In this document: positions 1 to 36,493 of the stretch, piece by piece | Position numbering within the stretch: position 1 is the stretch's first letter | How the letters are laid out: each line of letters starts with the position of its first letter | IMG/VR virus record: IMGVR_UViG_2563366937_000005 | Span: 1-36,493 of that record | Source: a virus | Lineage: Duplodnaviria > Heunggongvirae > Uroviricota > Caudoviricetes | Direction: 5' to 3' (one strand) | Length of the DNA: 36,493 nt | Notes under the pieces: model-generated | What the model was told of the DNA's origin: nothing | Databases searched by the model: none | The model's input: the letters and a program-made list of their open reading frames with translations, nothing else | Program-made: the position numbers and the translations under genes

Positions 1-1254
1 ATGCTGGAACAAATGGGCATTGCCGCGAAGCAAGCCTCGTATAAATTAGCGCAACTCTCCAGCCGCGAAAAAAATCGTGTGCTGGAAAAGATCGCCGATG
101 AACTGGAAGCACAAAGCGAAAGCATCCTCAACGCTAACGCCCAGGATGTTGCTGACGCGCGTGCCAATGGCCTTAGCGAAGCGATGCTTGACCGTCTGGC
201 ACTGACGCCCGCGCGACTGAAAGGCATTGCCGATGATGTGCGTCAGGTGTGTAATCTCGCCGATCCGGTGGGGCAGGTGATTGATGGTGGTGTGCTGGAT
301 AGCGGTTTGCGTCTGGAGCGTCGTCGCGTGCCGTTGGGGGTGATTGGCGTAATTTATGAAGCGCGCCCGAACGTGACGGTTGATGTCGCTTCCCTGTGCC
401 TGAAAACCGGTAACGCGGTGATCCTGCGCGGTGGTAAAGAAACCTGTCGCACCAACGCTGCAACGGTGGCGGTGATTCAGGACGCCCTGCAATCCTGCGG
501 TTTACCGGCAGGTGCTGTACAGGCGATTGATAATCCGGATCGCGCGTTGGTCAGTGAAATGCTACGCATGGATAAATACATCGACATGCTGATCCCTCGC
601 GGCGGGGCTGGTTTGCATAAACTGTGCCGCGAACAGTCGACAATTCCGGTGATCACGGGCGGTATTGGCGTCTGCCATATTTACGTTGATGAAAGTGCAG
701 AGATCGCTGAAGCCCTGAAAGTAATCGTCAACGCGAAAACCCAGCGCCCGAGTACGTGTAATACGGTAGAAACGTTGCTGGTGAATAAAAACATCGCTGA
801 TAGCTTCCTGCCTGCATTAAGCAAGCAAATGGCGGAAAGTGGCGTGACATTACACGCTGATGCAGTTGCATTAGCGCAGTTGCAAGCAGGCCCCGCGAAG
901 GCGGTGGCTGTTAAAGCGGAAGAGTACGACGATGAGTTTCTGTCATTAGATTTGAACGTCAAAATCGTCAGCGATCTGGACGATGCCATCGCGCATATTC
1001 GTGAACACGGCACGCAACACTCTGATGCGATCCTGACCCGCGATATGCGCAACGCCCAGCGTTTTGTTAACGAAGTGGATTCCTCCGCTGTTTACGTTAA
1101 CGCCTCTACGCGTTTTACCGACGGCGGCCAGTTTGGTCTGGGGGCGGAAGTCGCGGTAAGCACACAAAAACTCCACGCGCGCGGCCCAATGGGGCTGGAA
1201 GCACTGACCACTTACAAGTGGATCGGCATTGGTGATTACACCGTTCGTGCGTAA
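1..1254 (+). CDS. proA: gamma-glutamyl phosphate reductase ProA (host chromosomal gene, complete)
   Basis: 417-aa ORF beginning with ATG at base 1; translation recognisable from memory as enterobacterial ProA; sits immediately upstream of thrW as in the E. coli/Shigella chromosome. Antisense ORFs inside it are treated as spurious. Confidence 0.9.
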
Positions 1255-1262
1255 ATAAAACC

Positions 1263-1330
1263 GGGTGATGCAAAAGTAGCCGTTTGATTCACAAGGCCAT
1301 TGACGCATCGCCCGGTTAGTTTTAACCTTG
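1263..1330 (+). promoter_or_regulatory. proA-thrW intergenic hairpin (11-bp stem ccgggtgatgc/gcatcgcccgg with about 33-nt loop, then T-rich tail) with overlapping TTGACG -35-like hexamer; possible proA terminator and thrW promoter
   Basis: Inverted repeat read directly at about 1270-1316; TTGACG at 1300-1305 and TAACCT 17 nt downstream, about 50 nt before the tRNA. No experimental support. Confidence 0.3.
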
Positions 1331-1377
1331 TCCACCGTGATTCACGTTCGTGAACATGTCCTTTCAGGGCCGATATA

Positions 1378-1453
1378 GCTCAGTTGGTAGAGCAGCGCAT
1401 TCGTAATGCGAAGGTCGTAGGTTCGACTCCTATTATCGGCACCATTAAAATCA
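1378..1453 (+). tRNA. thrW: tRNA-Thr (anticodon CGT), thrW; 3' end carries the prophage attL core
   Basis: 76-nt sequence GCCGATATAGCTCAGTTGGTAGAGCAGCGCATTCGTAATGCGAAGGTCGTAGGTTCGACTCCTATTATCGGCACCA folds as a cloverleaf: 7-bp acceptor stem GCCGATA/TATCGGC, anticodon loop TTCGTAA, T-loop TTCGACT, 3' CCA encoded. The integrase gene stops 6 nt downstream. Confidence 0.9.
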
Positions 1454-1458
1454 ATAAG

Positions 1459-2622
1459 TTACACATCATTAGTACCTTCCTTATTTTTTGACTGGGACAA
1501 ATTTGGGACCGATGGGTTCAGGATCGAGTCTATTTGCCGTGCGTGTTCGGTAAGGTGATTAGGTGCAAGGTGAGCATATCGACGAACCATTTCGATAGAC
1601 TCCCAGCCTCCCATTTCCTGTAACACTGACAAAGGGACTCCGGCTTGAACCAGCCAACTTGCCCAGGTGTGTCTCAAGTCGTGAAATCTGAAATCATCAA
1701 TACCAGCCCGTCTCAGCGCCGCTTTCCAGGCTGTGTTTGCGTCATACCGCATCTTCCTTACTGTTGGCGCTTTCGTTCCGTCTGGTTTGGTACAGCTTTC
1801 CTTGTACACAAATACCCAACGGTGATGATTCCCGATTTGTTTTTTCAATACGCGACATGCAGTATCATTCAGCGCAACGCCAATTGCGCGGTTTGATTTA
1901 CTCTCTTCCGGGTTTATCCATGCCACCCGGCGCTGCATATCTATTTGTTGCCATTCAAGGTTGATGATGTTCGAGCGTCTTAAGCCTGTTGCCAGTGCAA
2001 ATTCAACAACAGACTTTAATGGCTCCGGACATTCATCAATCAGCCTTTGTGCTTCATGGGGCTCCAGCCAGCGGATCCGTTTATTCTTTGGTTGAGGCAC
2101 TTTAATAATTGGTGCCTTATCCAGCATTTTCCATTCACGCTCTGCGGCTCTTAGTAGGGCCTTTATAAATGAAAGATGCGTAGCCTTCGTTGCAACGGAC
2201 GCTGGTTTTGGCGTGTATTCTGGAACAGGTTTCCCTTTTTTTCTGCATGCTTCTGCCCTGAGTTTCCAGTTTTCCTCATGACGCCGGTTCGTCATTTTCT
2301 GCATTGCTGAATAAATTTTTGATTCAGTAATGTCTCTTAGTTGCATTCCTGCGAAATGTTGAAGCCAGAATCCGATCCGGCTTTTGTCATCGTCCAGTGA
2401 TTTTTTATGTGCTTTCTCTTCAAGCCACCTGACACAAGCTTCCTCGAACGTTATATCAGGTATTTCACCAAGTTTGCTGACCCGCCATGCTTCAGCCTTT
2501 AGCTTGTCATGGAGTTCTGTCGCCTGCCTTTTGTCCTTTGTTCCAAGAGACTGTTTAAATCTTTTACCGTTCGGCAATGTGAAACTGGCGTACCATATTT
2601 CACCTCTGCGGAAGAGTGACAT
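1459..2622 (-). CDS. int: Tyrosine site-specific integrase, P22 Int-like (thrW-specific)
   Basis: 387-aa ORF adjacent and convergent to thrW; C-terminal catalytic region with the R...HDLRHT...Y pattern ([25 protein letters not shown]...RRYAHL). P22-family integrases are known to use thrW as attB. Confidence 0.9.
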
Positions 2623-2849
2623 TTTCTTTCCTCTGTTATGCCATCACCCGCGCTCACCAGGACAGTATGCAGCGGAGACTGAAGAGCCGCAATGCAGGCT
2701 TGTCGTGTTGTGAGGTAAGGAGATTTATTCTTAGTGGGATCTTTGCGTGTTGCCTGAAGACGCCCTGTGCGTATCCAGTTAATGGCAGTCGGTCTGGATA
2801 TCTTGAGAAAATGACAGGCCTCATCGAGTGTGAGGCTGTATGGCTCCAT
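2499..2849 (-). CDS. xis: Excisionase (Xis, AlpA/HTH_17-type DNA-binding protein)
   Basis: Start chosen at the internal Met ([33 protein letters not shown]...), giving 116 aa; the 3' end overlaps the int start; the start ATG overlaps the upstream gene stop (TAATG). Confidence 0.7.
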
Positions 2850-3154
2850 TATTTCACCTCTTGTTGTGACATTGTTGAAAAATGGATACCAGCTCGTTGC
2901 TGCCAGACGATCCAACCGAGAGTCATATCCCATGCCATGTATTCGTTATCGCCGTTTTTTGCTCTCCGACGATCTACTAAGTCACCGAAACGCTTTTCCA
3001 TGAATAATTCATAAGCTTCGCGTTCATCTGGTTCTACTTCCAGAGATAGGAGTGCGATTTCATAAGCACGGCGCTCAATATCGTCTCGCACGTCAAGGCT
3101 GCTGATACGCTCTTTAATTTCTTTAATCAGTTCTTTGTCGGTAAAAGTGGTCAT
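2849..3154 (-). CDS. Hypothetical early protein (101 aa; YfdT-like by size and position)
   Basis: ORF in the leftward early operon, translationally coupled to xis (1-nt stop/start overlap); acidic, helical-looking sequence. Homology assigned from memory only. Confidence 0.5.
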   Translation of the reverse strand: MTTFTDKELIKEIKERISSLDVRDDIERRAYEIALLSLEVEPDEREAYELFMEKRFGDLVDRRRAKNGDNEYMAWDMTLGWIVWQQRAGIHFSTMSQQEVK

Positions 3155-3516
3155 TATGCTCCAGCCTCCGGTGCTTTTGGCATTACTGCCCAGTGAGTGA
3201 TATTGACGTTTTCAAGGTCCCCGACCTGAAATGTCCACTGCCATTCTCCTGTTTCTTTTTGTCCCCAGGTGTACCAGAGAGAACGCCAGCCAATTAGCCA
3301 GCCTTCTCCGTTAGCATCGAATAACAAAACACTTTCATTTGCTGGTGGCAGTTCAGTTGACACTGGTATTGCTTTGTTTTCCTGTGCTGCACATTTAGCT
3401 TCAAGCGCATCGAATTTGCGCACCAGGTATTCAGCATCTGTTTCATTCACTTTCAGATCTCGCGGTACATATCTCCCACGAAGAAACCCTTCCATTTCGA
3501 AAACATTCATGCGCAT
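3154..3516 (-). CDS. Hypothetical early protein (120 aa; YfdS-like by size and position)
   Basis: ORF with 1-nt overlap to the downstream gene; Trp-rich C-terminal half. Part of the same leftward operon. Confidence 0.5.
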   Translation of the reverse strand: MRMNVFEMEGFLRGRYVPRDLKVNETDAEYLVRKFDALEAKCAAQENKAIPVSTELPPANESVLLFDANGEGWLIGWRSLWYTWGQKETGEWQWTFQVGDLENVNITHWAVMPKAPEAGA

Positions 3517-4043
3517 TTGCGTAACTCCGATAACTCGTTAAAACGTTCCATAAACATCCCGTAGGCATGGCCCGGTGCCAGTGGAATCACGTTGAACATC
3601 TCTGTTGCCGGGATGCCTTCCAGTACAGGCCAGAAAGAGCCATCATCAAGCCCGAGATCGCGGCGTTCGGTTGCCAGCATGATGAGATCGGCATATTTCA
3701 CAGGCGTGCTCATAACCGGGGGTAACCCGTATTTCTCACGGATTACGGCGTCTATTTTTTCTTCCATCCGTTTATAGTCAGGAAGAAGGCGTTTCAGTGG
3801 CGCGGGGATGTCCTGACAATAAGCTTCTGTTGCATCATGCATTAACGCTTCAAAAGCAAATTCCTGCGGTACCAGCTGGCTGCAAAGCACCGCATGTTGG
3901 GCGACGCTGTAGAAGTGTGAAAGATGTCCTGCAAAGCGACAGATATTTGAAAGGGAAACCGCGATATCGTTAATATCGATGTTGTCTTTATTTATCCTGT
4001 CATAATAAAAATGCTTCCCGGAAAAAGTTTTAATAAATGACAT
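3507..4043 (-). CDS. yfdR: HD-domain phosphohydrolase (YfdR-like putative 5'-deoxynucleotidase)
   Basis: Start placed at the internal ATG (MSFIKTFSG...), preceded by GGAG with about a 6-nt spacer, giving 178 aa; contains the H...HD...D metal-binding pattern (FAGHLSHF...ALMHDATEAY). Confidence 0.65.
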   Translation of the reverse strand: MSFIKTFSGKHFYYDRINKDNIDINDIAVSLSNICRFAGHLSHFYSVAQHAVLCSQLVPQEFAFEALMHDATEAYCQDIPAPLKRLLPDYKRMEEKIDAVIREKYGLPPVMSTPVKYADLIMLATERRDLGLDDGSFWPVLEGIPATEMFNVIPLAPGHAYGMFMERFNELSELRKCA

Positions 4044-4137
4044 TTTGTTCTCCACGTTATATGCGCTGCACCGCGCTGAAATTTGGTTAAAGAAAAACCT
4101 CGCCATCAGGCGAATATTGAGTCAATTACGTTTCCAT

Positions 4138-4160
4138 AAATGCCCCCGCAGGGGCATTTG
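4138..4160. terminator. Perfect 7-bp GC-rich hairpin (atgcccc-cgca-ggggcat) between the yfdQ-like and yfdR-like genes; possible attenuator or RNA processing site
   Basis: Inverted repeat read directly; no strong U-tract on either strand, so not a canonical intrinsic terminator. Confidence 0.3.
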
Positions 4161-4171
4161 CAGTAATGAAA

Positions 4172-4996
4172 TCAGGCGGTGAAAGTACCAATAAAGGTTT
4201 CTACTTTGCTGTCTTTGAACTTCTCAACAAGCAGATCACGAAATTCGTTAGCCATTTCCTCCTGCACTGCTTCCAGCTGAATAATGCGTAGTATCAGTAC
4301 AGGACGATCGCCAGTGATAATGCTGAGGCGTAATTTAAACGGACGTTCTTTCAGACCTTCAAACGGAACGCATTTAAATTCAAATGCCACTGGCATAATG
4401 TCTTTGGTCTTCGCTTCGACAGACTCCATCAGGGAGCGTTTGCCGCTGAAGTCATTATCTTCAAAATCAGCGGTCTGGTTCGCTTCAATTGTGATTTTAC
4501 GGATCGCCGCAGCCGCTTTGGTTGCCTGAATGGCGTCACCATTAGCATCAAAGCCCACAAGGTAGTCGGCCCAGTCTTCAATCCATTCTGCCAGTGACTT
4601 CTGGGAGTTACGCTCGCCGTTAACAGACAACAGGGCAGAGAACGGTGCTGTCTTTTTCAGTTTGAGAGTGGCGGTGTTATCTGCGTGACCTGGTTCATCA
4701 ATAGTACCCAGGTTAAGCACACTGACGGCTCGCATATTATCGGCATCGATAAAGCAGCGGGTGCCTTCATCTGCAAGATCTTTAGAATAACGGGTAAAGT
4801 CATCGATGCTGGCAGTGGAAAGCGCACCACGGAAACGGAAGCGATTTAAATTAAATTTTTCCAGATCATGAATGCGGAAATTCTCAGGCAATGCCACAGC
4901 ATCGGCACCAATCTTACTGATAATTTCATTAACACCCTGAGCAGAAATAAGGGCATGGATTTGATTAATTGCGGTTGCGTCTAAGTTCTGAGACAT
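4172..4996 (-). CDS. yfdQ: YfdQ-like protein (DUF2303 family), function unknown
   Basis: 274-aa ORF; length and sequence character match my recollection of the CPS-53 YfdQ family; not verified by search. Confidence 0.6.
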
Positions 4997-5061
4997 AATA
5001 AGTCCTCACTATATAAAGATATTCAGTGATGAGATAAATAATCAGTTTATTAAGAACGATA

Positions 5062-5424
5062 TTAACGACCTGCTGCGCGGAGTTTTCCGTCAGGCTCACC
5101 GGCAAGAGTCAGTAATTGTCCCTGGTCTTCCTGCAGAATAGTCAGGCGACCACCGCGATTGACATACATCGGCGTTTCGGTGGTGTCTTCTTCGGAAATT
5201 TTCCCGCGGTTAGTCGGGCGAACATATGAGAGTTTGTGTTTGATTTTCACTCGGTTCTCATCAAACGGTTCGATTTCTAGGTTGAGCGAGACCTTACCTT
5301 TGGTTTTCGTGTTCATCACACCGGAAGCGACTTCACTGAGAACTGCGCCGATTTTGGTTTCAAATACGCCGCCGTCCAGCTCCCCGATAAATGCCTGCAC
5401 ATCAGTACTGCGTTCGCTAGCCAT
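5062..5424 (-). CDS. Hypothetical early protein (120 aa; YfdP-like by size and position)
   Basis: Start chosen at the internal ATG (MASERSTDVQAFIGELDGG...), preceded by GAGGAG with a 7-nt spacer. The upstream extension of the track ORF runs into a GC-rich, low-complexity stretch and is unlikely to be coding. Confidence 0.55.
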   Translation of the reverse strand: MASERSTDVQAFIGELDGGVFETKIGAVLSEVASGVMNTKTKGKVSLNLEIEPFDENRVKIKHKLSYVRPTNRGKISEEDTTETPMYVNRGGRLTILQEDQGQLLTLAGEPDGKLRAAGR

Positions 5425-5984
5425 TTTGCTGCTCCTCATCATATCGACCCTGCAAGGTCGGTTAGTTTCTCCACAAAACAGAGAAGAACACCTGCGGTGG
5501 CAGCCGCCCGGATGGATTGGGTTATGAGCCCGTCGTCCGGTGATGCTCTTCTCTGTTTTGTAAAAAGAGCGGTACCAGCCGGAAGCAAGGGTACAAACTG
5601 GTACCGCCAGGACTACACACAGCATAAAGTTGTGGTGCCGGGTGCCTCCCGGTGCCTGGCGAAGGTTGCACACCAGGCGGGTGGGTATCCACAGAAGGTC
5701 GACTGTCAGCCTCAACCTTAACCCGCGTGCGCTGAGCCGCATTCACCACAACGCTAAGAATTCTCTCTGGTTGAAAATACTTAGCTGTTATGTGCCTGCT
5801 TTTAGCCACATCAGGCGAGGTGGACCTGGTTATTCCCCAACAACAAGGATTCGGTTAATCTGGTTATCCCCAACAACAAAAGGATTTTTTTTATGAAGTG
5901 CAATGGCTATGAAGAGCGGCACATGCCTCCTTACAAGAGGCCAGAACCACCGCCAAAACCTGATGATTCAGACTGAGGTGAAAC
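5425..5984. promoter_or_regulatory. Large structured GC-rich non-coding region between divergent early genes; probably holds the leftward early promoter/leader
   Basis: No convincing ORF (the track ORFs here are Pro/Gly/Arg-rich low-complexity); 15-bp near-perfect inverted repeat caaaacagagaagaa (about 5473-5487) / ttcttctctgttttg (about 5548-5562); several further GC stems (ggtaccag/ctggtacc, ccggg/cccgg, cctgg/ccagg); two direct repeats at 5826-5885. Confidence 0.5.
5826..5885. repeat. Two direct repeats CTGGTTATyCCCCAACAACAA(A)GGAT about 34 bp apart, followed by a T8 run
   Basis: Read directly at 5826-5850 and 5860-5885, just upstream of the plus-strand gene at 5985; candidate regulator binding sites. 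Confidence 0.5.
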
Positions 5985-6458
5985 ATGTCCCGGCGTGACT
6001 TGATATTTGATCTTCATTATTCGCATTACCTCGAAAAGATGTTTGCAACATTGACTGGTCGCATCGACCGGTTGATGACTTTCCTAATTATTTTGTCGGG
6101 ATGTGGTGTTTTTGTTTCTATCACTGGCTACGTTTGGTTTGGCGCATTTATCGCAGCCTTATCGGTTAGCCAAGTTGTTTATCAATTCTCCCGCTCTTCA
6201 GGTATTGCAACTGAACAAGCTCGCTTATATCTGGAACTAATCACCGATGAACCTTCTCTTACGGAAGAGGAATTACTCGCGCGTTTTAAACATTTGCAAA
6301 ACGCCGATTCAAAACCTTGGGGTTGCCTGGAATTACCAGCTCAGAAAAGAGCAACGATTGTACTGGGCCTTACTGATACAACCAGGGAACTCTGCAAGCA
6401 AGAGGTGTTCGCCGCATGGTTGGCTGGAGATCTACCGAGGAAAAATCCCCATGGTTGA
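5985..6458 (+). CDS. Small inner-membrane protein (157 aa, two predicted TM helices) at the sieB/rex-like position of the immunity region
   Basis: ATG preceded by GAGGTG; hydrophobic segments LMTFLIILSGCGVFVSITGYVWFGAFIAALSV; followed by an intrinsic terminator. Function inferred from position only. Confidence 0.5.
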   Translation: MSRRDLIFDLHYSHYLEKMFATLTGRIDRLMTFLIILSGCGVFVSITGYVWFGAFIAALSVSQVVYQFSRSSGIATEQARLYLELITDEPSLTEEELLARFKHLQNADSKPWGCLELPAQKRATIVLGLTDTTRELCKQEVFAAWLAGDLPRKNPHG

Positions 6459-6561
6459 AAGAGCTGGTGGTCATAAACCGGCTAACCCAAGACCTCCACA
6501 ACCAGTTGGGCCAAAGCCTAAAGCTTGATTGTTGATGGATACCCAGATTGTTAAAGAGCGA

Positions 6562-6586
6562 AGCGTCCTGTAGGGCGCTTTTTTGT
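6562..6586 (+). terminator. Rho-independent terminator downstream of the 157-aa membrane protein gene
   Basis: Stem agcgtcc/gggcgct (7 bp, one G-U pair), loop tgta, then a T6 tract. Confidence 0.55.
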
Positions 6587-6800
6587 TGCTAACGAATCAT
6601 CCTGGACTTCATATGCCCCAGGCGGCTACTTAGTGGGCGTCCTGCCTGTTCATTTTTGACATTTACTGACCGCTTACGACACAGGCACCATGTTGCAACC
6701 AGATTTTGTTGTAATCCTGTAGTTGGTCTGGAACAAAAGATAAAATTAAATTGCGAGGCATGCAAGTAATATTTGCGGGATTTGCAAAATGATGGAGGGA

Positions 6801-6823
6801 TAAAAAGCCACCTTTCGGTGGCT
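6801..6823 (-). terminator. Rho-independent terminator downstream of the cI-like repressor gene
   Basis: On the minus strand: AGCCACC-GAAA-GGTGGCT followed by TTTTA, about 20 nt after the repressor stop codon. Confidence 0.6.
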
Positions 6824-6842
6824 GATGGATGGGATATTGAGG

Positions 6843-7535
6843 TTAATTATGTCTCTTAAGGGTTTGCGACTGACTGATTAAGACCTTTCCAAAGACCATG
6901 AATCGGTGTTCGTTTTCGCTAGTAATTCCCCATTCACGGTAAATCTGGTTATCAGAAATCACCAGCAGTTTGTCAGGAATCATTTGAAGTCTTTTAACGT
7001 ATATTTTGTCATCAAAACCAAAGACATATATACCATCACCATCAAACTGATTGATGCTGACATCAACGAAGATGAGATCTCCTGGCTCAATGGTTGGACA
7101 CATACTGTCCCCACGAACGTTGATAACTTTGATGTGATTGGCTGGTCGTCCGCCGAACATTGATACAGCATTATCAGTTCTGTATTCGATGGCATGAATC
7201 ACATCAATGACATCACCGCCCTGGATAAGGCCATTTCCCGCACTGGCACTGATATCCAGCATTTCAATACGGAACACATCCTTCACCTGCGCAACATCCT
7301 CATTATTACTGTTTTTATATACAGTATTGCTTTTGAGGGCAGAGGTAAAGAGATCAGCAATATCAACACCTAAGCTCTTGGCAATATTACTCAGTGTTTG
7401 TTCGGTAAATTGTTTCTGCTTACCCGTTTCTAAGCGCGAGATGTTCGCCGCATCTACTCCTATTGCTTCAGCGAGATCGGCGATTTTCATGTTCTTCGCT
7501 TGGCGAAGTTGTCTGACTCGGTTTCCTATGTTCAT
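6843..7535 (-). CDS. cI: CI-like prophage repressor (N-terminal XRE-type HTH plus C-terminal S24 LexA-like autopeptidase domain)
   Basis: 230 aa; N-terminal HTH (RVRQLRQAKNMKIADLAEAIGVDAANISRLETGK); C-terminal S24 motifs GDSM (VRGDSMCPTIEPGDLIFVD) and a downstream KR; divergent from the cro-like gene across an operator region. Confidence 0.85.
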   Translation of the reverse strand: MNIGNRVRQLRQAKNMKIADLAEAIGVDAANISRLETGKQKQFTEQTLSNIAKSLGVDIADLFTSALKSNTVYKNSNNEDVAQVKDVFRIEMLDISASAGNGLIQGGDVIDVIHAIEYRTDNAVSMFGGRPANHIKVINVRGDSMCPTIEPGDLIFVDVSINQFDGDGIYVFGFDDKIYVKRLQMIPDKLLVISDNQIYREWGITSENEHRFMVFGKVLISQSQTLKRHN

Positions 7536-7632
7536 GCGTTTATTACATTTCTTTATTGCGTGATAAGCAAATCAACTTGCGCAAAATACTTGCGTGAAAT
7601 AACATGCATAACGCGCAATATTTGGAGGGTAT
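7536..7632. promoter_or_regulatory. OR-like divergent promoter/operator region between cI and cro, with repeated TTGCG/CGCAA half-sites
   Basis: 97-bp intergenic region containing TTGCGtgataaGCAA (7556-7570), palindrome TTGCGCAA (7576-7583), TTGCGTG (7590-7596) and CGCGCAA (7612-7618); SD GGAGGG before the cro ATG. Confidence 0.5.
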
Positions 7633-7893
7633 ATGCAATCACCATTACGAAATGTGCGTAAGGCGCATGGTTTCACTTTGCAGCATGTTGCTGCGGGTGT
7701 TCAAGTCAATCCAGCGACGTTGAGTCGTATTGAGAGGCTGGAGCAGATTCCATCTATCGAGCTTGCAGAACGTTTAGCCAATTTTTTTAAGGGTGAAATC
7801 AGCGAAATGCAGATTCTTTATCCGGCACGTTTTCAATCTAGCCAAAACCAGAATGGGTTTAAACCACAGGAACAGGAGGTGAACCGTGGGTAA
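7633..7893 (+). CDS. cro: Cro-like HTH regulator (XRE family)
   Basis: 86 aa, first gene of the rightward operon; HTH segment FTLQHVAAGVQVNPATLSRIER. Confidence 0.7.
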   Translation: MQSPLRNVRKAHGFTLQHVAAGVQVNPATLSRIERLEQIPSIELAERLANFFKGEISEMQILYPARFQSSQNQNGFKPQEQEVNRG

Positions 7894-8443
7894 GCATCAC
7901 TGGAAAGTAGAAAAACAGCCTGAGTGGTACGTGAAAGCAGTCAGAAAAACTATCGCAGCGTTGCCGGGGGGTTACGCTGAAGCAGCTGACTGGCTGGATG
8001 TAACAGAGAACGCATTATTTAACCGCCTTCGTGCCGATGGCGATCAAATTTTCCCGCTGGGATGGGCAATGATTTTACAACGTGCTGGTGGCACTCACTT
8101 CATTGCTGACGCTGTGGCGCAGTCTGCAAATGGCGTCTTTGTGTCTCTTCCTGACGTCGAGGATGTGGATAACGCCGATATTAACCAGCGCCTGCTGGAA
8201 GTCATTGAACAGATTGGCAGTTATTCCAAACAGATTCGTTCGGCAATCGAAGACGGTGTGGTGGAACCGCATGAGAAGACAGCAATTAACGACGAGCTGT
8301 ATCTCTCAATTTCGAAGCTGCAGGAGCATGCAGCACTTGTCTACAAAATTTTTTGCATTTCAGAAAGTAATGACGCCCGCGAGTGTGCAGCTCCGGGCGT
8401 CGTGGCGTCGATTGCTTCTGGTTGTGGAGAAACTAACGCATGA
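7886..8443 (+). CDS. CII-like regulatory protein (CP76/CII family by position and character)
   Basis: 185-aa ORF overlapping the cro stop; in the cII position; family assignment from memory only. Confidence 0.5.
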
Positions 8444-8778
8444 ACAGTTTAACAACACACTACCGTCGCTCGCAACTGATTGCACTTCCTGTACCAGGTG
8501 GAAAAGCGAAGGTGGAGTATTGCTATGCAGTAAATGTACCAGGTGACAGGGAAATTGTAACCCACAGCTTTGCAGAGTGGGCTGTGGGTGATTTCAACCG
8601 GCAGAAGGAGGCAGTCCTTTGCGACAAGTTAACCGCTGGTTCAAAGATCACTACGGAGTGCCCGTCAGAGTCATTCGTTGGGAGCCGGAAACACAACGGG
8701 TTATCTACCTCCGCGGAGGTTATGAGCATGAATGCTTCAGTCCGCTCGAACAGTTTCGTCGTAAATTCAGGGAAATAG
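8440..8778 (+). CDS. Hypothetical protein; possibly a frameshifted gene (see the alternative-frame ORF 8619-8798)
   Basis: ATGA overlap with the upstream stop; N-terminal half looks protein-like, C-terminal half is Ser-rich and the +2 frame carries a more protein-like reading. Confidence 0.35.
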
Positions 8779-8798
8779 AGGCCGGTCATGAGCACTAA
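8619..8798 (+). CDS. Candidate small protein (59 aa, TTG start) missing from the ORF track, or the true 3' part of a frameshifted gene
   Basis: AAGGAGG at 8605-8611, 7-nt spacer, TTG at 8619; translation [59 protein letters not shown] ends with a TAA that overlaps the start of the next gene. Confidence 0.35.
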
Positions 8799-9729
8799 AT
8801 TAACCGGCTATGTATGGGATGGTTGCGCTGCATCAGGCATGAAGTTATCCAGCGTGGCAATTATGGCCCGCCTGGCTGATTTCAGTAATGACGAAGGTGT
8901 GTGCTGGCCATCAATTGAAACCATTGCCCGTCAGATTGGCGCGGGGATGAGTACCGTCAGAACGGCTATCGCACGGCTGGAAGCAGAAGGCTGGTTAACG
9001 CGTAAGGCGCGTCGCCAGGGTAACCGCAATGCGTCGAATGTTTATCAGCTTAACGTTGCGAAGCTTCAGGCAGCGGCATTTTCTCAACTGTCAGATTCTG
9101 ACCCGTCAAAATCTGACGCATCAAAATCTGACCCGTCAAAATTTGATGCGTCGAAATCTGGCAAAAAAGCGGGTTTTCACCCGTCAGAATCTGGCGGGGA
9201 TCCGTCAGTAAAATCAAAACATGATCCGTCAGATAAAAAACCTTCTCGTCCGGACGCTTCGCAACCGGACACGCAGACGGCTGAACAGGATTTTTTAACT
9301 CGCCATCCTGATGCGGTTGTATTCAGCCCTAAAAAGCGCCAGTGGGGGACGCAGGATGATTTGACCTGTGCACAGTGGCTCTGGAAAAAAATCATTGCCC
9401 TGTACGAGCAGGCCGCCGAATGTGACGGCGAGGTGGTTCGTCCCAAAGAACCGAACTGGACAGCCTGGGCAAACGAAATTCGCCTGATGTGTGTGCAGGA
9501 TGGTCGTACTCACAAACAAATCTGCGAGATGTACAGCCGCGTCAGCCGCGATCCGTTCTGGTGCCGTAACGTGCTCAGCCCGTCAAAGTTGCGGGAAAAA
9601 TGGGATGAGCTTTCCCTGCGCTTATCGCCGTCCGTCAGCACGTACACCGAAAAACGCGAAGACCCGTACTTCAAAGCCAGTTACGACAACGTGGACTATA
9701 GCCAGATCCCGGCAGGATTCAGGGGATGA
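8788..9729 (+). CDS. Replication initiator (O-like; N-terminal winged-helix DNA-binding domain, C-terminal DnaT-like region) with internal iterons
   Basis: 313 aa; N-terminal HTH (WPSIETIARQIGAGMSTVRTAIARLEAEGWL); central pentapeptide repeats SKSDA/SKSDP encoded by tandem 15-bp DNA repeats; position after cII as for lambda O. Confidence 0.65.
   Translation: MSTKLTGYVWDGCAASGMKLSSVAIMARLADFSNDEGVCWPSIETIARQIGAGMSTVRTAIARLEAEGWLTRKARRQGNRNASNVYQLNVAKLQAAAFSQLSDSDPSKSDASKSDPSKFDASKSGKKAGFHPSESGGDPSVKSKHDPSDKKPSRPDASQPDTQTAEQDFLTRHPDAVVFSPKKRQWGTQDDLTCAQWLWKKIIALYEQAAECDGEVVRPKEPNWTAWANEIRLMCVQDGRTHKQICEMYSRVSRDPFWCRNVLSPSKLREKWDELSLRLSPSVSTYTEKREDPYFKASYDNVDYSQIPAGFRG
9091..9240. repeat. Iteron-like tandem repeats (five contiguous 15-bp units TCARAATCTGACSCR plus degenerate copies) inside the replication initiator gene; candidate origin of replication
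   Basis: Units at 9091-9105, 9106-9120, 9121-9135, 9136-9150, 9151-9165; further CCGTCAG copies at about 9181-9232, followed by an A-rich stretch. Confidence 0.5.
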
Positions 9730-10220
9730 TCATGAGTCTGTTAAATGACGTTCAGAAATTCATTGAAGCCCATCCGGGGTGTACTTCTGGAGACATTGCG
9801 GATGCTTTTGCAGGTTACTCACGGCAGCGCGTTCTGCAGTCTGCAAGCAAGTTACGTCAGAGTGGGCGTGTGGCTCACCGTTGTGAAGGAGATACACGCA
9901 GACATCTCCCGCGCCTGACTGAGAGAGCGCAGGAACCGGAACCACAACCGGTTCGAGAAACCAGACCTGTGCGCAATTTCTATGTCGGCACTAACGATCC
10001 ACGGGTGATTTTGTGCCTGACCCGCCAGGCTGAAGAACTGGAGTCCAGGGGCTTATACCGTCGTGCTGCAACCGTGTGGATGGCGGCATTCCGTGAAAGC
10101 CACTCCCAGCCAGAACGAAACAATTTTCTGGCGCGTCGTGAGCTGTGTTTACGGAAAAGCAGCAAGCGCGCTGTATCGAGTGATGAGTGGTATCTGTCAG
10201 GGAATTACGTGGGGGCGTAA
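9726..10220 (+). CDS. Hypothetical protein (164 aa) in the replication/nin region
   Basis: ATGA overlap with the initiator stop; its stop overlaps the next start (TAATG); no confident family assignment. Confidence 0.45.
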   Translation: MIMSLLNDVQKFIEAHPGCTSGDIADAFAGYSRQRVLQSASKLRQSGRVAHRCEGDTRRHLPRLTERAQEPEPQPVRETRPVRNFYVGTNDPRVILCLTRQAEELESRGLYRRAATVWMAAFRESHSQPERNNFLARRELCLRKSSKRAVSSDEWYLSGNYVGA

Positions 10221-10546
10221 TGACGACGTTAACTCAATGCCAGCAGCAGGTGCTGGATATGCTGATTTCTTATCAGAAAGAGCGTGGCTTTCCGCCAACC
10301 AATCAGGAGGTGGCAACCATGCTGGGATACCGTTCAGTGAATGCAGCGGTAGAGCATCTTCGCGCACTGGAGAAAAAAGGCGTCATCACGATAAAGCGTG
10401 GCGTGGCCCGGGGGATAACGCTTCATACCGCGGTGAAGGACGACGACAGCGAGGCGGTCGGGATTATCCGCGCACTGCTTGCCGGTGAGGAAAACGCAAG
10501 GCTGCGTGCAACCCACTGGTTACATGAGAGGGGCCTGAAAGTATGA
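10220..10546 (+). CDS. LexA N-terminal DNA-binding-domain homologue lacking the S24 peptidase domain
   Basis: Start at the internal ATG (MTTLTQCQQQVLDMLISYQKERGFPPTNQEVATMLGYRSVNAAVEHLRALEKKGVITIKRGVARGITL), 108 aa; aligns residue-by-residue with the E. coli LexA N-terminus ([65 protein letters not shown], from memory); no GDSM/KR protease motifs. Confidence 0.6.
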   Translation: MTTLTQCQQQVLDMLISYQKERGFPPTNQEVATMLGYRSVNAAVEHLRALEKKGVITIKRGVARGITLHTAVKDDDSEAVGIIRALLAGEENARLRATHWLHERGLKV

Positions 10547-10932
10547 AGCTGATCCTGCCTTTTCCGCCCAGCGTGAACACGTACTGGCGACACCCCAACA
10601 AAGGGGCGTTTGCTGGTAAGAGCCTGATAAACGCGGTGGGGCGAAAATTCCAGAGCGCAGCGTGCGCAGCAATAGTTGAGCAGTTACGTCGTCTGCCGAA
10701 ACCAACGTCGGCACCTGCTTCAGTGGAGATCGTGTTGTTTCCTCCGGATAACCGGATCCGCGATCTGGACAACTATAACAAGGCGCTGTTTGACGCCCTG
10801 ACCCACGCGGGTGTGTGGGAAGACGACAGTCAGGTGAAAAGAATGCTGGTGGAGTGGGGACCGGTTATCCCGGAAGGGAAGGTCGAGATCACTATCAGTA
10901 AGTACGAGAAAACGGCGGGTGCAGCCGCCTGA
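10543..10932 (+). CDS. rusA: RusA-family Holliday junction resolvase
   Basis: 129 aa; conserved RusA pattern DLDNYNKALFDALTHAGVWEDDSQV (compare E. coli RusA [25 protein letters not shown]); ATGA-coupled to the upstream gene. Confidence 0.8.
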   Translation: MKLILPFPPSVNTYWRHPNKGAFAGKSLINAVGRKFQSAACAAIVEQLRRLPKPTSAPASVEIVLFPPDNRIRDLDNYNKALFDALTHAGVWEDDSQVKRMLVEWGPVIPEGKVEITISKYEKTAGAAA

Positions 10933-10951
10933 TCAAGAGGAGAAACGAAGT

Positions 10952-11749
10952 ATGAATAATCTGATGGTCATTGATGGTATTGAAGTTCGTCGTGATGCTT
11001 ATGGTCGTTACAGCCTGAACGATCTGCACAGGGCTGCCGGTTCTCTGGATAAGCATAAGCCTGCATTCTGGCTCCGCAATGAGCAAACTGAACGTTTAAT
11101 AAGCGAGTTGCAGATTTGCAACTCGGTCAATATAGAGCCAGTTAACGTTATTCGTGGCGGAAATAACCAGGGGACGTATGTCTGCAAAGAACTGGTGTAT
11201 GCCTATGCAATGTGGATCAGCCCGTCATTCCATCTGAAGGTGATCCGTACTTTCGACATGGTAACCAGCACACCGGAAAAATTATCCGGACAGGCTGCTG
11301 ACAAGATGCAGGCTGGCGTGATTCTGCTGGACTTTATGCGCAGGGAGTTAAACCTGTCTAACTCTTCAGTGCTTGGTGCCTGTCAGAAACTCCAGGAGGC
11401 TGTTGGCTTACCGAATCTGGCACCGCGCTATGCCATTGATGCTCCAGCTGATGCACACGATGGCTCAAGTCGCCCGACACTGTCACTGAGTGCACTGCTG
11501 AAACAGTATGGTATCCGCCTGACGGCTAATCAGGCATATCACCAGATGGTGAAGCTGGGGATCGTCGAGCAGCGCGAACGATACAGCCGTACCGCGATTA
11601 ACAACATCAAAAAATTCTGGTCGCTGACAGCGAAAGGCTGCATGTTCGGCAAGAACATCACCAGTCCCGCAAATCCGCGCGAGACGCAGCCGCATTTCTT
11701 CGAATCCCGATTCCCTGAGCTGTTAAAGCTGCTCGATACCGTTCATTGA
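10952..11749 (+). CDS. KilA-N domain protein with C-terminal extension
   Basis: Start at the internal ATG (MNNLMVIDGIEVRRDAYGRYSLNDLHRAAG...), preceded by AGAGGAG; N-terminal KilA-N-like pattern (...RYSLNDLH...KPAFWLRNEQT...). Confidence 0.65.
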   Translation: MNNLMVIDGIEVRRDAYGRYSLNDLHRAAGSLDKHKPAFWLRNEQTERLISELQICNSVNIEPVNVIRGGNNQGTYVCKELVYAYAMWISPSFHLKVIRTFDMVTSTPEKLSGQAADKMQAGVILLDFMRRELNLSNSSVLGACQKLQEAVGLPNLAPRYAIDAPADAHDGSSRPTLSLSALLKQYGIRLTANQAYHQMVKLGIVEQRERYSRTAINNIKKFWSLTAKGCMFGKNITSPANPRETQPHFFESRFPELLKLLDTVH

Positions 11750-11750
11750 G

Positions 11751-12746
11751 GTGACCGTGAGAGCACTACTGACCCCTGAAATTGCCCCGCGTATGGGGAT
11801 CGTATTGTTCAGGCCAGGTTCAGAGCTGATGCCCCTGTTTATGCAGGGGCGTGTCCTGCTGGAGCCTGAGCCGGAGCGTTATTCATCTTTCGCCAGTGGT
11901 GCCGTTCCGGCGGCATCACAACCGCTGGCGGATGATCCTGCCGTTCGGGCCGTGTTCCGCGATGAGGCAGTGATCCGTCGTGCTGGTGGCGTGGAATGTC
12001 TTGAAAGCTGGTTACTTCGTGAAAAAGGCTGCCAGTGGCCTCATTCCGACTGGCACAGCGAGAACATGACCACAATGCGACACGCTCCGGGTGCAATCCG
12101 TCTGTGCTGGCACTGCGATAACCAGCTGCGCGATCAGTTCACGGAACGGCTGGAATCAATGGCAACGGATAACTGTGCCCGCTGGGTGTTGTCTGTTGTG
12201 CGTCGGGATCTCGGTTTTGATGATAGTCACGTTGTGACAATGCCGGAACTATGCTGGTGGCTGGTTCGTAATGACCTGGCGGATGCCTTACCGGAAAGTG
12301 CAGCCCGTAAGGCACTGAGATTACCGAAGCCTGTTGTGCCGTCTGTCACCCGGGAAAGTGACCTTGTTCCTTCGGTTCCTGCCACCAGCATCATCCAGGA
12401 TAAGGCGAAAAAGGTGCTGGCGCTGAAAGTGGAGCCGGAGTCGCCGGAGTCTTTTATGTTACGCCCCAAACGTCGCCGCTGGGTTAATGAAAAGTACACG
12501 CGCTGGGTTAAGACACAGCCGTGTGCATGTTGTGGAAAGCCTGCTGATGATCCCCACCACCTGATAGGTCACGGTCAGGGTGGAATGGGAACAAAAGCGC
12601 ATGACCTTTTTGTGTTGCCTTTGTGCAGAAAGCATCACGACGAGCTGCATGCGGATACCGTGGCATTTGAAGAGAAGTATGGCTCCCAGCTGGAGCTGAT
12701 ATTTCGTTTTATCGATCGTGCGCTGGCAATTGGCGTGCTGGCCTGA
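11751..12746 (+). CDS. DUF968-like nin-region protein with C-terminal Cys/His (HNH-like zinc-binding) motif
   Basis: 331 aa, GTG start; C-terminus contains CACCGKPADDPHHLIGHGQGGMGTKAHDLFVLPLCRKHHDELH; family assignment from memory. Confidence 0.5.
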   Translation: MTVRALLTPEIAPRMGIVLFRPGSELMPLFMQGRVLLEPEPERYSSFASGAVPAASQPLADDPAVRAVFRDEAVIRRAGGVECLESWLLREKGCQWPHSDWHSENMTTMRHAPGAIRLCWHCDNQLRDQFTERLESMATDNCARWVLSVVRRDLGFDDSHVVTMPELCWWLVRNDLADALPESAARKALRLPKPVVPSVTRESDLVPSVPATSIIQDKAKKVLALKVEPESPESFMLRPKRRRWVNEKYTRWVKTQPCACCGKPADDPHHLIGHGQGGMGTKAHDLFVLPLCRKHHDELHADTVAFEEKYGSQLELIFRFIDRALAIGVLA

Positions 12747-12763
12747 TTTTGTGGAGAAAGTTG

Positions 12764-13108
12764 ATGCGTGATATGTATGAAGTTTTAGACCGCTGGGGAG
12801 CGTGGGCTGCAGCAGATAACAGTGGTGTGGACTGGCAGCCGATAGCAGCAGGCTTTAAGGGGCTTTTACCTCATGGTAAAAAAATACGCCTTCAGTGTGA
12901 TGATGATGAAGGCATCATGATAGACGGCTGTGTTGCCCGCTTGTGTAAGTATAAACCAGACGAATATGAGCTGATCATTGCTCACTTCGTTATAGGTATT
13001 TCACTGCGTTCTATTGCGAAGAGACGCAGATGCTCAGATGGAACAATCCGGAAGCAATTGCAGACTGCGTTAGGTTTCATTAATGGGGTTATGTACATGC
13101 TCAAGTAA
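12764..13108 (+). CDS. Late-gene antiterminator Q (QuuD-like)
   Basis: Start at ATG 12764 (GGAG plus 7-nt spacer); MRDMYEVLDRWGAWAA...IAAGFKGL...CDDDEGIMIDGCVARL...CSDGTIRKQLQTALGFINGVM parallels DLP12 QuuD (VLERWGAWAA...IAAGFKGL...CCDDDAMIICGCMARL...CSDGYIGKRLQKAEGIIEGM, from memory). Confidence 0.75.
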   Translation: MRDMYEVLDRWGAWAAADNSGVDWQPIAAGFKGLLPHGKKIRLQCDDDEGIMIDGCVARLCKYKPDEYELIIAHFVIGISLRSIAKRRRCSDGTIRKQLQTALGFINGVMYMLK

Positions 13109-14327
13109 TATTTGGCATTAATTTAAATAAAATACCGATGATGCCTATGAATGTAGGCATCCATGCTAGTGATAATAAACTGTCAAGCACCTTATGACAA
13201 AAATCCTCATTGTCATTTAATTTTTTAATAGCCTCTTCTAAGCTCTCTTTAAGATCGCTGGTGTCATCCTTTATTCTATATCTTAATTGTCCAAAAAGTA
13301 TTTCTTTAGAGTGTGAAATACGAGCGAGTTGTTTTTTTTGTGACACAATCATTGCAGATGTTATTATTGCTGTGATAATCAATCCAATTAAAGCAATAAT
13401 CCAATCAGTTTTTGTTGTTAATTTGAAAATAGCAATTGAACCAGCTAGTGAAATAGGTATTGCAAGAGCTTTGTTAGAAATTTCTGAAATTATTTTTGAC
13501 AGTTTTTCTGAGTAATCGAGTTCAGCATCAACAACTTCTTTCCTTGCTTTATGAAAAGAAAATGCCGACATATAAGCAGCTAAGTTGTTCGTATAAAGTT
13601 CGCATATGAAATCCCACTTGTTAATTAACTCGACAAAGGAATTTCCATTTTTATTAACATACTCAATAACTGTGTTTCTGAAAGTGTTAATCTTTTCAAT
13701 GTGATGGGCATCAGTAGTAGCTTCACTACTTACTAATGTTTTAACTAACTGAGTATTTACTGTTTTATCATTAAAAATTTCTTCTGTAATATTTGTTTCA
13801 ATTACAGCAGAAGAAGATTTAGACTCTGAGTTTAAAATAAAGACTAAACGATAAAATGTACCTTTGCTATCTTTTTTTATATCATGGAAATGAGCAAGCA
13901 TGGAAAGAGCATTGATTAGCTCACAAATGTCCTCAATTTTTTGGATATAAGAAGGTTTTGGTGTTTCTAATGAATAGAAATCATCCTCTATAATATAGAA
14001 ATACTCTGGCATTATGCCTTTCTTGAGCGTGTTTATTTTTACAAACTCGTTTTTATTTTTATAAAAACGATTCGCACTTCCTTGTGAAATTTTAAACGAG
14101 TATGTAAGAAAATTTCCCTTTTCAGGAAAGTCTTCATAATCATAAATTAAATGACCATCCACCTCTATTTCGTCAGCTGTACCAGCTTGAAAAGTAGGGT
14201 TCAAAATTCTTTTGAACAATGATTTTACGTCTGCATTATAAGCTATACGCGCAGAAAACTTAGCCCCGTCAAAATGAGGATAGCTTGATAATCTATACAG
14301 ATTAACTATTATACTAAAATCATTCAT
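13101..14327 (-). CDS. Hypothetical 408-aa protein with two C-terminal transmembrane helices (second gene of the AT-rich cassette; candidate membrane effector)
   Basis: ATG at 14327 overlaps the upstream gene stop (ATGA); about 285-aa soluble N-terminal region with no motif I recognise; hydrophobic helices LAIPISLAGSIAIFKL...WIIALIGLIITAIITSAMIV and LLSLAWMPTFIGIIGILFKLM; 3' end overlaps the convergent Q stop by 8 nt; strongly AT-rich. Confidence 0.6.
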   Translation of the reverse strand: MNDFSIIVNLYRLSSYPHFDGAKFSARIAYNADVKSLFKRILNPTFQAGTADEIEVDGHLIYDYEDFPEKGNFLTYSFKISQGSANRFYKNKNEFVKINTLKKGIMPEYFYIIEDDFYSLETPKPSYIQKIEDICELINALSMLAHFHDIKKDSKGTFYRLVFILNSESKSSSAVIETNITEEIFNDKTVNTQLVKTLVSSEATTDAHHIEKINTFRNTVIEYVNKNGNSFVELINKWDFICELYTNNLAAYMSAFSFHKARKEVVDAELDYSEKLSKIISEISNKALAIPISLAGSIAIFKLTTKTDWIIALIGLIITAIITSAMIVSQKKQLARISHSKEILFGQLRYRIKDDTSDLKESLEEAIKKLNDNEDFCHKVLDSLLSLAWMPTFIGIIGILFKLMPNIT

Positions 14328-15472
14328 TCTTTATCTTCTTCATTACTCGGGTTATCAGTTTCTTTCAACGCTCTTCTTATCTTAGTTAATGCTTCAACAG
14401 GCAAATTATTAAATGTTAGGCTTTGGTTTTCGTCATCATAATATATTTTAGCATCAGTTGTGACACCGAGTAAATCCTTGTCGAAGTGAAAGCTCAATGA
14501 TGGGGTTTTATATATCACATTGCGGATTTTATCTAAGGAGTTTTTATTGATTACGAACTCTGATGGGATTCTGACTTCCTCACTATTGAGGTGTTTCATT
14601 AATTTATCAACAAGTTCTGTTTTTTCTTCCTCTTTTAAATCGGACATATGGCCTGAAGCAAGCGATTCGATATCAGAAAGCCTTGCAGAGTGCTCGTTGT
14701 CAAATTGCTTTTCTAAGTATTTGATAACATCATTTCTAAATGACTCTGCTTGATTTTTTAAAAGAGGTTCTTTCTTAAAGAAACGCCTTATTTCATCTGG
14801 TAACTTACGGGTTGCACCTGCTGAAGCAATCCCCTTGTCACATCCTAATGCTGCTATAAAATATGCTGCCGCTGACTGTCCCGTAGTTTTGCTTATAAAG
14901 CTTAGATAACTTAAGTCTGTTTTTTTTAAGTCATCTGCTTTTTGGTATTCTTCATAATATCTGAAATTTATTTTTGCTGCTTGGTTAATATTGCCAAGTT
15001 CTAAGTGAATCATTTCCTCTGGCTCTAAATTTTCACTAATAGTTACGCCATTAGTTTTTTTGATCATTGTAACCAATAGATAACGGAAACCAGATAAAAT
15101 ATAATCAGTAAAAACAACATATCCTCCAGAAGCCCAAATCTGCTCTTGAGCAGATTTATACATTTGTTTCATAACTTCCTTCGATAATTCAATGAAATCA
15201 CTTGAAACAGATTGTTGAACTAAAGAGTATTTATGAAATAGTTCTGGTATAGGGCCTTGCTTTGTTTTATTTTTAATAAAAACACCATAATGCGCTGAGT
15301 TCCCTTTTGAACCATACAAATCAATAACACCGTCTACTAATTTTTTTACTATATCATTTGTTTTATCTAGTTCTGTATCACGAAGATTGTATGGTTTGGA
15401 GTGATCGAAGTCTTTATTAGATTCTTTTAAGAGCTCATGAACGATTACGTGGCGTATGCTTACTTTGCTCAT
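14324..15472 (-). CDS. NdpA/YejK-like nucleoid-associated protein homologue (NA37 family) (first gene of the AT-rich cassette)
   Basis: Start probably at the second ATG ([14 protein letters not shown], compare YejK MSLDINQIALHQL); the track ORF begins 18 nt upstream at 15490. Similarity to YejK along the whole length, e.g. [22 protein letters not shown] vs [36 protein letters not shown] vs [32 protein letters not shown] vs RYLTFLKGRVGRKVADFF, C-terminal [18 protein letters not shown] vs LTIKGTPPNLRDQLQRR (YejK from memory). Confidence 0.6.
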   Translation of the reverse strand: [382 protein letters not shown]

Positions 15473-15506
15473 TTTTTTGGTCAATTCCATGCGGTTAAGC
15501 TAACAA

Positions 15507-15556
15507 TTGTAAAGAGCATAATAAATTACTAACGCGTACGCAAAAACTATCATAAT
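15507..15556 (+). promoter_or_regulatory. Candidate late promoter (P_R'-like) upstream of the lysis cassette; the same interval probably also holds the divergent promoter of the minus-strand cassette
   Basis: -35-like TTACTA (15526-15531), 16-nt spacer, -10-like TATCAT (15548-15553) / CATAAT (15551-15556); followed about 35 nt downstream by an intrinsic terminator hairpin. Hexamer assignment is tentative. Confidence 0.3.
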
Positions 15557-15588
15557 CTGTTAAGAGTGGTTACTTCGCCACACAGCTT

Positions 15589-15620
15589 AAACCCGCGTCG
15601 AGCGGGTTTTGTCGTTTCTG
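15589..15620 (+). terminator. tR'-like intrinsic terminator between the candidate late promoter and the holin gene (expected target of Q antitermination)
   Basis: Stem aaacccgc/gcgggttt with 5-nt loop gtcga, followed by a TGTCGTTTCT U-rich tract. Confidence 0.4.
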
Positions 15621-15761
15621 GGGCTGGGGATTCGTTGGTTCTGGCCTATTCCGCAGTTATCCATTGGTTCGGCTTCTTTGACGTTTCCGCTTCTGATTTG
15701 CGGTACATGATGTTCCCTCAATTTGCACCTGCTGTATCAGCGAGGTGAGAGATAACTACAA

Positions 15762-16088
15762 ATGCCTCATAACCCAAATACCTGGTTGGAGTTGGTCCAG
15801 AGCTGGTGGCGTGGAGACACACCGTTGGGCGCAGTGATTATGTCGATTGTTATGGCTGGCTTGCGCATTGCATATTTTGGCGGTGGTGGGGGCTGGAAAC
15901 GAAAAACGCTCGAGATTTTGCTCTGTGGTGCTCTGACGCTGACTTTTGCATCCGCTCTTGAGTATGTCGGATGGCCTAAATCTCTTTCTGTTGCCATTGG
16001 TGGTGGCGTTGGGTTGATCGGTGTCGATGCTATTCGTGGGGCTGCAATGAGAGTAATCGGTAATAAGTTTGGTGGTTCTAAGGAGTAA
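15762..16088 (+). CDS. Holin (lambda S-like class I topology)
   Basis: 108 aa, three hydrophobic segments, Gly-rich turn (YFGGGGGWKRK), charged C-terminus; immediately upstream of the endolysin. Confidence 0.6.
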   Translation: MPHNPNTWLELVQSWWRGDTPLGAVIMSIVMAGLRIAYFGGGGGWKRKTLEILLCGALTLTFASALEYVGWPKSLSVAIGGGVGLIGVDAIRGAAMRVIGNKFGGSKE

Positions 16089-16091
16089 TTT

Positions 16092-16568
16092 ATGCAGGTG
16101 CTAAATCCCCAGCGTAAAGCTTTCCTTGATATGGTGGCTTGGTCAGAAGGAACGGATAACGGACGACAACCGACACGTAATCACGGTTATGATGTTATTG
16201 TTGGCGGCGAACTGTTTACTGATTACTCTGATCACCCTCGCAAACTTGTCACGTTAAACCCCAAACTCAAATCAACAGCCGCCGGACGTTATCAGCTTCT
16301 TTCACGCTGGTGGGATGCTTACCGTAAACAGCTTGGTTTGAAAGACTTCTCCCCCAAAAGCCAGGACGCAGTGGCATTGCAGCAGATTAAAGAGCGTGGC
16401 GCTTTACCGATGATTGATCGCGGTGATATCCGTCAGGCTATCGATCGTTGCAGCAATATCTGGGCGTCGTTACCTGGTGCAGGTTACGGTCAGTATGAAC
16501 ATAAAATCGGTGACCTGATTTCCCGGTTTAAAGAGGCTGGTGGGGTGGTAAATGAAGTTGAGCTATAA
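16092..16568 (+). CDS. R: Endolysin, lambda R-type lytic transglycosylase
   Basis: 158 aa; near-identical over long stretches to lambda R as I recall it (NQRKAFLDMLAWSEGTDNGRQKTRNHGYDVIVGGELFTDYSDHPRKLVTLNPKLKSTGAGRYQLLSRWWDAYRKQLGLKDFSPKSQDAVALQQIKERGALPMIDRGDIRQAIDRCSNIWASLPGAGYGQ). Confidence 0.9.
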   Translation: MQVLNPQRKAFLDMVAWSEGTDNGRQPTRNHGYDVIVGGELFTDYSDHPRKLVTLNPKLKSTAAGRYQLLSRWWDAYRKQLGLKDFSPKSQDAVALQQIKERGALPMIDRGDIRQAIDRCSNIWASLPGAGYGQYEHKIGDLISRFKEAGGVVNEVEL

Positions 16569-16944
16569 GCTGGTTATCGCTGCATTCTTCTTTACTGTCA
16601 TCGGTTCTTTCATCTGGTCTGCCAACCACTACTACAGCAAATATCAGCACGAAAAGAAACGTGCTGATGAGGCTGTACAAAATGTTGAATCTGCAACAGC
16701 CATTACCCGTAACGTCCTGCAATCACTGCAAATCGTCAATACAGTTATAGAGGTTAACCAGCATGCAAAACAGCAGATCGCACTGGAGTCACAGAGAACC
16801 CAGGAAGATATCAAAGTGGCTGTTGCGGATGATGATTGTGCTTCACGTCCTGTGCCTGCTGCCGCTGCTGACCGGTTGCGGAAATTCGCGAACGGTTTAC
16901 GTGAGCGCTCCGGTGGCACCACTGCCAGCCAGCCTGACTTCTGA
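16552..16944 (+). CDS. Rz-like inner-membrane spanin (i-spanin)
   Basis: 130 aa; N-terminal TM helix (LVIAAFFFTVIGSFIWS), then coiled-coil-like region; start overlaps the endolysin end. Confidence 0.6.
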   Translation: MKLSYKLVIAAFFFTVIGSFIWSANHYYSKYQHEKKRADEAVQNVESATAITRNVLQSLQIVNTVIEVNQHAKQQIALESQRTQEDIKVAVADDDCASRPVPAAAADRLRKFANGLRERSGGTTASQPDF

Positions 16945-17101
16945 TACTCCTGTACCGTTTATACCCAATCCGCTGACGTATGGTACCAGTCTGGAGTTGA
17001 ATGTTGCTCTATTGTCAGCCTTGGGACAATGTAATTTTGATAAAACTGGAATCAGAAAGATTGAATCACGGCGCGCTATTTTGCATTCGAAAGACAAATA
17101 G
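16829..17101 (+). CDS. Rz1-like outer-membrane lipoprotein spanin (o-spanin), overlapping Rz in the +1 frame
   Basis: Lipoprotein signal peptide with lipobox (MMIVLHVLCLLPLLTG|C), Pro-rich mature region; starts inside Rz and extends past it (overlapped rather than embedded). Start codon choice uncertain. Confidence 0.45.
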   Translation: MMIVLHVLCLLPLLTGCGNSRTVYVSAPVAPLPASLTSDTPVPFIPNPLTYGTSLELNVALLSALGQCNFDKTGIRKIESRRAILHSKDK

Positions 17102-17466
17102 CTCGAGTTATATTTTTCATTATCAGTGCGAATGCGCCTAATAAAGCTGTGTATTATGATAATTTTATAAAACTTATGGGCTTAAATTCAGACGCCAGCG
17201 TTTTTATAGTGTAATGTAGCAGCTTACATAAAATATGCATCGTGATTAACTATTAGTCCAACCTTTTGGACCAATATGAAAGTGGAAGTTTGTACAAATC
17301 GTTTGTAGATGATTAAACATGTGTCTAGTAGAGCTAGTCATGAACAGGTTTATTACGTATCATTTTGTTTAGATTATCGAGAGTACAACTAGTAGAGCAG
17401 CTAATCTTTAGATAGTGCCAGTGATGTTCACTTACGATAAACTAACCTTTTCATTCAGTGGAGGTT

Positions 17467-17904
17467 ATGATGTGGCATACATTACTTAACTGGCCTTGGG
17501 GAACTGTGTGGTCAGCTGTATCGGCTTTAGGTTCAATTGTAACTGTTACATTAGGTTTTTGGGCAATGAATGTTTGGCGGCGACAGGAGGCTCTGAAGGC
17601 CAAAATGGCTCTGAAAATGGCAGTGGCTGATTATTCAAATGCATTATCACAGCTACCTTTATCTCTTAGTCGTAATGTTCGTATTGAAAAAAGGGCCGAG
17701 CTACGAGAGTTAAGCCATAAATTAAATGCTATTAATAATGCTTTTTTGATATGCGAACATATGTTGGAAAAATACCCACGTGTAAACAGCGGTTGTCGTT
17801 CTTTATCTGTTGCCCACAAAGAATATATTAGAATGAGAGATAATAGTATTCAGGCGAAATATATTTGTCATAATATTCTTTCAGAACAGTTTGTATTCAA
17901 ATGA
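17467..17904 (+). CDS. Hypothetical single-pass membrane protein (about 145 aa) in an AT-rich moron between the lysis and packaging modules
   Basis: GGAGG directly upstream of tandem ATGs (the track ORF starts at GTG 17458); N-terminal TM helix (WGTVWSAVSALGSIVTVTLGFWAM); preceded by a 356-bp AT-rich non-coding region. Confidence 0.45.
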   Translation: MMWHTLLNWPWGTVWSAVSALGSIVTVTLGFWAMNVWRRQEALKAKMALKMAVADYSNALSQLPLSLSRNVRIEKRAELRELSHKLNAINNAFLICEHMLEKYPRVNSGCRSLSVAHKEYIRMRDNSIQAKYICHNILSEQFVFK

Positions 17905-18031
17905 AAATGAACGATTGGTATTTACTTGCCGTTTATTCATTGGATTGAAAAGTCTATTTAGCAAACCGTGTTAAAGCGGTTTCTGATTGCAGTTATGGTT
18001 AGATATTTAACGAAAACTACAGGGATAATAG

Positions 18032-18382
18032 ATGCCTCCACGAACCCCAAAAGCCTGCCGCGTTCGCGGCTGCCGCCATACCACGACTGACCCATCAGGC
18101 TACTGCGAAAGCCACAAAAGCGAAGGCTGGAAGCAATACAAGTCTGGCCAGTCCCGTCATCAGCGCGGTTATGGTTCGAAGTGGGACGTTATCCGCGCGC
18201 GTGTGCTGAAGCGTGACAAAGGCCTGTGCCAGTTGTGCCTGCGTGCCGGTGTGGTGCGCGAGGCGAAAACCGTTGACCACATCATCCCTAAAGCGCATGG
18301 CGGCACCGATGCAGACAGTAACCTACAGAGTCTGTGCTGGCCGTGTCATAAGGCGAAGACGGCCCGTGAACGGATTAAGTAA
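18032..18382 (+). CDS. HNH endonuclease (terminase-associated, HK97 gp74-like)
   Basis: 116 aa; N-terminal Cys cluster (CRVRGCRH...YCESH) and HNH motif (DHIIPKAHGGTDADSNLQSLCWPCH); immediately upstream of the terminase small subunit. Confidence 0.8.
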   Translation: MPPRTPKACRVRGCRHTTTDPSGYCESHKSEGWKQYKSGQSRHQRGYGSKWDVIRARVLKRDKGLCQLCLRAGVVREAKTVDHIIPKAHGGTDADSNLQSLCWPCHKAKTARERIK

Positions 18383-18507
18383 GAACCAGTTCCCACTGCC
18401 AGAGGGGAGGGGCGGGTCAAATCCCTGTGACCTGACGTCTTCCGGACTGCCCGCCCCATCGTTTTTTTATACCCGCGAAAAATGAAATTTAACCAGGAGT
18501 GCCGCAT
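18383..18507 (+). other. Candidate cos/packaging region (between HNH and terminase small subunit) containing an 8-bp GC stem ggggcggg/cccgcccc with 33-nt loop, then a T7 run
   Basis: Position corresponds to where cos lies in HK97-like genomes (between the HNH gene and terS); hairpin at 18411-18470 read directly; could alternatively be a terminator of the HNH gene. Confidence 0.3.
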
Positions 18508-19002
18508 ATGGCTGGAACGGCGGGGCGTTCCGGGCGTCGCCCCAAGCCAACGGCGCGCAAGGCGCTGGCCGGAAACCCCGGCAAGCGAGCCCTGAACAAA
18601 GATGAACCCGTTTTTACGCCCATCAAAGGTGTTGAGCCACCGGAGTGGTTCGCTGAAGAAGAGCTCCCTCTCGCCACGATCATGTGGCAACTGACAACCA
18701 AAGAACTCTGCGGTCAGGGCCTGCTGTGCGTGACTGACCTCGCAGTGCTTGAGCGGTGGTGCGTAGCCTATGAGTTCTGGCGACGTGCTGTGAAAAATAT
18801 TGCCAGACAGGGCAACACCATCACCGGTGCAATGGGCGGCATGGTCAAAAATCCGGAGCTGACCGCCAAAAAAGAACAGGAGTCCGAGATGAGCAGTACG
18901 GGGGCAATGCTCGGACTCGACCCCAGCAGCCGCCAGCGTCTGATTGGCCTGGCGGGGCAGAAGAAAGCCACTAACCCGTTTCTGAAAATTATCGAATCAT
19001 GA
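18508..19002 (+). CDS. Terminase small subunit (P27-family-like)
   Basis: Start at ATG 18508 ([14 protein letters not shown]...), with AGGAG upstream; ATGA-coupled to the terminase large subunit. Confidence 0.7.
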
Positions 19003-20732
19003 GCCGGAAATCTTACCCCAACGTAAATGCTGCCAATCAGTATGCCCGGGATGTCGTGCGCGGAAAGATTGTGGCCTGCCAGTTTGTGATTCAGGCCTGC
19101 CAGCGCCATCTTGATGACCTGATGGCGGAAAAAAGTAAGTCGTTTCGTTACCGCTTCGACAAGGACCTGGCTGAACGGGCCGCCAAATTTATTCAGCTGT
19201 TGCCGCACACCAAGGGTGAGTGGGCATTCAAGAGGATGCCCATCACGCTGGAGCCGTGGCAGCTCTTTGTGATCTGCTGTGCGTTTGGCTGGGTCAATAA
19301 AGGCACCCGGCTGCGCCGCTTCCGGGAGGTGTATACCGAAATCCCCCGTAAGAACGGCAAATCAGCAATCTCTGCCGGTGTCGCCCTGTATTGTTTTGCC
19401 TGTGATAACGAGTTCGGCGCGGAAGTGTATTCCGGTGCCACGACGGAGAAACAGGCATGGGAAGTCTTTCGTCCGGCAAGACTGATGTGTAAACGCACAC
19501 CCATGCTGACGGAAGCGTTCGGGATTGAGGTTAACGCCTCAAACATGAATCGTCCGGAGGATGGCGCGCGGTTTGAACCGCTGATCGGTAACCCCGGTGA
19601 TGGTTCATCACCCCACTGTGCGGTGGTGGATGAATATCACGAGCACGCCACCGATGCGCTTTACACCACGATGCTTACCGGGATGGGGGCGCGACGTCAG
19701 CCACTGATGTGGGCCATTACTACTGCCGGGTACAACATTGAGGGGCCGTGCTACGACAAGCGACGGGAAGTTATCGAGATGCTCAACGGGTCGGTACCCA
19801 ACGATGAACTGTTCGGGATCATCTATACCGTTGACGAAGGCGATGACTGGACCGACCCGCAGGTGCTGGAAAAAGCTAACCCGAATATTGGCGTGTCGGT
19901 TTATCGCGAATTTTTGTTAAGTCAGCAGCAGCGTGCGAAAAATAACGCCCGTCTGGCAAACGTCTTTAAAACAAAACACCTCAATATCTGGGTGTCGGCG
20001 CGTTCGGCGTATTTCAACCTGGTGAGCTGGCAGAGCTGCGAGGATAAATCACTGACCCTTGAGCAGTTCGAGGGGCAGCCGTGCATTCTGGCCTTTGACC
20101 TGGCGCGTAAGCTGGATATGAACAGCATGGCGCGACTTTATACCCGCGAGATTGACGGTAAAACGCATTACTACAGTGTGGCCCCGCGTTTCTGGGTACC
20201 GTATGACACGGTGTACAGCGTCGAGAAAAATGAAGATCGACGGACAGCCGAACGCTTTCAGAAATGGGTGGAAATGGGCGTTCTGACCGTTACCGATGGT
20301 GCGGAGGTGGATTATCGCTACATCCTCGAGGAGGCCAAAGCGGCGAACAAAATCAGCCCGGTCAGTGAGTCACCCATCGACCCCTTCGGGGCGACCGGGT
20401 TGTCACATGACCTTGCTGATGAAGACCTGAACCCCATCACTATCATTCAGAACTACACCAACATGTCCGACCCGATGAAAGAGCTGGAAGCGGCAATTGA
20501 ATCGGGGCGCTTTCATCATGATGGCAATCCCATCATGACCTGGTGTATCGGCAACGTGGTCGGCAAAACCATTCCGGGTAACGATGATGTGGTGAAGCCC
20601 GTCAAAGAGCAGGCGGAAAACAAAATCGATGGTGCAGTTGCGCTGATTATGGCGGTTGGCAGAGCCATGCTGTACGAGAAAGAAGACACGCTGTCTGACC
20701 ACATTGAGTCCTATGGGATCCGCTCGCTTTAA
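18999..20732 (+). CDS. Terminase large subunit (HK97-type Terminase_1)
   Basis: 577 aa; N-terminal ATPase region with Walker A-like [11 protein letters not shown] and C-terminal nuclease region; typical size and position. Confidence 0.9.
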
Positions 20733-20743
20733 CTGAGGTAATT

Positions 20744-20926
20744 ATGATCATGCTGATTCTCGCGCCTCTGGTGGGCGTGCTGGGGGCGCTTTTGCTGGCG
20801 TATGGTGCCTGGCTGATTTATCCCCCGGCGGGGTTTGTTGTTGCCGGGGCGTTGTGTCTGTTCTGGTCGTGGCTGGTGGCGCGATATCTCGACCGTACAC
20901 AGTCGTCTGTCGGCGGAGGTAAATAG
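20744..20926 (+). CDS. Small hydrophobic protein (60 aa, two predicted TM segments) between terminase and portal
   Basis: ATG preceded by TGAGG; hydrophobic throughout; coding status unverified. Confidence 0.35.
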
Positions 20927-22167
20927 TGTTCTTTTCGGGATTATTTCAACGAAAAAGTGACGCACCGGTGACCACGCCAGCAGAGCTGGCGGATGCTATC
21001 GGGTTGTCCTACGACACCTATACCGGAAAGCAGATCAGCAGCCAGCGGGCCATGCGACTGACGGCGGTTTTTTCCTGTGTCAGGGTGCTGGCGGAGTCGG
21101 TCGGGATGTTGCCCTGCAACCTGTATCACCTGAACGGCAGTCTGAAGCAGAGAGCCGCTGGCGAACGTCTGCATAAGCTGATCTCCACGCATCCCAATGG
21201 CTATATGACGCCGCAGGAGTTCTGGGAGCTGGTGGTCACCTGTCTGTGCCTGCGGGGAAACTTTTACGCCTACAAAGTGAAAGCATTTGGCGAAGTGGCT
21301 GAACTGCTGCCCGTCGATCCCGGCTGTGTGGTACCGAAGCTTAACAGTAGCTGGGAGCCGGTCTATCAGGTCACATTCCCGGATGGCTCCACGGATGTAC
21401 TGAGCCAGGAGGATATCTGGCATGTGCGCACGCTGACGCTGGACGGACTGGTGGGGCTGAATCCCATCGCCTATGCCCGCGAGGCAATATCGCTGGCGGC
21501 AGCGACCGAAGAGCACGGGGCCAGACTGTTCAGCAATGGCGCGGTGACGTCGGGTGTGTTGCGTACAGAGCAGACGCTGTCAGATCAGGCTTATGAGCGC
21601 CTGAAGAAAGATTTTGAGGAGCGTCACACCGGGCTTGGCAATGCTCACCGCCCGATGATCCTTGAGATGGGGCTGGACTGGAAGTCGATGGCGCTGAACG
21701 CCGAGGACAGCCAGTTCCTGGAAACCCGCAAGTTTCAGCTTGAAGAAATCTGTCGTCTGTTCCGGGTACCGTTGCACATGGTGCAGAACACCGATCGCGC
21801 CACCTTCAACAATATCGAAGAACTGGGGCTCGGATTTATCAACTATTCACTGGTGCCGTATCTGACCCGCATCGAACAGCGGATCAACACCGGACTGGTA
21901 CGAAAAAGTAAGCAGGGCGTTTATTACGCCAAATTTAACGCCGGGGCGTTACTGCGCGGGGATATGAAGTCCCGTTTTGAAGCCTACGCCACCGGGATTA
22001 ACTGGGGAATTTACTCTCCCAATGACTGCCGCGACCTGGAAGATATGAATCCGCGTCCCGGTGGTGATGTCTATCTCACACCGATGAACATGACCACGAA
22101 ACCCTCCGATGGCAGTAAAGCCGGTAAGCAGAAGGATAACGCCAATGCAGACGAAACAACGTCTTGA
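20926..22167 (+). CDS. Portal protein (HK97 family)
   Basis: 413 aa, GTG start preceded by GGAGG (6-nt spacer); size and position (after terminase, before prohead protease) typical of HK97-type portals. Confidence 0.85.
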   Translation: MFFSGLFQRKSDAPVTTPAELADAIGLSYDTYTGKQISSQRAMRLTAVFSCVRVLAESVGMLPCNLYHLNGSLKQRAAGERLHKLISTHPNGYMTPQEFWELVVTCLCLRGNFYAYKVKAFGEVAELLPVDPGCVVPKLNSSWEPVYQVTFPDGSTDVLSQEDIWHVRTLTLDGLVGLNPIAYAREAISLAAATEEHGARLFSNGAVTSGVLRTEQTLSDQAYERLKKDFEERHTGLGNAHRPMILEMGLDWKSMALNAEDSQFLETRKFQLEEICRLFRVPLHMVQNTDRATFNNIEELGLGFINYSLVPYLTRIEQRINTGLVRKSKQGVYYAKFNAGALLRGDMKSRFEAYATGINWGIYSPNDCRDLEDMNPRPGGDVYLTPMNMTTKPSDGSKAGKQKDNANADETTS

Positions 22168-22795
22168 TGTACCGCTGAGTCTGAAATCTGTCAGTGACTC
22201 CGGTGAGTTTGAAGGGTATGGCTCCGTCTTTGGTGTAAAGGACAGCCACGATGATGTGGTGATGTCCGGGGCATTTGCTGCTTCCCTGCGGGCGTGGAGT
22301 GACAGAAAAGCGTTACCTGCGCTGCTCTGGCAGCACCGCATGGATGAACCCATCGGTGTTTACACCGAAATGAAGGAAGACGATGTCGGGCTTTACGTCA
22401 GGGGACGGTTGCTTATTGATGATGATCCCCTCGCAAAACGCGCACATGCACACATGAAGGCCGGTTCGTTAACCGGCCTTTCTATTGGGTACGTCCTGAA
22501 AGACTGGGAATACGACCGGAGCAAAGAAGCCTTTCTGCTGAAAGAAATCGACCTCTGGGAAGTCAGCCTGGTGACGTTCCCGTCTAACGACGAGGCGCGG
22601 ATCAGCGACGTCAAGAACGCACTGGCCCGCGGGGAAATCCCCGAACAGAAAAAAATCGAAAGAGTCCTGCGTGATGTCGGACTCTCCCGTACCCAGGCCA
22701 AAGCATTCATGGCCGGGGGCTATGGCGCACTGTCCCTGCGCGACGCTGAGGATGTGGGCTCTGCACTGAATGCACTGAAAAATCTGAACTTCTAA
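22145..22795 (+). CDS. Prohead protease (HK97 family, S78-like)
   Basis: Start at the internal ATG (MQTKQRL...), with AAGGA upstream, overlapping the portal end; about 216 aa; position between portal and major capsid. Confidence 0.8.
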   Translation: MQTKQRLDVPLSLKSVSDSGEFEGYGSVFGVKDSHDDVVMSGAFAASLRAWSDRKALPALLWQHRMDEPIGVYTEMKEDDVGLYVRGRLLIDDDPLAKRAHAHMKAGSLTGLSIGYVLKDWEYDRSKEAFLLKEIDLWEVSLVTFPSNDEARISDVKNALARGEIPEQKKIERVLRDVGLSRTQAKAFMAGGYGALSLRDAEDVGSALNALKNLNF

Positions 22796-22809
22796 TCAGG
22801 AGAAATACG

Positions 22810-24015
22810 ATGGCGGTTGATATTAAAGATGTGGAACAGGTCGCGCAGGAGCTGCAGCAGAAGTTTGACGACTTCAAAGCAAAGAACGACAAGCGCGTGG
22901 ATGCGATTGAGCAGGAAAAAGGCAAACTTGCCGGGCAGGTGGAAACCCTGAACGGGAAACTCAGCGAGCTGGAAAACCTCAAAAGCGATCTTGAAAAAGA
23001 GCTGCTTGAGCTGAAACGTCCGGCAGGTGGTGCGCAAAATAAACTGGCCACCGAGCATAAAGAGGCGTTTGTGTGCTTCCTGCGTAAAGGCCGTGAAGAC
23101 GGTCTGCGCGATCTGGAGCGTAAGGCATTGCAGGTGGGCACCGATGAAGACGGTGGCTATGCCGTGCCGGAAGCGCTGGATCGCAACATTCTCAACCTGC
23201 TTAAAGATGAAGTGGTGATGCGTCAGGAAGCCACGGTGATCACCGTTGGCGGTTCCGACTACAAAAAACTGGTGAATCTGGGCGGTACGGCTTCCGGATG
23301 GGTGGGGGAAACGGATACGCGATCCCAGACTGCCACCTCCAGACTGGAGCTGATTGAACCTCTCATGGGGGAAATCTACGGTAACCCGCAGGCCACCCAG
23401 AAAATGCTGGACGATGCCTTTTTCAACGTGGAGGCCTGGATCAACAGCGAGCTGGCAACCGAATTTGCCGAACAGGAAGAAATTGCCTTTACCTCAGGCG
23501 ATGGCACCAAGAAGCCGAAAGGGTTCCTGGCGTATGAATCCACTGATGAAACCGATAAGGTCCGGGCGTTCGGCAAACTTCAGCATATTGTATCCGGCGA
23601 CGCGACTGCGGTGACCGCAGACGCCATTATCAAACTGATTTACACGCTGCGTAAGGCACACCGCACCGGCGCGAAGTTCATGATGAACAACAACAGCCTG
23701 TTTGCCATCCGTCTGCTGAAAGACACCGAGGGTAACTATCTGTGGCGTCCGGGGCTGGAACTGGGGCAGCCGTCCTCTCTGGCGGGTTACGGTATCGCTG
23801 AAAACGAACAGATGCCGGATATCGCCGCTGATGCGAAAGCCATTGCATTTGGTAACTTCAAACGGGGTTACACCATCGTTGACCGTATCGGCACCCGCAT
23901 TCTGCGTGACCCGTACACCAATAAACCGTTTGTCGGTTTTTATACCACCAAGCGCACCGGCGGGATGCTGGTCGATTCGCAGGCCATCAAACTGCTGAAG
24001 ATTGCAGCGGCGTAA
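22810..24015 (+). CDS. Major capsid protein (HK97 fold, with N-terminal coiled-coil delta/scaffold domain)
   Basis: 401 aa; AGGAG SD; N-terminal 100 aa highly charged coiled-coil; followed by a strong hairpin. Confidence 0.85.
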   Translation: MAVDIKDVEQVAQELQQKFDDFKAKNDKRVDAIEQEKGKLAGQVETLNGKLSELENLKSDLEKELLELKRPAGGAQNKLATEHKEAFVCFLRKGREDGLRDLERKALQVGTDEDGGYAVPEALDRNILNLLKDEVVMRQEATVITVGGSDYKKLVNLGGTASGWVGETDTRSQTATSRLELIEPLMGEIYGNPQATQKMLDDAFFNVEAWINSELATEFAEQEEIAFTSGDGTKKPKGFLAYESTDETDKVRAFGKLQHIVSGDATAVTADAIIKLIYTLRKAHRTGAKFMMNNNSLFAIRLLKDTEGNYLWRPGLELGQPSSLAGYGIAENEQMPDIAADAKAIAFGNFKRGYTIVDRIGTRILRDPYTNKPFVGFYTTKRTGGMLVDSQAIKLLKIAAA

Positions 24016-24021
24016 TCACTC

Positions 24022-24049
24022 AGGGGCGCGGAACCGCGCCCCCTGTTCT
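24022..24049 (+). terminator. Strong hairpin after the major capsid gene (aggggcgcg-gaac-cgcgcccct); possible terminator or attenuator
   Basis: 9-bp perfect GC stem; weak U-tract (GTTCTG), so termination efficiency uncertain. Confidence 0.35.
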
Positions 24050-24064
24050 GACGGGTGAAGAATC

Positions 24065-24265
24065 ATGATCCTGAAACAAGATCTGAAATGGTCACCGGAC
24101 GGTATGCGTGTTGAGGTCATTCGGGCCGGTGAGTATGACGACGGGGCGCTTCCTGCCCGGGTGCAGGAGATTGCACTTCAGGCCGGGTTAGCAGAGCGCG
24201 GAACCAGTGCAAAAAGCAGTAAAGCGACAAAAGAGAAAAAAGCCACGACCAGTAAAGAGGGCTGA
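24065..24265 (+). CDS. Small hypothetical head-module protein (66 aa)
   Basis: ORF between capsid and connector genes; Lys/Ser-rich C-terminus; coding status unverified. Confidence 0.3.
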   Translation: MILKQDLKWSPDGMRVEVIRAGEYDDGALPARVQEIALQAGLAERGTSAKSSKATKEKKATTSKEG

Positions 24266-24267
24266 GT

Positions 24268-24591
24268 ATGCTTCTGACAATGGAAGAGATTAAAGCCCAA
24301 CTCCGGCTGGATGAGGATTTCGATGCTGATGACCGCCATCTGCAACTGCTGGCCTGTGCGGCGCAAAAGCGGACGGAAACGTATCTGAACCGGAAGCTCT
24401 ATGCACCGGATGAAACCATTCCGGACAGCGACCCGGACGGACTGCACCTGCCGGATGATATTCGTCTGGGGATGCTGATGCTTATCAGCCATTTTTACGA
24501 AAACCGCTCGTCGGTTACGGAAGTGGAGAAACTCGACATGCCGCAGAGTTTTGGCTGGCTTGTCGGCCCGTACAGGTACTTTCCGCAATGA
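24268..24591 (+). CDS. Head-tail connector protein (gp6-like)
   Basis: 107 aa, ATGA-coupled to the next gene; position and size typical. Confidence 0.55.
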   Translation: MLLTMEEIKAQLRLDEDFDADDRHLQLLACAAQKRTETYLNRKLYAPDETIPDSDPDGLHLPDDIRLGMLMLISHFYENRSSVTEVEKLDMPQSFGWLVGPYRYFPQ

Positions 24592-24998
24592 AAATTCGTC
24601 AGGCGCAGACCAGCGCAACCTACATTCTGCCGGACCCGGGTGAACTGAATAAACGCGTCCTGATCCGCCTGCGGGTGGATATGCCCGCGGATAACTTTGG
24701 CGTGGAGCCTCAATACCCGGTTACGTTCCGGACATGGGCGAAGGTTATCCAGACCAGTGCCACCACCTGGCAGGAAACCGCGCAGACCGGGGACGCCATC
24801 ACCCATTACATCACCATTCGTTACCGCCGGAGGATCACCGCTGATTATGAGGTGGTCTGCGGTGACAGTGTGTACCGGGTGAAACGTCAGCGCGATCTGA
24901 ACGGGGCGCGGCGCTTTCTGCTGCTGGAGTGTACGGAGCTGGGCGAATGTAGGCAGAGTCACGGAGGCAGCAATGGCGACTCCCTTTTTTCACGTTGA
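24588..24998 (+). CDS. Head closure / head-tail joining protein
   Basis: 136 aa; position in the head-tail joining block; assignment by position and size. Confidence 0.5.
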   Translation: MKIRQAQTSATYILPDPGELNKRVLIRLRVDMPADNFGVEPQYPVTFRTWAKVIQTSATTWQETAQTGDAITHYITIRYRRRITADYEVVCGDSVYRVKRQRDLNGARRFLLLECTELGECRQSHGGSNGDSLFSR

Positions 24999-25479
24999 TG
25001 TTCAGCAGCCCGCCGAGATGCGCTTTAACCGCGCCCGTGTCCGGCGGGCGTTTGTCACGATTGGGCAGCGTCATATGCGTGATGCCCGTCGGCTGGTGAT
25101 GCGCCGTGCGCGGTCGGCACCGGGTGAAAACCCCGGTTATCAGACCGGACGCCTGGCTCGTTCGATTGGTTATATGGTGCCGAGAGCCAGTAAAAAGCGA
25201 GCCGGTTTTATGACACGCATTGCCCCTAACCAGCGCAACGGGAAGGGGAACCGGATGATCTCTGGTGACTTCTATCCGGCGTTTCTGTTTTTTGGTGTCC
25301 GGGGAGGAGCAAAACGTCGTCGTAGTCATCATCGTGGTGCATCCGGTGGCAGCGGCTGGCGACTGGCTCCACGTAATAACTTCATGGTGGAAACTCTTGA
25401 AAAGAACCGCAGCTGGACACGCTATTTTCTGGCGCGGGAATTGCGTAAATCACTGAAGCCGGAGCGACGACACAGATGA
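24973..25479 (+). CDS. HK97 gp10-like tail completion/neck protein
   Basis: 168 aa; GGAGG SD; basic protein in the neck position; assignment by position. Confidence 0.45.
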   Translation: MATPFFHVDVQQPAEMRFNRARVRRAFVTIGQRHMRDARRLVMRRARSAPGENPGYQTGRLARSIGYMVPRASKKRAGFMTRIAPNQRNGKGNRMISGDFYPAFLFFGVRGGAKRRRSHHRGASGGSGWRLAPRNNFMVETLEKNRSWTRYFLARELRKSLKPERRHR

Positions 25480-26036
25480 AACTGACGCCTGTTATTGCTG
25501 CGCTGCGTGCCCGCTGCCCGTATTTTGAAAACCGGGTGGCAGGCGCGGCACAGTTCAAAAATCTGCCGGAGGTCGGAAAGCTGAGACTCCCGGCGGCGTA
25601 TGTGGTACCGGGTGATGACTCTCCGGGAGAAAACAAAAGCCAGACCGACTACTGGCAGGAGCTGAAAGAGGGCTTCTCCGTGGTTGTCATACTGAGTAAC
25701 GGGCGTGATGAGCGCGGTCAGTTTGCCTCGTATGATGTGGTGGACGATGTCCGGCAGATGCTCTTTAAGGCCCTGCTGGGCTGGAACCCGGAAGCGTGCG
25801 GTAACCCGATTACCTATGACGGCGGCACGCTGCTGGATCTGAATCGTCATGAGCTGATTTATCAGTTCGATTTTTCGGTCATCAGCGAGCTGACTGAAGA
25901 CGATACCCGCCAGCAGGATGATCTGAACAGTCTGGATGAACTGCAAACGCTGGCGATTGATGTCGATTATCTCGATCCCGGTAACGGGCCTGACGGCGAT
26001 ATCGAACATCACACCGAAATAACCCTTCCTTCCTGA
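25476..26036 (+). CDS. Tail-associated protein (186 aa; tail terminator/completion candidate)
   Basis: ATGA-coupled; acidic C-terminus; lies directly before the sheath block. Confidence 0.45.
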   Translation: MKLTPVIAALRARCPYFENRVAGAAQFKNLPEVGKLRLPAAYVVPGDDSPGENKSQTDYWQELKEGFSVVVILSNGRDERGQFASYDVVDDVRQMLFKALLGWNPEACGNPITYDGGTLLDLNRHELIYQFDFSVISELTEDDTRQQDDLNSLDELQTLAIDVDYLDPGNGPDGDIEHHTEITLPS

Positions 26037-26044
26037 GGATCCTC

Positions 26045-36088: not shown

Positions 36089-36493
36089 AAAATGTCATAT
36101 TTTTATTCTGCATCGACAAACGGATTTTATTCGACTGAATTTCACGGCACCAATATTCCTGATGATGCAGTGGAAATCTCGGAATCAGAGTGGAAAACAC
36201 TGATTAATGCACAGAGTGTAACAAAAATGATTACCTGTGGTGAGAACGGTCATCCTGTCATTGTTGACCGTCCTTCTCCAACACCAGAACAATTAGCCTT
36301 AATAAATGATGAAAAGAAATCTGCACTGATAGCAGAGGCAACGAATGTAATAGCTCCGCTTCAGGATGCGGTTGATTTAGGTATGGCAACAGATGATGAA
36401 ACGAAACTGTTACTGGCATGGAAAAAATATCGGGTGCTGCTTATGCGTGTTAATGTAGTAAAACCCGAGTGGCCTATGCATCCAAATAAATAG
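36089..36493 (+). CDS. Tail fibre assembly protein (Tfa chaperone)
   Basis: Start at the internal ATG (MSYFYSASTNGFYS...); 134 aa; ends with the conserved VVKPEWPMHP-type C-terminus; TAG stop at the window edge. Confidence 0.7.
   Translation, partial: KMSYFYSASTNGFYSTEFHGTNIPDDAVEISESEWKTLINAQSVTKMITCGENGHPVIVDRPSPTPEQLALINDEKKSALIAEATNVIAPLQDAVDLGMATDDETKLLLAWKKYRVLLMRVNVVKPEWPMHPNK

Follow-up and report, generated by a model that had tools for sequence, protein, structure and literature searches.

The gap at 5425-5984 of the 36,493-nt stretch of DNA analysed here (the window) is probably, in a reading that we hold with modest confidence, the promoter-distal end of a ca. 1.3-kb untranslated pL leader together with the first part of a moron in the opposite orientation. 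The RNA part of the gap would be a composite STnc100/DicF-type sRNA-terminator module in front of yfdP. As a piece of DNA the gap is non-coding and structured, but ordinary. An earlier note had expected a non-coding region encoding a structured RNA on the leftward strand, and a family match, the fold and covariation all support this. Signals that could act on the leftward polymerase are found outside the gap, close to pL.

Prophage setting and layout of the gap

A lambdoid prophage of the SfV/SfIV/SfII/ST64B type, inserted at tRNA-Thr, makes up the window (Table 1). SfIV, Kati and others are 97-98% identical to it over 5400-5884 and SfV over 5400-5823; ST64B is 77% identical over 5461-5768, and mEp460, cdtI and the Stx2 phages have only 5400-5609 in common with the window. 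A match to 5425-5984 is found in 2782 of 5426 complete E. coli genomes, and at least 80% of the segment is present in 750 of the 5426.

The description of the gap as much more GC-rich than its neighbours was too strong. The whole gap, with 51.8% GC, is barely above the window (50.9%), and the GC content is raised only in the core of the gap (5473-5782), which has 55.5% compared to 46.4% and 44.9% in the flanking genes. The nested GC stems that had been noticed are indeed present: the minus-strand RNA of 5425-5830 (406 nt) folds with -173.6 kcal/mol (z -5.5) and the plus strand with -156.9 kcal/mol (z -3.1). A tRNA/tmRNA scan of the gap found none.

The gap had also been treated as a single unit between divergent early genes. 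It is neither, since 5827-5984 belongs to a plus-strand moron and the right-hand gene is this variable moron and not an early gene. The segment with the two direct repeats is the 5′ UTR or promoter region of the moron; at another locus (L042) these repeats, again with AAGGA, immediately precede another moron's start codon, and the homology of SfIV and Kati to the window ends at 5884. The 27-codon ORF, which is too short for the program-made ORF list, has no family match in Pfam or PHROG, and the two-TM 157-aa ORF matches phrog_6315 over its full length. Within 5824-6600 only the two flanks are conserved in the phage collection; the moron is a variable accessory-gene cassette between fixed flanks.

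Table 1 Features of the window that are discussed in the text.
Feature	Position	Strand	Remarks
tRNA-Thr(CGU)	1369-1444		integrase next
yfdT, yfdS, yfdR, yfdQ, yfdP homologues (leftward genes)	2849-5424	minus	
yfdP	5062-5424	minus	120 aa; ATG at 5424-5422
Small hairpin (5443-5462) and yfdP Shine-Dalgarno sequence GAGGAG (5432-5437)	5431-5462	minus	direct sequence reading; hairpin listed by scan
Long inverted repeat of the earlier note	5473-5561	minus	22-25 bp hairpin, branched tip, 5′ A-tract, U-rich 3′ side (CUGUUUUGUGG)
STnc100 (RF02076) Rfam match	5560-5782	minus, sense to yfdP	47.2 bits, gathering score 47, E 2.7e-7
Intrinsic terminator T1	5561-5608	minus	13-bp stem GGCGGUACCAG.../...CUGGUACCGC (5569-5608), then CUCUUUUUAC
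G/U-rich single-stranded stretch UGCUGUGUGUAGUC, putative seed	5611-5624	minus	unpaired in predicted folds
STnc100-type core domain	5629-5752	minus	ca. 124 nt, five helices; fold -56.6 kcal/mol, z -3.1
Conserved 5′ flank of the element	5753-5823	minus	hairpins GCCUG...CAGGC and GCUAAG...CUUAGC (5753-5785)
Two direct repeats CTGGTTATYCCCAACAACAA(A)GGAT and RBS	5827-5892	plus	repeat families D1 and D4
27-codon proline-rich ORF MKCNGYEERHMPPYKRPEPPPKPDDSD	5893-5976	plus	ends 8 nt before ATG of 157-aa ORF
157-aa ORF	5985-6458	plus	right-hand neighbour of the gap
Weak hairpin (6560-6581), then GCUCUUUAACAAU (6547-6559)	6547-6581	minus	outside the gap; missed by the earlier note
RNA motif R1	6591-6654	minus	ca. 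64 nt; outside the gap; missed by the earlier note
pL (inferred)	6737-6765	minus	-35 TTGCAT 6765-6760, -10 TATCTT 6742-6737, spacing 17
Two TTGC-N7-GCAA operators overlapping pL, beside cI 3′ end	6751-6765, 6773-6787	minus	
cI	6843-7535	minus	
cro	7633-7893	plus	
CII-family gene	7886-8443		
Q-like antiterminator	12749-13108		

An STnc100-type RNA upstream of yfdP

The Rfam scan that the earlier note had proposed gave a single match above the gathering score in the gap, to STnc100, and this match is full-length (model positions 1-206 of 206). Close relatives score under the threshold, with 39.5 bits for SfV and 35.1 bits for ST64B. STnc100 comprises sRNAs of prophages; EDL933 has eleven copies, which are expressed in lysogens, and one of them was confirmed by Northern blot (PMC5331693). 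One copy is located 75 nt after stx2B (PMC12370729), and the stx2-adjacent copy overlaps the Hfq-bound EcOnc27/sRNA103, whose overexpression increases fimZ and espA transcripts (PMC12711010). STnc100 is structurally related to PasD, which has RIL-seq targets (bioRxiv 10.64898/2026.05.13.724894).

The core domain is closed by helix P1 (GUUGUGGUG/CACCACAAC), which is followed by a GAAU junction and encloses hairpin P2, the variable domain P3 and hairpin P4; the P5 hairpin (CCGGG-AGGCA-CCCGG) adjoins the 3′ strand of P1. Scanning viral contigs for the exact pattern yielded 29 distinct variants of the core in about six subfamilies. Most of 30 variants, each folded separately, have the same five-helix architecture, which is kept between subfamilies whose P3 and P4 sequences are wholly different. 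Comparative alignment, also proposed before, revealed compensatory changes in P1 and P5. Counted on a MAFFT alignment that was fitted to no structure, P1 is 97% paired and has three pairs changed on both sides (one position is U-A, A-U, G-C or U.G, another U-A, C-G or U.G), and in P5 the paired fraction is 95%, with five pairs changed from G-C to U-A. The covariation score observed for the core was reached by none of 500 shuffles. P4 is only 44% paired on this alignment, which mis-registered the subfamilies, and the separate folds were used instead. The many U.G pairs in the core place the RNA in sense to yfdP, since the opposite strand would have C.A mismatches.

The 5′ flank of the element, which holds inverted repeat I4, is common to SfV and in part to the Cronobacter phage phiES15, and beyond it, on the upstream side, the sequences diverge. 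A scan of 5000-7800 for sigma-70 consensus promoters gave no site at all, hence none next to the element, and it also missed the inferred pL; a search by eye for an own promoter gave nothing convincing. With no consensus promoter upstream, it is an assumption on our part that the sRNA would be a processed product.

Tandem hairpins, a putative seed and the relation to DicF

The core is followed by a G/U-rich stretch and two strong hairpins. T1 corresponds to the 3′ hairpin of the STnc100 model and contains a perfect 10-bp inverted repeat (I7), with a fold of -24.6 kcal/mol and a U5 run; ST64B has a different hairpin and U-run in its place. In prophage contexts that are unrelated to each other, the 14-mer UGCUGUGUGUAGUC or close variants of it precede at least four different terminator hairpins, and this type of stretch is also present in the DicF slot of Qin-like prophages. 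A sequence that is kept on a changing structural background resembles a base-pairing seed.

The inverted repeat of 15 bp with a loop of about 60 nt that had been reported for this region is there, with perfect arms at 5473-5487 and 5547-5561 and 59 nt between them. The arms extend to 25 nt at 84% complementarity, and as RNA the hairpin folds with -47.8 kcal/mol (z -6.3). It is conserved to 98-99% along with yfdP, even where the upstream core differs (mEp460, Stx2 phages), and the comparison with ST64B shows one G-C to A-U compensatory change. Its predicted role is that of a second terminator and/or an RNase III-type duplex.

The match of 5567-5621 to DicF (RF00039) is weak (15.7 bits, E 3.2; gathering score 48). 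Two modules that are near-identical to the 3′ module of the window (L035 and L039) have 41.1 and 38.1 bits, also below 48. Targeting of ftsZ in the manner of DicF was considered and dropped: duplexfold energies with the ftsZ translation-initiation region were the same as those of shuffles, and this was true for genuine DicF, too.

pL and the missing N gene

All three TTGC-N7-GCAA sites of the window flank cI. Since operators of the OL type overlap the TTGCAT-17-TATCTT promoter, pL should fire at about 6730, and the same promoter geometry recurs in mEp460, Stx2a_1447, phiNP and ST64B. A transcript starting there would cross about 1.3 kb before yfdP, antisense through the moron. For the leftward strand from pL to the terminators, neither the ORF list nor Pfam or PHROG gave a plausible ORF. 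The gap is not the place where leftward transcription starts, because pL lies some 900 bp to the right.

An N-like gene is missing between pL and yfdP; Pfam and PHROG find CII and Q, but no N, and among the first ORFs after R1 in 76 loci none is N-like. The earlier note had found no N-like gene either, and our ORF, Pfam and PHROG searches as well as the SfIV paper, according to which SfII, SfV and SfIV have no N, agree with it (PMC3851460). N is also absent from the related phage LLS, for which the authors speculated on a put-like mechanism (PMC12315714).

R1 and an rrn-type boxA on the pL leader

Between pL and the moron the leftward strand carries an RNA motif, R1, that consists of P1, the conserved sequence AGGCAGGACGCCCACGAAGUAGCYGCC, a P3 hairpin with the loop GGCAUAYGAA, GGAUGA and the 3′ strand of P1, in this order. 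At least 73 distinct copies were found in enterobacterial phages, all within tens of nt downstream of strong promoters with different operators. In the alignment of the copies 94.1% of the helix cells are paired, compared to 63.8% after shuffling and 19-44% in slid controls, and the covariation score is 0.727 as opposed to 0.18 after shuffling. P1 variants such as GCGAA/UUCGC, CCACC/GGUGG and GUCAUC/GAUGAC illustrate this. The fold has a z of only -0.5, and the argument for R1 comes from covariation and not from thermodynamics. R1 has no match in Rfam. A covariance search of the window with filters off found one copy and no second one in the pR operon; essentially one copy per locus was seen in 58 loci. 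R1 is absent from HK022, HK639, mEp460, Stx2a_1447 and phiES15, and a literature search with its sequence returned unrelated primer matches only. King et al. reportedly described new put RNAs in 2011, and in the HK639 annotation said to stem from that work the RNA is of the put type and is not R1.

Downstream of R1 follow a weak hairpin and GCUCUUUAACAAU, which is identical over 13 nt to the boxA of the E. coli rrnB leader and has no other exact copy in the window. This module of hairpin and boxA comes after R1 in 13 of 83 contexts. On the plus strand the hairpin at 6560-6581 has -13.7 kcal/mol and a U6 run, on the minus strand -9.1 kcal/mol and no U run; it is thus predicted to be a good terminator on the plus strand only, where it would end the moron. 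boxA recruits NusB/NusE and the Nus complex and shields untranslated RNA from Rho, and such protection would suit a long untranslated leader. rrn-type complexes counter Rho, and are not known to suppress intrinsic terminators like those at 5473-5608. The phage mEp237, which carries R1, is from a collection that was described as Nus-dependent (PMC11893012).

R1 and boxA (6547-6654) are better candidates for N-independent antitermination than the gap. It is tempting to speculate that R1, ca. 700 bp to the right of the gap, represents a novel kind of nascent-RNA antiterminator or of leader that modifies the polymerase, sometimes equipped with an rrn-identical boxA that recruits Nus factors, and that the STnc100/terminator module is the barrier to be overcome. 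We put this forward tentatively, as a possibility that falls clearly short of being probable.

A model for the leftward operon

If the module works as its structure suggests, leftward transcripts that have not been made termination-resistant would stop in vivo at the tandem hairpins, which would keep yfdP through int silent. Termination and/or processing would release a stable RNA of the STnc100 type of ca. 200 nt. By analogy to the reported Hfq-bound relatives, this RNA may act in trans via its G/U-rich stretch. Polymerases modified upstream would read through into the operon, and R1 and the rrn-type boxA are the candidate signals for this modification.

Several observations count against the sRNA-terminator reading: a consensus promoter directly before the element was not found, the STnc100 score is right at the threshold with the relatives below it, and in other phages the core stands before dicB or kil without seed or terminator.

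Alternative explanations

Could the gap code for protein after all? In some phage records hypothetical proteins or a long "YfdP" are annotated at this place, and the plus-strand ORF 5497-5721 matches phrog_3651 with an E value of 7e-50. However, this match covers only profile positions 88-160 of 162, from which it follows that the frame is broken in the window, and of the 226-aa "long YfdP" ORF (5062-5742) only the last 120 residues have a match in the YfdP PHROG. Indels of 1, 1, 19 and 1 nt separate the window from ST64B and break the frame, no ORF in the gap has a Pfam match, SfV and Stx2a_1447 annotate only the 120-aa YfdP, and the variation keeps the base pairs of the RNA, among them U.G pairs on the minus strand. 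Neither strand offers support for a gene between yfdP and the 157-aa ORF. The low opinion that the earlier note had of the ORFs in the gap was justified, and a coding function, which we reject, is most improbable. A more serious alternative is that the STnc100-type core is a cis-acting 5′-UTR domain which controls the next gene, the sRNA-like 3′ part being secondary; such control could act on translation, processing by RNase III/E, stability or access of Rho. The same core is found elsewhere, again in sense orientation and with 31-42 bits to STnc100, immediately before the gene that opens an early-left or similar operon in phages unrelated to each other. This gene is kil in phiES15 and also in mEp237, where a minimal core was identified by sequence reading and not by an Rfam score; it is tciA in phage P1 and SJ46; and in the Qin-like prophage PPompW the core is flanked by DicF and the start codon of dicB. 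In the window, SfV and ST64B the gene after the core is yfdP. Several of these downstream genes are annotated as cell-division inhibitors. PPompW and mEp237 have neither a seed nor a terminator between the core and the start codon of dicB or kil, which points to a role of the core in cis, and the P1 helix of PPompW, with ca. 20 bp, has a length that fits RNase III. In mEp460 and Stx2a_1447 the closing helix and the GAAU junction are kept and the inner hairpins differ, and this variant core is followed by an identical terminator, the long hairpin and yfdP. On the other hand, the core and the yfdP RBS of the window are ca. 200 nt apart, with two strong hairpins in between, pairing of the core with any RBS was not seen, a ligand- or protein-binding signature was not identified, and the stx2-adjacent family members are reported as discrete, Hfq-bound RNAs (PMC12711010, PMC5331693). 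We regard a cis role as rather unlikely, but not so unlikely that it could be set aside.

The earlier note had further suggested that a cis-acting RNA controls leftward transcription, naming a put-like RNA, an sRNA or a long structured leader as options. The latter two fit our data. The put-like option, by which the gap would encode an RNA like that of HK022 whose binding to RNA polymerase lets transcription continue past the downstream terminators, does not: BLAST of HK022 putL against the window gave only chance matches, although putL does detect putR within HK022, and the annotated putL-like RNA of HK639 resembles HK022 putL but neither the gap region nor R1. The element is also ca. 1 kb away from pL and thus not promoter-proximal, and Rfam shows no second copy in the window, hence none in the pR operon. 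Family members act as terminated, Hfq-bound sRNAs according to the literature; the core occurs in late operons as well, just after stx2 (PMC12370729); and in Qin-like prophages the DicF terminator precedes the core, and no further terminator stands in front of dicB. What speaks for a put-like gap is the lack of an N gene (PMC3851460), a compact structured core located ca. 20 nt upstream of two terminator hairpins, and the speculation on a put-like mechanism in the N-less relative LLS (PMC12315714). Taken together, we consider a put-like function of the gap improbable; such a function is better sought in R1. The composite sRNA-terminator module at the end of the pL leader is the reading that we prefer.

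Significance

As a member of a catalogued prophage sRNA family that is common in E. coli prophages, the element alone matters little. Public records annotate DNA of this gap as hypothetical proteins, and phrog_3651 appears to have been built on RNA-encoding DNA of the same type; flagging the gap as RNA corrects the annotation. Of modest value, too, is that the STnc100 core is a portable module found beside DicF-type sRNA modules and directly in front of the toxic early genes dicB, kil and tciA. Its portability connects two families of sRNAs and hints at a possible role in cis. Tandem terminators before the first early-left gene of a phage without N also raise the question of how the large class of phages like SfV and ST64B reads through, to which R1 and the rrn-type boxA are concrete candidate answers.

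Comparison with known systems

The element shares with STnc100 the full-length match at the gathering score, a core of several helices in which GUGGUGAAU...CACCGGGAGGCACCCGGCACCAC is nearly invariant, a 3′ hairpin with a U-run and the location in a prophage. In contrast, the copy in the window is in the early-left leader, whereas canonical copies are in the late region, after stx2 or near Q (PMC12370729; bioRxiv 10.64898/2026.05.13.724894). Its 3′ module is DicF-like, and its close relatives have 35-40 bits, which is below the Rfam threshold. This 3′ module (seed, GGCGGUACCAG... hairpin and U-run) has a stretch of ca. 30 nt that is near-identical in RNAs occupying the DicF slot of Qin-like prophages. 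DicF, too, is embedded in a polycistronic early-left transcript, and in Qin-like prophages it adjoins the same core. However, the module reaches only 15.7 bits against DicF, the 5′ single-stranded stretch is UGCUGUGUGUAGUC in the window but UUUCUGGUGACGUUU in K-12 DicF, and the order is core then sRNA module in the window but DicF then core in Qin-like prophages.

The put systems of HK022 and HK639 resemble the window in that an N-less lambdoid phage has a structured leftward leader RNA upstream of terminators, and R1 is put-like in its promoter-proximal position in the pL transcript and its size of ca. 65-70 nt. Unlike put, the gap region and R1 are both without sequence or profile similarity to it, and the pR operon of the window has no copy. 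With the nutL/N and tL arrangement of lambda it shares terminators early in the pL operon that have to be overcome, but the window has neither an N gene nor a pair of boxB and arginine-rich motif. The boxA lies outside the coordinates of the gap; it is the rrnB-identical 13-nt sequence and follows a hairpin on the pL transcript, as in the order of rrn leaders.

R1 and the leftward early transcript

R1, a structured RNA motif of ~64 nt, is found at the 5′ ends of transcripts of the pL type (pL, leftward early promoter). At least 73 distinct R1 copies were counted in contigs of enterobacterial phages, one per phage, and covariation across the copies is strong. R1 has no match in Rfam and no relation to the put antiterminator RNAs of HK022 and HK639 was found. 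In 13 of 83 contexts, R1 is followed by a module of a hairpin and boxA. In the window, the GCUCUUUAACAAU of this module belongs to the pL transcript, at a distance of ~170 nt from where the transcript is inferred to start. Besides the two operators at pL, the window has only one further TTGC-N7-GCAA site, which is located in the right operator region (OR).

The first ORF after R1 encodes a conserved peptide of ~40 aa in two R1 subfamilies (loci L162, L133, L140 and others). It follows R1 at a distance of 60-190 nt, has the pattern MIDFARKPxRQQAV.L...E.IIRR.CY.LAQKG.P without the arginine richness of N-like antiterminators, and may be cIII-like.

Features of the window and their positions
Feature	Position	Strand	Remark
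Inferred pL, TTGCAT-17-TATCTT	6737-6787		with two overlapping TTGC-N7-GCAA operators
Third operator site	7556-7570		in OR
R1	6591-6654	-
Hairpin, then GCUCUUUAACAAU	6547-6581	-	13 nt identical to E. coli rrnB leader boxA
Variable moron cassette	5885-6530	+	conserved flanks on either side
Direct repeats TCCCCAACAACAA	5834-5846, 5867-5879		spacing 33-34 bp
ORF matching phrog_3651	5497-5721	+
Second moron	13101-15490	-	two leftward genes

Coding potential in the window

The ORF matching phrog_3651 (162 aa, function unknown) covers only part of the profile and runs antisense to the structured RNA. phrog_3651 is probably a family of spurious ORFs that derive from conserved DNA coding for RNA. The moron (accessory-gene) cassette consists of a 27-codon proline-rich ORF, followed by the gene for a 157-aa protein with two TM segments (phrog_6315, function unknown). 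With its PEPPPKP motif, the short ORF is a possible ribosome-stalling leader. In the phage collection, only the conserved flanks of the cassette are matched at the DNA level. The second moron, flanked by the Q-like gene on one side and the lysis genes on the other, encodes phrog_5023 (function unknown) and a member of a nucleoid-associated-protein family.

Comparison with known systems

In mEp237 (L229 2450-2723) the pL leader is very compact (~230 nt), and promoter, R1 (91 bits), a minimal core resembling the prophage sRNA STnc100 and the kil start codon follow in this order. The core reads GGUGGUGAAU...CCGUGA-AGAUCAGCG-UCACGG-CACCACC, and no terminator was found between it and the kil start codon. 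In the Qin-like PPompW (L010 1843-2101), DicF (76.7 bits) is directly followed by an STnc100-like core. The closing helix of this core, ~20 bp in its lengthened form, stops 27 nt upstream of the dicB ATG. DicF maturation is reported to involve an RNase III site, to which this extended helix may correspond.

Matches to IsrK and the C4 antisense RNA are present in the rightward operon of SfV (L001 6012-6200) and ST64B (L002 5732-5920) but absent from the window. The TCCCCAACAACAA repeats read as GUUGUU-GGGG-AAUAAC hairpins on the leftward strand, and a similar pair, YUGUUGGGGA with a spacing of ~34 nt, is present on the leftward strand of HK639 (L226 ~33835-33880).

Follow-up and report, generated by a model that had tools for sequence, protein, structure and literature searches.

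A probable initiation site located inside a phage initiator gene

Several phages carry their replication origin within the coding sequence of the initiator gene. In the Bacillus phage SPP1, oriL lies inside the initiator gene 38. AT-rich repeats containing GATC are found in P1 oriR and in the 13-mers of oriC. The middle of the O gene holds the origin iterons together with an AT-rich tract, and the O protein is accordingly longer in Stx phages with six iterons (PMC7466680). Phages lambda, P22 and L each carry distinct iterons inside the initiator gene; the origin in gene 18 of phage L consists of six imprecise short repeats of 11 bp, and P22 and L encode their own DnaB-type helicase, gp12 (PMC8022706). 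The iteron origins of plasmids have been reviewed elsewhere (PMC4980987).

Here we analyzed a lambdoid prophage of the SfIV/SfII/Kati type over a stretch of 36,493 nucleotides (hereafter the window, 36.5 kb). Based on sequence comparison, we propose, with a probability of roughly 0.8, that positions 9090-9246 are its vegetative origin, located in the linker-coding part of its own initiator gene 8788..9729. Origins of this kind, with initiator sites inside the initiator gene, are already known, but the sequence version found here is undescribed, although very common. The SfIV genome paper and the papers on the “Eru” replication regions in Stx phages give no description of this origin, and a literature search with two of the longer iteron strings returned no paper containing them. 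The features of the locus are listed in Table 1.

Table 1. Coordinates of the features of the candidate origin and of the gene that carries it.
Feature	Position in the window	Strand	Sequence	Basis
Replication initiator gene, 313 aa (winged helix, disordered linker, lambda-O-like C-terminal domain)	8788..9729	+		ORF, Pfam, PHROG, BLASTP
Winged-helix DNA-binding domain, aa 1-98, presumed iteron reader	8788..9081	+		AF2 model, Foldseek
Tandem array of five palindromic iterons (consensus)	9090..9162		GTCAGAWTCTGAC	Repeats and fixed synonymous positions
13-bp core 1	9090		GTCAGATTCTGAC	Direct reading
13-bp core 2	9105		GTCAAAATCTGAC	Direct reading
13-bp core 3	9120		ATCAAAATCTGAC	Direct reading
13-bp core 4	9135		GTCAAAATTTGAT	Direct reading
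13-bp core 5	9150		GTCGAAATCTGGC	Direct reading
Variable A-rich short spacer, codes for GKK	9163..9171		GCAAAAAAG	Codons and residues both vary in the family
Isolated sixth iteron with conserved flanks, core 9183-9195	9172..9198		GGTTTTCACCCGTCAGAATCTGGCGGG	Codon usage
13-bp core 6, isolated	9183		GTCAGAATCTGGC	Direct reading
A-rich tract, two 24-bp repeats each opening with GATC, candidate DNA-unwinding element	9199..9246		GATCCGTCAGTAAAATCAAAACAT / GATCCGTCAGATAAAAAACCTTCT	GC, stability, codons
Module junction (DNA-binding domain and origin module / C-terminal module)	9241..9266			phiNP and mEp460_4F5 alignments
C-terminal helical domain, aa 162-278, presumed helicase/loader recruitment	9271..9621	+		Related to lambda O and phi80 gp15 C-terminal regions
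C-terminal tail, resembles host DnaT C-terminus	9691..9726	+	...VDYSQIPAGFRG	DnaT alignment

The gene encodes a lambda-O-like protein with a different DNA-binding domain

Its database matches identify the product of gene 8788..9729 as a replication initiator. A PHROG search matched it to phrog_391, “replication initiation O-like” (8e-136), and it is 99% identical to genes of phages Kati, SfIV and SfII. In place of the Phage_rep_O type of lambda, its N-terminal domain has an HTH_36/MarR-like winged helix: Pfam matches were to HTH_36 (aa 23-70), GntR, MarR and DnaD_N-type winged helices, with no Phage_rep_O match in the initiator. The AF2 model of this domain shows helices at residues 3-16, 20-31, 43-50, 54-66 and 90-98 and a beta wing at 70-88. 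Its best Foldseek matches in the PDB are dimeric MarR/ArsR-type winged-helix proteins, several of which were solved on DNA; a PDB sequence search gave weak MarR-type matches only. Dimeric winged-helix proteins commonly bind palindromic sites. Residues of the recognition helix and wing are invariant in the first five relatives compared (61-88% identical).

The model pLDDT drops below 50 at aa 102-161 (nt 9091-9270), and the predicted disordered linker covers the repeats. Beyond it, aa 166-277 share 39% identity with the C-terminal region of lambda/434-type O proteins, and BLASTP aligned aa 70-277 with aa 78-270 of lambda O (30.6% identity, E = 7e-26). Other PHROG matches were “DnaD-like helicase loader” and “replisome organizer”, which recalls the G38P/G39P replisome organizer of SPP1. 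The structural similarity is weak, however, and no relationship to SPP1 proteins exists at the sequence level. A further difference is that SPP1 encodes its own loader and helicase.

A 13-bp palindrome is repeated every 15 bp inside the gene

The original prediction, which reported five contiguous 15-bp repeats and degenerate copies in the coding sequence, was borne out by Tandem Repeats Finder, a repeat search and direct reading. Five contiguous units lie in frame inside the gene, with a sixth in-frame unit set apart from the array. Tandem Repeats Finder gave a period of 15 (4.3 copies, 81% matches) at 9097-9160, where a period of 30 also scores (88% matches), and the repeat search placed five copies in register, 15 bp apart, from 9091 onward, followed by a sixth 33 bp beyond (9169-9198). 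Two weaker CCGTCAG copies are present downstream of core 6, at 9201 and 9225. Allowing up to two mismatches, the consensus has four matches in the window, every one at 9090-9195, against a mean of 0.63 in shuffled controls (0/100 shuffles reach four), confirming that the repeats are real and not due to chance. Each 15-bp unit contains a 13-bp palindrome, and it is this palindrome, phased at 15 bp, that better describes the functional unit. The repeat units write the peptide SDSD-PSKSD-ASKSD-PSKFD-ASKSG, matching the repeated SKSD(A/P) linker noted earlier for this open reading frame.

As the original prediction warned, such an array could be mistaken for a CRISPR-like or repeat artefact. A CRISPR array, defined here by repeats of ~24-48 bp and unique spacers of similar length in non-coding DNA, is ruled out, since the 15-bp units are contiguous, have spacers of only 2 bp and lie in frame in a conserved open reading frame. 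Additional CCGTCARA copies at 8662, 8928, 8954 and 9580, all on the + strand, were not counted as sites. Eight of the 11 window matches to this motif fall within 8662-9587 (2.7 expected over the whole window). The copy at 8928 was set aside because its codons are unconserved in relatives (R48 is CGC in 35 and CGT in 28; A47 is mixed).

Conservation at the DNA level extends past the array, to ~9246. The short spacer after the fifth iteron carries a frameshift within its A run in one relative, and the sixth-iteron unit is triplicated, with a 27-bp period, in a Proteus subgroup. The adjacent A-rich tract contains the 40-mer with the lowest GC content of positions 8500-10000 (0.325, AT skew +0.41), and within the gene, stability is lowest for the 40-mer at 9207-9246 (-47.0 kcal/mol; window mean -55.9, sd 4.7). 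Two points count against the origin reading: this value is just ~1.9 sd off the window mean, and nearby intergenic stretches are equally unstable. The GC content of the tract, ~0.30-0.325, is also less extreme than the 0.20 of lambda. The tract is conserved as DNA (GAT, GTA and TCA codons are fixed), and most family genes have two GATC sites in it, 24 bp apart.

The layout resembles lambda, whereas the repeats differ from known iterons

Array and tract occupy nt 303-459 of the 942-nt gene, coinciding with the linker. As for ori-lambda in gene O, the candidate origin is therefore mid-gene, between DNA-binding N-terminal and C-terminal domains, and consists of direct repeats that show internal dyad symmetry and precede an A-rich tract. 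The positions are close as well: the iterons are at nt 303-408 here and ~347-435 in lambda O, and the lowest-GC 40-mer is at nt 418 and nt 436, respectively. As in lambda and Stx phages, the number of iterons alters protein length. However, the 13-bp palindromes are packed at 15 bp here, whereas the four iterons of lambda are sites of roughly 19 bp spaced ~24 bp apart. Unlike lambda, this locus also has two conserved GATC sites in the A-rich tract, a DnaT-like tail and no P gene after the initiator. The lambda O parallel drawn originally holds for the mid-gene layout; the C-terminal region is homologous as well, whereas the N-terminal domain and the gene that follows differ.

Other C-terminal relatives are phi80 gene 15 (35% amino-acid identity in this domain) and the “primosomal protein I” of mEp460_4F5 (96% nucleotide identity). 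Both carry, at the corresponding place in the gene, a repeat array and then an A-rich tract, but they have a different N-terminal domain and different repeats (3.5 x 21 bp, CCGAAAACGGGAAAAACCTTC, in phi80; 5.4 x 23-24 bp, GGTCAAAATGACACGATnCCATCG, in mEp460_4F5). In phi80, gene 14 (the P analogue) lies downstream, unlike in this prophage. Gene 18 of P22 and gene 18 of L similarly carry initiator-specific iterons inside a lambdoid initiator coding region; their repeats are unrelated in sequence to those described here, and no DnaB-type helicase is encoded nearby in the window, unlike in P22 and L.

Iteron plasmids (pPS10, RK2, P1 oriR) share a winged-helix initiator and tandem iterons beside an AT-rich unwinding element, binding being predicted in our case. 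Iterons of plasmids lie between genes, have a usual length of 17-22 bp and are separated by about two helical turns, whereas those found here are coding, palindromic and 15 bp apart. Unlike E. coli oriC, the locus has no DnaA-box cluster nearby: DnaA boxes are not enriched in the window (79 matches, 66.6 expected) and none lies beside the array, the one perfect box at 8164-8172 being ~900 bp upstream.

The repeats are constrained as DNA rather than as peptide

We compared 80 distinct homologous genes from many enterobacterial genera. Codons were counted in 293 repeat units from 79 distinct genes, picked by the peptide pattern xSxSx alone. The first serine is TCA in 88% of units and the second is TCT in 77% (TCA in 1/293), while serine codons elsewhere in the same genes are AGC (26%), TCA (26%) and TCT (11%). 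The middle codon is solely AAA, GAA, GAT or AAT, position 9 is never G or C, and Asp5 is mostly GAC. Codon choice also depends on location, as aspartate before proline is GAC in 107/107 cases in the array, GAT in 149/150 in the A-rich tract and mixed elsewhere (27/39). Fixed codons were found over 9172-9240 (TTT 74/74, GAT 77/77, GTA 76/76, TCA 72/72) and in the sixth-iteron segment 9172-9198 (TTT 74/74, GAA 68/68, TCT 73/75), where S, P and A are swapped through xCA codons that keep the CA dinucleotide. By contrast, in 53 conserved N-terminal columns used as a control, the top codon averages just 0.52, synonymous sites being randomised.

The encoded peptide varies (K/E/D/N, S/P/A) where the DNA core is kept. 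The units PSKSD, PSDSD, RPDSD, PPESG, ASKSV and PAKSG all retain the 9-bp core CA[GA]A[AT]TCTG, which has 303 occurrences in the 80 genes, all of them at nt 270-560. These comparisons support a constraint on the repeats as DNA, independent of the encoded peptide. All copies share one reading frame, so frame independence was unavailable as evidence.

The repeats travel with the N-terminal domain

The original prediction named the absence of the repeats from close relatives with conserved flanks as evidence against it, but every one of the 80 near-identical relatives has them, as do the 80 diverged relatives examined. Near-identical relatives carry 5 to 7 copies, differing by whole 15-bp units, and across the family a gene has 1-8 copies of the 9-bp core. 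Most substitutions among close relatives hit the 2-bp spacer, with a change of amino acid (P to T or Q).

The same N-terminal domain and repeats were found joined to three different C-terminal domains; these types were read from the sequences, single-linkage clustering having merged them and been set aside. Conversely, where genes share the C-terminal domain but have another N-terminal one (mEp460_4F5, phi80, lambda), different repeats occupy the same place. The phiNP gene is shared over nt 2-479 (to window position 9266) and diverges thereafter, and that of mEp460_4F5 is shared over nt 443-942 (from 9230) at 96% and differs upstream. Sequence relationships therefore support co-inheritance of the repeats with the N-terminal winged-helix domain, independently of the C-terminal domain.

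Alternative explanations for the palindromes

The palindromes could bind the initiator or another phage regulator for autoregulation, roadblock or copy control, with the true origin elsewhere in the prophage. Iteron plasmids use the same sites also for autoregulation and handcuffing, and position 9090-9246 was assigned as the probable origin by comparison rather than by direct mapping of this replicon. We nevertheless consider this explanation improbable: no second motif cluster exists anywhere in the window, and sites, A-rich tract and C-terminal domain are colinear with lambda and with phi80, the origin of which was reportedly mapped by Grosschedl and Hobom in 1979. Operator function alone would not require the DNA-level constraint on the adjacent GATC tract.

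Nucleic-acid secondary structure, namely an mRNA hairpin controlling initiator translation, a cruciform or a single-stranded DNA hairpin, could impose the constraint instead of protein recognition. The 161 nt at 9085-9245 indeed fold at -28.4 kcal/mol (shuffles -13.7, z = -5.75), an 18-nt inverted repeat (9115-9132 / 9135-9152) is 89% complementary, and Rfam gave a hairpin-type match, mir-5880, below threshold (30.7 bits for a gathering score of 97). However, tandem palindromic sites produce self-complementarity automatically, and no known RNA family was retained, the single sub-threshold miRNA-hairpin match being attributed to the palindromes. Bases rather than co-varying pairs are kept: positions 6/12 are A/T in 211 units, while G6 occurs with C12 in 11 and with T12 in 17, and no clear pattern of compensatory covariation for an RNA or DNA hairpin was seen among the repeat units. 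Copy numbers of 1 to 8 imply that long-range pairings are not preserved, and the sixth site, although isolated and lacking a partner array, is conserved. A structural role is thus very unlikely.

Least probable of all is that the repeats are a low-complexity SKSD linker generated by slippage, the DNA repeat being a functionless by-product, because the single frame, the whole-unit length differences and the predicted disordered Ser/Asp/Lys/Pro linker that would fit it come with position-specific synonymous fixation that peptide need does not predict (TCA or TCT, AAA never AAG, GAC or GAT by location), randomised synonymous sites in the flanking domain, residues that shift in charge (K, E, D, N) and in class (S, P, A) over unchanged nucleotides, and amino-acid changes concentrated in the spacer.

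Proposed functioning of the candidate origin

The array had originally been read as the probable origin, with initiator sites inside an O-like gene. DNA-level constraint, persistence in relatives, co-variation with the N-terminal domain, the A-rich tract and colinearity with lambda all argue for that reading. Dimers of the N-terminal winged helix would bind the palindromes and form an O-some-like nucleoprotein complex. Together with transcription that starts at the early right promoter and passes through the gene, this complex would open the adjacent A-rich tract, and the GATC pair could place opening or re-initiation under the influence of Dam methylation and SeqA. Counting against this scheme, a 15-bp centre-to-centre spacing is tight for winged-helix dimers, the periods in phi80 and mEp460_4F5 being 21-24 bp. 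An origin would be tolerated inside a protein gene because the stretch codes for a disordered Ser/Asp/Lys/Pro linker, the length and sequence of which are free to vary.

Recruitment of the host DnaB helicase would then fall to the C-terminal domain, which is lambda-O-like and weakly DnaD/G39P-like, and to the DnaT-like tail. As the phage has no adjacent P-, DnaC- or DnaB-like protein, recruitment may be direct or through host DnaC or restart proteins. No helicase-loading gene of the P, DnaC or DnaB type was found among the genes following the initiator, leaving these downstream helicase steps unsupported. The next gene encodes a wHTH+PerC protein (9726..10220) and is followed by a LexA-DNA-binding-like gene; further open reading frames were read as RusA, KilA-N and DUF968-like from sequence and related-phage annotations. 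Two relatives have methylases directly after the initiator gene.

The tail is identical to residues 171-179 of E. coli K-12 DnaT (SQIPPGFRG) at 8/9 positions. An IPxGFRG tail is common to many family members with unrelated C-terminal domains, and 32/80 family genes end in GFR[GSTA]. The annotation as DnaT (primosomal protein I) in SfIV, SfII and Kati was rejected: homology to the N- and C-terminal domains of DnaT was not found, and in hhalign the last 16 columns alone align. A preprint on the DnaT primosome does not state the binding partner of the DnaT tail. Tentatively, and with the odds against it, one could imagine a loader-less lambdoid replicon in which the tail mimics DnaT, docks on its host partner in the PriA/PriB/DnaT-DnaC restart pathway and loads DnaB at a GATC-gated origin. 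If true, a phage would mimic a host primosome protein at the molecular level and so fire its origin through the replication-restart machinery. The lack of a loader gene and the tail resembling DnaT suggest a possibly new and testable route of helicase recruitment.

Distribution of the module and possible uses

Knowing the origin and its recognition sequence would allow typing of prophage replication modules, and the recognition sequence may predict incompatibility or cross-activation of co-resident prophages. An origin within the linker would explain the polymorphic linker length of the initiator and offers a clean natural case of overlapping DNA-level and protein-level codes. The position-specific codon signature (GAC or GAT, TCA or TCT) could serve as a general computational test for origins hidden in coding sequences. 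The module was found in 2058/5426 complete genomes of E. coli; Shigella serotype-converting phages also carry it, and it is spread over many genera of Enterobacterales. In the ten E. coli records listed, the only annotation of the gene is “helix-turn-helix domain-containing protein”, and an origin feature is missing.

A tandem array of palindromic repeats lies in the linker-coding part of the initiator gene

The window is a lambdoid prophage; long stretches of it share about 96% identity with Shigella phages SfII, SfIV and SfV, as well as with several Escherichia phages. Its initiator gene is 99% identical to genes of Kati, SfIV and SfII annotated as "replication protein O" or "primosomal protein", and matches phrog_391 ("replication initiation O-like") at 8e-136. 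The protein contains a Pfam HTH_36 winged helix (aa 23-70) structurally similar to dimeric MarR/ArsR-type regulators. Its C-terminal half (aa 166-277) shares 39% identity with O of lambda/434-type phages and 35% with phi80 gene 15, and a BLASTP alignment of aa 70-277 to lambda O aa 78-270 gave E = 7e-26. In an AlphaFold2 model computed with 40 homologues as input, aa 1-98 form a folded winged helix, aa 102-161 are disordered (pLDDT below 50) and aa 189-278 form a confident helical C-terminal domain. At the DNA level, aa 102-161 span nt 9091-9270, where a repeat array and an A-rich tract lie.

Direct reading of 9090-9246 gave, in order, CTGTCAGATTCTGAC CCGTCAAAATCTGAC GCATCAAAATCTGAC CCGTCAAAATTTGAT GCGTCGAAATCTGGC and, further on, CCGTCAGAATCTGGC GGG GATCCGTCAGTAAAATCAAAACAT GATCCGTCAGATAAAAAACCTTCT. 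A repeat search found five copies in register, spaced 15 bp apart, with a sixth 33 bp further on. Tandem Repeats Finder reported a period of 15 with 4.3 copies and 81% matches at 9097-9160, and 88% matches at a 30-bp period. Every unit contains a 13-bp palindrome with the consensus GTCAGAWTCTGAC. Allowing at most two mismatches, this palindrome occurs four times in 36.5 kb, always within 9090-9195; the mean in shuffled sequences was 0.63, and not one of 100 shuffles reached four. The array is in frame within the ORF and encodes SDSD-PSKSD-ASKSD-PSKFD-ASKSG. These searches and the translation bear out the original prediction of tandem 15-bp repeats inside the initiator gene, translated as an SKSD-type linker. 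The array is also retained in close relatives, being present in all 80 near-identical ones. We consider it probable, at roughly 80%, that the array region is the replication origin, carrying putative initiator-binding sites.

Coordinates of features in and around the initiator gene
Feature	Position	Strand	Remark
CI-type repressor	6843..7535	minus	upstream of initiator gene
Cro-like HTH	7633..7893		upstream of initiator gene
CII/CP76-like protein	7886..8443		upstream of initiator gene
Perfect DnaA-box consensus TTATCCACA	8164-8172	minus	in cII/CP76-like gene, ~900 bp upstream of iterons
Initiator gene	8788..9729	plus	313 aa
Extra CCGTCARA copies	8662, 8928, 8954, 9580	plus	flank array; 8928 and 8954 in other reading frames
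Palindromic cores	9090, 9105, 9120, 9135, 9150, 9183		13 bp
A-rich tract	9199-9246		two 24-bp repeats, GATC at start of each
GATC sites	9199-9202, 9223-9226		24 bp apart
Exchange junction	9241-9266
Initiator C-terminus	9691-9726		ends ...VDYSQIPAGFRG
Winged helix + PerC-type activator	9726..10220		start overlaps initiator stop (ATGA)
LexA-DNA-binding-like protein			after 9726..10220 gene
Putative RusA, KilA-N, DUF968/HNH-like ORFs			after LexA-DNA-binding-like gene; by resemblance
Direct repeat CGTGTTTATTTTTACAAACT	14028-14065		20 bp, 1.9 copies, 88% matches

Selection acts on the DNA of the repeats

The palindromes could be regulatory sites, with the origin elsewhere. Against this, no other motif cluster was found in the window, and the A-rich tract next to the palindromes is under constraint as well. 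DnaA boxes were not enriched in the window, which holds two exact matches including the one in the cII/CP76-like gene. CCGTCARA octamers are enriched around the array (8 of the 11 in the window fall within 8662-9587, all on the plus strand). The four extra copies are not counted as sites: the codons of the 8928 copy are not conserved among relatives, so these copies may be chance or weak auxiliary sites.

Constraint on nucleic-acid secondary structure would account for a stretch that folds far better than shuffles (z = -5.75) and for a sub-threshold hairpin match in Rfam, but such folding and the match are expected from tandem palindromes. Moreover, the bases are conserved and the pairings are not, with copy number ranging from 1 to 8.

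To separate DNA from peptide, 80 loci with an N-terminal domain of 60-100% identity were collected from one-genome-per-species bacterial assemblies covering many Enterobacterales genera; 80 near-identical viral contigs formed a second sample. The only criterion for a unit was a match to the pattern xSxSx in the linker peptide, in order to avoid circularity; this yielded 293 units in 79 distinct genes. Of these units, 88% use TCA for the first serine, and 77% use TCT for the second, where TCA appears once. The middle codon is restricted to AAA, GAA, GAT and AAT, never their G- or C-ending synonyms, and Asp at position five is mostly GAC. Serine codons outside the array in the same genes are AGC (26%), TCA (26%) and TCT (11%). 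Across 53 conserved N-terminal-domain columns the mean top-codon fraction was 0.52, and conserved serines there use mixed AGC, AGT and TCN codons; synonymous sites are therefore saturated at this divergence. Codons at 9172-9240 are even more fixed (TTT 74/74, GAA 68/68, GAT 77/77, GTA 76/76, TCA 72/72), and amino-acid exchanges there (S/P/A, S/L/Q) retain two of three nucleotides. Conversely, PSKSD, PSDSD, RPDSD, PPESG, ASKSV and PAKSG are all encoded by CA[GA]A[AT]TCTG, the peptide varying where the DNA is constant. All 303 occurrences of this 9-bp core in the 80 genes fall within nt 270-560. A peptide-only explanation of the repeats was thus rejected, because codons are fixed position by position, the control is saturated and the peptide is not conserved.

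Among the near-identical relatives, 4 of 80 carry an array longer by one or two 15-bp units, and substitutions in the array mostly fall in the 2-bp spacer, where they replace P with T or Q. One contig of this sample (L097) has an extra A in the spacer A6 run and an altered G/T run at window 9161-9176, which frameshift the initiator; this is either a homopolymer sequencing error or a decayed prophage. In E. coli ECDA1023 (L059), the first 79 codons alone are retained, joined to unrelated sequence.

The A-rich tract as a candidate unwinding element

The A-rich tract has the lowest GC (0.325) and highest A skew within 8500-10000. The initiator gene's least stable 40-mer also lies here (-47.0 kcal/mol; window mean -55.9, sd 4.7), which is supportive and not decisive because nearby intergenic DNA is comparably unstable. 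Two GATC sites are present in 65 of the 80 family genes, neighbouring sites usually being 24 bp apart, and in the Proteus/Providencia subgroup both this unit of 24 bp and the 27-bp one surrounding the sixth iteron are reiterated. In Asp-Pro, the Asp codon is GAC in the array (107/107) and GAT in the A-rich tract (149/150), against a mixture of 27 GAT and 39 GAC elsewhere in the gene. GAC in the array meets the need for TCTGAC, and GAT in the tract creates GATC, pointing to possible control through Dam methylation or SeqA. The tract would be the unwinding element on which Dam methylation and SeqA would act. AT-rich repeats bearing GATC in oriC and P1 oriR offer a parallel. A Dam-type methylase gene lies just downstream in several relatives, and in neither the window nor SfIV.

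Repeats are exchanged together with the DNA-binding domain

At least three C-terminal regions, unrelated to one another, are found behind this N-terminal domain and its repeats: the lambda-O-like type (window and Klebsiella phage 1 LV-2017), an "ITDQAKQVL..." type (Citrobacter phage phiNP, Yersinia phage YeP3) and a third in phage EKP1. Conversely, mEp460_4F5 (L165, 2023-3003) shares the C-terminal half with window 9230-9729 at 96% nucleotide identity, whereas its N-terminal domain differs and a different 23-24-bp repeat (5.4 copies) occupies the corresponding position, with an A-rich tract of ACAGAGAATACA x3 behind it. This phage is a natural hybrid relative to the window, with its recombination junction at about window 9241, immediately past the A-rich tract. 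In phi80 gene 15, a 21-bp repeat (3.5 copies) also precedes an A-rich tract. In these sequences the repeats covary with the DNA-binding domain while the layout is kept, as expected under the iteron/origin model.

The lambda-like arrangement originally proposed is indeed the classical lambdoid layout, colinear with lambda O: lambda has four iterons at about nt 347-435 and its lowest-GC 40-mer from nt 436, and the window's gene has iterons at nt 303-408 and its lowest-GC 40-mer from nt 418. Published descriptions of lambdoid origins agree with the model. Lambda, P22 and L have distinct iterons inside each initiator gene (PMC8022706); lambda and Stx origins combine iterons with an AT-rich tract mid-O, and iteron number alters O length in these phages (PMC7466680).

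The arrangement is thus already known, and this particular iteron set is apparently undescribed: no description was found in the SfIV paper or in papers on Stx-phage replication regions, and a search for two longer iteron strings in literature text found no paper. It stands out by its tightly packed palindromic sites (15 bp), its conserved pair of GATC sites, the lack of a loader gene and a DnaT-like tail.

Downstream genes, C-terminal tail and distribution

No P-, DnaC- or DnaB-like gene was found after the initiator gene (window 9726-12746), and in two relatives (L001, L002) methylase genes follow it directly. This agrees with the initiator's PHROG matches, which include "DnaD-like helicase loader" and "replisome organizer" families. 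The last nine residues, SQIPAGFRG, are identical to the E. coli DnaT C-terminus (SQIPPGFRG) at 8 of 9 positions. This tail looks like the source of the "primosomal protein I" annotation, which does not reflect domain-level homology since the alignment to DnaT is confined to the tail. GFR[GSTA] ends 32 of the 80 family genes and, judging from their terminal sequences, these genes may carry different C-terminal regions. The tail may serve as a short docking motif, common to these proteins, for a host replication protein; a recent primosome structure paper does not state the contact partner of the DnaT tail.

Of 5426 complete E. coli genomes, 2058 contain the module, and the ten records listed carry only the annotation "helix-turn-helix domain-containing protein". 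Near-enterobacterial copies (N-terminal domain 85-88% identity) occur in assemblies labelled Vagococcus, Chryseobacterium and Martelella, and a 61% relative in "Elizabethkingia phage EKP1"; these records (L014, L036, L041, L004) are probably contaminated or mislabelled and probably do not indicate true hosts. Elsewhere in the window, the 20-bp direct repeat lies in an AT-rich stretch past the nin-like region, on its downstream side, and could act as a regulatory site close to the late-gene activator.

Follow-up and report, generated by a model that had tools for sequence, protein, structure and literature searches.

A LexA-type DNA-binding domain without S24 protease encoded in the nin-type region of a lambdoid prophage

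The window, by which we mean the whole stretch of 36,493 nucleotides of viral DNA analysed here, encodes at positions 10220-10546 (+ strand, ATG at 10220, TGA at 10546) a protein of 108 amino acids in which a LexA-type winged-helix domain is followed by a conserved tail and the S24 protease domain of LexA is missing. The match to LexA is far beyond chance. This LexA-like protein is an uncharacterised phage-encoded truncated LexA homologue, set apart by a C-terminal hairpin and by the loss of Glu44 from the recognition helix. As to its function we tentatively favour, with somewhat less than even confidence, a RecA-insensitive, LexA-derived, delayed-early DNA-binding regulator, the operator of which would be related to the SOS box but shifted and which would act like gp6 of GIL01. 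The protein is already annotated and will not surprise a specialist, but it is widespread, occurs in medically relevant phages and is easily tested.

Domain identity and predicted fold

The Pfam profile for LexA's DNA-binding domain (LexA_DNA_bind, PF01726) is matched by the LexA-like protein over its entire length (positions 1-65 of 65) with an E-value of 2.9e-19 and 69 bits, the score cutoff of the profile being 23.7 bits. A phmmer search of PDB sequences retrieves the DNA-binding domain (DBD) of E. coli LexA (1lea, E 6e-16), and residues 2-70 of the LexA-like protein pair with residues 2-70 of E. coli LexA without a gap, with 34 of 69 positions identical (49-51%). Peptidase_S24 (PF00717) is absent from the protein in the Pfam profile search, and the chain ends at residue 108, so that the Ser119-Lys156 dyad of this domain is missing as well. 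Thus RecA*-stimulated self-cleavage is impossible. The preliminary description of this DNA had claimed the winged-helix N-terminal domain of LexA without an S24 domain and had named a profile search without significant similarity as a refutation; the Pfam match, the alignment to the PDB sequence, the structural superposition described below and the missing S24 match all bear it out.

Of the 203 positions of TIGR00498, the NCBIfam equivalog for lexA, only 1-91 are matched, with a score of 70.5 bits that lies below the curated cutoff of 110.95. PHROG 362 ('transcriptional repressor', 106 positions) is matched with an E-value of 1.2e-59 by residues 1-108 along profile positions 1-106 of 106, i.e. 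including the tail, and is also matched by the Enterobacter, Cronobacter and Klebsiella relatives. Judged by these profiles the protein falls inside PF01726 and PHROG 362 and outside LexA proper, from which it is excluded by the missing S24 domain, the unconserved cleavage site and a score below the TIGR00498 threshold.

An AlphaFold model of the monomer, built from 19 family members (pLDDT 80, pTM 0.55), shows the LexA topology with three helices (residues 6-22, 28-35 and 40-52) and a two-strand wing (residues 56-58 and 66-68). The model superposes on the LexA structures 1lea and 3jso with an rmsd of 1.1-1.3 Å over 66-68 residues, at 50-52% identity. Based on the PF01726 match, the secondary structure of the model and this superposition, the winged helix-turn-helix (wHTH) domain comprises amino acids 1-68 (positions 10220-10423, + strand).

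Following a low-confidence linker (residues 71-74), two further helices (residues 75-87 and 93-102; positions 10442-10525, + strand) are modelled with a pLDDT of 87-88 and form a helical hairpin that is specific to the family. The corresponding sequence pattern, EAvxxIRALLAxEENARxRAxxWLxxRG, is kept in relatives with identities down to 39-50%. Tail-bearing relatives are found in Cronobacter, Kosakonia, Enterobacter, Cedecea, Klebsiella and Salmonella prophages and belong to PHROG 362 where tested. None of the solved structures resembles the tail, and fold matches are limited to the DBD. We infer that the hairpin may serve as a dimerisation or partner-binding element.

The HMMER alignment places Ala88-Gly89 of the LexA-like protein on the scissile bond Ala84-Gly85 of LexA. 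Close relatives have Lys or Asn in place of this Gly, and the model makes the segment a helix; we therefore rejected Ala88-Gly89 as a cleavage site or as a substrate for cleavage in trans. With the S24 domain missing and the aligned Ala-Gly pair not conserved, the protein is indeed non-cleavable, as had been proposed. The related statement that it stops before the cleavable linker requires correction: the protease is missing, but the alignment runs past the Ala84-Gly85 site and is then followed by a conserved helical tail of ~35 amino acids.

Operon position, distribution and selection

The window comprises a lambdoid prophage inserted beside proA and tRNA-Thr. A cI-like repressor with HTH_3 and Peptidase_S24 domains is encoded on the - strand (6843-7535). 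On the + strand it is followed by a cro-like gene (7633-7893), CII/YmfL (7886-8443), an O-like replication gene with iterons at 9090-9152 (8788-9729), a PerC-family (YfdN) regulator (9726-10220), the LexA-like gene, the Holliday-junction resolvase RusA (10543-10932), KilA-N (about 10952-11749), a DUF968/YdfU HNH-type nuclease (11751-12746) and Q (12749-13108). The location of the LexA-like gene between the O-like replication gene and Q identifies the region as nin-type, in agreement with the earlier assignment.

The stop codon of the PerC-family gene overlaps the start of the LexA-like gene (TAATG), and the start of rusA overlaps its stop (ATGA, 4 nt). No promoter-like (sigma-70-like) site was found just upstream of the LexA-like gene within the operon. 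Given these overlaps on either side and the lack of such a site, the LexA-like gene is probably expressed only after derepression of the prophage, as a delayed-early gene of the rightward (pR-type) operon that would be silent in the lysogen. Such timing argues against a LexA-like protein that gates the induction of its own prophage. Host SOS genes, co-resident prophages and phage genes with LexA boxes would be left as possible targets.

We compared about 296 loci from four subfamilies (80 E. coli, 80 Enterobacter, 56 Cronobacter and 80 Klebsiella type), all four of which occur on viral or prophage contigs. DUF968, then Q, lies downstream of the LexA-like gene in 283 of the 296 loci, which makes the nuclease a near-constant companion, and in the Klebsiella type DUF968 directly adjoins the LexA-like gene. 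A Dam methyltransferase cassette is inserted between PerC/YfdN and the LexA-like gene in 54/80 E. coli-type and 45/56 Cronobacter-type loci and is absent from this window. Among phage records, DUF968 is present in 175 and the LexA-like gene in 63 (tblastn, E<=1e-3), indicating that the latter is an optional passenger of the nin module. A role in a defence system was considered and dropped: PADLOC gave the gene itself a marginal match (CARF3--CARF, E 3.6e-4), and the cargo genes next to it had no match.

The LexA-like gene is present in 2233 of 5426 complete E. coli genomes (41%). Its carriers include the phages SfV (orf42, 'unknown'), SfII, SfIV and mEp460, the cdtI phage, Stx2a_1447, Stx2a_WGPS2, one Stx2k phage and all 15 Stx2c phages among the matches listed; mEp390 carries a relative with 47% identity. 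The 80 IMG/VR E. coli-type loci comprise 42 distinct nucleotide alleles. Relative to the window copy, the 15 most frequent of these show dN/dS values of 0.02-0.08, and throughout all 42 the DBD is invariant, amino-acid changes being confined to residues 72-106. The gene is thus under strong purifying selection.

RefSeq labels the same ORF 'LexA family protein/transcriptional regulator', and other databases use 'LexA family transcriptional regulator', 'LexA DNA binding domain protein' or 'LexA-like protein'. In the searched literature we found no functional study of the family, only annotation tables; a survey of Stx phages lists the pfam01726 protein family without comment (PMC8136144). The medical relevance lies in the carriers, i.e. 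the Shigella serotype-converting phages SfV, SfII and SfIV, the cdtI phage, and the Stx2c and some Stx2a and Stx2k phages. The LexA-like gene travels with one type of early/replication module. In O157, the subtypes of Stx2a phages, which are distinguished by replication protein, correlate with the amount of toxin made (PMC4645166). This correlation, which is correlative evidence only, makes any regulator in the early/replication module a candidate modifier of induction and toxin production.

Recognition helix, SOS boxes and competing explanations

The recognition-helix segment of the LexA-like protein, S39-V40-N41-A42-A43-V44-E45-H46 (positions 10334-10357, + strand), aligns with S-P-N-A-A-E-E-H of LexA, where Ser39, Asn41, Ala42, Glu44 and Glu45 contact the DNA (PMC3091678). 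The conservation of contact residues in helix 3, which the preliminary description had proposed to check, holds for four of the five, namely S39, N41, A42 and E45; Glu44 is replaced by Val, as is Pro40. In the aligned short-protein family members, position 44 is occupied by V, A, T, F, L or Y and in no case by E, while NAAEEH, and hence E44, is read in E. coli LexA and in three sequences of these alignments that appear to be LexA fragments.

Helix 3 reads SVNAAVEH in the E. coli type, SPNAAAEH in the Enterobacter, SPNAATDM in the Cronobacter, SSNAVLLH in the Klebsiella and SQNTVFIH in the Salmonella subfamily. The hosts named for all these subfamilies are Enterobacteriaceae, which share one SOS box. 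As a pure LexA mimic is expected to retain the recognition helix of the host protein, this variation looks more like diverging specificities than pure mimicry. Recognition of a CTGT-type half-site by the E. coli-type protein is nevertheless plausible, since this type has the most LexA-like helix 3.

The search for CTGT-N8-ACAG boxes suggested in the preliminary description yields a sole perfect site in the window, TACTGTTTTTATATACAGTA at 7307-7326, which is a candidate site for LexA or the LexA-like protein. It agrees at 18 of 20 positions with TACTGTATATATATACAGTA, the textbook SOS-box consensus. With up to one mismatch to CTGT-N8-ACAG the window contains 21 matches versus 11.5 ± 3.4 expected. 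The perfect site is located inside the cI-like gene, where the linker that joins the HTH domain to the S24 domain is encoded. All 37 cI homologues that reach an amino-acid identity of 50% or more contain it, in no fewer than 10 distinct 20-nt versions, and apart from the box the linker varies in nucleotide as well as protein sequence. The box is also found in Salmonella phage ST64B and Klebsiella phage 1 LV-2017, both of which are devoid of the LexA-like gene. A dependency of the box on this gene was therefore rejected; the box is a property of that cI family, for which host LexA is a sufficient explanation.

Relatives of the prophage have further near-consensus boxes: 10 loci carry one between rusA and a variant of KilA-N, and 24 carry one at the 5' end of an ORF for a methyltransferase. 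In the Klebsiella type, where a UmuD-like gene (PHROG 3469), a dinI-like gene (Pfam DinI, 1.3e-25) and the LexA-like gene follow one another, 64/80 loci carry one of the two commonest box versions in the promoter of the dinI-like gene, and no terminator-like site was found between dinI and the putative ATG of the LexA-like gene. Loci with one or more good boxes no further than 8 kb from the LexA-like gene number 46/80 in the E. coli type and 75/80 in the Klebsiella type, but just 8/80 in the Enterobacter type and 5/56 in the Cronobacter type. The density of near-consensus boxes per 100 kb is 5.6 in the E. coli type and 8.0 in the Klebsiella type versus 0.2-0.3 in shuffles, where homologous loci do not count as independent samples. 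These counts are suggestive of an association between the LexA-like gene and SOS circuitry that is not general.

For a private operator the search was negative. No credible operator emerged from repeated inverted dyads of 6+6 or 5+5 in the window, and the only inverted repeats between 5700 and 16200 are hairpins, the iterons of the O-like gene and a 20-bp palindrome within KilA-N. This palindrome, GAGTTGCAGATTTGCAACTC (11105-11124), was rejected as an operator, as it occurs in 26/80 E. coli-type loci and is absent from the Enterobacter and Klebsiella groups. When half-sites at a spacing of N8 were compared with N6, N7, N9 and N10 in the about 296 loci of the four subfamilies, no half-site other than CTGT was enriched. 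CTGT itself is clearly enriched at N8 in the Klebsiella group only, and the remaining signals are noise-like.

In the reading that we favour, the rightward pR-type operon would yield the LexA-like protein as a delayed-early product. The N-terminal 68 residues, i.e. the LexA winged HTH, would read a dyad DNA site, and the conserved C-terminal hairpin would take over subunit pairing from the missing S24 domain, possibly aided by DBD-DBD contacts of the LexA kind on the DNA. The N-terminal domains of LexA make an extensive interface on operator DNA (PMC3159453), and by analogy such an interface could help a DBD-only protein to gauge the spacing of half-sites. As there is neither a protease domain nor a conserved Ala-Gly, the LexA-like protein would persist on DNA while host LexA is destroyed. 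Its operator would probably be related to the SOS box and not identical to it, since Glu44 is lost family-wide. During lytic growth the protein would then act as a phage-specific, gp6-like transcription regulator, not as a straight copy of LexA. The operator search speaks against such a private-operator regulator, as it produced no candidate, neither a repeated dyad in the window nor an enriched non-CTGT half-site in the about 296 loci. So does the retention of four of five contact residues in the E. coli type, which makes binding to the canonical SOS box possible.

A true LexA mimic, doubtful though it appears to us, would be an uncleavable protein that binds CTGT-N8-ACAG and re-represses LexA-box promoters once host LexA is gone. 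Its putative targets would be SOS genes of the host, the cI box, and antirepressor, dinI and methyltransferase genes under LexA control in its own and co-resident prophages. S39, N41, A42 and E45 are the same as in LexA, the DBD identity reaches 49-51%, and the E44V replacement takes an acidic residue out of the recognition helix and could thereby raise DNA affinity. The abundance of near-consensus boxes around E. coli-type and Klebsiella-type loci, the box at 7307-7326 in the window, and the position of the Klebsiella gene behind a UmuD-like and an SOS-box-driven dinI-like gene with no intervening terminator-like site point in the same direction. However, the contact residue Glu44 is never retained in the family and Pro40 is Val, and helix 3 diverges most in the Klebsiella subfamily, which is the one located in the SOS cluster. 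Boxes are rare near the Enterobacter-type and Cronobacter-type genes, host LexA is enough to account for boxes such as the one in cI that occurs in ST64B and the Klebsiella phage without the gene, and gp6 shows that a similar identity to host LexA need not mean the same site.

It seems unlikely, in particular, that the LexA-like protein is a RecA-proof SOS-box binder that is induced after prophage induction and re-silences the LexA regulon where LexA has been destroyed. If it were, it would shut down the SOS functions of the host together with the antirepressor and dinI modules that LexA controls in rival co-resident prophages, and would block renewed cI transcription at the conserved cI-internal box. 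About 40% of E. coli strains, Stx2c lysogens included, would then carry a phage-borne 'SOS off-switch', and phages would possess a tool to rewrite the host DNA-damage response and to compete between prophages.

We regard as improbable a role outside transcription, in which the LexA-like protein would be a DNA-binding accessory of RusA or of the DUF968/YdfU HNH nuclease, for example targeting or restraining them on the DNA via its tail. The arrangement of the genes invites this idea. In addition to the 4-nt overlap in the window, rusA lies directly 3' of the LexA-like gene in 215/216 loci of the E. coli, Enterobacter and Cronobacter types, where the median rusA offset equals the length of the LexA-like gene (+314 to +323 nt; one Cronobacter-group locus at +1084), and DUF968 is downstream in nearly all loci and directly adjacent in the Klebsiella type. 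Such synteny is, however, expected anyway from a co-inherited nin module, and the excess of phage records with DUF968 over those with the LexA-like gene indicates that the nuclease works without it. One protein in the database, P0158, joins a LexA DBD to the C-terminus of the DUF968 HNH protein and would be the sole direct support for such a role, but it is a singleton cluster from one contig, has no tail and is probably a deletion product; we set it aside as Rosetta-stone evidence. To our knowledge, sequence-specific wHTH domains of the LexA-like family are known only as transcription regulators.

A decoy or remnant, i.e. a leftover captured lexA fragment or a bait titrating RecA* or the LexA protease site, is most improbable: the LexA alignment does span the cleavage-site region, Ala-Gly included, but the low dN/dS (0.02-0.08) and the occurrence of the gene in 41% of complete E. 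coli genomes speak against decay, the aligned Gly is Lys or Asn in relatives within a segment modelled as a helix with no extended cleavage loop, and the RecA* and dimer contacts of LexA are located in its C-terminal domain (PMC3159453).

Comparison with known systems

The N-terminal domain of E. coli LexA (1lea, 3jso, PF01726) shares with the LexA-like protein the fold of a helix-turn-helix and wing together with S39, N41, A42 and E45. The LexA-like protein differs in having neither the S24 protease/dimerisation domain nor a conserved Ala-Gly, in the replacements E44V and P40V and in its extra two-helix tail. Moreover, LexA is an autoregulated chromosomal gene, whereas the LexA-like protein is encoded by a phage early operon gene.

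The LexA 1-84 fragment, which is the natural N-terminal domain, keeps weaker operator binding. Like this fragment and the Ind- LexA mutants, the LexA-like protein would represent a LexA DNA-binding function that RecA* cannot remove; these, however, are host-derived and read the canonical box, while the LexA-like protein belongs to a separately evolving phage family with an altered helix. Cleavage of LexA normally lowers its affinity and exposes signals for degradation by ClpXP and Lon (PMC3159453). The C-terminus of the LexA-like protein, ...RGLKV, differs from the exposed ...VAA end of the LexA fragment.

LexA-controlled prophage modules, such as antirepressors of the Gifsy/186/N15 type and phage dinI-like genes, use host LexA. 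The near-consensus SOS boxes upstream of KilA-N, dinI-like and methyltransferase genes in relatives of this prophage recall these modules. Described circuits of this kind contain no phage-encoded LexA-type protein (PMC8044961).

The best parallel for the reading that we favour is gp6 of GIL01, a tectivirus of Bacillus thuringiensis. This truncated LexA homologue is 44% identical to the host LexA DBD, binds a different palindrome, GaCACAn-nTGTGaC, at P3 and activates that late promoter (PMC6182141). Both proteins are encoded by phage early genes, consist essentially of a LexA DBD, are uncleavable and share ~44-50% identity with the host LexA DBD; gp6 acts while host LexA is inactivated, as the LexA-like protein would do. 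The binding and activation by gp6 are experimental, whereas a regulatory function of the LexA-like protein is a prediction from sequence and model. GIL01 is a tectivirus with a Gram-positive host, in contrast to the lambdoid prophage described here, the late genes of which already depend on the antiterminator Q, and the LexA-like family has a distinct conserved tail compared with gp6. Neither GIL01 nor Bam35 is among the matches listed (the best 40 of 63) in the tblastn search of phage records with the LexA-like protein (E<=1e-3), so that the analogy to gp6 is a functional one only. If the LexA-like protein has an operator of its own, it would be the enterobacterial counterpart of gp6, and phages would repeatedly have domesticated the LexA DBD with new dimerisation modules.

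A near-consensus SOS box within the cI-like gene

A near-consensus SOS box (TACTGTTTTTATATACAGTA, window 7307-7326) lies within the cI-like ORF (6843-7535, minus strand), in the stretch coding for the linker of this S24-type cI repressor. The same box is found in related prophage loci at L002 ~7468 and L003 ~7455, and its CTGT and ACAG half-sites are kept in every one of the 37 cI homologues that share 50% or more amino acid identity. Among these 37 homologues the box occurs in at least 10 distinct 20-nt versions, while the flanking linker is freely variable. ST64B and one Klebsiella phage, both of which lack a LexA-like gene, carry the box too. The predicted site might act as a LexA roadblock or, alternatively, be part of an SOS-controlled internal or antisense promoter. 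A search of the literature for a description of a cI-internal SOS box returned none.

SOS boxes and an SOS-related gene cluster in related prophages

Two further strong SOS boxes were identified in relatives, both of which are absent from the window. One falls in the gap separating rusA from a 271-aa KilA-N variant (L008 8765; 10 E. coli-type loci), which is apparently an antirepressor-like gene under LexA control. The other, found in 24 loci (L010 12598), maps to the extreme 5' end of an ORF for a 350-aa DNA methyltransferase (MKNTVKINSV...). The KilA-N gene of the window itself contains a 20-bp near-perfect palindrome (GAGTTGCAGATTTGCAACTC, 11105-11124), a near-identical copy of which is intergenic in 10 relatives, just upstream of the SOS box preceding the KilA-N variant. 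This palindrome may mark a junction at which modules were exchanged, or it may be a binding site.

The Klebsiella-type relatives (L220-L299) harbour an SOS-related phage gene cluster (L220 7049-8498) in the order UmuD-like gene (PHROG 3469), terminator, SOS-box promoter, dinI-like gene (Pfam DinI), orf96 and LexA-like gene. The SOS box in the promoter of the dinI-like gene reads TACTGTTTATTTATACAGT(A/G). Between dinI and the LexA-like gene, whose ATG start is putative, these loci have no terminator-like site, so the LexA-like gene may be SOS-inducible there.

Genes flanking the LexA-like gene and probable cargo downstream of Q

In 54 of 80 close relatives a phage Dam (N6-adenine) methyltransferase cassette sits between yfdN and the LexA-like gene (e.g. 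L001 9911-10564). At the corresponding PerC/LexA-like junction of the window (10218-10222) the cassette is cleanly missing and a TAATG stop/start overlap remains. The upstream YfdN-like protein (9726-10220) has a MarR-like winged helix at its N-terminus (a weak match to PHROG 1687) and a PerC/ANR-type domain at its C-terminus; prophage regulators of the PerC family activate virulence genes in pathogenic E. coli. Within the O-like replication gene, repeats resembling iterons, both inverted and direct (9090-9152; e.g. GTCAGATTCTGAC and GTCAAAATCTGAC), overlie the segment encoding the repetitive DPSKSDASKSD stretch and probably constitute the phage origin.

Between Q and the lysis cassette lies an insertion of two leftward genes (13101-15490, minus strand). 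One encodes a 408-aa protein with no match in Pfam or PADLOC, the other a 388-aa homologue of the nucleoid-associated protein NA37, and the pair is probably cargo (a moron).

Fused and tandem LexA DBDs in database proteins

The database protein P0158 carries a LexA DBD fused to a DUF968 HNH C-terminus, an arrangement found on one contig only. Several other database proteins, e.g. P0132 and P0156, contain a tandem pair of LexA DBDs in a single chain. Such tandem DBDs would be an alternative route to a 'dimeric' state for a DBD-only protein.

Follow-up and report, generated by a model that had tools for sequence, protein, structure and literature searches.

A prophage-borne gene pair encoding a YejK-like protein and a membrane protein, distantly related to DS-1 and with type II PANGU architecture, as a probable anti-phage defence cassette

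Described systems with YejK-like proteins

DS-1 is a validated E. coli anti-phage pair reported with DefensePredictor (bioRxiv Jan 2025; Science 2026). It corresponds to system D390 and is composed of WP_000355468.1 and WP_000150292.1 (391 and 404 aa, respectively). Under its native promoter in MG1655, DS-1 cut plating by 10^7.6 for Bas1, 10^2.7 for Bas26, 10^1.7 for both Bas3 and T3, and 10^1 for T5, and the rows concerning DS-1 name Bas1, Bas3, Bas26, T3, T5 and T7, with T4 being absent (DefensePredictor, Science 2026). The overall validation rate of DefensePredictor was 45% (Science 2026).

Type II PANGU pairs the YejK-like nucleoid protein Pag2A with the effector Pag2B, in which a soluble N-terminal domain is followed by a TM domain at the C-terminus, and it is defined as a bicistronic operon with the genes less than 40 bp apart (bioRxiv 10.64898/2026.04.06.716658). 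According to the same study, both genes are needed, the phenotype is abortive-infection-like and neither of the PANGU genes is toxic singly. Pag2A is located on the nucleoid prior to infection and is diffuse afterwards, relocating upon T4 infection, while the nucleoid protein binds the effector with a Kd of 19 nM, tightly engaging its N-terminal domain. T4 escapes through mutations in denA (EndoII), and PANGU-Ecu stops T4 and Bas34, but not T1 or T5. Nearly half of the YejK-like proteins were found in operons without a known role (bioRxiv 10.64898/2026.04.06.716658).

Layout of the cassette

The locus presented here lies in a window of 36,493 nucleotides, i.e., the whole stretch of DNA that was analyzed, and its features are collected in Table 1. 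The original prediction had described a coupled pair of antisense, AT-rich genes, acquired separately from their surroundings and overlapping the end of Q by 8 nt, and the layout agrees with it on every point. Genes A and B overlap by four nucleotides (14324-14327), where start and stop codon are combined in ATGA, and the stop of gene B (TGA, 13101-13103) is found 8 nt inside Q, whose own stop (TAA) is at 13106-13108. The G+C content is 0.321 for the cassette (13101-15490) vs. 0.522 across the remaining window, with sliding-window values of 0.29-0.38 within the cassette and 0.47-0.59 in the flanks. The data support a horizontally gained cassette whose two genes are coupled in translation and run against the late genes. 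A tRNA-Thr(CGT) at 1369-1444 adjoins the prophage and is followed by an integrase. Strict and relaxed promoter scans returned only weak matches and no convincing sigma-70 site for the cassette. GPEC1405 was found to carry an identical locus, and it is not colinear with the window outside that region.

Table 1. Features of the cassette and its borders in the window.
Feature	Position	Strand	Basis
Antiterminator Q gene, 119 aa	12749..13108	+	PF06530 Phage_antitermQ, E 5e-44; Q annotation in the identical GPEC1405 locus
Gene B, membrane protein, putative effector, WP_016159279.1, 408 aa	13101..14327	-	Window ORF list, profile matches, AF2, hydropathy
Gene A, NA37/YejK-like nucleoid-associated protein, putative sensor	14324..15472 (longest ORF to 15490, 388 aa)	-	Window ORF list, Pfam, homologue alignment
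Leader of gene A, cargo-specific, AT-rich, presumed promoter-bearing	15473..15522	-	Alignment of seven loci
Right conserved slot border: late-promoter-like region, hairpin, holin leader	15523..15761	+	Terminator scan, alignment
Lambda-family holin, first gene of the lysis cassette	15762..16088	+	ORF; annotation in the identical locus

Protein A

The prediction that the first product is an NdpA/YejK homologue was borne out by a full-length NA37 match (PF04245, E 2.3e-50, residues 16-364 of the 388-aa ORF) that exceeds the Pfam gathering score. The N-termini of the homologues align to Met7, and for this reason the start of gene A is most likely at 15472, giving the 382 aa annotated in RefSeq, rather than at 15490. 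The protein begins 3-4 residues ahead of the NA37 core and does not carry a Cys-rich extension. It is colinear over its full length with the structure of housekeeping YejK/NdpA (9be2_A; E 4e-15, residues 5-366 against 7-331).

This colinearity would fit a role other than defence, an alternative already raised with the original prediction, in which a xenogeneic nucleoid protein and its partner in the membrane serve the prophage or the host, e.g., in DNA organisation, membrane tethering, silencing or the modulation of topoisomerase, as reported for YejK. The large share of YejK-like proteins in operons of no known role points in the same direction. However, protein A scored 134.8 bits against the NCBIfam YejK equivalog NF001557, far below the cutoff of 341, which indicates that it is not an orthologue of housekeeping YejK. 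Gene A also differs from the housekeeping gene in being prophage-borne, with 32% G+C, and obligately paired with a membrane protein. Furthermore, the closest tested relatives of the pair are defence systems, its copies outside the enterobacteria adjoin R-M genes or ride on mobile elements, and the slot in which it resides is filled in sister prophages by recognised defence systems or by nothing at all, so that its cargo appears dispensable. We thus consider a non-defence role very improbable.

Protein B

The second product had been predicted to be a 408-aa protein with two C-terminal TM helices, and our analysis revealed a strong TM segment at ~307-328 (Kyte-Doolittle peak 2.76) and a second one at ~384-405 (peak 1.94), preceded by a weaker amphipathic stretch at 287-305. 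The AF2 model (pLDDT 85.8) contains long helices at both TM segments, and an N-terminal alpha/beta domain (~1-180) that is followed by a helical region harbouring the most conserved motif, N247-V265 (NNLAAYMSAFSFHKARKEV). Residues K286, P291, G315, Q333, W389 and P391, located within or beside the membrane region, are invariant in the alignment, which argues for a membrane region that is more than a passive anchor. Residues 1-286 comprise 14.0% D+E and 11.5% K+R, with a net charge of -7 and a pI of 5.6, values that describe composition and not surface.

Protein B matched phrog_5023 with an E of 7.5e-139. No Pfam domain was found beyond sub-threshold noise, a sequence search of the PDB gave no match, and neither Pfam nor NCBIfam revealed similarity to toxSAS. 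Foldseek with the model returned nothing significant: the best match in the PDB was CorA at an E of 0.29, and the best in BFVD had an E of 5e-3 with a TM of 0.15. A PADLOC search had been proposed along with the prediction; PADLOC v2 (2023) detected no system and gave nothing useful for the two proteins (best DrmC, E 0.059).

Relation to DS-1

By sequence comparison, proteins A and B are distant homologues of DS-1A and DS-1B. Protein A matched the NCBIfam profile DS1_1_antiphage (NF053868) with 99.1 bits (cutoff 330; E 2.6e-28) and protein B matched DS1_2_antiphage (NF053869) with 100 bits (cutoff 315; E 1.5e-28), the latter match covering residues 86-397 and profile positions 31-336 of 337. 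BLASTP of the window pair against DS-1 gave 24% and 22% identity at E about 1e-10, with an E of 8e-11 for protein B vs. DS-1B, while hhalign aligned the B family to DS-1B over 219 columns with a probability of 96.6%. Both scores reach roughly one third of the DS-1 equivalog cutoffs, and identity to DS-1A and DS-1B is 19-25%, so the function and phage spectrum of DS-1 are not simply transferable to the window pair. PGAP names true DS-1 proteins "anti-phage protein" and those of the window type hypothetical. Protein B itself is included in Table S10 of DefensePredictor as "Predicted novel defense gene" with a log-odds of 13.05, equally high as the 12.7-12.9 of DS-1B (Science 2026).

The two pairs agree in gene order and size, the NA37/YejK-like gene being followed by one for a ~400-aa protein whose hydrophobic helices are C-terminal, and in both the genes are closely coupled (an ATGA overlap in the window pair, a 2-nt gap in DS-1). 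In E. coli prophages, both occur as AT-rich cargo of the same slot, where they run antisense and their second gene reaches into the end of Q. They differ, however, in the N-terminal zinc ribbon of DS-1A (NinF-like, residues 3-26) that is missing from protein A, and in the hydrophobic segments, which are weaker in DS-1B than in protein B. DS-1B is a divergent offshoot of the family, whereas protein B belongs to its main cross-phylum body. Among 5,426 E. coli genomes, DS-1 was present in 106 and the window type in 30.

Relation to PANGU and Kiwa

The window pair is a bicistronic YejK-like operon whose second product carries a C-terminal TM domain, and it matches type II PANGU by architecture only. 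As with the window family, type II PANGU occurs in E. coli, is spread across phyla and shows linkage to R-M and other defence genes. Pag2B is reported to have a strongly acidic "DNA-mimic" (DMK) surface, a property that is at best weak in protein B as judged by composition. The spectra also differ within the class, since PANGU-Ecu hits T4 and Bas34 but not T5, whereas DS-1 hits T5 and T4 is unlisted. Strain UPEC85 carries the window cassette, which does not by itself make the cassette identical to PANGU-Ecu.

In type I PANGU, the YejK-like sensor Pag1A, which is similar in kind to protein A, leaves the degraded nucleoid and activates its partner by binding. The effector Pag1B, however, is a soluble alarmone synthetase (toxSAS GRel), while protein B is a membrane protein. 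Kiwa, consisting of the membrane protein KwaA and of KwaB, resembles the window pair as a two-gene, antisense cargo found in the identical slot of sister prophages, but it is unrelated in sequence to proteins A and B and is only an analogous cargo.

Spread and conservation of the family

The B family comprises 1,007 clusters at 50% identity (E<=1e-3). An NA37 gene was located directly upstream of the B-family gene, on the same strand, in 26 of the 27 genome loci, which range from Gammaproteobacteria to Desulfobacterota, a CPR MAG and a Methanosarcina MAG. The same gene order was also observed in Edwardsiella and Pectobacterium prophages, a metagenome contig and the Klebsiella phage P7641, the latter being the only isolated phage recovered by tblastn. 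The divergence of A tracks that of B (r = 0.92, Mantel 0/2000).

Each of the two ORFs is intact in 30 E. coli genomes, with 99.4-100% conservation. Intact pairs also occur across 59 clusters, at identities as low as 38%, and in far more distant relatives, which implies purifying selection on both genes. This conservation, together with the absence of toxicity of single PANGU genes, makes it highly improbable that the cassette is a selfish or inactive passenger, i.e., a toxin-antitoxin-like addiction module stabilising the prophage or a decaying remnant, even if a membrane protein with a soluble partner recalls some toxin-antitoxin pairs, no strong promoter emerged from the scans, and IS1 insertions, which interrupt the window-type cassette as well as DS-1 in single genomes, hint at a cost.

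The slot between Q and the late promoter

The cargo slot is bounded on its left by Q, which is conserved. In the alignment of seven loci with different cargo, no homology was detected at 15473..15522, and the columns are invariant from window position 15523 onward. This right-border block is common to all cargo variants and to the empty site in an Stx2 phage, and it matches phages SfII, SfIV, cdtI, phiP27 and Stx2a. The terminator scan placed a G+C-rich hairpin with a T-run (tR'-like) at 15589-15609, and the region 15523..15761 is predicted from sequence to have promoter and terminator function. When the cassette was compared to isolated phages by megablast, only the conserved late-promoter block was matched.

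A comparison of related prophages for alternative cargo had been suggested, and it proved informative. Between the same flanks, sister prophages carry Kiwa (KwaA and KwaB), TIR-TM, PDC-S20 or PDC-M53A/B, and other E. coli prophages carry DS-1 itself, while the slot is empty in the Stx2 phage. With these systems at conserved flanks, the slot is a defence-cargo hotspot of SfII/P27-like lambdoid prophages, and its cargo is dispensable for the phage, given that it is replaced by recognised defence systems or can be missing. The cassette is not an invariant core of related phages, and an essential lytic or structural role for it was rejected, as the slot is variable and sometimes empty. The original prediction had placed the pair where stx and nmpC sit. 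It does lie between Q and the holin, but it runs antisense and precedes the conserved block with promoter-like and terminator features (15523-15620), and is thus not at the stx/nmpC position of a late-operon moron; in Stx phage 1720a-02, stx is located ~2 kb downstream of this block. A literature search retrieved no description of a hotspot between Q and the late promoter, which does not prove its absence.

The slot may form a conserved hotspot across lambdoid prophages of E. coli, Shigella, Klebsiella, Edwardsiella and Pectobacterium. The cargo is antisense in all cases and either adjoins the stop of Q or overlaps it, so read-through from the early operon at induction could silence the defence and leave the lytic cycle of the phage itself unharmed.

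Interpretation

The pair had been proposed to combine a nucleic-acid-binding sensor with a membrane partner in an anti-phage defence system, and this is very probably correct, judging from the homology to DS-1, the PANGU architecture and the hotspot. More specifically, we regard the cassette as a probable two-gene defence system of the prophage, of the class that joins a YejK-like nucleoid protein to a membrane effector, related to DS-1, sharing the architecture of type II PANGU and residing in a defence hotspot. The accompanying statement that no defence built on an NA37-family protein was known does not stand, as DS-1 is validated and homologous in both proteins and type II PANGU has the same architecture. 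This kind of system was already described in 2025-2026, and the cassette is a divergent relative; it matches a named system at the family level, but not at the equivalog level.

We infer the activity of the pair, the phages it would block, and the topology and action of protein B by analogy to these systems. Protein A would bind the host nucleoid without sequence specificity, and protein B would be held in the inner membrane by its C-terminal helices, with the ~285-residue N-terminal part in the cytoplasm. Upon arrival of a lytic phage that degrades or perturbs the chromosome, protein A would be released, and it would then bind the cytoplasmic part of protein B and activate it. Activated protein B would compromise the membrane or otherwise arrest the cell, and the infection would be aborted, protecting the lysogen population and the prophage.

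Prophage membrane proteins often serve as exclusion factors, and the cassette could instead act by direct superinfection exclusion. Protein B would then tether protein A at the inner membrane and the cell would survive, with the membrane-held A binding incoming phage DNA or blocking its entry, circularisation or replication. Such an action would suit a protein of a DNA-binding family paired with a membrane protein. The effect of DS-1 on Bas1 was very strong, with no plaques at a 10^7.6 cut in plating, and the authors of PANGU state that the nucleoid protein may move "possibly to the cell membrane" (bioRxiv 10.64898/2026.04.06.716658). However, type II PANGU cultures at high MOI stopped growth instead of growing normally, Pag2A was nucleoid-located before infection and diffuse afterwards, and T4 escaped by losing an endonuclease acting on host DNA. 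It appears from these data that damage to the host genome is sensed, rather than incoming DNA being caught, and we consider exclusion improbable.

The window-type effector may act as a channel or pore in the membrane whose gating depends on the integrity of the nucleoid, a suggestion based on a weak CorA/ClyA-like topology in the model, and its trigger and phage spectrum could be distinct from those of DS-1 and PANGU-Ecu. Taken jointly, the proposal that the slot is an undescribed cross-genus defence hotspot and that the window-type effector is a nucleoid-gated channel or pore with another trigger and spectrum is tentative and rather unlikely to hold as a whole.

Defence through YejK-like nucleoid proteins is a very recent discovery, and the cassette leaves the current picture of bacterial immunity unchanged. 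It is a naturally occurring, divergent member of the family's main cross-phylum branch and a second E. coli allele next to DS-1, allowing phage spectrum and trigger to be compared between the two. Residues conserved within or near the membrane region of protein B can serve as targets for mutation. Finally, the slot between Q and the late promoter, which holds DS-1, Kiwa, TIR-TM and candidate systems, can be mined for more defence genes.

Organization of the Cassette

The cassette consists of gene A, coding for an NA37/YejK-like protein, and gene B, coding for a membrane protein. Our analysis confirmed the anatomy described in the original prediction, namely two minus-strand ORFs with a start/stop overlap of 4 nt (ATGA), a B stop reaching 8 nt into the convergent Q gene, and a G+C content of 0.321 (13101-15490) vs. 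0.522 in the remaining window, with abrupt shifts near 12900 and 15600. Since long ORFs are found in so AT-rich DNA and each has many homologues, a chance origin is unlikely. Homologues of A start 3-4 residues ahead of the conserved V(I/V)VHEL.KE motif, a position corresponding to Met7 of the longest A ORF, and the RefSeq start of the identical gene in E. coli GPEC1405 (locus L001) gives 382 aa; A thus most likely starts at Met7. The cassettes of the window and GPEC1405 are 100% identical, while elsewhere the two are not colinear (window 1-3000 and about 28000-31000), showing mosaicism among these thrW prophages. The tRNA-Thr offset also differs, and the window lacks an antisense OB-fold gene that GPEC1405 has in its tail region.

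Features of the cassette and its surroundings (window coordinates)
Feature	Position	Strand	Size	Remarks
Gene A, longest ORF	14324..15490	-	388 aa	NA37/YejK-like
Gene A, most likely start	15472	-	382 aa	Met7 of the longest ORF
Gene B	13101..14327	-	408 aa	Membrane protein
Slot	13101-15522			Q stop to conserved block
Conserved block	15523-15620			Promoter-like, hairpin terminator
Hairpin	15589-15609			G+C-rich, with T-run
AT-rich island	16901-18100			G+C 0.39
Island ORF	17458-17904	+	145-148 aa	Hydrophobic N-terminus

Protein A belongs to the NA37 family over its full length (PF04245, E 2.3e-50) and is colinear with YejK in the solved structure 9be2 (E 4e-15). A housekeeping YejK orthologue was ruled out, as A scores 134.8 bits against the NCBIfam YejK equivalog, far under the cutoff of 341 bits. 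For protein B, sequence searches returned neither a Pfam domain nor a PDB relative. An AlphaFold2 model built from 31 homologues was confident (mean pLDDT 85.8, pTM 0.64) and consists of an alpha/beta domain (residues ~1-180) followed by long helices at 209-227, 238-287, 289-302, 306-351, 358-388 and 390-403. Hydropathy analysis revealed two TM segments, a strong one at 307-328 and another at 384-405, as well as a weaker, amphipathic stretch (287-305); together with the K/R-rich segment 329-345, these would fit an N-in topology comprising a helical hairpin and a C-terminal TM helix. Conserved positions group inside and just ahead of the membrane region (W238, Y252, F256, F258, K286, P291, G315, Q330/Q333, W389, P391), suggesting that the membrane part is functional and not a passive anchor.

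Relation to DS-1 and PANGU

Both proteins are related to those of DS-1, an E. coli anti-phage pair validated in the DefensePredictor study (bioRxiv Jan 2025; Science 2026; PMC13092281). DS-1 corresponds to system D390, in which WP_000355468.1 (DS-1A; 391 aa, zinc ribbon and NA37) is followed by WP_000150292.1 (DS-1B; 404 aa). Cloned under its native promoter and assayed in MG1655, it reduced plating of Bas1 by 10^7.6, Bas26 by 10^2.7, Bas3 and T3 by 10^1.7, and T5 and T7 by about 10^1 (Table S7 of PMC13092281). The same study counts YejK among the domains whose role in defence it newly validated and gives no mechanism for DS-1. Protein A matches the NCBIfam model DS1_1_antiphage ("nucleoid-associated anti-phage protein") at E 2.6e-28, and B matches DS1_2_antiphage ("anti-phage protein") at E 1.5e-28 over nearly the whole profile (positions 31-336 of 337), with scores about one third of the respective equivalog cutoffs. 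In pairwise comparisons identity was 24% between A and DS-1A (E 9e-11) and 22% between B and DS-1B (E 8e-11), while DS-1B matched the B-family profile with a probability of 96.6% over 219 aligned columns. Furthermore, window B is exactly WP_016159279.1, which Table S10 of the study reports as "Predicted novel defense gene" with a log-odds of 13.05, vs. 12.7-12.9 for DS-1B (PMC13092281). The homology of both proteins and this entry indicate that the window pair is a predicted defence relative of DS-1. Compared with members of the B family, DS-1B gave E values of only 1e-12 to 1e-17, against 1e-31 to 1e-113 for window B and these proteins; DS-1 is therefore a divergent offshoot, with the window type belonging to the main body of the family.

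A second relevant group is PANGU, defined as bicistronic operons that pair an effector with a YejK-like nucleoid protein (preprint April 2026, 10.64898/2026.04.06.716658). According to this preprint, the type II effector Pag2B carries a soluble N-terminal "DMK" domain, bound by Pag2A with a Kd of 19 nM, and a C-terminal TM domain; its mode of action is stated as unknown. Both genes of the E. coli type II system are needed and single genes are non-toxic; on infection the nucleoid lost Pag2A-GFP, cultures stalled instead of lysing, and T4 escaped via denA (EndoII) mutations (10.64898/2026.04.06.716658). The window pair fits the type II architecture as described in the preprint, and it could already be known if PANGU-Ecu is the same pair. 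The acidic DNA-mimic property of Pag2B is not obvious in window B, whose residues 1-286 have a net charge of -7 and a pI of 5.6. In the model that we favour, A would act as a nucleoid-protein sensor and B as the membrane effector, leading to abortive infection; the sensor steps are carried over to A from the preprint by architectural homology (10.64898/2026.04.06.716658). Given the antisense placement, one may speculate that early-operon read-through from Q damps the cassette during induction.

Distribution and Pairing of A and B

A word-indexed search for B homologues gave 59 clusters, all from Enterobacterales, and one metagenomic outlier. When 1.84 billion representatives were searched with a profile, 1,007 clusters were obtained at E<=1e-3 and 573 at <=1e-10, nearly all of 400-430 aa and matching over the full length. 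Scanning genomes revealed 27 B loci in Xenorhabdus, Pectobacterium, Halomonas, Pseudomonas, Pseudoalteromonas, Vibrio and Rheinheimera, and in MAGs assigned to Desulfomicrobium, Candidatus Moraniibacteriota and Methanosarcina. In 26 of them B is immediately preceded by a co-oriented NA37 ORF (gap -26 to +32 nt), and the contig of the remaining one has just 325 bp upstream. The pairing also occurs in a metagenome contig, in Klebsiella phage P7641, and in Edwardsiella and Pectobacterium prophages, where its genes are transcribed towards Q and away from the lysis genes. Across 29 pairs, the pairwise identity of A correlates with that of B (r = 0.92; Mantel 0 of 2000); A and B are inherited as a unit, with no swapping of partners. 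This statistic cannot tell linkage from physical co-evolution.

Outside Enterobacterales, the Rheinheimera pair adjoins a type I R-M system, and that of the CPR MAG (L017, Candidatus Moraniibacteriota) a serine recombinase and a T4SS coupling protein. L017 and L018 (Methanosarcina sp. MAG) both carry intact NA37 and B genes, with 33-34% identity to window B; such CPR- and archaeal-binned pairs result from wide-ranging horizontal transfer or from contamination of the bins. Extra cargo next to the pair was observed in the Pectobacterium carotovorum prophage (L010), namely an Endonuclease_NS-family gene at 3689-4552 that separates the NA37 gene from the lysis genes. In an Edwardsiella piscicida prophage with NA37 and B (L008), a BrnT/BrnA toxin-antitoxin pair is inserted in the early region, at 10792-11308.

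The Slot as a Defence Hotspot

Alignment of the region from the first cassette gene to the holin in seven loci showed that the sequence common to all begins at about 15523 (…CTAACGCGTACGCAAAAA…) and extends through the hairpin to the holin start. The same block is the part matching SfII, SfIV, cdtI, phiP27 and Stx2a phages, and we infer promoter and terminator functions for it. In Stx phage 1720a-02, Q directly abuts this block and stx lies ~2 kb further downstream; the cassette thus lies antisense, after Q and ahead of the presumed late promoter/terminator, and not within the late operon with stx; the original prediction had placed it at the stx site. The block is kept across phages with different Q alleles, and an odd 38-nt match (97%) to it was seen in Elizabethkingia phage EKP1.

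Sister prophages were found to carry other cargo between these flanks. The slot holds the validated DS-1 pair itself in E. coli P19_598, where the second gene shares 21 nt with Q, a complete Kiwa in OkiPb01675 (KwaA E 1.9e-83, KwaB E 2.3e-150), TIR-TM in NA3664 (E 1.7e-57), PDC-S20/KAP NTPase in CH4804 (E 4e-175) and PDC-M53A/B in Shigella phage SfII. Other E. coli prophages carry TIGR04255 or DUF6731 with a methyltransferase, by annotation name only. Cargo was antisense in every case (DS-1, Kiwa, TIR-TM, PDC-S20, PDC-M53), all occupants tested proved to be known defence systems or candidates, and the slot can also be empty. In a set of 5,426 complete E. coli genomes, 30 carry the full-length window cassette and 106 carry DS-1, which adjoins a Q gene every time. 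The cargo therefore varies between prophages and is dispensable. The slot is a defence hotspot of SfII/P27-like lambdoid prophages; no description of the Q-to-late-promoter slot as a hotspot was found in the literature searched.

IS1 insertions break the window-type cassette in one E. coli genome and DS-1 in another (H40, NZ_CP059947.1; H111, NZ_OZ547033.1), which may mean that these systems are costly to the host or are being inactivated. A second AT-rich island between Rz/Rz1 and the HNH/terminase genes may be another cargo (moron) site; the product of its ORF had no Pfam or PADLOC match.

Overall, a role in defence is very likely, as originally predicted, but the view of an undescribed kind of system has been overtaken by the 2025-2026 work on DS-1 and PANGU. 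We believe that the cassette is of modest interest, its value lying in how the effector works, in how the pair compares with DS-1 and in the slot as a defence hotspot.

Follow-up and report, generated by a model that had tools for sequence, protein, structure and literature searches.

Here we report that a 408-aa protein encoded in an E. coli lambdoid prophage probably acts as the effector in an anti-phage module of two genes, carried by the prophage and of the DS-1 / type II PANGU kind. The core idea of an initial annotation of the window (the whole stretch of 36,493 nucleotides that was analysed), namely a membrane-anchored effector of abortive-infection type that acts together with an NA37-like partner, is supported by homology to the DS1_1 and DS1_2 families, by hhalign and by architecture. 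DS-1 and type II PANGU were first described in 2025-2026, and the protein is therefore a divergent new representative of a recent group and not a new type of system; the cassette opens no new category.

DS-1 consists of a YejK-like protein and a 404-aa protein with two transmembrane (TM) helices, and it figures in a validated and replicated list of defence systems (PMC13092281, Science 2026). The reference used for DS-1 was the pair DS-1A (WP_000355468.1) and DS-1B (WP_000150292.1) of that DefensePredictor study, together with the NCBIfam models NF053868 and NF053869. The 408-aa protein matches NF053869 (DS1_2_antiphage) over residues 86-397 with 100 bits (E 1.5e-28), far below the equivalog cut-off of 315 bits, and is therefore a homologue and not an equivalog. 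BLASTP detects DS-1B with the 408-aa protein (8e-11) and DS-1A with its partner (9e-11), while hhalign aligns the 408-aa protein with DS-1B at 96.5% probability over columns 92-322. Table S10 of the same study (PMC13092281) includes the protein itself (WP_016159279.1) among its predicted defence genes, at log-odds of 13.05. From homology and context we infer that the pair may be active in defence.

The two genes form a cassette of 31-34% GC, compared with ~55% GC in the flanks, that lies between the antiterminator Q gene and the holin gene of the prophage. The features of this region are as follows:

12749..13108, plus strand, antiterminator Q gene (Pfam Phage_antitermQ, 5e-44), convergent with the target gene
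13101..14327, minus strand, target gene, 408 aa, identical to WP_016159279.1, encoding a DS-1B / Pag2B-like membrane protein
14324..14327, minus strand, ATGA overlap of the NA37 stop codon (TGA) and the target ATG
14324..15490, minus strand, partner gene for an NA37/YejK-like nucleoid-associated protein, 388 aa from the ATG at 15490 (Pfam NA37, 2.3e-50)
15491..15560, minus strand, upstream region of the cassette, with only a weak promoter candidate read by eye
15589..15609, plus strand, terminator-like hairpin with a T run, between cassette and holin
15762..16088, plus strand, lambda-family holin gene (Pfam Phage_holin_3_1, 5.7e-25), right-hand border of the cargo slot

The coordinates of the 408-aa open reading frame in the initial annotation proved exact, the frame being read on the minus strand from an ATG. 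It is a real gene, far too long to have arisen by chance in AT-rich DNA: the probability of meeting no stop in 408 codons of the AT-rich cassette DNA is ~9e-16, and the longest frame in 500 shuffles of the cassette reached 148 codons, compared with the 409 observed. Homologues of the protein align from Met1, and the start is therefore conserved; PHROG 5023 also matches (7.5e-139). An antisense frame of 101 codons (13210-13515, plus strand) was treated as a chance occurrence. The stop regions of the Q gene and the target gene overlap by 8 bp.

The translational coupling proposed earlier for the two cassette genes presupposes that they overlap, as is confirmed by the ATGA read directly from the sequence. 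Across the family, the spacing between the NA37 gene and the membrane protein gene varies between a gap of 35 nt and an overlap of 8 nt, and an NA37 gene is found directly upstream in every locus with complete upstream DNA, the loci spanning Enterobacterales, Pseudomonas and metagenome contigs. Across 13 loci the two proteins diverge in parallel (r = 0.94), a relationship that may reflect mere shared descent of linked genes. RefSeq places the start of the partner at the ATG at 15472 (382 aa); alignments with its homologues begin at residues 1-12, mostly 4-7, and the NA37 domain at residue 16. The partner resembles housekeeping YejK in that both Pfam NA37 and the YejK structure (PDB 9be2, 3.4e-15) match it over its full length, but it is a divergent, prophage-encoded paralogue that is always paired with the membrane protein. 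It scores 134.8 bits against the NCBIfam YejK model, for which the equivalog cut-off is 341, and 99.1 bits (2.6e-28) against DS1_1_antiphage, for which the cut-off is 330.

Homology to sibling prophages resumes at ~15519-15532, and the hairpin at 15589..15609 on the plus strand is probably a tR'-like element. No flanking direct or inverted repeats that would mark an insertion were found around the cassette, and no Rfam family matched within it. A consensus promoter scan returned no minus-strand site upstream of the cassette, and promoter-like sites in the region were not enriched (12 found against 11.9 expected). Reading by eye suggests one weak candidate, TTGCGT (15543-15538) and TATGCT (15520-15515) separated by 17 nt. 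The Q-holin slot of sibling prophages carries other defence-type cargo, and in Stx phages the Shiga toxin genes occupy this same position of lambdoid prophages; the cassette would be a further defence-type cargo item for the slot. Elsewhere, one distant copy of the pair adjoins an integrase, an MmeI-type restriction enzyme and a Schlafen-like ATPase, and another adjoins a HipA-like kinase. Megablast of the cassette DNA against the phage collection gave no match, and a protein-level search of the same collection recovered one phage, Klebsiella P7641.

The 408-aa protein can be divided into five segments:

13713..14327, minus strand, residues 1-205, cytoplasmic alpha/beta domain without a recognisable fold
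13470..13712, minus strand, residues 206-286, helical region that includes a 50-residue "stalk" helix (238-287), from predicted secondary structure
13341..13469, minus strand, residues 287-329, TM hairpin, from hydropathy and family charge and conservation analysis
13179..13340, minus strand, residues 330-383, 54-residue charged helical linker, predicted to be cytoplasmic
13119..13178, minus strand, residues 384-403, third and C-terminal TM helix (Kyte-Doolittle 1.94)

The initial annotation had described two C-terminal TM helices separated by a short basic loop and had asked for a topology prediction. Hydropathy instead reveals three hydrophobic segments (287-302, 309-329 and 384-403), all conserved among 190 family members, and the two-helix anatomy missed the charged linker between the second and third. 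A short loop, KLTTKTD in this protein, does join the first two segments, but on family average it is acidic (K+R 0.38 versus D+E 1.24) and not basic. Since this loop is acidic whereas basic residues prevail behind TM2 and ahead of TM3, at both ends of the 330-383 linker on family average, an N-in topology is predicted. TM1, with conserved P291 and S293, is only borderline in this protein (Kyte-Doolittle 1.6 across 19 residues), TM2 is strongly hydrophobic (2.76), and TM3 carries W389 and a proline, P391, conserved in 98%. An AF2 model (pLDDT 85.2) contains the alpha/beta domain and long helices as well as the three hydrophobic ones. The N-terminal 285 residues are net negative in 190/190 relatives (mean -12.6); the target, at -8 over 285 residues, is only mildly acidic and falls below the family mean. 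The most conserved motif, NNLAxYMSAFSFHKARKE (residues 247-264), lies within the 206-286 helical region, and the residues broadly conserved in the 190-member alignment are mostly aromatic or hydrophobic, together with K286, P291, S293, Q330 and P391. An "AHFHD" motif (144-149), a possible metal or HD-like site that is invariant among Enterobacterales relatives, was not accepted as typical of the family, since the conservation of H146 and of D149 in that alignment is under 85%.

Searches for a better characterised relative returned little. No significant Pfam family matches the whole 408-aa protein (best E-value 0.032, below threshold), in agreement with the earlier remark that the first ~285 residues hold no recognised motif. 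Matches of the family profile to PDB sequences were at chance level (best YbgF, E 0.06), Foldseek of the full-length model against PDB gave nothing below E 0.1, and a structural search with the N-terminal domain modelled alone, a check that had been proposed at the outset, found no fold relative among solved structures. In PADLOC-DB 2023 nothing matches the target, and the sole match of the partner, to DrmC, is at chance level. The searches revealed neither a toxic nor an enzymatic domain in the target, and toxSYNTH in particular is absent.

Type II PANGU consists of the nucleoid protein Pag2A and of Pag2B, which combines an N-terminal acidic DNA-mimic (DMK) domain with a C-terminal TM part (bioRxiv 10.64898/2026.04.06.716658). 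Both genes are needed against T4, the Pag2B N-domain binds Pag2A with a KD of 19 nM, and in T4-infected cells Pag2A departs from the nucleoid and becomes diffuse in the cytoplasm; the nucleoid protein senses phage-induced chromosome degradation, and the phenotype is abortive infection-like (bioRxiv 10.64898/2026.04.06.716658). Transferred to the prophage pair, this scheme would place the YejK-like partner on the nucleoid of uninfected cells, as reported for the published systems, while the 408-aa protein would sit idle in the inner membrane, anchored by the TM hairpin and the C-terminal TM helix, its acidic N-domain, stalk helix and 330-383 linker facing the cytoplasm according to the computed topology. 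A superinfecting phage that degrades or remodels the chromosome would free the nucleoid protein, again as reported for the published systems, and by analogy the freed protein may then bind the acidic N-domain. Binding would lead the membrane module to permeabilise or depolarise the membrane, so that infection is aborted; the disruption of the membrane by the 408-aa protein is thus putative, just as it is a proposal for Pag2B. The prophage would benefit by protecting its lysogen from competitors.

A more specific version of this mechanism, which we regard as unlikely, is that the clade represents a mechanistically distinct pore gated by a nucleoid-associated protein (NAP), with a fold-orphan N-domain that is no simple DNA mimic. 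Here the released YejK-like protein would bind, and the stalk and linker with the three proline-containing TM helices would form an oligomeric alpha-helical pore. The architecture would be reminiscent of CorA or ClyA and unrelated to either. If true, this version would explain how the effectors of type II PANGU / DS-1 work, and the regulated membrane pores would constitute a new family.

Several features may also be read as those of a non-abortive superinfection exclusion or tethering protein, which would recruit NA37 to the inner membrane so that incoming phage DNA is trapped or blocked, or prophage or host DNA tethered, and the cell survives. A DNA-binding partner is always co-encoded, the N-domain is predicted to face the cytoplasm, the cassette occupies a moron slot of the prophage, of the sort where exclusion genes typically lie, and the target lacks a recognised toxic or enzymatic domain. 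However, the phenotype of type II PANGU resembles abortive infection, and Pag2A becomes diffuse in the cytoplasm instead of gathering at entry sites (bioRxiv 10.64898/2026.04.06.716658), which leaves this explanation improbable.

We attach still lower probability to a toxin-antitoxin or addiction module, mainly stabilising the prophage, in which a constitutive membrane toxin would be held in check by NA37 as antitoxin. The tight operon with overlapping genes, the mobility of the module and the presence of frameshifts in one or both genes of several copies would suit such a role. In PANGU-Ecu, however, neither gene is toxic alone and the nucleoid protein is an activator, not an antitoxin (bioRxiv 10.64898/2026.04.06.716658); moreover, the upstream gene, at 382-388 aa, encodes a full nucleoid-protein homologue, unlike the small and labile proteins that are typical antitoxins.

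The neighbouring holin and endolysin genes raise the question whether the target assists the phage's own lysis or late-gene expression, perhaps by timing it as a holin or antiholin would; the pair adjoins a lysis cassette in several genera, and a PHROG holin family matches the target weakly, short of significance (E 0.098). Yet the target is transcribed opposite to the late genes, the membrane protein is always coupled to the nucleoid protein, the pair is found in places unrelated to lysis as well, and sibling prophages with unrelated cargo in the slot lyse without the target, so that such a role is hardly credible. Least credible of all is a housekeeping channel or transporter for ions, CorA-like or not, that is regulated through a cytoplasmic domain. 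The CorA identity was rejected despite a similar layout, with a cytoplasmic domain, helices of great length and TM helices at the C-terminus, since the Foldseek match has an E-value of 0.3, a TM-score of ~0.2 and a high rmsd, the N-domain modelled alone gives no CorA match, the protein lacks the CorA / MIT-family combination of a CorA-type cytoplasmic alpha/beta/alpha domain with a GMN motif at the end of TM1 (the TM1-TM2 loop has no GMN), and the distribution is that of a mobile element.

An effector of the DS-1 / type II PANGU kind thus remains the preferred reading of the 408-aa protein. Sensing of phage attack through nucleoid proteins has been described only in 2025-2026, and the cassette provides a natural, phage-borne, intact and compact E. 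coli example, for which a large alignment of the family and a confident model are available and the topology is defined by prediction. It is therefore a convenient second test case for generality beyond the one or two operons tested.

Compared with DS-1, the cassette has the same two-gene operon, with a YejK/NA37-like gene followed by a gene for a ~400-aa protein. DS-1B and the target also share an acidic N-terminal region (-9 in DS-1B, -8 in the target), C-terminal hydrophobic helices and motifs such as KAL(A/T)IP at the start of TM1, but their identity is only 22-25%, they fall in separate DefensePredictor clusters, and a tblastn search of the phage collection with DS-1B finds nothing, whereas the target clade is phage-borne. 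DS-1A differs from the partner in carrying an N-terminal CxxC...CxxC zinc ribbon ahead of NA37 (42-382); the partner lacks the ribbon, and its scores lie closer to the YejK model than to DS1_1.

In type I PANGU (Pag1A with the GRel toxSAS Pag1B), a YejK-like nucleoid protein likewise binds the acidic domain of an effector, although Pag1B is a soluble alarmone synthetase and the target has no enzymatic domain. The closer likeness, compared by description only, is to type II PANGU, which is also bicistronic and pairs a YejK-like protein with a protein of acidic N-terminus and C-terminal TM part. For Pag2B the preprint describes a "TM domain" only, whereas the target has three helices and a linker, and against the acidic domain of Pag2B stands a target N-domain that is less acidic than its own family mean. 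Type II PANGU is reported to be widespread and horizontally spread, the tested example being from E. coli (bioRxiv 10.64898/2026.04.06.716658), and the >1000 cluster representatives that we found for the present family agree with this wide, horizontal distribution.

The membrane protein examined here is encoded by a 408-codon ORF that begins with ATG at 13101-14327 (-), and the coordinates given for it in the initial annotation proved exact. At the gene's own composition (31% G+C) a stop-free run of 408 codons has a probability of ~9e-16, and none of 500 shuffles of the 2.39-kb cassette formed by this gene and its partner gave an ORF longer than 148 codons, compared with 409 observed; the ORF is not a product of chance. 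Homologues are alignable from Met1, and thus the start is conserved. The partner gene is as follows:

14324-15490 (-), full-length NA37/YejK homologue (Pfam PF04245, 2.3e-50)

The partner TGA and the target ATG share an ATGA tetranucleotide, which bears out the overlap behind the translational coupling proposed earlier. The partner start is ambiguous within 15472-15490 (-), with ATG 15490 giving 388 aa and the RefSeq ATG 15472 giving 382 aa; the majority of partner homologue alignments start at residues 4-7, and both ATGs lack a clear Shine-Dalgarno sequence.

Where the initial annotation described two C-terminal transmembrane helices, we found three hydrophobic helices instead, at residues 287-302 (TM1, marginal), 309-329 (TM2, strong) and 384-403 (TM3), the first two connected by the short loop KLTTKTD and the last two by a charged helical linker of 54 residues. 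An AF2 model of the full-length protein, with 34 homologues as input, was confident (pLDDT 85.2) and contained the following elements (residue numbers):

about 1-180, alpha/beta domain
207-227 and 238-287, helices, the second forming a 50-residue stalk
289-302, TM1
306-351, helix comprising TM2 plus an extension
358-388, helix
390-403, TM3

In an alignment of 190 full-length relatives, the net charge of residues 1-285 is negative in all 190 (mean -12.6; target -8). The TM1-TM2 loop is on average acidic (K+R 0.38, D+E 1.24), and the stretches following TM2 and preceding TM3 are basic (K+R vs D+E, 3.03 vs 1.31 and 2.87 vs 1.93, respectively). Under the established positive-inside rule these charges predict a cytoplasmic N-domain, stalk and linker, with the TM1-TM2 loop and C-terminus outside. 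Positions conserved in at least 85% of relatives belong chiefly to the aromatic/hydrophobic core, the remainder being K286, P291 and S293 (TM1), Q330 and P391 (TM3), and no catalytic-type signature is retained across the alignment. The motif AHFHD was rejected as a family signature, its invariance being limited to Enterobacterales.

Searches with the target gave no significant match in Pfam and no match in PADLOC 2023, and PHROGs assigned it to a function-unknown family (phrog_5023, 7.5e-139). An exhaustive profile search recovered 1014 representatives at E<=0.001 after clustering at 50% identity, of which 199 pass E<=1e-30; almost all are 400-430 aa long and match end to end. The named sources were Enterobacterales, Pseudoalteromonas, Pseudomonas and Xanthomonas, with named members annotated "hypothetical" throughout.

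An NA37 gene lies directly 5' of the target homologue in every locus with complete upstream DNA, at a spacing from a 35-nt gap to an 8-nt overlap. These loci comprised the window; Pectobacterium, Serratia, Klebsiella and metagenome contigs; eleven Enterobacterales genomes; Pseudomonas knackmussii; and an integrase-associated island with an MmeI-type restriction enzyme and a Schlafen-like ATPase among its other genes. Divergence of the two proteins is correlated (r = 0.94, 13 loci), the membrane protein diverging faster (mean identity 42% vs 57% for the partner), which fits co-evolution, although shared descent of a linked pair would give the same result. The pair also occurs, at the same position, in one sequenced temperate phage, Klebsiella P7641. 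Several copies of the pair contain frameshifts and some are apparently decaying (compared loci L014, 2851-5180; L021, 2864-5089; L004, 4866-5999): both genes are frameshifted in the Shigella flexneri and Pantoea symbiont copies, and a Serratia marcescens prophage has its NA37 gene broken into two ORFs beside an intact membrane gene.

The left part of the window carries two landmarks:

1369-1444 (+), tRNA-Thr(CGT)
1459-2622 (-), integrase-sized ORF directly after the tRNA gene

The two probably mark the left attachment end of the prophage. The window, an E. coli lambdoid prophage, has its early-right genes in the order RusA, KilA-N, DUF968, antiterminator Q and then the cassette, beyond which lie a lambda-family holin, GH24 endolysin, Rz/Rz1, HNH, terminase, portal and tail genes. 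An Rfam STnc100 sRNA match at 5560-5782 (-), barely at the gathering score (47.2 vs 47 bits), overlaps a 226-aa ORF (PHROG 204, function unknown) in its 5' part.

E. coli GPEC1405 has an identical cassette (target WP_016159279.1, "hypothetical protein"; partner WP_224691776.1, "nucleoid-associated protein"), and copies at >=99% identity occur in 30/5426 complete E. coli genomes, chromosomal and adjoining Q in all 30. The cassette has a G+C content of 31-34% vs about 55% in its flanks, is oriented opposite to the flanking phage genes, and overlaps the Q stop by 8 bp at its 3' end; searches of it for flanking repeats, Rfam families and enriched promoter signals were negative. In a comparison with sibling prophages sharing the holin region (window 13101-15560; sibling loci L022-L025), the same position held a cytosine methyltransferase with a MAE_28990-type HEPN nuclease and a DUF262 protein, a KAP-family NTPase, or a TIGR04255 protein with two hypotheticals. 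This alternative cargo is likewise antisense. The Q-holin position in this prophage lineage is thus a variable cargo slot enriched for defence-type genes. Homology to the siblings restarts at about 15519-15532, close to the following feature:

15589-15609 (+), hairpin with a T run

The segment 15519-15620 (+) looks like a module of late promoter and tR'-type terminator, in which case the inserted cassette separates the Q gene from Q's site of action. What looks like a second cargo slot lies between Rz/Rz1 and the HNH/terminase genes, where a second low-GC patch (about 36%) contains a 148-aa ORF (17458-17904, +) with an N-terminal hydrophobic helix, matching PHROG 6169 (unknown function) and nothing in Pfam, NCBIfam or PADLOC; in siblings the position is taken by a DUF6236 protein or by ClpP with a hypothetical protein.

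NCBIfam searches matched the target to DS1_2_antiphage (1.5e-28; 100 bits, below the cut-off of 315) and the partner to DS1_1_antiphage (2.6e-28; 99 bits, below the cut-off of 330). DS-1 pairs a YejK-domain protein with a 404-aa protein predicted to have two TM helices and is among the validated and replicated systems of the DefensePredictor study, in which YejK is named as a newly validated defence domain (PMC13092281). The target shares 22% identity with DS-1B over residues 185-405 by BLASTP (8e-11), and hhalign of the family profile against DS-1B gave 96.5% probability over columns 92-322, extending into the alpha/beta domain. Identity between the partner and DS-1A is 24%, but the N-terminal zinc ribbon of DS-1A is absent from the partner. 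WP_016159279.1, the target itself, is listed in Table S10 of that study with a log-odds of 13.05 as a "predicted novel defense gene", in a separate cluster from DS-1B (PMC13092281).

PANGU systems were defined in a 2026 preprint, in which type II pairs Pag2A, a YejK-like nucleoid protein, with Pag2B, which has an acidic DNA-mimicking N-terminal domain and a C-terminal TM part (bioRxiv 10.64898/2026.04.06.716658). Defence against T4 requires both genes, each non-toxic alone; the Pag2B N-domain and Pag2A interact with a KD of 19 nM, T4 infection moves Pag2A-GFP off the nucleoid, and the phenotype appears abortive, with Pag2B activation and action left open (bioRxiv 10.64898/2026.04.06.716658). 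We liken the target to Pag2B by this described architecture.

The reading with the best support makes the target the effector of a prophage-borne DS-1/type II PANGU-like defence module; its basis here is gene structure, topology, the acidic N-domain, obligate synteny, the cargo slot and distant homology to a validated system. For sensing, we adopt the mechanism published for related systems. By inference, the partner would bind the target's N-domain and the target may permeabilise the membrane. Non-abortive exclusion or tethering, a toxin-antitoxin module and a lysis accessory are less likely roles, as is a CorA-like channel.

The novelty is modest and lies in the three-helix anatomy and topology, corrected here, an N-domain without any known fold, a family of this size with strict NA37 synteny, and the favoured Q-holin location in lambdoid prophages; the remaining interest is the effector mechanism. 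Systems of this kind have been described before and the protein itself has been flagged computationally, and we rate the target as a divergent member of that kind.

Follow-up and report, generated by a model that had tools for sequence, protein, structure and literature searches.

Defence systems that couple a YejK-like nucleoid-associated protein (NAP) to a second protein belong to a class that has already been described and validated in 2025-2026, under the names DS-1 (PMC13092281) and PANGU (bioRxiv 10.64898/2026.04.06.716658). DS-1, which carried the working name D390 in DefensePredictor, consists of the E. coli proteins WP_000355468.1 and WP_000150292.1. When cloned, this combination of a YejK-domain protein and a hypothetical protein protects E. 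coli MG1655 against phages, the protection amounting to 7.6 logs for Bas1, 2.7 for Bas26 and 1.7 for Bas3 and T3 (PMC13092281). DS-1 is thus experimentally validated as an anti-phage system.

In type II PANGU (Pag2A and Pag2B) a YejK-like NAP is combined with a protein whose N-terminal 'DMK' domain is acidic and whose C-terminal domain is transmembrane. Both genes are needed, the phenotype is one of abortive infection, and neither the single genes nor the pair are toxic. The PANGU NAP leaves the nucleoid on T4 infection, and its KD for the DMK domain is 19 nM. In the proposed model the sensor resides on the host nucleoid, to be released once the phage degrades the host DNA; the activation route of the type II effector is unknown according to the preprint itself. 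T4 or Bas34 served to score the two PANGU systems that were examined, neither of which gave protection from T1 and T5 (bioRxiv 10.64898/2026.04.06.716658).

E. coli YejK (PDB entry 9be2) is a stand-alone, abundant chromosomal NAP, for which mutagenesis has shown that the basic pore residues R173, R176 and K177, together with R276, R280 and K284, are needed for DNA binding (PMC11229321). A family member located on a mobile element is the NdpA-like protein Pnd of plasmid pCAR1, which has an HU gene nearby and no downstream membrane partner. In Kiwa (KwaA and KwaB), finally, a membrane protein is paired with a soluble DNA-associated protein. Below, a locus is described in the window (the whole stretch of DNA analysed, 36,493 nucleotides of a Caudoviricetes virus record) in which an NA37/YejK-family gene overlaps the gene of a predicted membrane protein, and which represents a candidate prophage-borne subfamily of the known defence class.

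The two genes and their genomic setting

The features of the locus are listed in Table 1. The stop codon of the NA37 gene and the start codon of the partner gene share an ATGA tetranucleotide, an overlap that implies one operon, probably with translational coupling. In the ORF list the NA37 frame of 388 residues lies at exactly 14324-15490 on the minus strand; translation probably starts at M7 (ATG at 15472), giving a protein of 382 aa, since RefSeq annotates the same start and since M7, unlike residues 1-6, shows a conservation of at least 90%. The gene has a GC content of 33.5% and the island (13101-15520) one of 32.1%, compared to 52.2% for the remaining window. The GC3 of the gene is 0.275, while the neighbouring genes for Q and the holin have values of 0.46-0.47. 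With an identity to YejK of 21%, these values agree with the view expressed in an earlier note on this DNA that the gene is highly diverged and AT-rich, and is no recent copy of the host yejK gene.

Table 1. Coordinates of the operon and of neighbouring features in the window.
Feature	Position	Strand	Basis
Antiterminator Q gene, left flank	12749..13108	+	Pfam Phage_antitermQ, E=5e-44
Partner gene, 408 aa, putative membrane effector	13101..14327	-	ORF; DS1_2_antiphage, phrog_5023, transmembrane prediction
ATGA overlap of NA37 stop codon and partner start codon	14324..14327	-	Read from sequence
NA37/YejK-family gene, putative nucleoid-bound sensor	14324..15490	-	Longest ORF, 388 aa; Pfam NA37, phrog_3767, YejK match
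Upstream non-coding region, inferred site of own promoter	15491..15560	-	Sequence read
Strong terminator-like hairpin, AAACCCGC...GCGGGTTT + T run	15589..15609	+	Terminator scan
Lambda-family holin gene, right flank	15762..16088	+	Pfam Phage_holin_3_1, E=5.7e-25; annotation

The island occupies the slot between the antiterminator Q gene, the stop codon of which overlaps the 3' end of the convergent partner gene by 8 nt, and the holin gene. In sister prophages this slot contains other minus-strand cargo. WP_001024069.1, which belongs to the validated DS-42 system, is part of one such set, and elsewhere the slot contains an SDH-family Clp-fold protease or a TIGR04255 set; the Q-holin slot is a cargo hotspot for validated or predicted defence genes. 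We infer that the island's own promoter must lie within the non-coding region directly upstream of the NA37 gene. A promoter scan returned sigma-70-like sites at chance level (12 found versus 10.2 expected), none of them upstream of the operon, where the minus strand shows no consensus-grade sigma-70 site, and hexamers picked by eye match at only 8 of 12 positions, for which reason no particular promoter is claimed. The terminator-like hairpin is situated upstream of the holin gene, at the right edge of the island. In a near-identity DNA search (megablast) of phage records the island itself was not found, the matches being confined to the conserved right flank; those to window positions 15515-15600 are to the SfII, SfIV, cdtI and Stx2a phages. 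The hairpin falls within this conserved stretch and therefore is probably the terminator of the late-operon leader.

Properties of the NA37 protein and its membrane partner

The NA37 protein matches the Pfam family NA37 (PF04245) with 172.3 bits (E=2.3e-50), far above the curated gathering cut-off of 24.6 bits, in a near full-length alignment of residues 16-364 to profile positions 1-321 of 325. It also matches phrog_3767, 'nucleoid associated protein' (E=1e-98), and a phmmer search among PDB sequences finds E. coli YejK (9be2_A; E=3.4e-15, residues 10-372). The earlier note had traced the similarity to YejK from an N-terminal HxL motif through a central GG(Y/F)V block, and in addition to the near full-length profile match both motifs are indeed present, as VHEL at residues 17-20 and at residues 121-142, with H18, E19 and G122-G123 invariant among 34 NA37 family members. 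The AlphaFold2 model (pLDDT 79) has 9be2 as its sole significant Foldseek match in the PDB (E=4.2e-16, probability 1.00) and displays the two-domain fold of YejK. The TM-score to 9be2 is 0.45-0.51 and the rmsd is large, which probably reflects a difference in domain orientation in the model. The profile search and the structural model, which the earlier note had put forward as checks of its assignment, thus both bear it out: the NA37 match is significant and the predicted fold is that of YejK and no other. The protein shares its Pfam family and predicted fold with YejK over its full length (PDB 9be2; PMC11229321), yet with a score of 134.8 bits it stays well below the cut-off of 341 bits of the YejK equivalog NF001557 (NCBIfam).

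Of the six basic pore residues of YejK, a single one is basic at the aligned site in the NA37 protein (R276, replaced by K316), and of the 34 family members 31 have K or R at this position. K201, K321, R323 and K328 are further basic residues located near the pore positions. With basic residues at so few of the aligned sites, nucleoid binding by the NA37 protein has to be treated as an assumption. Kinship of the NA37 protein to KwaB was considered as well and was rejected, the Foldseek match being not significant (E=0.2, probability 0.15); Kiwa shows a similar logic to the window pair without any sequence relationship.

The partner is identical to RefSeq WP_016159279.1, which is tabulated, on the basis of a machine-learning prediction, as a 'Predicted novel defense gene' with a log-odds of 13.05 (PMC13092281). 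It is made up of an N-terminal α/β domain and a helical region (residues 1-285), followed by predicted transmembrane helices at residues 287-305, 310-328 and 383-401, and three such helices are predicted in close and distant homologues alike. The partner matches phrog_5023 (E=7.5e-139), but no Pfam family, and a Foldseek search of the PDB with its AlphaFold2 model (pLDDT 84) gave nothing at E<=0.001, and no fold is assigned to it here. In a library of 1.8 billion proteins the partner family comprises 998 representative clusters. Residues 1-285 have a net charge of -8, and this N-terminal part is net negative in all of 137 diverse family representatives (median -12), a charge that is weak evidence for a DNA-mimic domain. 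P291, Q330 and P391 are conserved among the 137 representatives. An enzymatic function was also considered, as H146, D149, R217 and E222 are invariant in close relatives, but these residues are not conserved across the 137 distant representatives (D149 in 67%, E222 in 65%), and the idea was therefore dropped.

Conservation of the pair and relation to DS-1 and PANGU

At each fetched locus with a homologue of the partner, an NA37 gene is located immediately upstream on the same strand, the base of this statistic being about 20 independent loci rather than hundreds. All related loci keep the two genes adjacent, with a spacing of about -35 to +30 nt. The hosts of the paired loci, which include prophages of Enterobacterales, are E. 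coli, Shigella, Salmonella, Pectobacterium, Serratia, Ewingella, Pantoea, Xenorhabdus, Providencia and Proteus, and further pairs are found in a P2-like prophage (CP046902.1), in metagenome contigs, in Klebsiella phage P7641 and on a Pseudomonas plasmid. The subfamily is common, and among 5,426 complete E. coli genomes 30 carry it; a protein-level search of phages returned one carrier, Klebsiella phage P7641, and a scan of genome contigs with back-translated patterns, which are narrow, returned 11 loci. The two genes co-diverge, with the partner as the more divergent of the two in 15 of 15 non-identical pairs. In two loci (L017 and L024) both genes have decayed, whereas in another (L002/L003) the NA37 gene, and only that gene, is split. 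The co-divergence and joint decay of the two sequences indicate that the genes are inherited as a unit. That the NA37 protein is functionally linked to the membrane protein encoded downstream, a connection which the earlier note had raised as something to be examined, is favoured by the evidence.

The arrangement of an NA37/YejK-domain gene followed, on the same strand, by a gene for a DS-1B homologue (a hypothetical protein of ~400 aa in DS-1) is that of DS-1. For the partner, the NCBIfam profile DS1_2_antiphage gives 100 bits (E=1.5e-28), the alignment spanning positions 31-336 of the 337 in the profile; for the NA37 protein, DS1_1_antiphage gives 99.1 bits (E=2.6e-28). BLASTP of the window pair against the published DS-1 proteins gives E-values of 9e-11 and 8e-11, and DS-1B in turn matches a profile of the partner family (E=7e-20, profile positions 88-387). 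The identity between the two systems is no more than 22-24%, and the scores amount to about one third of the equivalog cut-offs of NCBIfam (NF053868 and NF053869; 99.1 versus 330 bits and 100 versus 315 bits). As judged from these comparisons, both window proteins are remotely homologous to those of DS-1, at scores below the thresholds. For the NA37 protein, DS-1A and YejK are equally distant (~21% identity each). Furthermore, DS-1A has an N-terminal CxxC...CxxC zinc ribbon (MDITCLECG...CDKCG), which is absent from the NA37 protein, the BLASTP alignment to DS-1A starting at residue 71 of the latter. The hydrophobic segments of DS-1B are weaker than those of the partner, none of them exceeding the Kyte-Doolittle threshold of 1.6. 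Against PADLOC 2023 neither protein has a match, apart from a lone chance-level match to DrmC (E=0.059).

The likeness to type II PANGU is one of described architecture. In type II PANGU the genes for a YejK-like NAP and for a transmembrane protein make up a bicistronic operon with a gap of <40 bp, and the window pair, with its 4-nt overlap and three predicted transmembrane helices, fits this description. The type II effector has an acidic, DNA-mimicking N-terminal domain; in the partner, the net negative charge of residues 1-285 is weak evidence for such a domain. Type II PANGU is described as widespread across phyla and horizontally transferred; the word 'prophage' has no occurrences in the text of the preprint, whereas the copy in the window is prophage cargo. 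RefSeq labels the two proteins of the window only 'nucleoid-associated protein' and 'hypothetical protein', because the partner family has no Pfam or PADLOC 2023 model and the subfamily goes undetected by the DS-1 equivalogs of NCBIfam.

Proposed mode of action and alternative explanations

Probably, the NA37 gene and its overlapping partner constitute a two-gene anti-phage defence operon, carried by temperate phages as accessory cargo that benefits the lysogen, and acting by nucleoid release; this explanation is drawn from homology and from analogy with the described systems. The NA37 protein would form a YejK-like dimeric clamp on the host nucleoid, from which it would be released when a superinfecting phage degrades or disrupts the host chromosome. 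The released protein would bind the acidic N-terminal cytoplasmic region of the partner, and the three-helix membrane module of the partner would then damage or depolarise the inner membrane. As a result, the infected cell would no longer support phage growth, resulting in abortive infection. The operon would have a promoter of its own, with transcription running antisense to the early and late operons of the phage, and could therefore be expressed in the lysogen, while read-through transcription from Q at prophage induction may damp it. If the pair is active, the temperate phage arms its host with a nucleoid-integrity alarm, and the subfamily would offer a second natural, E. coli-native case in which to study the activation of a membrane effector by a nucleoid protein after its release. 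The Q-holin slot of such prophages is also a compact search ground for further defence cargo.

The subfamily may deviate from published PANGU in several ways. The trigger may be other than degradation of the host genome, as most of the pore residues of YejK have been replaced. The partner may act as a gated channel of the CorA type or as an alpha-pore former, and not merely as a membrane-tethered DNA mimic. In addition, since the operon lies antisense between Q and the late-operon leader, it could be silenced by read-through of the early operon when the prophage itself is induced; with such an off switch the phage would arm its host against rivals without harming itself. That another trigger, another effector and a phage-controlled off switch all occur together is unlikely.

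Several alternatives to nucleoid release were considered. The pair could be a defence system with a different trigger, in which the NA37 protein recognises incoming phage DNA or a phage protein and then activates the partner. DS-1 acts best against Bas1, Bas26, Bas3 and T3, whereas PANGU was scored on T4 or Bas34, and such unlike phage ranges suggest that triggers may vary from one subfamily to another; most of the basic pore residues of YejK have no basic counterpart in the NA37 protein, which would allow a changed ligand, and there is a weak structural echo of KwaB of Kiwa (Foldseek E=0.2). This last match is not significant, however, no data point to phage DNA or protein as the ligand, and the sole mechanistic study of such an architecture favours nucleoid release, so that we find a different trigger quite unlikely. 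The suggestion in the earlier note of a defence sensor of incoming DNA is thereby retained as far as the role of sensor is concerned, but not for incoming DNA, release from the host nucleoid being the sole experimental model; its alternative, remodelling of the host nucleoid, finds no result in support. A related proposal is that the NA37 protein acts, in the manner of Pnd, as a xenogeneic nucleoid protein that tunes prophage expression by coating or organising phage or host DNA, with a downstream gene that is unrelated in function. Membership of the NA37 family, the YejK fold, the AT-rich island and the frequency of NA37 genes on Pseudomonas plasmids (203 plasmid records) are in line with this, and Pnd is 27.5% identical to the window protein. 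Yet Pnd is annotated as a YejK equivalog, whereas the window protein fails the equivalog cut-off, and Pnd has no membrane partner, whereas the NA37 gene overlaps one and is paired with it in every locus examined. Moreover, both genes have decayed together in L017 and L024, neither an H-NS-like nor an HU-like gene is present in the ORF list of the island (13101-15520), and the slot is a hotspot of defence cargo, be it validated or predicted. The analogy to Pnd of pCAR1 drawn in the earlier note therefore is not supported, and a Pnd-like role is considered very improbable.

The position of the pair directly next to the lysis cassette, the predicted membrane location of the partner and a faint match to a holin PHROG (E=0.098) would all suit a function in the lytic cycle of the phage, either as an accessory lysis or membrane-timing module with the holin-endolysin cassette or as a superinfection-exclusion protein that blocks the entry of DNA at the membrane. 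Such a function is, nevertheless, highly unlikely. The pair is transcribed opposite to the late operon, and late transcription therefore cannot express it; the slot is filled with unrelated cargo in sister prophages, and the pair must thus be dispensable for lysis. Pairs also occur away from lysis genes, near icd in Proteus, in the P2-like prophage and beside a NACHT gene on a plasmid. Two overlapping genes on a mobile element, one of them encoding a potentially toxic membrane protein, might furthermore be read as a toxin-antitoxin pair or an addiction module for the stable maintenance of the prophage, with the membrane protein as the toxin and the NA37 protein as the antidote. This is very unlikely, given that the type II PANGU genes are nontoxic singly or paired and are both needed for defence. 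An essential antidote is also argued against by a viable Serratia genome, in which a frameshifted NA37 gene lies beside an intact partner gene.

The NA37 protein and its partner

The 388-residue open reading frame on the minus strand of the window at 14324-15490 encodes a protein that matches the Pfam family NA37 from end to end (profile positions 1-321 of 325, 172.3 bits, E=2.3e-50). The start codon is probably M7, at position 15472, which gives a protein of 382 residues; M7 is the RefSeq start and is conserved among homologues, unlike residues 1-6. The only solved structure found by the sequence is that of E. coli YejK (9be2_A; E=3.4e-15, residues 10-372), and a Foldseek search of the PDB with an AlphaFold2 model (input 34 homologues, pLDDT 79) likewise yields YejK as the one significant match (E=4.2e-16). 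The earlier note had proposed a YejK/NdpA homologue, to be abandoned if no NA37 profile hit was obtained or if the fold proved different; both were looked at and neither was found, and the proposal stands. The runner-up in the structural search, the Kiwa defence protein KwaB, falls short of significance (Foldseek E=0.2, probability 0.15).

The identity to YejK is 21%, the score against the NCBIfam YejK equivalog is 134.8 bits, far under the 341-bit cut-off, and the GC content of the gene is 33.5%, compared with 52.2% elsewhere in the window. The gene therefore represents an old, diverged lineage and is not a copy of host yejK, in agreement with its earlier description as diverged, AT-rich and not recently copied from the host.

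The NA37 stop codon overlaps the start of the 408-residue partner ORF in an ATGA motif. The partner protein matches no Pfam family, but does match phrog_5023 (E=7.5e-139) and NCBIfam DS1_2_antiphage (E=1.5e-28). Its AlphaFold2 model (pLDDT 84) consists of an alpha/beta domain, comprising approximately residues 1-200, followed by long helices, and hydropathy analysis predicts three membrane helices (287-305, 310-328 and 383-401), as in its homologues. Structure searches with the model gave no significant match; weak similarities to the CorA channel and ClyA-type pore formers recur. A partner-family profile of 28 homologues, searched against 1.84 billion representative proteins, retrieves 998 proteins at E<=0.001 and 197 at E<=1e-30; nearly all matches are ~400-430 residues long and align over their full length. 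In 137 diverse representatives (median identity to the window partner 27%), residues 1-285 are without exception net negative, with a median charge of -12, and conservation among polar or kink residues is highest at K286, P291, Q330 and P391, in or beside the membrane segments. An enzymatic reading of the partner was considered and rejected: since conservation centres on the membrane segments, and the invariant His and Asp residues of close relatives are not kept across the 137 representatives, no enzyme signature is seen.

Pairing and relation to known defence systems

The NA37 and partner genes belong together as one unit: all fetched loci that encode a partner homologue (24-69% identical to the window partner) have an NA37 gene directly upstream on the same strand. 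The hosts include E. coli, Shigella, Salmonella, Pectobacterium, Serratia, Ewingella, Pantoea, Xenorhabdus, Providencia and Proteus, and further pairs occur in a P2-like prophage, metagenome contigs, Klebsiella phage P7641 and a Pseudomonas plasmid, there beside a NACHT gene. The identities of both proteins to the window pair drop together, the partner being more diverged in 15 of 15 pairs, by 0.6-25 points. Some copies are damaged: in a Serratia marcescens copy the NA37 gene is frameshifted and split beside an intact partner gene, in a Shigella flexneri locus both genes are truncated or disrupted, and in a Pantoea symbiont of the insect Euschistus servus both are in fragments. The plasmid pair (Pseudomonas putida p716811-VIM, record positions 48844-51240) is distant, with 32% (NA37) and 25% (partner) identity; the plasmid is conjugative and the NACHT-domain gene is ~2 kb away, a setting resembling a defence island.

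Two described systems resemble the pair. DS-1, system D390 of the DefensePredictor study, consists of WP_000355468.1, with a zinc ribbon and a YejK domain, and WP_000150292.1; cloned in MG1655 it scored as defensive, protecting against Bas1 by 7.6 logs, Bas26 by 2.7, and Bas3 and T3 by 1.7 (PMC13092281). The NA37 and partner proteins align to its components at 24% and 22% identity (E ~1e-10), the partner-family profile matches DS-1B over most of its length (E=7e-20), and the weak NCBIfam matches of the two proteins are 'DS1_1' and 'DS1_2' antiphage proteins. The partner itself, RefSeq WP_016159279.1, is listed in the same study as 'Predicted novel defense gene' (log-odds 13.05), which is a prediction only (PMC13092281). 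The second system, type II PANGU, comes from an April 2026 preprint that defined the PANGU systems, and combines Pag2A, a YejK-like nucleoid-associated protein, with Pag2B, whose N-terminal 'DNA-mimic' domain is acidic and whose C-terminal domain is transmembrane (bioRxiv 10.64898/2026.04.06.716658). Both genes are needed, with abortive infection as the phenotype; EndoII mutations allow T4 to escape, GFP-Pag2A departs from the nucleoid on infection, and the affinity of Pag2A for the acidic domain corresponds to a KD of 19 nM (bioRxiv 10.64898/2026.04.06.716658). The window pair has the same architecture, and it is on architecture that the pair is likened to type II PANGU.

An analogy with Pnd of plasmid pCAR1, put forward in the earlier note, is not supported. 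Pnd shares 27.5% identity with the NA37 protein, but it is annotated as a YejK equivalog, lacks a downstream membrane partner and is encoded 2.4 kb from an HU gene; because the window gene differs on each point, Pnd is not its closest analogue.

The pair is probably an anti-phage defence operon of the DS-1/type II PANGU kind. By analogy with the preprint and from the anatomy of the two proteins, the NA37 protein would be a clamp bound to the nucleoid, which on chromosome damage would be released and bind the acidic domain of the partner; the partner might then damage the membrane, resulting in abortive infection. For the window subfamily we give this complete chain about an even chance. It is weakened because five of the six residues aligned with the DNA-binding pore residues of YejK are non-basic in the NA37 protein, because the phages used to score DS-1 differ from those used for the PANGU systems, and because a promoter scan upstream of the operon identified no promoter. 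The pair is a new prophage-borne candidate member of a defence kind described in 2025-2026; already flagged by a published machine-learning screen, it would not surprise a specialist, and it is well anchored and offers a useful experimental handle.

Prophage setting and the Q-holin slot

The window is a prophage of E. coli, inserted next to a tRNA gene that follows proA. As this tRNA gene lies between proA and the integrase, it is likely the attachment site. The integrase and early genes are followed by a DUF968 gene, Q, the island, a leader, the lysis genes (holin, endolysin, Rz), and terminase and structural genes.

Features of the prophage and cargo of the Q-holin slot
Feature	Position	Strand	Description
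tRNA gene	1369-1441	+	tRNA-Thr in near-identical record; between proA and prophage integrase
STnc100 match	5560-5782	-	Rfam sRNA family; early region
Q antiterminator	12749-13108	+	left of island, after DUF968 gene
AT-rich two-gene island	13101-15520	-	opposite strand to Q and holin
Partner ORF	13101-14327	-	408 aa
Q-holin interval	13101-15560		variable cargo hotspot
Conserved stretch	15515-15609	+	85-98% identity in phages SfII, SfIV, cdtI, Stx2a
Strong terminator-like hairpin	15589-15609	+	end of conserved leader, just upstream of holin gene
148-aa ORF	17458-17904	+	between Rz/Rz1 and HNH/terminase genes
Sister cargo set 1	Q-holin slot	-	MBL-fold hydrolase and WP_001024069.1, validated DS-42 system protein
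Sister cargo set 2	Q-holin slot	-	SDH-family Clp-fold serine protease
Sister cargo set 3	Q-holin slot	-	TIGR04255 protein and two hypothetical proteins

Of 5,426 complete E. coli genomes, 30 carry the island at >=80% coverage, and near-identical proteins are also found in Shigella, Citrobacter and Salmonella. The conserved stretch to its right is probably the leader of the late promoter, terminator included; the scan showed no consensus promoter. The Q and partner genes converge, their 3' ends overlapping by 8 nt, and a terminator scan detected no terminator-like site between them, so that early-operon transcripts running past Q would be antisense to the pair. Lying antisense between Q and the late leader, the operon may be expressed in the lysogen, and read-through during induction could possibly silence it.

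Cargo varies at the Q-holin interval, a hotspot: in three sister E. coli prophages with matching flanks it holds other cargo on the minus strand, and the pair occupies the same slot in Pectobacterium and Salmonella prophages and in Klebsiella phage P7641. In a widespread Salmonella enterica prophage, whose NA37 protein was seen on 895 contigs, the pair shares this lysis-Q slot with a DUF6037 gene immediately upstream of it. The 148-aa ORF lies in a second AT-rich patch (~36% GC), has no Pfam match and is labelled hypothetical in RefSeq; it may be further accessory cargo. The STnc100 match scores 47.2 bits against a gathering threshold of 47.

What the first reader, a model, noticed from the sequence alone, without database searches (positions are those of the whole stretch)
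17102..17904. Second AT-rich moron: single-pass membrane protein between the lysis and packaging modules
A 356-bp very AT-rich non-coding stretch followed by an AT-rich gene for a small protein with one N-terminal TM helix interrupts the otherwise GC-balanced late region. This is the signature of an independently transcribed cargo gene (exclusion, immunity or host-modulation function).
Basis: partly seen in the sequence, partly recalled or inferred. Interest (0 to 1): 0.45.

Follow-up and report, generated by a model that had tools for sequence, protein, structure and literature searches.

The report
Prophage cargo gene for membrane protein
An AT-rich 930-bp cassette inserted between the lysis and DNA-packaging genes of an E. 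coli prophage carries one optional gene for a small inner-membrane protein of an uncharacterised phage family, with a conserved RNA hairpin that hides its ribosome-binding site; it is a typical phage "moron" whose function is still unknown.

Summary
Window 17102-18031 is 35% G+C, against 51% for the window and 59% for the next gene. It holds one real gene, 17470-17904 (144 aa; the conserved start is ATG 17470, not GTG 17458).

The cassette fills exactly the gap between the o-spanin stop and the HNH start. Related E. coli prophages have this gap empty (26 bp) or filled with unrelated genes. Only 28 of 5426 complete E. coli genomes carry this cassette.

The protein belongs to a small family, phrog_6169 (unknown function), with no Pfam, NCBIfam or PADLOC match. 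It has one N-terminal membrane helix, predicted N-out/C-in, and a confidently modelled four-helix bundle.

Relatives occur only in temperate enterobacterial phages, always on the late-gene strand. They lie either between lysis and terminase genes or between large terminase and portal.

Across the family, a -10-like TAnnAT hexamer is followed directly by an anti-Shine-Dalgarno arm that pairs with the ribosome-binding site. Most copies also have their own terminator.

The "moron" reading is supported. The promoter is probable but unmapped. Exclusion or defence is only the favoured guess. No known lysis accessory, spanin or defence family matches. Interest is moderate.

The parts
16829..17101 (+). 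Rz1/LysC o-spanin, the last gene of the lysis cassette; left border of the variable slot
   Evidence: Pfam LysC E=9e-15. RefSeq CDS in the identical prophage. Similarity to other prophages ends at its stop codon.
17102..18031 (+). AT-rich cargo cassette (moron), 930 bp, 35.4% G+C
   Evidence: Composition. Present as a unit in 28 of 5426 E. coli genomes. The slot is empty or otherwise filled in related prophages.
17102..17414 (.). Lineage-specific AT-rich non-coding leader
   Evidence: No conserved ORF. Indels of 17 and 23 nt between E. coli variants. No Rfam match. Other family members have only 70-270 nt here.
17335..17363 (+). Promoter-like site TAGTCA-17-TATCAT (9 of 12), seen in the E. coli lineage only
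   Evidence: Consensus scan, but the number of sites is not above shuffles. The -10 part is kept in L032 and L090.
17415..17443 (+). Family-conserved promoter-like element: -35-like GTGCCA (17415-17420), 17-nt spacer, -10-like TAAACT (17438-17443)
   Evidence: Read from the sequence. In the alignment of 36 distinct upstream regions the hexamer is TAnnAT, with T1 invariant and A2, A5 and T6 at 90% or more. Its last base lies 26 nt before the ATG in most copies. Relatives have TAAAAT, TAGAAT or TACAAT.
17445..17465 (+). Hairpin pairing an anti-SD arm (17445-17452, AACCUUUUC) with the Shine-Dalgarno arm (17458-17465; GGAGG at 17460-17464)
   Evidence: 82.5% of cells are paired, against 42-64% with partners slid; 7 of 8 pairs show double changes. 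The SD is paired in 38 of 51 MFE folds. P(SD unpaired) is 0.04 in the window read-through model. Family median is 0.038 against 0.349 for 113 other genes of the same loci, p=1e-9.
17470..17904 (+). CDS of 144 aa, phrog_6169 family (RefSeq WP_016159276.1, 'hypothetical protein')
17497..17571 (+). Codons for the single transmembrane helix (residues ~10-34). Together with the adjoining W-R/K-Q-E/D-x-L-K-A-K motif it is the best-conserved part of the protein.
   Evidence: Hydropathy. Segment conservation is 0.54-0.62, against 0.34-0.39 for the rest. Charge bias gives N-out/C-in.
17572..17883 (+). Codons for the predicted cytoplasmic four-helix bundle (residues 35-138)
17963..17988 (+). Decayed terminator-like hairpin: AAACCG-N8-CGGTTT followed by TTTCTGATT
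   Evidence: Read. The 91%-identical relative L031 has an intact T-run and scores as a terminator. Strong terminators follow the gene in 31 of 53 distinct relatives, against 49 of 265 random windows.
18032..18382 (+). HNH endonuclease, the first packaging-module gene; right border of the slot
   Evidence: Pfam HNH E=2e-16. Similarity to other prophages resumes exactly at its ATG.

Best explanation
Window 17102-18031 is a self-contained, horizontally acquired cargo cassette (a 'moron'). It sits in the polymorphic slot between the last lysis gene and the first packaging gene of a Q-antiterminated late operon.

It encodes one small bitopic inner-membrane protein. The protein has a short uncharged or acidic tail predicted to face the periplasm, one strongly conserved transmembrane helix, and a four-helix bundle predicted to face the cytoplasm.

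The family shares a fixed control region. A sigma-70-type -10 element is followed directly by an anti-Shine-Dalgarno arm that pairs with the ribosome-binding site.

Inferred, not shown:
- The gene is transcribed from its own weak promoter in the lysogen.
- The hairpin forms fully only on late-operon read-through RNA, because a start site at the usual distance from the -10 falls inside the anti-SD arm. It would therefore keep the protein from being over-made during lytic growth.
- The protein acts in the lysogen through membrane-helix contacts with a membrane partner. The most likely role is a prophage-borne barrier (exclusion or abortive response) to other phages.
For: Cargo status:
- Exact slot boundaries, with empty and alternative fillings in related prophages: none, YodC, a GrlR-like gene, or other hypothetical proteins.
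- 28 of 5426 genomes carry the cassette, against about 1243 that carry the flanking genes.
- Foreign composition: 35% against 51-59% G+C, GC3 28% against 64%.

Real gene: dN/dS 0.09-0.28, 66 representatives, pLDDT 94.

Position in relatives:
- Relatives at 20-70% identity always lie in temperate-phage late regions on the late strand.
- They sit next to unrelated holins, endolysins, spanins and terminases, or between TerL and portal.
- The same slots also hold Abi_alpha, Tad2-like, DUF4365, DUF488 and methyltransferase genes.

Control region:
- Conserved TAnnAT hexamer, 26 nt before the ATG.
- Hairpin with compensatory changes.
- SD accessibility median 0.038 against 0.349 for neighbouring genes, p=1e-9.
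- Modelled accessibility rises from a median of 0.02 to 0.36-0.41 if transcription starts 7-10 nt after the hexamer.
- Own terminators in 31 of 53 distinct downstream regions.
- The Q antiterminator at 12749-13108 implies late read-through across the cassette.

Topology and conservation:
- N-tails carry K+R 17 against D+E 54. The 15 residues after the helix carry K+R 208 against D+E 77.
- The membrane helix and the juxtamembrane motif are the most conserved segments.
Against: - There are no expression data of any kind.
- In this window the -10 is only 4 of 6 (TAAACT), the -35 is 4 of 6, and the consensus scan did not flag the site.
- The terminator is decayed here.
- The transcription start is unknown. 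A start further upstream (for example from 17335-17363, or from the GATAAT seen in some relatives) would place the hairpin on the gene's own mRNA too.
- The compared sequences are related, so the statistics overstate independence.
- Nothing links the protein to defence except its location and the company it keeps. There is no PADLOC, Pfam or NCBIfam hit and no specific fold match.
- A cytoplasmic bundle with only about 9 periplasmic residues is not the usual build of proteins that block DNA entry.
- Topology is predicted, not measured.
Confidence: 0.5

Rival explanations
1. It is a late-expressed accessory of the phage's own lytic programme. For example, it could be a membrane-anchored modulator of lysis timing (antiholin-like), or a factor acting at the membrane during packaging. 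It would be translated at a low level from the late polycistronic RNA because of the hairpin.
For: It is always on the late-gene strand and always beside lysis or terminase genes. No terminator separates it from Rz1 in the window. It is a single-pass membrane protein with a conserved membrane helix, which could pair with holin helices. A dampened SD suits a dose-sensitive regulator.
Against: It is present in only 28 of the roughly 1243 E. coli genomes that share the same lysis-HNH junction. It occurs with at least four unrelated holin families, and in CobraSix-like phages it lies between TerL and portal, away from lysis genes. It has foreign composition. Relatives have their own -10 and terminators. 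There is no sequence relation to Mu gp25, to Rz, or to any PHROG lysis family.
Confidence: 0.15
2. It is a lysogenic-conversion gene that changes host membrane physiology or signalling rather than phage susceptibility. For example, it could bind a host inner-membrane sensor, transporter or division protein.
For: The moron architecture and AT-rich foreign DNA are the same as for the best explanation. The conserved membrane helix and juxtamembrane motif suggest a specific membrane partner. The fold resembles helical-bundle interaction and sensor modules only in a generic way. Other occupants of the same E. coli slot include a GrlR-like regulator and YodC, which are not obvious defence genes.
Against: No homology to any characterised small membrane regulator was found. 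The family is confined to phage genomes in every context examined. Several neighbours in the slot are defence or anti-defence genes.
Confidence: 0.25
3. In this particular prophage the cassette is an inactive passenger: the gene is inherited but no longer usefully expressed.
For: The window copy has a weakened -10 (TAAACT where the 91% relative has TAAAAT), G-U pairs in the hairpin, and a broken terminator T-run. A 33% G+C leader is the kind of DNA that H-NS silences in E. coli (general knowledge, not tested here).
Against: The ORF is intact and nearly identical in 28 genomes from varied hosts. dN/dS against the close variant L091 is 0.18. The hairpin pairing is retained through G-U pairs.
Confidence: 0.1

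Closest known systems
Classical lambdoid morons: lambda bor (downstream of Rz) and HK97 gp15 (own knowledge: Juhala et al. 2000; Cumby et al. 2012). The HK97 record itself labels gp15 'moron product' with a putative terminator.
   Same: It is an optional single gene placed between two conserved late genes. Its base composition differs from its surroundings. It has a promoter-like element in front, and in most relatives a terminator behind. The slot after the spanin genes is the one lambda bor occupies.
   Different: There is no sequence relation: hhalign against HK97 gp15 gives probability 0.3%. From my own knowledge, Bor is an outer-membrane lipoprotein read from the opposite strand. This gene is always co-oriented with the late genes and encodes an inner-membrane protein. 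Expression in the lysogen is not shown here.
IS10/Tn10 protection from outside transcription by fold-back sequestration of the transposase ribosome-binding site (Davis, Simons and Kleckner 1985, as cited in PMC13181058)
   Same: A sequence upstream of the element's own start site pairs with the ribosome-binding site. Read-through transcripts would therefore be poorly translated, while transcripts from the element's own promoter lack the inhibitory arm. This is modelled.
   Different: The context is a phage cargo gene, not a transposase. The transcription start is not mapped here, so whether the gene's own transcript escapes the hairpin is an inference.
Membrane-located superinfection-exclusion proteins (HK97 gp15, T4 Imm, P22 SieA; own knowledge)
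   Same: It is a small prophage-borne inner-membrane protein encoded by a non-essential gene.
   Different: No homology was detected. Most of this protein is predicted to be cytoplasmic, with only about 9 residues outside. No exclusion phenotype is known.
Lysis accessories with one N-terminal membrane helix: Rz-type i-spanins and Mu gp25 (DUF2730). That gp25 is the Mu 'releasin' is from my own knowledge.
   Same: The size is similar and there is a single N-terminal membrane helix. The gene lies just after the spanin genes and before the terminase genes, as gp25 does in Mu.
   Different: hhalign probabilities are 0.5% (own Rz) and 2.7% (Mu gp25). The phage already has a complete Rz/Rz1 pair. 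Its endolysin is a lambda-R-type enzyme without a membrane anchor. The predicted topology is opposite to that of i-spanins.
Four-helix-bundle sensor domains of chemoreceptors and histidine kinases (Tar, NarQ/NarX, QseE)

Membership tests
Moron (Hendrix/Juhala sense) | Gene present in some and absent from other, otherwise collinear, phage genomes, inserted between two conserved genes | tested here: met
   Homology stops at the Rz1 stop and resumes at the HNH ATG. In related prophages the slot is empty (26 bp) or holds YodC, a GrlR-like gene or other genes.
Moron (Hendrix/Juhala sense) | Nucleotide composition distinct from the flanking phage genes | tested here: met
   35.4% against 49-59% G+C; GC3 28% against 64-65%.
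Moron (Hendrix/Juhala sense) | Own promoter upstream | tested here: inconclusive
   A TAnnAT hexamer is conserved at a fixed 26 nt before the ATG in 36 distinct upstream regions. The window copy is TAAACT with -35 GTGCCA, 8 of 12, below the scan threshold. No transcription start data exist.
Moron (Hendrix/Juhala sense) | Own factor-independent terminator downstream | tested here: inconclusive
   Present in 31 of 53 distinct relatives, against 18% of random windows. In the window only a weak hairpin at 17963-17982 with a broken T-run remains.
Moron (Hendrix/Juhala sense) | Expressed from the repressed prophage | not testable with these tools
   Needs RNA-seq, 5' RACE or a reporter in the lysogen.
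phrog_6169 (PHROGs family, unknown function) | Full-length match to the family profile | tested here: met
   E=3e-57 over residues 7-148 of the 148-aa ORF. All 48 aligned relatives hit the same PHROG.
Spanin (Rz-type i-spanin) | Sequence or profile relation to Rz families, and pairing with an o-spanin lipoprotein gene | tested here: not met
   No PHROG or Pfam spanin hit. hhalign against the phage's own Rz gives probability 0.5%. A complete Rz/Rz1 pair already lies upstream. In some relatives the gene is separated from the lysis genes by other cargo.
Mu gp25 (DUF2730); identified as the Mu 'releasin' from my own knowledge | Homology to gp25; association with a membrane-tethered (SAR) endolysin | tested here: not met
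   hhalign probability 2.7% over 12 columns. The endolysin here is lambda-R-like, annotated GH104 in RefSeq, with no hydrophobic N-terminus.
Holin or antiholin | Match to a holin or antiholin family; constant pairing with one holin type | tested here: not met
   No such Pfam or PHROG hit. Relatives sit with Phage_holin_3_1, holin_2_1, and holin_8 plus holin_3_7, or far from lysis genes.
Known anti-phage defence systems (PADLOC-DB 2.0, NCBIfam) | Profile match to a catalogued defence protein | tested here: not met
   No hit for the window protein. Among 48 relatives there were only three isolated hits with E above 0.002.
HK97 gp15-type exclusion protein | Homology to gp15 | tested here: not met
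   hhalign probability 0.3%.
Read-through insulation of the IS10 type | RBS-sequestering hairpin whose 5' arm lies upstream of, or across, the element's own transcription start | tested here: inconclusive
   The hairpin is supported. The arm begins 1-2 nt after the -10 hexamer. The start site itself is not known.

The most novel reading that the evidence does not exclude
The family is a new kind of prophage-borne, membrane-anchored four-helix-bundle protein that protects the lysogen against other phages. Its control region is a transcript-origin switch. The anti-SD arm lies across the gene's own transcription start, so the protein is translated from the lysogenic transcript and silenced on the abundant late read-through RNA. 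This is the IS10-style insulation trick applied to a phage moron.
Probability: 0.2. Interest if true: 0.6.

Novelty: new member of a known kind. Interest (0 to 1): 0.4.

Why it matters
The slot between lysis and packaging genes of lambdoid prophages is shown here to be a polymorphic cargo site. In relatives the same slot also holds Abi_alpha, Tad2-like, DUF4365 and DUF488 genes. Uncharacterised single genes in such slots are good candidates for new phage-phage conflict functions.

This family (phrog_6169) is compact at about 140 aa. It is confidently modelled, confined to temperate enterobacterial phages, and easy to test by expression and phage challenge.

The conserved arrangement of -10 hexamer, anti-SD arm and SD gives a directly testable idea for a general problem. 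It could explain how a cargo gene embedded, in the sense orientation, in a very strongly transcribed late operon avoids being over-translated during lytic growth. If confirmed, it would help in reading other morons.

Tried and rejected
- Pfam, NCBIfam and PADLOC scans of the protein gave nothing. PADLOC on 48 relatives gave only stray hits.
- blastn of the cassette against 50,697 phage records found no match. tblastn found only Enterobacter phage CobraSix at 34% identity.
- The first AlphaFold2 run, with 16 close sequences, was poor (pLDDT 55). It was redone with 48 diverse sequences.
- A profile search of PDB sequences found nothing below E=0.17.
- Rfam found nothing in 16900-18550.
- The promoter and terminator consensus scan was not enriched over shuffles.
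- Repeats in the cassette were only short chance-level pairs. A palindrome at 17263-17280 looked compensatory in one relative but is broken in another.
- The link with the NA37 cassette was dismissed: it co-occurs in only one other locus, L011.
- Literature: no paper mentions the accession or the PHROG. The Gifsy defence gene gipd474 is an unrelated ATPase-domain protein.
- The search for related loci with the full alignment failed for lack of a conserved stretch. The species-representative genome scan found only 3 loci.
- A temperature series gave no sign of an RNA thermometer. SD accessibility in the window read-through model stays at 0.02-0.06 from 20 to 45 C.

Full report
**Setting**

The window is an E. 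coli prophage. It is 100% identical over the tested 930-bp and 1831-bp stretches to one in strain F1267. It is integrated beside tRNA-Thr at 1369-1444, next to proA. It has a Q antiterminator at 12749-13108.

The late region reads as follows, all on the + strand:
- lambda-type holin, 15762-16088
- endolysin, 16092-16568
- Rz-like i-spanin, 16552-16944
- embedded Rz1/LysC o-spanin, 16829-17101
- the region in question
- HNH endonuclease, 18032-18382
- P27-type small terminase, 18499-19002
- large terminase, 18999-20732

**Observation**

It is confirmed.
- The stretch from the Rz1 stop to the ORF is 33-34% G+C, the ORF is 37.5% (GC3 28%), and the 127 nt after it are 33%.
- The window as a whole is 50.9%, and HNH and TerS are 58.7%.
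- Two details need correction. The conserved start is ATG 17470, which is the RefSeq call and has GGAGG 5 nt upstream, not GTG 17458. The foreign AT-rich unit runs to 18031, the base before the HNH start codon.
- The protein has one hydrophobic segment (residues ~10-34) and no other.

**It is cargo**

- The 930-bp unit occurs in 28 of 5426 complete E. coli genomes. Its AT-rich leader never occurs without the gene.
- The flanking Rz-to-HNH sequences match in about 1243 genomes.
- Four other prophages were aligned. Similarity ends at the Rz1 stop and resumes at the HNH ATG.
- In those prophages the slot is 26 bp and empty (L003), or holds a YodC gene on the other strand (L004), a GrlR-like gene (L005, Pfam GrlR E=4e-5), or two unrelated minus-strand genes (L006).
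- This is the presence/absence polymorphism, combined with a foreign composition, that defines a moron.

**The gene is real but unnamed**

- It matches phrog_6169 (unknown function, E=3e-57) and nothing in Pfam, NCBIfam or PADLOC.
- The word-indexed search found 21 clusters, all labelled 'hypothetical', from Escherichia, Salmonella, Enterobacter and Hafnia.
- The exhaustive profile search found 66 representatives at 50% identity among 1.8 billion proteins. All 48 that I aligned hit the same PHROG.
- dN/dS between diverged members is 0.09-0.28.
- No paper mentions the accession or the PHROG.

**Structure and topology**

- With 16 close sequences AlphaFold2 failed (pLDDT 55). With the 48-sequence alignment it gave pLDDT 94.2 and pTM 0.80.
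- The model has one long helix (residues 10-61) that spans the membrane and continues into an antiparallel four-helix bundle with helices 75-101, 103-120 and 126-138.
- Foldseek against PDB and BFVD found nothing with E below 0.05. A profile search of PDB sequences found nothing.
- Charge bias across 48 members points to an N-out/C-in orientation. The N-tails carry 17 K+R against 54 D+E. The 15 residues after the helix carry 208 K+R against 77 D+E. This is a prediction from the positive-inside rule, not a measurement.
- The best-conserved parts are the membrane helix (W10, W14, S18, A19, A29, A32) and the juxtamembrane motif W36-x-x-Q39-E/D-x-L-K-A-K...K49.
- That conservation is unusual for a mere anchor. 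It suggests specific helix-helix contacts in the membrane (inference).

**Context in relatives**

I examined 5 look-ups by exact protein and 67 IMG/VR loci. In every case the gene lies in a phage late region on the late-gene strand, in one of two arrangements.
- In lambdoid phages it lies after the lysis cassette and before the small terminase or HNH. The modules around it are mutually unrelated: holin_2_1, holin_8 plus holin_3_7, or lambda S; GH19, GH24, GH108 or lambda-R endolysins; DUF2514 or DUF2570 spanins; Nu1/gpA, P27/TerL or P22-type packaging genes.
- In CobraSix-like siphophages it lies between large terminase and portal.

Other genes that share these slots include Abi_alpha, a Tad2-like protein, DUF4365, DUF488, methyltransferases and a GNAT.

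The family therefore behaves as a mobile single-gene cassette. It is not tied to any one lysis or packaging system.

**Control region**

This is the most informative new feature.
- In 51 distinct upstream regions the DNA is unalignable beyond about 45 nt. The last stretch, however, is shared: a -10-like hexamer, then 1-2 nt later a CCUCC-like arm, a 5-9 nt loop, the GGAGG Shine-Dalgarno sequence and the start codon.
- In an alignment of 36 of them the hexamer reads TAnnAT. T1 is invariant and A2, A5 and T6 are at 90% or more. These are the positions that matter most for sigma-70, from general knowledge.
- The last base of the hexamer is 26 nt before the ATG in most copies.
- The hairpin is paired in 82.5% of cells, against 42-64% when partners are slid. 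Seven of eight pairs show double changes, for example UCUCC/GGAGA, CACCUC/GAGGUG and CCCU/AGGG.
- The predicted probability that the SD is unpaired has a median of 0.038 for the family. It is 0.349 for 113 other + strand genes of the same loci (Mann-Whitney p=1e-9). The sequences are related, so this p-value is generous.
- The anti-SD arm occupies the place where a transcript from that -10 would start. Modelled transcripts beginning 7-10 nt after the hexamer have a much freer SD, with a median of 0.36-0.41 against 0.02 for read-through RNA.
- This resembles how IS10 shields its transposase from outside transcription (Davis et al. 1985, cited in PMC13181058).
- The start site is unmapped, so this is a hypothesis. 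If transcription starts further upstream, the hairpin simply damps translation of the gene's own mRNA.
- There is no sign of a thermosensor. Accessibility in the read-through model stays at 0.02-0.06 from 20 to 45 C.

Terminators: hairpins followed by a T-run occur within 160 nt downstream in 31 of 53 distinct relatives, against 49 of 265 random windows. Many are strong, at -11 to -16 kcal/mol.

The window copy has the following elements:
- -35-like GTGCCA, 17415-17420
- -10-like TAAACT, 17438-17443. The 91% relative has TAAAAT.
- Hairpin 17445-17452 with 17458-17465, kept through two G-U pairs
- SD, 17460-17464
- ATG, 17470
- A decayed terminator at 17963-17988

The remaining roughly 310 nt of AT-rich leader is specific to the E. 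coli lineage. It carries indels and has no conserved ORF or Rfam match.

**What it is not**

- It is not a spanin. The phage's own Rz/Rz1 pair is complete, hhalign gives 0.5%, and in some relatives other cargo separates it from the lysis genes.
- It is not related to Mu gp25 (2.7%) or HK97 gp15 (0.3%).
- It matches no holin or antiholin family and no catalogued defence protein.

**Interpretation**

- Shown: an optional, foreign, single-gene cassette in a polymorphic slot; a real, conserved membrane-protein family; and a conserved SD-masking hairpin next to a conserved -10-like element.
- Inferred: expression from its own promoter in the lysogen; insulation from late read-through translation; N-out/C-in topology; and action through membrane-helix contacts.
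- Guessed: the role itself. From the location, the neighbours in the slot and the restriction to temperate phages, I favour a prophage-borne barrier to other phages (about 0.35-0.4). Next come host-membrane modulation (about 0.25), a lytic-cycle accessory (about 0.15) and an idle passenger (about 0.1).

**Verdict**

The 'moron' reading is well supported for cargo status, probable for independent transcription, and open for function.

It is a new member of a known kind. Interest is moderate. It is raised somewhat by the conserved promoter and anti-SD geometry, which is cheap to test and may be general.

Noticed in passing
window 13101-15490 (minus strand), within the AT-rich island 12951-15650: A second AT-rich cargo cassette lies between Q (12749-13108) and the holin. 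It has a 388-aa NA37/YejK-like nucleoid-associated protein (Pfam NA37 E=2e-50). That protein also gives a partial hit, below cutoff, to NCBIfam 'nucleoid-associated anti-phage protein' DS1_1 (E=3e-28). The second gene encodes a 408-aa protein with no Pfam match and hydrophobic C-terminal segments. The same gene pair (70% and 51% identity) sits at the same Q-holin slot in an Enterobacter prophage, L011, which also carries a relative of the gene studied here. No other of about 88 loci has the pair.
   Followed up: partly
Q-to-holin slot in related E. coli prophages: L001 16952-18364, L005 1-310, L006 8-409, L004 1-634: The slot upstream of the holin is also polymorphic. It holds two hypothetical genes in the otherwise identical prophage of strain F1267. 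Other prophages have a TIGR04255-family gene, a TIR-domain gene or a DNA methyltransferase there.
   Followed up: no
L090 1746-2201 (E. coli AH65); also L031 and L032: A variant of the gene has a 7-codon tandem duplication inside the membrane helix (…SAVSALGSVVSALGSILTV…, 151 aa) and sits behind a GH19 endolysin instead of the lambda-R type. This shows that the cassette moves between lysis modules.
   Followed up: partly
L007 about 6560-6760 (Hafnia alvei prophage): Downstream of the relative's terminator there is an uncalled reading frame that starts MPAQIPRACRKHGC…. It resembles the start of the window's HNH endonuclease (MPPRTPKACRVRGC…). An HNH gene may therefore also follow the cassette in a phage with lambda-type Nu1/gpA terminase.
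   Followed up: no
window 18383-18498: The 116-nt G+C-rich gap between HNH and the small terminase contains an inverted repeat (GGGGCGGG…CCCGCCCC) followed by a T-run. From general knowledge of HK97-like phages, this is where the cos site is expected. It was not examined.
   Followed up: no
L013 6515-7438 (Pectobacterium prophage); L016 and L017 5029-5808; L014 4203-5830: Relatives of the gene share their slot with a protein carrying Phage_gp49_66 and Tad2-like (anti-Thoeris) domains, with an Abi_alpha protein, or with a DUF4365 protein plus a 375-aa unknown. The lysis-terminase junction therefore looks like a hotspot for conflict genes in several phage groups.
   Followed up: partly
window 17263-17280: The palindrome GTCCAA-CCTT-TTGGAC in the AT-rich leader shows a compensatory change in L032 and L090 (GCCCAA…TTGGGC) but is broken in L091. 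Its status is unclear.
   Followed up: partly
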